From Candidatus Hodarchaeota archaeon (lineage in GTDB: Archaea > Asgardarchaeota > Lokiarchaeia > Sigyniarchaeales > SOKP01): DNA of 17,264 nt. A program made the position numbers and the translations under genes. Shown here piece by piece: positions 1 to 17,264 of this stretch (position 1 is the stretch's first letter; each line of letters opens with the position of its first letter). The stretch covers positions 1-17,264 of the forward strand of contig JBHLJY010000036.1 of NCBI GenBank assembly GCA_048887225.1. The letters run 5' to 3'. The notes beneath the pieces were generated by a model. The model was not told where the DNA came from and did not search any database. It saw nothing but the letters and a program-made list of their open reading frames with translations.

Positions 1-833
1 CTATATCTTCCTGGAATTAAACGTTCTTTTACTCTTTCTTTAAATATTCTTTTTCCTTCTTCAATAACTTCACGTATAAACTGTTTATAATAATCCAAAC
101 CTTCTTTCTCTATAAAATCTAAAACGGCATCACGGATCATGAGATCTCCTGCTAGCCTACATTTTTCATCAAGTTCCCAATACATTGGAGTTCTAACAGA
201 TCTTCTTGCCGTAATCATATGGTCCTTCCAAATCTTATCGTTTGACCCTATTTTTTTACATGTATAATAAACACCATCATCAAAACGCTGAACAGATGAC
301 ATCAAAACATGCCCAGGAGTAATTCCCCCGATATCTATCTGGTGGGTGACTCCTCCTGCCCAACCAATTAATTCATTTTTCCAGAAAATGGGAATTATTG
401 TTTGGACATCTGTGGTGTGCACATTCCCGCAATCAGGATCGTTATTTAGAAATATATCTCCAGGATTGATCCCAGGGTCATCTTCATAATCTTCACGAAC
501 CATAAATTTGACTGCTTCACTCATAGTATGGATATGAACTAAAATACCAGTAGAAACGGCGATTGAATCTCCCTCAGGAGTATACAAGCCAAAACAGAGT
601 TCACCAATTTCTTTGACAATTGGTGATGCTGCCACATGTAAAGCTGTTTCTCTTGCAGATACTAACGCACCTCTTAAACTAGCATAGGCACGCTCATATC
701 GAAAAGGATCTTCTTCTTTTAATCTTAGTTTGTCTGTAGCATAATAATATCCTGTCTTTTGAAACATTTTCTCACTTCCTTCTAACATTTCTATTAGAGT
801 TTTTCCATTCCATCCTATTGGTTTATTCGACAT
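1..833 (-). CDS. acxB: Acetone carboxylase alpha subunit (hydantoinase B/oxoprolinase family), 3'-truncated at the window edge; not in the ORF track
   Basis: Manual translation from ATG 833: MSNKPIGWNGKTLIEMLEGSEKMFQKTGYYY...LRGALVSARETALHVAASPIVKEIGELCFGLYTPEGDSIAVSTGILVHIHTMSEAVKFM...GDIFLNNDPDCGNVHTTDVQTIIPIFW...GWAGGVTHQIDIG. E78/H139/D142/H164 have the same spacing as the recalled AcxB Mn ligands (E89/H150/D153/H175). It lies 3 nt after acxA, with a GGAGGTG SD at 840-846. Confidence 0.9.
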   Translation of the reverse strand, partial: MSNKPIGWNGKTLIEMLEGSEKMFQKTGYYYATDKLRLKEEDPFRYERAYASLRGALVSARETALHVAASPIVKEIGELCFGLYTPEGDSIAVSTGILVHIHTMSEAVKFMVREDYEDDPGINPGDIFLNNDPDCGNVHTTDVQTIIPIFWKNELIGWAGGVTHQIDIGGITPGHVLMSSVQRFDDGVYYTCKKIGSNDKIWKDHMITARRSVRTPMYWELDEKCRLAGDLMIRDAVLDFIEKEGLDYYKQFIREVIEEGKRIFKERVKERLIPGRY

Positions 834-836
834 TTA

Positions 837-3014
837 TTACACCTCCATATGAAAAATTCTATGTTTATCAAGCTTAACCCGGAAACCTGGTGGAACTAAT
901 AAAGTTGTAGCAGGTGCCTCGATAACCGCGGGGCCATTTATAATATTTCCAGGGTTTAACAGATGCATTTCCCAGAGAGAAGCATTATGCCAATTTTTCC
1001 CCCAGAAAATATCTCTGTTCCCCTTAGATGCTATATCATCTGGTTTTTCTCCACTTAACTCGTGCTCGGGTAACTTAGGTTTTGGAACTGGCAGTACTCC
1101 CGTTCCTATTGCTTTAGTTACATGGTATCCAAGTTCGGGACTTTTTGTGCCTCTTCGGAATATCTGGTCAAAAAGATCGTCATATCTTTTGGTTAGTTCC
1201 TTTAAATCATCAGAATCATATCGTTGCATCTCTTCCGAGAAATGTATCCCCAATTCAGCAGTGGGGGACTGAACCTCTAAATCGTCAAACATGCCTAGAT
1301 ACTGAAAACGGACAGAAGGTTTAAATTCCATTTCATTAGGATCCCTCCCTTCTTTTTCTAACTCCTTGGCAATATTATTTTTCAATTCTGACCATGTGGA
1401 GTTGAGCATAGATGCCACAAATGTATTCATACCACCATCAGGAGGTAATATTAAATCCACAGTTTTTTCGTGTCTGTAAGAATAATCAGCACAAGCACAT
1501 CCAAATGCAGAAAAAGCAGGAGCCCATTCTGGTAATAAAATATCTTGAAATGTCATTCCTCTTGAATAACCTGCCACATGAAGTGGTCCACCTCCTCCAA
1601 AAGATATAAGTGTATAATTTTCTGGTCTAAATCCTAATCCTTGAATCATTCCATTAAGATGATTGCTCATATTGATTTCTATTAAATCTAAAGCACCTCT
1701 GGCAGTAATATATGGATCTGCCCTTAAAGGTTCTGCTAGTTGATTTTCGATATATTTATAAGCTCTTTCCTTATTTAATGGAACTTTCCCTCCAAGGAAA
1801 TAGTTTGGATTAAGATATCCAAGAATTAAACTACAATCGGTCATGGTAACCGTCTCCACACCAGATTTTTCATTACATACACCAATAAGATATCCTGCAC
1901 TTTCGGGACCAAACTCTAACCTTCCCGAAATATCGTTGTATCTTACGTACATACCTGTTCCTGCGCCTATGGAATCTAAAGCGATCATAGGTATGTTTAA
2001 TATGAACCTTCCAAGGGAACTTTCCCATTTGGTGGGAACATACCTCTCCATTATTAGACCTACATCGAAGCTCGTACCACCTACATCTGATGAAACCAAA
2101 TTCTTAATCCCATATTTTTCAGCTATAAATTTAGCTCCTATCATTCCACCAATAGGCCCTGAAACCATAGTTGTTATTAGTGATTTGTGGTATGGAGAAA
2201 TTGTTCCACCATAGGAGGTCAAAATTCTAAGTGGTGCTGGCACACCTTTTTCTTGTAATCGTTCAGCTATTTTTATTAATTGTTTTCTTGAAGGTTCTGC
2301 CGCATACTGTTCAATGACAAGAGCATTAAGTCTCGGAGTTTCTCCTCTTACTGGATTATGGACACTTGATAAAATAATAGGGATTTCTTTGCCTTTCTCC
2401 TTCATTATCTCTTTCGCAATTAATTCTACATTCATTTCATGTTTTGCGTTCATATATGAACAAAGGAGGCATACACAAATGCTTTCAACTCCCATATCGA
2501 GCAATTCTATAACCGCTTTCCTTACGTCATCCTTATAAAGTGGAACCAATTCATCGCCCCAAAAGTTAATTCTCCCACGTACACCCTTAATTTGCTTTAG
2601 TGGTATAAGTGGCTCAGGATGTTCGTGCTCTATGGCATGCAGTCGACCTCCATAATCAAGCCAAATCCAGCATTGAAGTGCTCTACCCAATCTAAGAAGG
2701 TCTTCAAAACCAGCATTTACGATTACACCAATATTACTATTTCCTTCCCTTTCCAAAAGTCTATTTAACATCGCAGTACCAGAATATACTAAAGCCTCTA
2801 CGGAATTGCCTGACGCTTCAAGAGTAGACTTCCATTGCCCTAATGAATCAGCTATCGAATTAAGAATACCTTCAGACTCATTCTCAGGAGTAGTAACCGC
2901 TTTCCCTACTGCAAAAGCGCCTTTTTCATCAATGATGAAAGAGTCAGTCATAGTCCCTCCCGTATCTAACGCTATTGCTTTTAAAAAAAATTTATCCTTT
3001 CCTATTTCAGTCAA
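837..3014 (-). CDS. acxA: Acetone carboxylase beta subunit (hydantoinase A/oxoprolinase family, ATP-binding)
   Basis: 725 aa with DTGGTMTD, YSGTAMLNR, SGPIGG, SSDVGGTSFD, SIGAGTG, FGGGGPLH, AFSAFG and GPAVIE motifs. TTG start is preceded by GAAGGA. Directly upstream of an AcxB-like gene. Confidence 0.9.
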   Translation of the reverse strand: MTEIGKDKFFLKAIALDTGGTMTDSFIIDEKGAFAVGKAVTTPENESEGILNSIADSLGQWKSTLEASGNSVEALVYSGTAMLNRLLEREGNSNIGVIVNAGFEDLLRLGRALQCWIWLDYGGRLHAIEHEHPEPLIPLKQIKGVRGRINFWGDELVPLYKDDVRKAVIELLDMGVESICVCLLCSYMNAKHEMNVELIAKEIMKEKGKEIPIILSSVHNPVRGETPRLNALVIEQYAAEPSRKQLIKIAERLQEKGVPAPLRILTSYGGTISPYHKSLITTMVSGPIGGMIGAKFIAEKYGIKNLVSSDVGGTSFDVGLIMERYVPTKWESSLGRFILNIPMIALDSIGAGTGMYVRYNDISGRLEFGPESAGYLIGVCNEKSGVETVTMTDCSLILGYLNPNYFLGGKVPLNKERAYKYIENQLAEPLRADPYITARGALDLIEINMSNHLNGMIQGLGFRPENYTLISFGGGGPLHVAGYSRGMTFQDILLPEWAPAFSAFGCACADYSYRHEKTVDLILPPDGGMNTFVASMLNSTWSELKNNIAKELEKEGRDPNEMEFKPSVRFQYLGMFDDLEVQSPTAELGIHFSEEMQRYDSDDLKELTKRYDDLFDQIFRRGTKSPELGYHVTKAIGTGVLPVPKPKLPEHELSGEKPDDIASKGNRDIFWGKNWHNASLWEMHLLNPGNIINGPAVIEAPATTLLVPPGFRVKLDKHRIFHMEV

Positions 3015-3172
3015 ATTTAATCCTTCTAATTTTCTATTTTTATATCAATATCAATATTTTAAGTTTTTTAAAAAATTTGAAAATTAATATCTATCCTTTT
3101 TTGGATTTTATAAATCTTTATACTTATAGAAATTCGAGTTATAATAATAAAAAGCTAAATTCTTTTTTACAC

Positions 3173-3910
3173 TTACTCCAAAAGTTCTTCCAATTCTTTA
3201 TCTGAGATAAATCCTTTATACTCCATTATTTTCTTAATTTCCTTGATAAGATTTGGCTTTGAACTAGATGACTCCGCTAAGTTATCCAAAGCTTCAAATT
3301 TTTTATTTAGTTCATTTAATTGGTTGATTTTGGTTTCCAAATTACTTTTATGACTTTCTAATTCTCTCTCTTTCTCTTTTAATAATTCTTCTTTCTGTTC
3401 TAACTCAGTTTTTAGAGAGGTTATTTCTCCCTTTTTGTCCAATCTCTCTCTTTTCAAATCTTTTTCGATTTTTATTATCTCCTCGTTATTCTTTTTTAAC
3501 TCATTTTCGAGATTTTTAAACTCTTCGTCTTTCTTTTTTAATTCACTAACTAATTTTTCTATTTCTTTATCCTTTTCTCCAATTGTTTCTTCTAATTTAG
3601 ATGTTCTTTCTAACGAGGAATCTAATTTAACTTCCCTTTCAGAAAATTTTGTTTCAGAAACTCTCAATTTTTTCTTTAAATCTGAAATTTCATTTTCTTG
3701 AGAAGAAAATTTATTTTTTAACTCGTTTAAATTTTTAACTGTAGCTGACAATTTTGCATTAGTCTCTATTAGCTTTTTCTTATTTTGCTCTAATTCTCTT
3801 GCCATATCGTTGACTTTTGCTCTAAACTCTAATAAAACTCTTCCTTCTATTTTTTGTTTCAATTCGGGTTTTTCTTTTGCTTTAATCCAATCGATACTAA
3901 TTTTTTTCAC
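3173..3910 (-). CDS. Coiled-coil protein with short conserved C-terminal helical motif (paralog 1); true start may be ATT at 3901
   Basis: E/K/L-rich heptad pattern over most of the length. Ends in LIKEIKKIMEYKGFISDKELEELLE, shared with 6292..6912. The annotated GTG is part of an AGGTGA SD-like sequence. Confidence 0.8.
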   Translation of the reverse strand: MKKISIDWIKAKEKPELKQKIEGRVLLEFRAKVNDMARELEQNKKKLIETNAKLSATVKNLNELKNKFSSQENEISDLKKKLRVSETKFSEREVKLDSSLERTSKLEETIGEKDKEIEKLVSELKKKDEEFKNLENELKKNNEEIIKIEKDLKRERLDKKGEITSLKTELEQKEELLKEKERELESHKSNLETKINQLNELNKKFEALDNLAESSSSKPNLIKEIKKIMEYKGFISDKELEELLE

Positions 3911-4123
3911 CTTCTAGTATGATTAAATTAGAAATTTCAATAAATAATAGAATACGACTGATTTGTTATACTAATTGTTGATTTATTAAATATTATTTTT
4001 GAATCTTTATATTTTTTAAAAAAATTAATCTTAACAAATCTACTTCCAAGCTTAATTTTTATACTTATTGTAATTAATTAATAATGTGAATTCCTAAAAA
4101 AATGTGGAAATATTGATAAACAG

Positions 4124-4140
4124 ATAACATATTATGTTAT
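4124..4140. promoter_or_regulatory. Perfect inverted repeat ATAACATA-T-TATGTTAT, candidate transcription-factor site
   Basis: 8-bp arms with a 1-nt spacer, in the divergent intergenic region 64 nt upstream of the GTPase fusion gene. The background is very AT-rich. Confidence 0.3.
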
Positions 4141-4204
4141 TAAAAAATGTAATGAATATATACATTCAAAAAATAAATTTTAATAAAATAAAGGTTGGAA
4201 AATA

Positions 4205-6250
4205 ATGGCTCTCGACAGAAAAAGGCTTAACGCTTTACTTCAATGGTACAGACAAGAAGTTGGTAAAGATTTCACAGCAGCATTTATTTTAGATCGGGAA
4301 GGTCAAGTTATTGAATATTTAACAAAGGCATCTAATGAAGAGATAGAAATCGAGTTTGTAGACAATATTAGAGAAATTATGGGATTAATCCTCAAACAAA
4401 TAGTAGAAAATTTTACGTTGGGTAAATTTGGAGCTGGATCTTTTGATACTTCTGAATATAGATTTATTTTTTGCGAAGCTGGACCTGATGCCATTTTTGT
4501 AACTTTATTAGATGCTTTAGCAATGGCCGAACCAGTCTTTCCGTATGCCTATTTAGCTGCTGAAAAAGTTGCTGGAATTTTTGAAGGAAAACCTATAAGT
4601 CCTGTTATTCCTAAACTAGTAGTTGATAAAAATATTCAAGATATCCAGCGGAAAGTTGACACCCTTCAGAAACTTAACGTTCCCTTTGCTGATTACGCAT
4701 ATAAATTAATCTTAGGGGGTGATGGTGCTGTAGGAAAAACAAGTATGATACAGCGTTTTGTAGAAGGTATTTTTCGCACGGATTATAAGGCAACAATTGG
4801 AACAGCCATAACTAAAAAAGAATGCAAATTTGATGGATTGGATTCCACAATTCGATTCGTTATTTGGGATTTAGCAGGACAACCACAGTTTAATCGAATA
4901 AGACATCATTATTATTCAAATGCTGAAGCCGCAATGCTAATTTATGATATAACTCGACGGGATACTTTCGATAATATAAAAAAGTGGTTTACTGAAATTA
5001 AAAAAGAAGCGGCACCACATTGCATACTAGTTCTAGTAGGAAATAAAAATGATTTAAAAAATACTAGGGCTGTGTCTACTTCTGAAGGTGAAAACCTAGC
5101 TAAAGAATTAGGAATATCTTACATTGAAACTTCAGCTATAACAGGTGAAAATATAAATGATGCATTTAAGATGCTTGCTCTACAATTAATTAAAAAATAT
5201 TTTGAGGTCATTGAGGTTTCAAAAATTAAAACTGATAAAATTCCGGTATTATCTCAAGAAGGTGATGATAAAATTGAAGTAAAAAAGGCTGAAAAAATCG
5301 CAGATTTGGGTGATTACGAAAAGGTTCTTATCACGGAATTGTGGGATAATGTAGAAAAATTTACTCCCTGGCTTGAAAAGAATATTGAATATCTTAATGA
5401 AGCTTTAGAGATTTCTTTGATTCCAATTGATCAAGAATCCCAAGATAGTATTTACTCTACAAGTATTTTTGCAGAAGATAAATTCGGCAATAAAGTCATA
5501 ATAGAAACTCAGTTTGGTAAAACAAACTCCGAATATTTAGAAAAAATTCTAAAATCTCTTGCATATTACGATGCAAAAATAGCAATTTGGATATGCGAAG
5601 AACCACTCCCAGAACATGAAGTTATGATGTCATGGTTAAATGAAAATAGCCTTGATAATGTGAATTTCTATCTTTGTAAAATAGAAATTTTTAAAATTGA
5701 TAATTCACCCCCAACACCATTATTGATTAAAGTCTGTGGGCCATCACCAGTTTTAAAAAGGATGAGAATTGCTAGTACGAAATTGAATTACATTGAAAGA
5801 AAAAGAATCGAATTTTGGGAGAAATTAATTGAAAAAATATATTCAAACTTTCCTGAACACGCTAATATCACCCCTCTTAGAGGTTCCTGGATTTTTAGTC
5901 CAACGGGAAAAAAAGGAATAAGATATGTCTATGTCATAAATCCAGACTCAGCAGCTATAATGTTATATTTTGACCACCCAAATCAAGAACTCAATCAAAA
6001 GAGATTCAAAGAGCTTGAATCCAAAAAAGAAGAAATAAATAATATGTTTGGGAGCATTTTTTACGATCTTTCAGGTTATTTAGCATGGAATTTTAATAAG
6101 AATATAAATTTCCAAAGCATTACATATAGATTTGAAGAGTGGGGATTGAAAGACGAAGAACAATGGGAAAATTTACAACTCAAAATGATAGATGCAATGA
6201 AATGCTTAGTTCAAGCTGTACAGAACCACATTGATAATTTAACTTATTAA
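4205..6250 (+). CDS. Multidomain protein: Roadblock/LC7-like domain + Rab-like small GTPase + degenerate PD-(D/E)XK nuclease-like domain + DUF4268-like domain
   Basis: G1 GDGAVGKT (4718-4741), G2 YKATIG, G3 WDLAGQ, G4 GNKND, G5 ETSA, plus RabF-like YYSNA and LIYDIT. Residues 1-130 show a Roadblock pattern (helix-AFILDREG-helix-three strands-helix). Residues ~368-515 have FTPWL..N...L...IETQF...IWI.....EH.....WLNE...FKIDNSPPTP. Residues ~535-677 run EFWEKL...W....QW...MIDAM. AGGTTGG precedes the ATG. Confidence 0.85.
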   Translation: MALDRKRLNALLQWYRQEVGKDFTAAFILDREGQVIEYLTKASNEEIEIEFVDNIREIMGLILKQIVENFTLGKFGAGSFDTSEYRFIFCEAGPDAIFVTLLDALAMAEPVFPYAYLAAEKVAGIFEGKPISPVIPKLVVDKNIQDIQRKVDTLQKLNVPFADYAYKLILGGDGAVGKTSMIQRFVEGIFRTDYKATIGTAITKKECKFDGLDSTIRFVIWDLAGQPQFNRIRHHYYSNAEAAMLIYDITRRDTFDNIKKWFTEIKKEAAPHCILVLVGNKNDLKNTRAVSTSEGENLAKELGISYIETSAITGENINDAFKMLALQLIKKYFEVIEVSKIKTDKIPVLSQEGDDKIEVKKAEKIADLGDYEKVLITELWDNVEKFTPWLEKNIEYLNEALEISLIPIDQESQDSIYSTSIFAEDKFGNKVIIETQFGKTNSEYLEKILKSLAYYDAKIAIWICEEPLPEHEVMMSWLNENSLDNVNFYLCKIEIFKIDNSPPTPLLIKVCGPSPVLKRMRIASTKLNYIERKRIEFWEKLIEKIYSNFPEHANITPLRGSWIFSPTGKKGIRYVYVINPDSAAIMLYFDHPNQELNQKRFKELESKKEEINNMFGSIFYDLSGYLAWNFNKNINFQSITYRFEEWGLKDEEQWENLQLKMIDAMKCLVQAVQNHIDNLTY

Positions 6251-6291
6251 ACCAGAGCTTTTAATAACTAATAGAATATTATCTAATTATT

Positions 6292-6912
6292 TTATTTCTC
6301 AATTATTTCTTCGAGTTCTTTATCGGTAATAAATCCTTTATACGCCATCACTTCTTTAATTTTTTTAATAAAAATTGGCGAAATTTGGTTTTCTAGACTC
6401 TTTGCCTCAAGCTCATGAATTCTGTCTTTTAGGGCATTTATTTGTATTACTTTTTTTTCTAAATCAGTCATAATTTTAAAAATTGCTTTATCCTTTTGTA
6501 AAATTGTGTGATCTAAGTCATTTTTATCTATCTCAATTTGAATTTCTTTCTGTTCTATTTCAGCGTTAAGTTTTTCTATTTCTTTATCTTTTTTTGTAAT
6601 TATATTTTTCAATTTAGCTAAATCATCAACTGAAGGGTAAAGTGTATCTTTATCTTTAGTAAATATTTCATCATTTTTTTTCATTTTAGACTTTAAATCT
6701 AAAATGGTTCTATTTAAATTTTTTATAGCGGAAGATAGTTTCTTAAAAATAATTACTAAATCATTTTCTGGGGTTAACACATTTTCTTTAATAGTAGATA
6801 AATCCGTCATATTTTGAGATAGTTGGCGTTCTAAGTCTTCTATTTTTAATTTAATCTCAAGGAGAAGATCCACTTCAGCTCTACTTTTCAAAAGCTCTTC
6901 AAGTCTGATCAT
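6292..6912 (-). CDS. Coiled-coil protein with short conserved C-terminal helical motif (paralog 2); true start may be ATT at 6936
   Basis: Heptad-rich. Contains KDKEIEKL and ends IKKIKEVMAYKGFITDKELEEIIEK, matching 3173..3910. GAGGTGA lies at 6949-6943. Confidence 0.8.
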   Translation of the reverse strand: MIRLEELLKSRAEVDLLLEIKLKIEDLERQLSQNMTDLSTIKENVLTPENDLVIIFKKLSSAIKNLNRTILDLKSKMKKNDEIFTKDKDTLYPSVDDLAKLKNIITKKDKEIEKLNAEIEQKEIQIEIDKNDLDHTILQKDKAIFKIMTDLEKKVIQINALKDRIHELEAKSLENQISPIFIKKIKEVMAYKGFITDKELEEIIEK

Positions 6913-7033
6913 AGTCTCTTCAAAATCAAATTTAATTTATTCTCACCTCAAAAAGTTAAAATATCAAGAATGTGTCAAATAAATATTCTCCGCAGCATTT
7001 AATAAATATTTCTCTAATAATACAATAATTAGC

Positions 7034-7813
7034 TTATAGCTTTTTGACTTTTTTAGCAATTTTCTTTTTTATTTTTTCGTATGAAGGGGGTGGTCCAGTT
7101 CTTACCTGCTTATCATCTATAAATAATCCATCGACAATACCCCATTCTAAAAAAACATCTCTCTTCATAGTATTAATCTCTCGAAATTCAACTTTATCAC
7201 CAAATTCCAAAGCTGCATTTTTAGCCCTTTCATAAACTATATTCTGTGCAGGACACCATCCGTTTATAAAGGAGGAAACTAAAACTTTACCTTGTATGGG
7301 TTCCGGTTTCTTCTTCTCTCTAATCCATCTTGGGGAAATTGCTTCATCGGTGAATGGTTTCCATAAAAGAACTTGCATACCTTGCTTGTCCACTTGAGTG
7401 TATCCATGTTTTTTAAACCATTTAGCTCTCATCCAAAACGGCAGAGATATGCCCCATGCTACCATGCCTTTAATCCCTTTAGATTTAGCATCATTTTCAG
7501 CAGCCTCAAGCAAAGCCGTACCTAACCCTTTTTTTTGGTAATTTCCTTTTCCCTCGTTATACCCATGTACCCAGATACAAAGAATAAAATATAAATCATT
7601 CCCTTCTGCAAATGATAGCTCAATAGGTAAATATTGTATCATCCCTCCAACTATACCATCATCGATAGCTATTTTTACATTAAGACCTTTTTCTTTCATT
7701 TTATTAAACCAAACCTCTTTATGGCTCCCTGCCTCCTTCATCTCTTCTGACCAATCTTCAAGGCATACAAAATATGTAGCCTTATGTCTATCTTCTAAAT
7801 CAATAATATTCAT
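7034..7813 (-). CDS. GNAT family N-acetyltransferase with C-terminal thioredoxin-like (YoaP-like) domain
   Basis: Acetyl-CoA-binding motif A YQKKGLGTALL, and motif B-like WFKKHGY. C-terminal FINGWCPAQN...VEFREIN...GLFIDD fits a thioredoxin-like pattern. Confidence 0.8.
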   Translation of the reverse strand: MNIIDLEDRHKATYFVCLEDWSEEMKEAGSHKEVWFNKMKEKGLNVKIAIDDGIVGGMIQYLPIELSFAEGNDLYFILCIWVHGYNEGKGNYQKKGLGTALLEAAENDAKSKGIKGMVAWGISLPFWMRAKWFKKHGYTQVDKQGMQVLLWKPFTDEAISPRWIREKKKPEPIQGKVLVSSFINGWCPAQNIVYERAKNAALEFGDKVEFREINTMKRDVFLEWGIVDGLFIDDKQVRTGPPPSYEKIKKKIAKKVKKL

Positions 7814-7899
7814 TTTTCATTTATCCTATTGATTGTTCTGCTTAATTTTTTTATTTTCGGAATATATTTTTATGGAAAAGGAAATATAATACAATAAAA

Positions 7900-9330
7900 A
7901 TGGAAGAAAGTAATTTAATTTTTACTATAAGCGGAATTCGCGGAATTTTTGGCAAGAATTTCAATATTGATATCATCAAGAAAATCGCAATTACATATGG
8001 ATTATGGCTTAGGAGCGAGGATAAAAAGGTTATAATAGGAAGAGATACAAGACCAAGTAGTAAAATTATTGAAAAAGCTATAATAGAAGGACTTACATCA
8101 GTTAATTGTAAAGTTGTTAATTTAGGAGGCTGTCCCACACCAATAATTATTTTTATGAAAAACAAGCTAAACATCGCTGGGGGATTAATTATTACAGGAT
8201 CTCATAATCCTCAAGAATGGAATGGGATAAAGCTACTTTCGGCTAAAACATTTTTAAACGATTCTGAAATGAAAATTATTACAAATAAAGTTAGTAAAAT
8301 CAAATTAAATAATTATAAAACGACTAAATCACATCAATCAGATATCTTATTAATGTCTGATATACTTCACGATTATATTCAGGGACTTCATGATTATCTT
8401 AATTTTAAAGAAATAAGAAATCAAAATGATCTTAAAGTAGTAATTGACACTGGAGCTGGCGCTGGAAAATTCGCAACCCCCCATATTTTAGAAAAACTTG
8501 GTTGTGAAATTAAGTTAATTAATAATAACTTTAATAAAAAAAACAAATTTCCCCGAGAAATAGAACCCGTAAAAAAAAATCTGGACGATTTAATTAAAAA
8601 ACTCTTTGAAGGAAAGTATGATATTGGATTTGCCCACGATAGTGATGCAGACAGGTTAGCCATTATTGGTGAAGATGGGACCTATTATCCAGAAGATATT
8701 AGTTTAGCTCTAATTACTGATTATTTTTTTAAACAATATCATCAAAAGAAGAAAGTAATCTTTGTAACTAATTTAGCGTCTTCTTTAATGTTTGAAGCAC
8801 TTGCCGATAAATATAATGCTCAAATTATTAGAACACCAATCGGCGAACGATTTTTAGCAGAAAAAATGATAGGTTTAATAGAAAAAGATAAACGGTCATC
8901 GATAATATTTGGGGGTGAAGGTTCATGCGGAGGAATAATGGTTCCTCAATTTAATAACACACGAGATGGGATATTTGCTGCCGCGAAAATTGTTGAAATT
9001 TTAGTAAAAACAAATGAAAAAATTTCAAATTTAGTTTATAAACTTCCAAAATTTTACGCCTTTAGAGAATATATTAATACCGAAAATAAAAATCTGAAAA
9101 AAATTATAAACCAATTAAAAAAAGATTTAATTAACGATGGAGCTAACGTTAATCAAATTGATATGGATTTAAGATTTGGTCAGGGAAGCAATTGGTTTGT
9201 TTTAATTCATCCATCAAATACCGAACCAATAATTCGAATAATTAGCGAGGCAAATAACAAGAATTTTGCTAAAAGAAATTTAACTAACACGTCAGAACGA
9301 GTAAAATCTATAGTTTCAAGAGTAAATTAA
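7900..9330 (+). CDS. Alpha-D-phosphohexomutase (phosphoglucosamine mutase/phosphomannomutase family)
   Basis: SGIRG, GRDTR, catalytic TGSHNP (S101), metal-binding DSDADR, GGEGSCGG sugar loop and PSNTEP motif. Confidence 0.93.
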   Translation: MEESNLIFTISGIRGIFGKNFNIDIIKKIAITYGLWLRSEDKKVIIGRDTRPSSKIIEKAIIEGLTSVNCKVVNLGGCPTPIIIFMKNKLNIAGGLIITGSHNPQEWNGIKLLSAKTFLNDSEMKIITNKVSKIKLNNYKTTKSHQSDILLMSDILHDYIQGLHDYLNFKEIRNQNDLKVVIDTGAGAGKFATPHILEKLGCEIKLINNNFNKKNKFPREIEPVKKNLDDLIKKLFEGKYDIGFAHDSDADRLAIIGEDGTYYPEDISLALITDYFFKQYHQKKKVIFVTNLASSLMFEALADKYNAQIIRTPIGERFLAEKMIGLIEKDKRSSIIFGGEGSCGGIMVPQFNNTRDGIFAAAKIVEILVKTNEKISNLVYKLPKFYAFREYINTENKNLKKIINQLKKDLINDGANVNQIDMDLRFGQGSNWFVLIHPSNTEPIIRIISEANNKNFAKRNLTNTSERVKSIVSRVN

Positions 9331-9346
9331 TTAATAAAAAAAGGAA

Positions 9347-10369
9347 TCATAACATATCCAGTATTGGACTGTTTTCTATTTTATAATAAATTAAGGCCAG
9401 AGCACCTCTAAGGCCAATATCATCTCTATAACTTGTCGTTTTTAGTTTGGGTGGATTATTTATCGTAAATATAATTGGATTATTTTCAAATTGTTCAATT
9501 AAAGGTGGTAAAATTTGTTCCTTATCTTTCATCATAGCACCTCCAAAATATATTGAAGTACAATCATAAAAATTATTTACAAGACCGATACCTACTTTCA
9601 TATAAAATATACACTGACCTACAATTTTTTTGGAAAGTTCATCTCCTTCTCTTGCTGCTTGAAATACCTCTTTAGCAGTTATTTTTGAGGTATCATTGTC
9701 TACTATCTTCATTAAAATATCAGCATTTAAGTTGCCTTCCTTTATTGCATCTATAGCCCTATTTATTACTCCAGTTCCTGAACTATAAACCTCCCAACAA
9801 CCATATGCTCCACAATTGCATTGAAAAATACTTTTAGGCTCGACTAAACCATGACCTACTTCGGCAGCATTTCCGTCCTTTCCCAATAATAAATGTCCAT
9901 TACAAATTGCACCTCCTCCTATCCCCGTTGATACTGTTATATAAACTAAATTTTCTTTCTCATCTTCACTTGCTTCGAAATAATGAACTCCTAACACAGC
10001 CGCATTACAGTCGTTAATTAGATATATAGGAACATCGGGAAATTTGGCGTGAATCGGTTCTTTTAAAGGTATTTCCCTAAATCCAAGATTGGCATTATTA
10101 AAAACCTCACCTGTCTCCATGTCTATAGGTCCTGCTGAAGCGAGTCCAATTCCTAATATTTGATCTGCACTAATATTGTTTTCTTTTAATAACTCGGAAA
10201 TCAATATGCAAACTGAATTGCTAATTGAAAACTTCGTTTCTTTTGGCGTGTTAACTACTTTTGTTTTGATATTCTCTTCTTTTAAATCTTGTGTACAAAT
10301 TGCTACACGAATCCAAGTTCCACCGATGTCTACTCCTATTATATATTTTTGAGTTTGATTTTCTCTCAT
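9347..10369 (-). CDS. ROK family sugar kinase (glucokinase-like)
   Basis: GVDIGGT, NDCNAA, STGIGGG and the Zn motif EVGH...CNCGAYGCWE. There is no N-terminal HTH, so kinase rather than repressor. Confidence 0.92.
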   Translation of the reverse strand: MRENQTQKYIIGVDIGGTWIRVAICTQDLKEENIKTKVVNTPKETKFSISNSVCILISELLKENNISADQILGIGLASAGPIDMETGEVFNNANLGFREIPLKEPIHAKFPDVPIYLINDCNAAVLGVHYFEASEDEKENLVYITVSTGIGGGAICNGHLLLGKDGNAAEVGHGLVEPKSIFQCNCGAYGCWEVYSSGTGVINRAIDAIKEGNLNADILMKIVDNDTSKITAKEVFQAAREGDELSKKIVGQCIFYMKVGIGLVNNFYDCTSIYFGGAMMKDKEQILPPLIEQFENNPIIFTINNPPKLKTTSYRDDIGLRGALALIYYKIENSPILDML

Positions 10370-10392
10370 CTAATGTAGAATTTTTATAAGAA

Positions 10393-10408
10393 TATTTAAA
10401 GCTTTTTT
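10393..10408 (-). promoter_or_regulatory. Archaeal BRE/TATA promoter of the ROK kinase gene (probably leaderless transcript)
   Basis: Minus strand reads AAAAAAGC-TTTAAATA, ending 23 nt before the ATG at 10369. No SD is present. Confidence 0.6.
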
Positions 10409-10617
10409 GTGCTAGATTAATAAAAGATTGTAATGAAATAATCTATATATATAGTTATTTATTTACATAGGGGCAAAATTCGAGGCGATTTTTTAGGAAG
10501 AAATAAAGGATGTATTTTTAATATAAAAATACCCAATAAATTAGATTACAATTTAAGTAAATATAAATTTAATATTAAATAAAGAATAAAAAATTGGAAT
10601 AAAAATAAAAGAAAAAC

Positions 10618-11004
10618 TTGAAAGAACATTTTTTTGATTTTTGGCTTTTTTCTAAAGATGGTCTACCCATTGCAGAATTTATTGGTGAGCAAGCCCTGGA
10701 TAAATCGATCCTTGGAGGTCTAGTATCAGCTATCAAGATCTTTAGTCAACAAATTACAAGTAAAGGATTACAGAGTTTATTGTTGGAAGATAATAAATTC
10801 ACATTCATTTCTGCTCTTGAAGGTAGCGCAATTCTGGTTTGTAGAACAAGTTCAAAAGTTAAAGAAAAAAAGATTCAAAAAATTTGTAATAATATCGTCA
10901 AGATCTTTGAAGAATTATACACTCCTAATGATATCATAAATTGGAACGGAGAAGTCAGCTTTTTTGATAAATTTAGAGAGAAATTAGAGAATTATATTAA
11001 ATAA
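10618..11004 (+). CDS. Small stand-alone longin-like domain protein (Asgard type)
   Basis: 128 aa. FWLFSKDGLPI hairpin, D..ILGGLVSAIKIFSQQI helix, three strands, then helices (IVKIFEELY...FFDKFREKLE), giving the beta-beta-alpha-beta-beta-beta-alpha-alpha longin order. TTG start. Confidence 0.7.
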   Translation: MKEHFFDFWLFSKDGLPIAEFIGEQALDKSILGGLVSAIKIFSQQITSKGLQSLLLEDNKFTFISALEGSAILVCRTSSKVKEKKIQKICNNIVKIFEELYTPNDIINWNGEVSFFDKFREKLENYIK

Positions 11005-11011
11005 ATATTCA

Positions 11012-12103
11012 TCATTTAGTTTTTTCTAAAGTATAATAAGTCTCTTCTAACAAATTGAGGTATTTAATCAATATATTATCTGATTTTGTTTTGTTGTCGT
11101 TATAGGTCCTTATGACATTCAAAATATATCCGGGAATGATTAATTCTATTAGGAAATCAGACAATAAAGCATAAAAATCATTACCTTCCGAATCTTGATA
11201 ATTTTTAATTAACTGAGCGTTTAAAAGTAATTCAATCAAATTTTTAACGTTTTTAACACCTTTATATTCAAGTTTCTCAAGTTCCTTTTTCGTAAGAAAA
11301 TTTTCTCTTAGTAAGTTAAATATATTATAAACTTGAGAGTTGCTAAGAACTTCTATTATTTTTAGATTATCTTCTTCTGAAAGCTTATAATCATGGAAAA
11401 ATAAATTACAATCGTTCTGATATCTTGTTTCAATACTTTTAGGAAGGCCTTTTTTGCTAGGGTTTTTTATAAGTTTAAAAGGAGGGATACGGAACATTAT
11501 AAGGTCGTTTATTAAAAATAGCATTACTGAGCGTTCGTATTTTACTGAGAAAATTTGAATAATATCTTTTTGAACAAATTCATATAAAGTTAAATCAATA
11601 TCACCGTATCCTTCTGGATACTTAAATTTAAGCCACGAAGTTAACTCAGATTTAGAAAACATGCCCTCATCTCTTAGTCTAGCGATTATACTTCTTTTAA
11701 TCTCGTTTTGATAAATATTAATTAATTGTTGTTCATAGTTAAGTTTTGGATAATTTATTATGAGTTGGAAGAGTGAGGGTATTAACTCTAAATAACTTTC
11801 ATCTTCTACGTTTTGGAGGAGGATTTGTGATATATCTGCTAAACAACCTTCATACTCATCGGGGTCCTCACTTAAACTTAAAATTATTAAAATACAGTAA
11901 TTGGTGATAGGGCCAGTATAATAGGATGCTATGTGCGTATTTCCAACATTTAAACTTATCATACCGCGCTCTCCTGAGTATTCATGTGTATTGAATACGT
12001 GCATTAGAGTTCGATCGTCTATTTCAAGATCTTCCGGATATTTTGCTAAAATATCGTTTCCAGTCAATTCATTCCATCTCATAAAGATTAATCCTATTGG
12101 CAT
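11012..12103 (-). CDS. Hypothetical protein with N-terminal uDENN/longin-like domain and two putative winged-helix domains
   Basis: N-terminus GLIFMRWNELTGNDILAKYP resembles uDENN/longin starts. SIIARLRDEGMFSKSELTSWL...LYEFVQKDII and IFNLLRENFLTKKEL...LIELLLNAQLI look like wHTH. GGAGG SD at 12117-12113. Confidence 0.6.
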   Translation of the reverse strand: MPIGLIFMRWNELTGNDILAKYPEDLEIDDRTLMHVFNTHEYSGERGMISLNVGNTHIASYYTGPITNYCILIILSLSEDPDEYEGCLADISQILLQNVEDESYLELIPSLFQLIINYPKLNYEQQLINIYQNEIKRSIIARLRDEGMFSKSELTSWLKFKYPEGYGDIDLTLYEFVQKDIIQIFSVKYERSVMLFLINDLIMFRIPPFKLIKNPSKKGLPKSIETRYQNDCNLFFHDYKLSEEDNLKIIEVLSNSQVYNIFNLLRENFLTKKELEKLEYKGVKNVKNLIELLLNAQLIKNYQDSEGNDFYALLSDFLIELIIPGYILNVIRTYNDNKTKSDNILIKYLNLLEETYYTLEKTK

Positions 12104-12124
12104 TAGTCAAAACCTCCTTCTGAT

Positions 12125-12316
12125 TTATAAATTCTCTCTTAAAATCTGGGTATCTTTCTTTTTCATAATCGCATCAAATAAAATCTCAACAAATTCCTCT
12201 CTAGAAGAATATGGCAGCTTTTCATCACTCGATTTTCCATAATTTACCGAATCTTTTAATGAATTGATGTTTTTTACAAATATAGATTTTTTAGAAGATT
12301 TCTTCTTTCTAACCAT
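12125..12316 (-). CDS. Small hypothetical protein (63 aa, basic N-terminus)
   Basis: ATG is preceded by AGGGAGTAAGG. The stop is 21 nt upstream of the co-oriented 11012..12103 gene, and the ORF fills otherwise empty space. Confidence 0.5.
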   Translation of the reverse strand: MVRKKKSSKKSIFVKNINSLKDSVNYGKSSDEKLPYSSREEFVEILFDAIMKKKDTQILRENL

Positions 12317-12487
12317 AGACCTTACTCCCTAATTTAAAGCGAAACACACATTATTGATTATTATTAACTATGTTTCTGTTAAGAAGTGAAACTTTAAAAT
12401 ATTTAATTTTGTCTAATTTATAAATTTGAGTTAATACGAGAAATTAGAGATAAGATTTTTTGAAAGAATAAACTAGAATTGGTGAAA

Positions 12488-13186
12488 TTATAGCCTTTTT
12501 TTCTTTCTTTTTGAAGGGATTACCACTTTTTGTTCGCGAACAAGACGTAATCGCTCAATACGGCGCTGCATACTCGTTATTATTATTCCGATAAAGAAAA
12601 AAGAAAAGATGATCGTGATCCATTCCATAATAGGGATTATAAGCATCCACAAGATTAAATTTATGGTAGTGGCAATAAAACCGAATATAGCAATATTCCT
12701 CGTGAATTTATATTTGTATAACGCAATACTGGGAAAAATAAAAGTTAGAACTGATATTGTAAATAAACTCATAGACCAAAAGATATGAATTTCCATAGTA
12801 TCCTCTGGAAATAAACCCACCATAATCATTGCCAATGCCGTATAGAACCCTGCTACCTGAGTTAACATTGTAAGTATTTTATTTCTTCTCCCGCCTATAT
12901 ACCATTCATACAAACCTAAAAAAAATGGAAACATAGCAATTCCTGATATTATACATCCAATATTAAAATAGATGTGGCCCTTTGGATTTTTTGAATGTGA
13001 ACCAAGGTCGCTCATCCAATTTACCAAAGGATTATATATATTAGGAAAAAAAGCCATAGAGGTAAGAGTAAAACCCCAGAAGACTACTATAACAAAGATG
13101 CCAGAAACGACACTTATAGGCCATTTTCTTGGAATTGGAAGTGTTTTTACAATATTAGCTACTTTCTCTACTTTTATTGATTTCAT
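12488..13186 (-). CDS. Multi-pass membrane protein, DUF998-like
   Basis: About 5-6 hydrophobic segments with YNPLVNWMSDLG, YFNIGCIISG and VGLFPED..EIH patterns. Basic C-terminal tail. Confidence 0.7.
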   Translation of the reverse strand: MKSIKVEKVANIVKTLPIPRKWPISVVSGIFVIVVFWGFTLTSMAFFPNIYNPLVNWMSDLGSHSKNPKGHIYFNIGCIISGIAMFPFFLGLYEWYIGGRRNKILTMLTQVAGFYTALAMIMVGLFPEDTMEIHIFWSMSLFTISVLTFIFPSIALYKYKFTRNIAIFGFIATTINLILWMLIIPIMEWITIIFSFFFIGIIITSMQRRIERLRLVREQKVVIPSKRKKKRL

Positions 13187-13304
13187 TGATTATATCTCTT
13201 ATGATAAACTTAATTTAAATTAATTTAATATCCTATTCCTAACTATTAGATTAATCTTGTATAACATTAATATATTTTTCTAAATAAAAAAGTTCATTAT
13301 TAAA

Positions 13305-13340
13305 TATTAAAAAAATAAAAGAAATAGTTTAAAAAAAGAA
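13305..13340 (-). terminator. Oligo-T archaeal-type terminator region downstream of hsp20
   Basis: Minus strand immediately after the stop reads TTCTTTTTTTAAACTATTTCTTTTATTTTTTT. Confidence 0.45.
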
Positions 13341-13937
13341 TTATTTAACTTCTATTTCTTTCGGTTTCTTTTCCTCAAGTTCTTTCTTTGGTAAGTCCAG
13401 TTTCAAAACTCCTTTATCTAAAGTAGCGTCAATTTTATCCTCGTCGACGTCTTCAGGCAATTTAAAGGCTCGATAATAGCTTGAACTACTATATTCTTTT
13501 CTAACATAACCTTCTTTTTTTTCTTCATACTCATCTTTTTTCTCGCCTTTAATTTCTAATGATCCCTCGTGAATTTTAATCTCTAAATCACCTTTATCTA
13601 AACCAGGCAACTCAGCTGTCAAATGATATCCTTCATCATCTTCCATTACATTCGACAATGGGGTTCTAAAGAAATCTTCGTCAAAAAGTTTCAAACTAAA
13701 AGGCTCAAAATCCCATCTAAAAGGTCTCCAAAACATATCATTAAGCCATCCGGTTATATCGTTAAAAAATCTGTCAATGTTTCTAAACATAGATAATGGT
13801 CGATATTTTCGTCTTACTTCGATCTGTCCTTCTTTGCTTTCCTCTTTAGGAGTTTCTTCTATTTTGGGTTCTTCTTTAGTTTCAGTATGTTCCTCTTTTC
13901 TTATTTCCACCTTTTTTTCTTCCTTTATATCTGACAT
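13341..13937 (-). CDS. hsp20: Small heat shock protein, Hsp20/alpha-crystallin family (start revised to ATG 13937)
   Basis: AELPGLDKGDLEI, LEIKGE, YYRAFKLP, ATLDKGVLKLDLPK and a C-terminal IEV (IxI/V) motif. The track's ATG 13952 overlaps GGAGG (13950-13946), which is a well-spaced SD for ATG 13937. Confidence 0.93.
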   Translation of the reverse strand: MSDIKEEKKVEIRKEEHTETKEEPKIEETPKEESKEGQIEVRRKYRPLSMFRNIDRFFNDITGWLNDMFWRPFRWDFEPFSLKLFDEDFFRTPLSNVMEDDEGYHLTAELPGLDKGDLEIKIHEGSLEIKGEKKDEYEEKKEGYVRKEYSSSSYYRAFKLPEDVDEDKIDATLDKGVLKLDLPKKELEEKKPKEIEVK

Positions 13938-13965
13938 GATATTAACCTCCATAATTTAATTTTTT

Positions 13966-14025
13966 ATATTTGTAAATTTTTTTTTGTCAAGTATTTCTTG
14001 ACGTCAACCACTAATTTACAAATAT
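13966..14025. promoter_or_regulatory. Nested inverted repeats upstream of hsp20 (candidate operator or hairpin)
   Basis: 13-bp perfect arms ATATTTGTAAATT (13966-13978) and AATTTACAAATAT (14013-14025). Inner GTCAAG-N5-CTTGAC (13986-14002). Palindrome TTGACGTCAA (13998-14007). Confidence 0.55.
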
Positions 14026-14034
14026 TGATTTACA

Positions 14035-14049
14035 TATTTAAAAGTTTCG
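14035..14049 (-). promoter_or_regulatory. Archaeal BRE/TATA promoter of hsp20
   Basis: Minus strand reads CGAAAC-TTTTAAATA, close to the BRE + TATA consensus. Confidence 0.6.
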
Positions 14050-14110
14050 TTTTTTGAAATTAAAACTTAGATACTCAGAAATTATGAAAATTAAGTATTT
14101 ACCTTATTGA

Positions 14111-14125
14111 GGAAAAGTTTTATAA
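14111..14125 (+). promoter_or_regulatory. Archaeal BRE/TATA promoter of the acyl-CoA synthetase gene
   Basis: GGAAAAG-TTTTATAA lies 45 nt upstream of ATG 14171, and an AAGGA SD-like sequence precedes the start. Confidence 0.55.
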
Positions 14126-14170
14126 TCCTTAACATTTATTTGTATATTTAAACAACCAAAAGGAAATACT

Positions 14171-15970
14171 ATGGATTTTTATACTCCAGAAGAGTTAGAA
14201 CACTTAAATAAATTTATAGAACTAATGGATGAAGTTCTTAAAAATCCAAACCAGAGTATTGGTACTCAAGTTGAAAAATTAGCAGAAGAGATGCCAGAGA
14301 AGGTTGTTTTATATTTTCAGGATGAATCTTGGACATGGCAGGTTTTCAATGAGGAATGTAATAAAATTGCTAATTATTTCCATAATTTGGGATTAAAACC
14401 AGGTGAAACAATTGCAATAATGCTTGAAAATTCTCCCGAATATCTTTTTCTTACGAGTGGAATAAACAAGATTCAAGGGATCACTGCTTTAATGAATATT
14501 AACCAAAGAAAACAAGCCTTAACTCATGCTTTTAAGATAGTTAATCCAAAGTGGATCGTGATTGATGGAGATTGCTTACCGTCCTTTATTGAGATTCTCA
14601 AAGACCTTCCTCATAAGAATGATCAAATTTTTGTCGTTAATAATGATGAAAATATTTCGCATAATTTTTTGGATTTCCTTGCTGAGCTTAAATCTACATC
14701 TAAATCTAATCCTAACACCACCTTTAATTCGATTTTGCGACAGATTGCTTATTATATGTTTACCTCAGGTACGACAGGACTTCCTAAAGCGGTAATTATG
14801 GAAAATTTCAAATTATATACTCAAGCATTATATGTAGGAATTGCCTTGTCAAAAGTAATTCCTCAAGATATTATTTACATCCCGACGCCTCTATATCATA
14901 ATCTAGGGTTAGGAATTGCGTGGTCAACGGCTTTTGCAACTGGTGCAACTGTCGCGCTGAGAAAACGATTCTCCGCTTCTCAATTCTGGAAGGATATTCA
15001 GAAATATAAAGCAACTTTTACGATGTATATAGGCGAAATCCCTCGATATCTTCTTAATCAACCACCATCCGAATACGAAAAAAACCATACACTTGAAAAA
15101 ATGACTGGATTAGGACTCCAAAAGGACGTCTGGGAGCGTTTTAAATCTCGCTTTAAAGTTGAACATATTTATGAATTCTATGGCTTAACTGAAGGTATTC
15201 GTATGTTCAGTAATGTCAACGAAGTCCCAGGAATGGTTGGAAGAAACAATCAGAGAGGTCTTGTTTTAGCAAAAGTTGATCCGGAAACAGGTGAATTCTT
15301 TAAAAATGAGAAAGGTTATTGTATTAGATGTAAACCTGGTGACATAGGGATGGCCTTAATGAAAGTAGAAAAGACAACAATTTTTACAGGCTATAAGGAT
15401 AAGGATAAGACTCAAAAGAGATTGATGTATAATGTATTCAGAAAAAATGATACATATTTCAACACAGGTGATATACTAAAGCTCCATGAGGATCTCTATA
15501 TATCTTTCGCGGATAGATTTGGTGACACATTCCGATGGAAAGGAGAAAATGTCTCCACCTCAGAAGTCGAAGCAATCTTAAATTCACACGAATCAATACA
15601 TACGTCTGCCGTATATGGTGTGACAATTCCTAATACAGAAGGAAAGGCATGTATGGCTGCAACTAAATTAGATCCGTCAATTAAATTTGATATAGAGGAT
15701 TTTTCCCGATTTGTGTGTGAAGTATTACCAGGATATTCTATTCCTATTTTCATTCGTATATGTGATGATCTCGAAACAACTTCCAGTAGTTTTAAAATAA
15801 GAAAGATTAACCTTAAACAAGAAGCCTATAATCTTAAAAGTATTCGTGATAAACTTATTTATTGGGATCCAAGGTTAAAAAAATATATCCCTTTTAACAA
15901 ATTGGAATATCAGAAAATAATGGACGGAAAATTTGGTGAAATAAAATCGGGAGTAACAGCTCGCATGTAA
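14171..15970 (+). CDS. Long-chain acyl-CoA synthetase, FATP/FadD6 (SLC27-like) subfamily
   Basis: AMP-binding YMFTSGTTGLPKA, PLYH, YIGEIPRYLL, EFYGLTEG, YFNTGD and the FATP signature DRFGDTFRWKGENVST. Confidence 0.93.
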   Translation: MDFYTPEELEHLNKFIELMDEVLKNPNQSIGTQVEKLAEEMPEKVVLYFQDESWTWQVFNEECNKIANYFHNLGLKPGETIAIMLENSPEYLFLTSGINKIQGITALMNINQRKQALTHAFKIVNPKWIVIDGDCLPSFIEILKDLPHKNDQIFVVNNDENISHNFLDFLAELKSTSKSNPNTTFNSILRQIAYYMFTSGTTGLPKAVIMENFKLYTQALYVGIALSKVIPQDIIYIPTPLYHNLGLGIAWSTAFATGATVALRKRFSASQFWKDIQKYKATFTMYIGEIPRYLLNQPPSEYEKNHTLEKMTGLGLQKDVWERFKSRFKVEHIYEFYGLTEGIRMFSNVNEVPGMVGRNNQRGLVLAKVDPETGEFFKNEKGYCIRCKPGDIGMALMKVEKTTIFTGYKDKDKTQKRLMYNVFRKNDTYFNTGDILKLHEDLYISFADRFGDTFRWKGENVSTSEVEAILNSHESIHTSAVYGVTIPNTEGKACMAATKLDPSIKFDIEDFSRFVCEVLPGYSIPIFIRICDDLETTSSSFKIRKINLKQEAYNLKSIRDKLIYWDPRLKKYIPFNKLEYQKIMDGKFGEIKSGVTARM

Positions 15971-15989
15971 AGATTATAAATACATTTGT

Positions 15990-17174
15990 TTAATACTTCA
16001 AAGAAAAAGGAAATGTACCTGTTACTCTCCAAATTGCCAAATCTTCGAACCCAAAAATCTCAGCTTTAGTTAAATCCCCATTACACGTTTTTCTTAGTTT
16101 TTCCCATAAAGAATCTGCAATATTTTCGACAGATTTATTTTCGGTAATAATTTTACTAGCGTCTACATCAATATTGATTTTCATCCAATCGCAAGTTCTT
16201 ACATTTCCACATACTTTAATAACAGGAGCAACAGGATTTCCGCAAGGACTACCTCGACCAGTAGTCATTATTATTAGTTGAGCTCCAGCAGCAGCCAAAC
16301 CCGTCATAGATTCAACATCAAAACCAGGTTCTATCATTAACCATAATCCATTTCTTCTTGGTTTTACTGAATAATCCAATATCCCTTGTATTGGAGCCTT
16401 GCCTGCTTTCGCAATAGTGCCTAATGATTTTTCTTCTATCGTGGTCAATCCTCCCTGAATGTTTCCTGGTGTAGGTTGTATCCCTCTAAAATCAATACCC
16501 ATCTTCATAGTGTTTTCCAAAAATTTTTTAATTGGATGATGAATTTCATCAGCGACCTTCTCGTTTATCGCACGCTTCATTAATAAATGCTCCGTCCCAA
16601 TCCATTCTGTAAACTCTGGAAGAATTGAAGTTCCCCCTAATTCCACAACTTTGTCTGATACAATCCCAACAGCGGGATTTGCAGTAATCCCTGATATTGA
16701 ATCAGAGCCTCCGCATTCTAACCCTAAAACCAAATGAGAGAAATCAAATGGCTCTCGTTTTAATTCACCTGCTTCTATAGCCATATTTTTGCCATATTCT
16801 ATTCCCTTTTCGATGGCGGCATTTGTTCCTCCGTTTATATCTTGAAGATTAAAGAATTTAACTGGTTTTTTTGATTTTTTAATATGTCTTGCTAAGAGAT
16901 TGCTAGTTAAATTTTCACATCCAAGACCTATGATAACAACTCCATAGACATTAGGATTACTAGCAAGACCTGCCAACGTACGTACTGTATAGGAAAAATC
17001 AGTGCCAAATTGCCCGCAACCAAGTGGATGAGTTAATGCAACAGAATTTTTAACATTTTTTGCAATTTGTTCTGCCACATGATTAACACATACTACAGAG
17101 GATAAAATAGCGATTTTATTCCGAATTCCAACTAGCCCTTTTGGTCGTTGATATCCTAAAAATTCTTCAGTCAT
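15990..17174 (-). CDS. UxaA/GarD-family dehydratase large subunit (altronate dehydratase or sulfolactate sulfo-lyase SuyB-like)
   Basis: FLGYQRPKGLVGIRN, HPLGCGQ, GLGCE, LECGGSDSISGITANPAVG, PTPGNIQGGLTTIEEKSLG and TTGRGSPCG motifs. No N-terminal SAF domain. Confidence 0.9.
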   Translation of the reverse strand: MTEEFLGYQRPKGLVGIRNKIAILSSVVCVNHVAEQIAKNVKNSVALTHPLGCGQFGTDFSYTVRTLAGLASNPNVYGVVIIGLGCENLTSNLLARHIKKSKKPVKFFNLQDINGGTNAAIEKGIEYGKNMAIEAGELKREPFDFSHLVLGLECGGSDSISGITANPAVGIVSDKVVELGGTSILPEFTEWIGTEHLLMKRAINEKVADEIHHPIKKFLENTMKMGIDFRGIQPTPGNIQGGLTTIEEKSLGTIAKAGKAPIQGILDYSVKPRRNGLWLMIEPGFDVESMTGLAAAGAQLIIMTTGRGSPCGNPVAPVIKVCGNVRTCDWMKINIDVDASKIITENKSVENIADSLWEKLRKTCNGDLTKAEIFGFEDLAIWRVTGTFPFSLKY

Positions 17175-17264
17175 TTTTTATCCTCTTTAAATAATGGCTT
17201 GTTATATTATGTGTATGAATCCACTCCCCTACTTTTATATCCTCTATTGCAATACCTATAATTT
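17167..17264 (-). CDS. UxaA-family small subunit (SAF domain), C-terminal part only; not in the ORF track
   Basis: Manual translation ...IIGIAIEDIKVGEWIHTHNITSHYLKRIKND* matches the SAF signature IG.A..DI..GE.(V/I)HTHN. It overlaps the large-subunit start by 8 nt (ATGACTGA). Confidence 0.85.
   Translation of the reverse strand, partial: IIGIAIEDIKVGEWIHTHNITSHYLKRIKND

What the first reader, a model, noticed from the sequence alone, without database searches (positions are those of the whole stretch)
3173..6936. Two paralogous coiled-coil genes bracket the GTPase fusion: candidate three-gene module
Seen: the two minus-strand proteins are collinear paralogs. N-terminal LKQKIEGRVLLEFRAKVNDMAREL vs LKSRAEVDLLLEIKLKIEDLERQL; identical KDKEIEKL; LETKINQLNEL vs LEKKVIQINAL; near-identical C-termini. 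DNA similarity persists (ataaatcctttatac at ~3207 and ~6329). The GTPase gene sits between them on the opposite strand, divergent from one and convergent with the other. Known: eukaryotic small GTPases often act through long coiled-coil effectors or tethers with short terminal binding motifs. Inference: either a GTPase plus coiled-coil effector/filament system, or a tandem duplication later split by insertion.
Basis: partly seen in the sequence, partly recalled or inferred. Interest (0 to 1): 0.72.

Follow-up and report, generated by a model that had tools for sequence, protein, structure and literature searches.

The report
Split coiled-coil gene array around GTPase
Two genuine sister genes for rod-shaped coiled-coil proteins, from an undescribed family found only in one order of Asgard (Loki-type) archaea, flank a GTPase gene, but only in this species and its closest relative, so the trio is a recently reshuffled gene array rather than a conserved three-gene machine.

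Summary
The two minus-strand genes, CC1 (3173-3910) and CC2 (6292-6936), are real collinear paralogs (BLASTP 2e-17). They share a 15-nt string and flank the Roadblock-Ras-DUF4268 GTPase gene (4205-6250), one divergent from it and one convergent with it.

Both belong to a head-rod-tail coiled-coil family. It was found in all 41 genomes of the order that were searched, but not convincingly in 157 genomes from other families of the phylum. This scan has met the family before on other DNA; it has no Pfam model and no database name.

The family usually lies in tandem arrays of 2-4 genes. The CC-GTPase-CC order occurs only here and in a relative whose GTPase is 93% identical. In other species of the genus the array is unbroken and the same GTPase sits one or two genes outside it. 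In seven other genera the GTPase ortholog has no such neighbour. So the case is an old array split by a local rearrangement, not a module.

One hint remains. Ras-type GTPase genes lie next to these arrays more often than the 4.3% background: 9 of 66 loci, in 3 independent contexts. This is suggestive only.

About 30% of family members appear to start at ATT or ATA.

The parts
3173..3910 (-). CC1, a head-rod-tail coiled-coil protein. It is 245 aa from the GTG at 3910, or more likely 242 aa from the ATT at 3901. The stop is at 3173-3175.
   Evidence: ORF and translation. The head profile matches at 2.3e-20 and the tail profile at 1.5e-13. The AF2 model has mean pLDDT 87.8.
3797..3901 (-). CC1 head box, about 35 residues: M-x-I-D-W, then K-P, then K-V-E-G-R-x-L-L.
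   Evidence: Alignments A4 and A5 show W5, P12, K17, G20 and L23 as nearly invariant. AF2 gives a short helix at 5-10, a loop, and the start of the rod at residue 20.
3266..3844 (-). CC1 rod: one continuous helix, residues 20-212, about 29 nm if straight.
   Evidence: AF2 and heptad periodicity with z 8.1. Only sub-threshold hits to coiled-coil Pfam families.
3176..3256 (-). CC1 tail box: a helix-turn-helix built around K-G-F-[LIV]-[ST]-D-K-E-L-E. It includes the shared 15-mer at 3207-3221.
3911..4204 (.). AT-rich divergent intergenic region between CC1 and the GTPase gene.
   Evidence: Sequence. GC is about 0.24-0.25. Promoters were not mapped.
4205..6250 (+). GTPase fusion, 681 aa. Roadblock/MglB-fold domain (about residues 1-130), Ras-family G domain (167-328), an unassigned middle domain, and DUF4268 (534-675).
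   Evidence: Pfam gives Ras 1.6e-51 and DUF4268 8.7e-18. The N-domain AF2 model has pLDDT 83.7 and alpha-beta-beta-alpha-beta-beta-beta-alpha topology. Its Foldseek top hits are MglB and Asgard Roadblock structures, at E 2e-6 and probability 1.00. Orthologs of 675-693 aa occur in 8 relatives and forms of 510-513 aa in 2.
6251..6291 (.). 41-bp spacer between the convergent 3' ends of the GTPase gene and CC2.
6292..6936 (-). CC2, a fast-evolving family member with a degenerate head and an intact tail. It is 214 aa from the ATT at 6936, or 206 aa from the ATG at 6912.
   Evidence: The tail profile matches at 2.6e-13 but the head profile only at 0.0011. It has a long branch of 1.25 in the family tree. 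dN/dS is 0.35 against G002.
6295..6381 (-). CC2 tail box, including the shared 15-mer at 6329-6343.

Best explanation
CC1 and CC2 are two anciently diverged members of a coiled-coil family restricted to one order of Loki-type Asgard archaea. Each has three parts. The first is a short, highly conserved N-terminal head (M-x-I-D-W, then K-P, then K-V-E-G-R-x-L-L-D-L-R). The second is a helical heptad rod of about 190 residues, roughly 29 nm long. The third, after a short flexible linker, is a small helix-turn-helix tail built around K-G-F-[LIV]-[ST]-D-K-E-L-E. Other family members keep the head and rod but carry a different tail. One such tail is the Loki 'Zn domain', which also ends the Lokiarchaeal gelsolin 2DGel. 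The genes normally lie in head-to-tail arrays. In the common ancestor of this genome and its nearest relative, a local rearrangement moved the neighbouring Roadblock-Ras-DUF4268 GTPase gene between two array members. The array's usual convergent neighbour, a small GTPase of about 200 aa, was lost in the same lineage. Shown here: the paralogy, the family, its taxonomic range, the array habit, and the shallow origin of the CC-GTPase-CC order. Also shown: the three genes cannot form one transcript, because one pair is divergent and the other convergent. Inferred only: the proteins act as dimeric rod-like spacers or adaptors, with the conserved head docking to one common partner and the interchangeable tail selecting a second partner. 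On this reading the GTPase in the window is a neighbour by accident of rearrangement, not an obligate partner.
For: Paralogy. Further paralogs in the same genome: CC3 on contig C32 has both boxes, and CC4 on contig C1 has the head, the rod and a Zn-ribbon tail. The family is present in 41 of 41 genomes of the order at 1-11 matched stretches each, with many tandem arrays. The head profile hits 40/40 and 3/3 genomes in the two sampled families of the order, against 1/157 elsewhere in the phylum; that one hit is broken by stop codons and has E 4e-4. No Pfam family matches the whole proteins or either box, and no informative database name was found. Structure. Synteny: the same trio occurs only in G002, whose GTPase is 93% identical. 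G001 has PGM, fusion GTPase, GNAT, three CC genes, then a convergent 201-aa Ras. G004, G007 and G008 have three contiguous CC genes and the same small Ras; it is adjacent in G007 and G008 and one gene away in G004. G006 and G009 have one CC gene with that Ras close by, adjacent in G009. The fusion orthologs of seven other genera (G012, G014, G015, G017, G021, G023, G024) have no CC gene nearby. CC1 and CC2 fall in different subclades that have counterparts in other species of the genus. The small Ras has no ortholog-level match in G000 or G002; the best hit is 41-42% identical and is the ortholog of a different G001 gene. A profile built from the CC4-type Zn tails hits the Zn domain of this genome's 2DGel ortholog at 6e-14, and that ortholog matches PDB 7WHG at 1e-153. 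Akil et al. 2022 (PMC9433394) describe this Zn domain at the C-termini of 'unrelated multi-domain proteins' in Loki.
Against: Ras-family genes lie next to these arrays more often than the genome background. They do so at 9 of 66 loci, against 4.3% of genes in G000 (raw binomial P 0.002, loci not independent). Collapsed to independent contexts this is 3 of 10-20 locus types (P about 0.008-0.06). In the G000/G002 lineage, the position convergent with a CC gene is again held by a Ras-type GTPase after the small Ras was lost. That pattern would also fit selection for such a pairing. The spacer/adaptor function is pure inference: no partner of head or tail has been identified. The deep nodes of the family tree are poorly supported, so the exact order of rearrangement steps is not resolved.
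Confidence: 0.7

Rival explanations
1. The tailed coiled-coil rods are effectors or tethers of Ras-family small GTPases, as golgins and other coiled-coil Rab effectors are in eukaryotes, or AglZ and FrzS are for MglA in Myxococcus. On this reading the gene neighbourhood reflects that link. In this genome the Roadblock-Ras fusion has taken over the slot of the lost small GTPase.
For: Three independent contexts place a Ras-type gene directly beside a CC gene. The first is the roughly 200-aa Ras convergent with the last array member in genus g1 (G001, G007, G008, G009; nearby in G004 and G006). The second is a different 180-aa Ras, 30-31% identical to the first, convergent with a CC gene in genus g4 (G012, G024) and three genes away in G011. 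The third is a 356-aa Ras gene co-directional with two CC genes in G026. In addition, the G001 array is bracketed by the fusion on one side and the small Ras on the other. The enrichment over the 4.3% background is given. The small Ras is lost exactly where the fusion has moved in.
Against: Most locus types of the family (at least 7) have no GTPase neighbour. Where pairs exist they are mostly convergent, not co-transcribed. The GTPases involved are different paralogs. Each genome carries 35 to more than 67 Ras-type genes, so chance adjacency is common and the collapsed statistic is marginal. The fusion's orthologs outside the genus have no CC neighbour.
Confidence: 0.17
2. The paralogs form a homo- or heteropolymeric filament of intermediate-filament or crescentin type. 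The head and tail boxes drive longitudinal assembly, and the array supplies co-polymerising subunits.
For: The proteins have a head-rod-tail layout and a long heptad rod, several paralogs per genome arranged in arrays, and sub-threshold similarity to Rod_CreS and Filament models.
Against: The Pfam scores are far below the cut-offs (Rod_CreS 20 bits against 100) and are typical of any coiled coil. Rod length is not conserved: members with the K-G-F tail range from 128 to 314 aa. Array size varies from 1 to 4 among species of one genus. Tails are exchanged for unrelated modules, which fits adaptors better than a polymer lattice.
Confidence: 0.08
3. The similarity is a by-product of low-complexity K/E/L-rich coiled-coil composition, and the two genes are unrelated.
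For: Coiled coils often give spurious matches, and the first wide protein search was swamped by them.
Against: The alignment is collinear and composition-corrected. The tail box is specific: in this genome it is found in only three proteins. There is an identical 15-mer in the tail coding region. Head and tail profiles recover the same genes across 41 genomes.
Confidence: 0.01

Closest known systems
Loki 'Zn domain' proteins, typified by Lokiarchaeota gelsolin 2DGel (PDB 7WHG; Akil et al. 2022, PMC9433394)
   Same: The sister paralog CC4 (G000 contig C1) ends in the same (C-x-x-C)2 zinc module with a tyrosine-bearing loop. A profile built from CC4-type tails hits the Zn domain of this genome's 2DGel ortholog at 6e-14. 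The paper notes that the domain sits at the C-termini of unrelated multi-domain Loki proteins.
   Different: CC1 and CC2 carry the K-G-F tail instead and have no gelsolin or zinc module. The paper does not describe the coiled-coil family, its head box or its arrays. It saw no association of the Zn domain with F-actin.
Eukaryotic coiled-coil small-GTPase effectors and tethers (golgins, Rab11-FIP, EEA1-type), from general knowledge
   Same: They are long dimeric rods with short terminal binding motifs. Here a Ras-family gene is the neighbour, and Ras-type neighbours recur in relatives.
   Different: There is no sequence relationship: only sub-threshold coiled-coil hits. No GRIP, GRAB, RBD or FYVE-type motif was detected. 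Binding is untested, and the neighbourhood is not conserved for this GTPase.
Myxococcus MglA/MglB polarity module with its coiled-coil partners AglZ and FrzS, from general knowledge; MglB structures 1J3W, 3T12, 6IZW
   Same: The fusion's N-domain has the MglB/Roadblock fold joined to a Ras-like G domain. MglA-GTP is reported to act through proteins with long coiled coils.
   Different: Here Roadblock and the G domain are one polypeptide, extended by an unassigned domain and DUF4268. The coiled-coil neighbours have no receiver domain and no homology to AglZ or FrzS. No motility context is evident.
Crescentin and intermediate-filament-like proteins (Pfam Rod_CreS PF19220, Filament PF00038)
   Same: The architecture is head-rod-tail with a heptad rod.
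   Different: The scores are well below the curated cut-offs. Rod length is variable, tails are interchangeable, and there is no stutter or linker pattern that was tested.

Membership tests
Lokiarchaeial head-rod-tail coiled-coil family (undescribed; defined here and in earlier notes of this scan) | N-terminal head box (M-x-I-D-W, K-P, K-V-E-G-R-x-L-L-D-L-R) | tested here: met
   CC1 matches the head profile at 2.3e-20. CC2 does not: it scores only 0.0011, through rod residues, with W changed to F and the P lost. CC2 is therefore a member with a degenerate head.
Lokiarchaeial head-rod-tail coiled-coil family | Long uninterrupted heptad rod | tested here: met
   AF2 models a helix over residues 20-212 with pLDDT above 90. 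Heptad contrast has z 8.1 and 5.9.
Lokiarchaeial head-rod-tail coiled-coil family, K-G-F-tail subfamily | C-terminal box, hydrophobic-x-x-I-K-x-x-M-x-x-K-G-F-[LIV]-[ST]-D-K-E-L-E | tested here: met
   The tail profile matches CC1 at 1.5e-13, CC2 at 2.6e-13 and CC3 at 2.8e-14, and no other protein in the genome below E 0.09. 43 further members were found in relatives.
Conserved GTPase plus coiled-coil gene module | The CC-GTPase-CC order is kept across relatives that carry the GTPase ortholog | tested here: not met
   Only 1 of 10 relatives with the ortholog shares it: G002, whose GTPase is 93% identical.
Conserved GTPase plus coiled-coil gene module | The genes form one transcription unit | tested here: not met
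   One pair is divergent and the other convergent.
Small-GTPase effector (coiled-coil type) | Nucleotide-dependent binding to a GTPase | not testable with these tools
   This needs pull-downs with GTP- and GDP-locked proteins.
Intermediate filament / crescentin | Match to PF00038 or PF19220 above the curated cut-off | tested here: not met
   Rod_CreS scores 20.1 bits against a cut-off of 100 for CC1. Filament scores 24.3 against 40 for CC3.
SAP/HeH-type helix-extended-helix motif (considered for the tail from memory) | Sequence match to SAP or a related Pfam model | tested here: not met
   No such hit at E up to 10 for three tail segments. AF2 shows a helix-turn-helix at modest confidence, pLDDT 63-68.
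Roadblock/LC7 (MglB) fold, for the GTPase N-domain | Alpha-beta-beta-alpha-beta-beta-beta-alpha fold matching solved MglB or Roadblock structures | tested here: met
   The topology is shown. Foldseek gives MglB 1J3W at E 2e-6 with target TM 0.71-0.73, and Asgard Roadblock structures 9JUE, 7F8M and 7YH1. Pfam Robl_LC7 did not match by sequence.

The most novel reading that the evidence does not exclude
The K-G-F-tailed rods are coiled-coil effectors or tethers for Ras/Rab-like GTPases in Loki-type Asgard archaea. The recurring convergent CC-GTPase gene pairs are the genomic trace of this link. They involve three different GTPase paralogs, and in this genome the fusion fills the slot of a lost small Ras. 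If true, this would be a prokaryotic counterpart of golgin-type or Rab-effector tethering, in the closest relatives of eukaryotes.
Probability: 0.15. Interest if true: 0.75.

Novelty: new variant of a known kind. Interest (0 to 1): 0.35.

Why it matters
Asgard archaea carry dozens of eukaryote-like small GTPases whose partners are almost entirely unknown. A conserved GTPase-plus-tether module would have offered a direct way into that question. The comparison shows that this trio is not such a module. That result prevents over-reading a single genome's gene order.

It does place the two genes in a sizeable, unnamed, order-restricted family of roughly 30-nm rods. The family has one conserved head and interchangeable tails, and one of those tails is shared with the actin regulator 2DGel. 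The family is a reasonable candidate for a structural adaptor set in cells known for actin-based protrusions.

The modest excess of Ras-type neighbours gives a cheap, specific binding experiment to run. The ATT/ATA start sites matter for annotation. Gene callers that allow only ATG, GTG and TTG truncate the conserved head in roughly a third of family members.

Tried and rejected
1. A complex prediction of the fusion GTPase (residues 1-340, alignment A3) with CC1 (alignment A2) returned 'no answer': score 0.00 against a mark of 0.32, and the controls were not run. It counts neither for nor against binding.

2. A wide protein search with whole CC1 was swamped by coiled-coil words and gave one hit. 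A head-only search gave four unnamed or generically named proteins.

3. Pfam searches on whole proteins and on isolated head and tail segments gave nothing above the cut-offs. A SAP/HeH reading of the tail was not supported by sequence.

4. The ESM Atlas gave only generic coiled-coil look-alikes and one unnamed Promethearchaeota cluster.

5. A PDB sequence search with CC4 gave only coiled-coil noise and no direct 7WHG hit. The Zn-domain link needed an iterated profile within the genome.

Hence there is no genomic context for the single database homolog P0004, and no expression or transcript-end data.

7. Literature searches found no description of this family.

8. The family tree did not resolve the deep branching, and one row (G002 CC2) was entered in the wrong frame by my error and should be ignored. 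The exact rearrangement path was therefore left open.

9. Automatic single-linkage grouping of loci by shared flanking families over-merged them, putting 51 loci into one group. For that reason a range of 10-20 locus types is quoted rather than one number.


Full report
WHAT IS THERE. The window is a whole 17.3-kb contig (G000:C36). Three genes sit between a hydantoinase gene (837-3014) and a GNAT/PGM/ROK block (7034-10369). CC1 is at 3173-3910 on the minus strand. A 681-aa GTPase fusion is at 4205-6250 on the plus strand. CC2 is at 6292-6936 on the minus strand. CC1 and the GTPase gene diverge across 294 AT-rich bases. The GTPase gene and CC2 converge with 41 bases between their stops.

CHECK OF THE OBSERVATION. 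All quoted peptides are in the translations. BLASTP with compositional adjustment gives E 2e-17 and 31% identity, collinear from head to tail. The 15-mer occurs exactly at 3207 and 6329, with 0.03 matches expected, and encodes the Y-K-G-F-I core of the shared C-terminal box. AF2 with a 41-row alignment models CC1 as one helix from residue 20 to 212 (pLDDT above 90). This is followed by a three-residue break and a small helix-turn-helix tail. Heptad a/d contrast is far above shuffles, with z 8.1 and 5.9. Against the closest relative, both genes show dN/dS of about 0.35-0.38, compared with 0.14 for the GTPase. They are real genes, though less constrained. The one caveat is that CC2's N-terminal box has decayed.

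THE FAMILY. The same genome holds two more relatives. CC3 on contig C32 has both boxes. CC4 on contig C1 has the same head and rod but a (C-x-x-C)2 zinc-ribbon tail. A profile of the family finds it in all 41 genomes of the order that were searched, with 1-11 matched stretches per genome. A profile of the 48-residue head alone hits 40/40 and 3/3 genomes of the two sampled families of the order. Elsewhere in the phylum it hits 1 of 157 genomes, and that hit is broken by stop codons at E 4e-4. No Pfam model matches the proteins or either box. Wide protein searches return no meaningful name, and I found no paper on the family.

Earlier notes of this scan describe what appears to be the same head-rod-tail family in other genomes. 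They also pointed to the Loki 'Zn domain' of gelsolin 2DGel. I tested that lead here. A profile built from the CC4-type zinc tails of this genome hits the C-terminus of a 334-aa protein at 6e-14. That protein has two gelsolin repeats and matches PDB 7WHG, Loki 2DGel, at 1e-153. Akil et al. 2022 state that this domain ends 'unrelated multi-domain proteins' in Loki and that they saw no association of it with F-actin. In G000 the K-G-F tail occurs only in CC1, CC2 and CC3.

IS THE TRIO A MODULE? Orthologs of the GTPase fusion were sought using its non-Ras C-terminal half as the query. They were found in 10 of 40 relatives; an eleventh match, in G035, is a weak partial one (E 4e-12). I fetched and annotated their surroundings. 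Only G002, whose GTPase is 93% identical, has CC2-GTPase-CC1. In G001, of the same genus, the order is ROK, a membrane-protein gene, PGM, fusion, GNAT, CC, CC, CC, then a convergent 201-aa Ras. In G008 the fusion again lies between PGM and GNAT, while three contiguous CC genes and the small Ras lie on another contig. G004 and G007 also have three contiguous CC genes and the same small Ras (adjacent in G007, one gene away in G004). G006 and G009 have ROK, one CC gene and that Ras, which is adjacent only in G009.

In seven other genera the fusion ortholog has no CC gene within reach. Several of them instead have a Roadblock-like small gene upstream, and three have a gene of about 186-189 aa downstream that resembles a KptA/Tpt1 RNA 2'-phosphotransferase (named from its sequence, not tested). 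Twenty-nine of 40 relatives show no match to the fusion's C-terminal half, yet all carry the CC family. The interrupted array is therefore a derived state of one shallow lineage. All genes keep their orientation, so the simplest description is an exchange of position between the fusion gene and the adjacent GNAT-CC block. Loss of a third CC gene, the small Ras and its 239-aa neighbour accompanied it.

The family tree puts CC1 and CC2 in different subclades that have counterparts in other species, with CC2 on a long branch. They are old paralogs, not a fresh duplicate. The small Ras has no ortholog-level match in G000 (98% complete) or G002.

THE RESIDUAL GTPase SIGNAL. I fetched 60 further loci around family members in 40 genomes. 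I scored them with a Ras profile built from this genome. A Ras-type gene is the immediate neighbour of a CC array, or lies inside it, at 9 of 66 loci. In G000, 4.3% of genes have a Ras neighbour (63 Ras-type genes among about 2,860 genes). The raw binomial P is 0.002, but the loci are not independent.

Collapsed, there are three separate contexts. The first is the roughly 200-aa Ras of genus g1, together with the fusion. The second is a different 180-aa Ras, 30-31% identical to the first, convergent with a CC gene in genus g4. The third is a 356-aa Ras gene co-directional with two CC genes in G026. These three fall among 10 locus types by automatic over-merged grouping, or about 20 by my manual reading. 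That gives P of about 0.008 to 0.06. This is suggestive, not established. I keep a GTPase-effector reading at 0.17 for that reason.

THE GTPase ITSELF. Pfam recognises the Ras domain (1.6e-51) and DUF4268 (8.7e-18) but not the N-domain. AF2 on an 11-row alignment gives the alpha-beta-beta-alpha-beta-beta-beta-alpha Roadblock topology. Foldseek ranks MglB and Asgard Roadblock structures first (E 2e-6, probability 1.00). The 'Roadblock-Ras fusion' label is therefore supported by fold.

VERDICT. The paralogy is real and belongs to an undescribed, order-restricted head-rod-tail coiled-coil family that this scan has met before on other DNA. The three-gene arrangement is a recent local rearrangement of a tandem array, not a conserved module. 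A general functional link between these rods and Ras-type GTPases remains possible but unproven. The most likely role is a dimeric spacer or adaptor, with a common head partner and tail-specific second partners. This role is inferred from architecture and from the shared Zn tail with 2DGel, not shown.

LIMITS. The complex prediction gave no answer. Gene calls in relatives are my own simple ORF calls, so small intervening ORFs (for example in G006) may be spurious.

Noticed in passing
window 3901 (CC1) and 6936 (CC2); 73 family members in loci L030-L092, C32 and L023: The codon at the homologous start position (two codons before I-D-W) was tallied for the 67 of 73 family members where it could be read. 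It is ATG in 30, ATT in 16, ATA in 5, TTG in 5, GTG in 4 and another codon in 7. A GGTGA-type Shine-Dalgarno motif usually lies 5-8 nt upstream. In about 15 of the 21 ATT/ATA cases, an in-frame stop lies within two codons upstream. ATT and ATA therefore look like genuine start codons. Standard callers would truncate the conserved head, or for CC1 pick a GTG that lies inside the SD (for the window).
   Followed up: partly
G000 contig C1, locus L093:7298-14306: The zinc-tailed paralog CC4 has a neighbourhood conserved across the order. It is divergent from two membrane proteins with hexapeptide repeats. A calcineurin-like phosphoesterase, a THUMP/ThiI-like protein and a ThiS-like small protein follow. 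In G000, a 311-aa Gtr1/RagA-like GTPase follows these, and a related gene of about 310-337 aa lies in or near the same locus in roughly ten other genomes.
   Followed up: partly
G001 locus L030:12422-13027 and its orthologs in G004, G006, G007, G008, G009: A small Ras of about 200 aa lies convergent with, or close to, the last CC gene of the array in six species of the genus. It has no ortholog-level match in G000 or G002. Its best hit there (41-42% identity) is the ortholog of another G001 gene.
   Followed up: yes
window 837-3014 versus L023:9789-11963: Synonymous divergence between G000 and G002 is very uneven across this contig. The hydantoinase gene has dS 1.04 and PGM 0.57. CC1, CC2, the GTPase and ROK have 0.10-0.24. 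This suggests recombination or replacement of some segments between the two lineages.
   Followed up: no
window 7034-7813: The GNAT acetyltransferase gene lies between CC2 and PGM here. It is missing at that place in G002. In G001 and G008 it sits between the fusion GTPase and the following genes, which in G001 are the CC array.
   Followed up: no
L030:6791-8323 (G001) and L032:4157-5698 (G008): In two species of the genus the fusion GTPase is only 510-513 aa and ends after the middle domain, so it lacks DUF4268. Other relatives keep forms of 675-693 aa.
   Followed up: no
G000 contig C2:165886-166887 (L095): This genome encodes a close ortholog of Loki 2DGel (PDB 7WHG, E 1e-153), including the C-terminal Zn domain. 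The same Zn domain also ends several other proteins and occurs as a stand-alone 72-aa ORF.
   Followed up: partly
window 10618-11004: This 128-aa ORF has a weak Roadblock/LC7 match (E 0.011, below the cut-off). Both are syntenic in G002.
   Followed up: no

Follow-up and report, generated by a model that had tools for sequence, protein, structure and literature searches.

A Rab-like GTPase of Asgard archaea fused to a PDC-S11-type nuclease module with an eroded active site

The DNA analysed here (the window) is a stretch of 17,264 nucleotides from a Candidatus Hodarchaeota archaeon. At 4205..6250 on its forward strand lies a single gene for a 681-aa protein in which a Roadblock domain, a Rab-like GTPase, a NucS-like pseudo-nuclease and a DUF4268 domain follow one another. 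Its neighbours in the window are coiled-coil, GNAT, phosphomutase, ROK kinase and hydantoinase genes. The housekeeping ones (3-3014, 7900-10369 and 13341-17174) encode hydantoinase/oxoprolinase A and B, the phosphomutase, the ROK kinase and the C-part of a galactarate/altronate dehydratase; a small heat-shock protein and an acyl-CoA synthetase were recognised among them by eye. Two paralogous coiled-coil genes with a common C-terminal motif, both on the reverse strand (3173-3910 and 6292-6912), bracket the fusion gene. The same family flanks the fusion in loci L034 and L036 (three copies) and not in other genera, and a possible third copy is present on contig C32 of the host genome. A three-gene module of the fusion with its flanking coiled-coil genes was rejected, as the arrangement was confined to these same-genus loci. 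Further downstream, 10618-11004 (+) gave a weak Robl_LC7 match (E 0.011) and 11012-12103 (-) encodes, in convergent orientation, a 363-aa protein that belongs to no known family; L034 has conserved both. Promoter-like sites occurred at chance level, no terminator was found and an Atlas feature search returned low scores only.

An earlier note, made from this DNA alone, had read a Roadblock domain, a Rab-like GTPase, a nuclease-like part and DUF4268 in this one frame, and the architecture was confirmed. All domains are given here on the forward strand. The Roadblock/MglB-fold domain (aa 1-130, 4205..4594) presents the Roadblock fold including its N-terminal helix. The small GTPase domain (aa 163-332, 4691..5200; Pfam Ras E 1.6e-51) has a Ras fold of Rab-like type with G1 (4718-4741), G3 including Gln226 (4868-4882), G4 (5042-5053) and G5 (5132-5140), and it carries the switch I Thr and the switch II Gln. 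The intact G1-G5 set with its catalytic Gln, as the note had described it, is conserved in 25 fused members, and one further member, P0005, has Asp in place of the G3 Gly. The note was also right that a C-terminal Cys prenylation motif is missing; the protein terminates in DUF4268 and is therefore only Rab-like, not a eukaryotic Rab proper. The fusion joint is a charged, low-confidence linker (aa 333-367, 5201..5305; pLDDT <50 at 344-370). It leads into a NucS-like PD-(D/E)XK fold of the PDC-S11 type with an eroded active site (aa 368-515, 5306..5749) and then DUF4268 (aa 534-675, 5804..6229), a putative modified-base reader in the parent family and the sole copy found in the host genome. Together, residues 369-679 span the entire PDC-S11 profile (PADLOC E 5e-74). 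Within the NucS-like fold, Ser420 (AGT, 5462..5464) occupies the position of the catalytic Asp, which is still encoded by GAT in the nearest relative (L034, 93% identical); E434-T-Q436 (5504..5512) is the remnant of the E-x-(K/Q) motif, with E434 aligning to E77 of MdgA; and Ser451 (5555..5557) replaces the Tyr of a RecB-type QxxxY-like helix. The full-length AF2 model, built from a 9-row alignment, reached a pTM of 0.46 with a partly low-confidence G domain and was uninformative on inter-domain contacts, and the homodimer prediction of the C-terminal module scored 0.17 (mark 0.42), which counts neither for nor against a dimer. Foldseek by itself found no clear match, VIA-align did, and a profile search of the module against solved sequences gave none. 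EVE and McrB-N were absent among the listed structural matches of DUF4268, a listing that does not bear against those folds.

The fusion was present as a single ORF in 19 of the 135 genomes of the window's Promethearchaeia family (f1), distributed over 7 genera, and in one further f1 genome it was broken off by a contig end. Eight fused proteins besides that of the window, 39-91% identical to it across the C-half, were found, and related records mostly bore Promethearchaeota (Lokiarchaeia, Asgard) titles. An assembly chimera or a read-through of two adjacent genes, for which nothing speaks beyond the odd architecture, merits practically no credence and was rejected, since the same single ORF recurs in 19 genomes, the trees of the N-half and the C-half are congruent, and contigs of two studies cross the joint, over which (5200-5310) the earlier note had asked for read mapping to exclude a chimera. 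Specifically, one contig, from the possible source run, spans 4355-6400, the Ser420 codon included, with 0 differences to the window, and a run of another study carries the entire fusion gene in one piece with 130 differences. Among the genomes sampled, the fusion was absent from genera g2, g11 and g12 of f1, and this query detected none outside the family in the other 265 of the 400 genomes sampled in the phylum. The gene is patchily distributed: g11 and g12 are large genera, and the near-complete same-genus genomes G168 and G174 also lack it. Two of the 19 carriers, from one subclade, encode proteins of 510 and 513 aa that end with the NucS-like domain; no remnant of DUF4268 was found nearby. 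Fused forms longer than 1192 aa were not found, which is weak evidence. A different architecture was seen in genus g11 (G227:C4:45761-46315), where the match of an 854-aa open frame is confined to profile positions 123-310, in the later part of the module. No link of the fusion to eukaryotic proteins was seen. The note knew of no description of this architecture, and no account of it was found in the literature searched, most subscription journals falling outside.

The note had further proposed that the GTPase had captured a defence-related module, and this was borne out: the module is PDC-S11, the family of Madara and MdgA. PDC-S11, renamed Madara, restricts T4 with glucosyl-hmC and not unmodified T4, and the D63A substitution abolishes its defence (bioRxiv 10.64898/2026.09.05.749240). 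MdgA, which combines NucS and DUF4268, degrades modified T4 DNA in vitro, and its cleavage is abolished by E77A (bioRxiv 10.1101/2025.02.28.640651). An E. coli PDC-S11 protein aligns end to end with the C-half of the fusion (HHalign prob 99.9), and its D63 and E77, the latter in the context of the MdgA primer, fall opposite S420 and E434 in the alignment with the window protein; the correspondence of Madara D63 to S420 is thus mapped via the D63/E77 numbering of this E. coli protein and not via Madara's own sequence. The mutagenised enzymes belong to the long E-N-K subtype and the module donor to the short E-x-Q subtype, for which no mutagenesis was found. Three E. coli PDC-S11 relatives sit inside type I R-M operons and not next to BREX; long-subtype E. 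coli genes (L031, L147, L148, L149) were observed between hsdS and hsdR within type I restriction operons. Elsewhere, P0104 and P0191 carry five and four tandem DUF4268 domains, respectively. Most fusion carriers had no intact PDC-S11 gene that we could find, and genome G153 holds the fusion and an intact stand-alone together.

The origin of the N-terminal half could also be traced. The host genome encodes an unfused 338-aa Roadblock-GTPase (G000 C13:44357-45370) that is 59% identical to the fusion N-half, and this core gene is retained in the host and in 18/18 other fusion carriers, which makes the fusion an additional paralogue. The core locus is highly conserved (G000 C13; L050-L066), with the gene placed after the small and large subunits of PolD and before ThiL-like, TruB/Cbf5 and methyltransferase genes; RNA polymerase subunits, identified by eye, follow, which puts the gene beside replication and transcription genes. 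In the trees, the fused N-halves formed a single clade (100/98), in which the lone apparently unfused sequence was cut by a contig end. A quick tree separated the fused C-halves from the other sequences by a branch with an SH-aLRT of 99, their sister being two intact stand-alone proteins, one of them from a genome of the same family. When the fusion tree was compared with that of the core paralogue in 18 genomes, well-supported clades were common to both (Mantel rho 0.36-0.43, p <= 0.005). The fused copies have changed at positions that are near-invariant in the core gene, namely in helix 2 of the Roadblock domain (54-72) and in switch I, where Ser became A196 in 25/25 fusions. Trees and tallies show one duplication, one in-frame fusion, vertical descent and frequent loss. 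An ancestor of seven Promethearchaeia genera made a second copy of its core gene for the Roadblock-Rab-like GTPase, and this copy became joined in frame, a single time, to the complete gene of a PDC-S11 defence nuclease. Other paralogues were noticed in the family: a third Roadblock-GTPase, whose open frames measure about 400-426 aa (G153:C111, G156:C25, G157:C51, G154:C486, G176:C37, G173:C295) and, at G000 C1:52750-54310, a 520-aa GTPase whose C-terminal part appears by eye to be a second, degenerate G domain.

The nuclease site was compared between 23 non-redundant fusions and 108 diverse short-subtype stand-alones; the latter were picked by best HMM score, which biases them to conserved sequences, and internal identity was alike in the two sets (45% for stand-alones and 40% for fusions), kin not being independent. 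D420, E434, Q436, H444 and Y451 were present in 108/108 stand-alones, in contrast to 13, 14, 19, 6 and 0 of the 23 fusions. Likewise, E383 was found in 106/108 stand-alones versus 2/23 fusions and H442 in 104/108 versus 1/23, and the D-E-Q triad was complete in all 108 stand-alones versus 8/23 fusions, the eight including the closest relatives of the window protein (91-93% identical). Counting eight active-site residues, stand-alones hold 6-8 (99 hold all 8) and fusions 0-5. The window protein holds three; it has V383, S420, S442, Y444 and S451 and retains E434 and Q436. By comparison, fusions hold 6-8 of eight core residues, and among the hydrophobic core residues W389, W462, L478 and P513 are found in 22-23/23. 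On the tree of 26 fusions, changes were placed six times at Asp, four times at Glu and five times for the triad. As E383, G415, F417, H442 and Y451 are missing from nearly all fusions, their loss points to an early event; Asp and Glu, the metal-binding residues, went later in several further losses, D420S in the window species among them. The fold of both captured domains was retained. The nuclease site of the fused clade is eroded and the window protein has no catalytic Asp, so that, judged from its residues, a nuclease output is unsupported. The earlier note's nuclease-like module stood as a NucS-like PD-(D/E)XK fold; that its site is degenerate, both here and clade-wide, had escaped the note.

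The captured tail has nevertheless remained under constraint. Pooled over seven pairs, dN/dS was lowest in the Roadblock and G domains (0.07), followed by DUF4268 (0.18), the NucS-like domain (0.22) and the linker (0.31), as estimated by simple counting with some of the pairs near saturation. The tail evolves at about 2.5 times the rate of the N-half, and the purifying selection at about 0.2 could mirror folding constraint alone. New near-invariant residues have appeared in the fusions, with E465 in 26/26 fusions versus 36/108 stand-alones and Q637 in 23/23 versus 5/108, and loss of the whole tail was not seen among the complete members of the fused clade. In the DUF4268 of the fusions W562 is retained, as is R634 in most cases, but two arginines often present in stand-alones, R635 and R638, have been lost, and the mean charge of the domain has moved from +1.7 in stand-alones to -1.2. 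The window copy also has neither R634 nor E586.

Considering the pattern of loss and the families involved, the captured tail is probably a domesticated pseudo-nuclease, which binds without cutting and is attached to a GTPase switch that still works. The protein would cycle between GTP and GDP as its relatives do, and its Roadblock domain probably associates with a second such domain to form a regulatory platform, putatively for GAP/GEF action, as the family suggests (PMC10933270). This domain, in which the earlier note saw a possible MglB-like regulator, is a candidate GAP. The tail, no longer cutting DNA, would act as a non-catalytic binding module by which the fused paralogue has a partner or place of its own; the partner is most likely a protein and possibly a nucleic acid. 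The status as an extra copy, the single origin, the vertical descent, the catalytic loss, the retained fold and the divergence from the parent gene counted for this reading; the patchy presence of the gene, the triad kept in 8/23 fusions and a dN/dS that folding constraint alone could explain counted against it. It would be a traceable case of Asgard archaea domesticating a prokaryotic defence gene as part of a eukaryote-type signalling protein, in which the donor family, the parent gene, the single fusion and the stepwise catalytic loss can all be read from genomes, and it illustrates one route by which Asgard small GTPases acquired new domains. Its reach is limited to part of one family, in which it was often lost. 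In addition, the intact stand-alone sister and the triad-retaining, dead and DUF4268-less fusions provide a natural series for studying DUF4268 binding.

It is doubtful that the disarmed restriction enzyme on this Rab-like GTPase can still recognise modified DNA of viruses, or a viral inhibitor of such enzymes, and signal this via the GTP switch; if it could, the protein would be an archaeal receptor in which sensing and killing are kept apart, as in eukaryotic innate immune receptors. The more specific proposal of an immune sensor, in which DUF4268 and the dead nuclease would bind modified viral DNA uncut and flip the GTPase switch towards a defence or stress response, we regard as unlikely. 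The earlier note's coupling of nucleic-acid or phage sensing to the GTPase comes close to this proposal and is weakened. The fusion lies outside defence islands, in variable, housekeeping neighbourhoods whose recurring members include no recognised defence genes, in contrast to the nearest intact stand-alone of the same family, which has CARF, Cas6 and Cas3-like genes at a distance of about 2 kb. One subclade has dispensed with DUF4268 altogether, the basic residues of this domain have been lost in part, more so in the window copy, its mean charge has turned negative, and the long vertical inheritance contrasts with the fast turnover of defence genes. Alternatively, the tail could be a tolerated passenger, functionless and slowly being lost, which stays folded just because a misfolded tail would damage the GTPase it is attached to. 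The repeated loss of catalytic residues, the loss of DUF4268 in one subclade, the faster rate of the tail and the patchy presence of the gene fit this idea; however, a stop codon after the G domain would shed the tail cost-free and none was found in complete clade members, and the new residues E465 and Q637 also argue against it, making it quite unlikely.

The tail could still be a nuclease, active now or until recently and controlled by the small GTPase with a McrBC-like logic, the window copy being a recent loss-of-function allele. The fusions that keep D420, E434 and Q436, the closest relatives included, speak for it. In EcoR124I, single mutations of QxxxY make cleavage slower without abolishing it (PMC2475608), so that triad-retaining fusions may have weak activity. 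Against this stand the near-complete absence of E383, H442 and Y451, the breakage of the triad in several lineages that still hold the gene under selection and the missing Asp of the window protein, and we judge a gated nuclease very unlikely. Least favoured among the functional readings is an integrated decoy, analogous to the integrated domains of plant NLR receptors, in which the dead copy would bait viral inhibitors of PDC-S11-type nucleases, or DNA mimics directed against them, and capture of these would trigger the GTPase. A kept fold, lost catalysis, a fast-evolving surface and the pairing of fusion and intact stand-alone in G153 would suit a decoy, but most carriers have no detected intact PDC-S11 gene to guard and we know of no inhibitor of such nucleases, which leaves this idea highly improbable.

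Compared with known systems, the module resembles Madara in joining a NucS-like PD-(D/E)XK domain to a C-terminal putative modification-sensing domain over the whole PDC-S11 profile. Unlike Madara, a separate D63-dependent gene next to BREX that restricts glucosyl-hmC T4, it follows a Roadblock-GTPase within one fused protein, is of the short E-x-Q subtype with Ser for Asp and lies in no defence island. It has NucS and DUF4268 in the same order as MdgA, whose E77 context (VIV-E-NKL, taken from the mutagenesis primer) aligns with E434. MdgA is an active modification-dependent DNase, whereas the window protein has lost the Asp, the Tyr and the DHxH motif, its Gln in place of Lys being that of the donor subtype. 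Since the C-half fails on catalytic residues and on context, it was not classed as an active Madara or MdgA. The EndoMS/NucS mismatch endonucleases (2vld, 5gke) differ in that the fusion lacks their N-terminal mismatch-binding domain, is 10-15% identical and has no catalytic Asp. McrBC shares the parts list of modified-base reader, GTPase and PD-(D/E)XK nuclease, and the McrB-N reader and DUF4268 have the structural neighbour 2a8e in common, probably also 3mqz (printed 3mgz in the paper). The resemblance ends there: McrB is an AAA+ ring motor, the G domain of the window protein has a Ras fold, and McrC is active. The N-half belongs to the Roadblock-GTPase architectures already described in Asgard archaea, where 26 of the 74 small GTPases of MK-D1 bear Roadblock or longin domains (Tran et al. 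2024, PMC10933270); the available part of that paper does not mention a nuclease-derived/DUF4268 tail, and Roadblock helix 2 and switch I of the fusion have diverged from the core gene.

Further genes were observed beside the fusion in other genomes. A gene of 120-138 aa, longin/Roadblock-like by eye and without a Pfam match, lies divergently upstream of the fusion at L038:5287-5700 (-) and in L039, L042, L043 and L044. In one subclade, a Tpt1/KptA RNA 2'-phosphotransferase gene is located directly downstream of the fusion (L035:7792, L038:8088, L042:7298, L043:2606), and in L035 it overlaps the fusion end.
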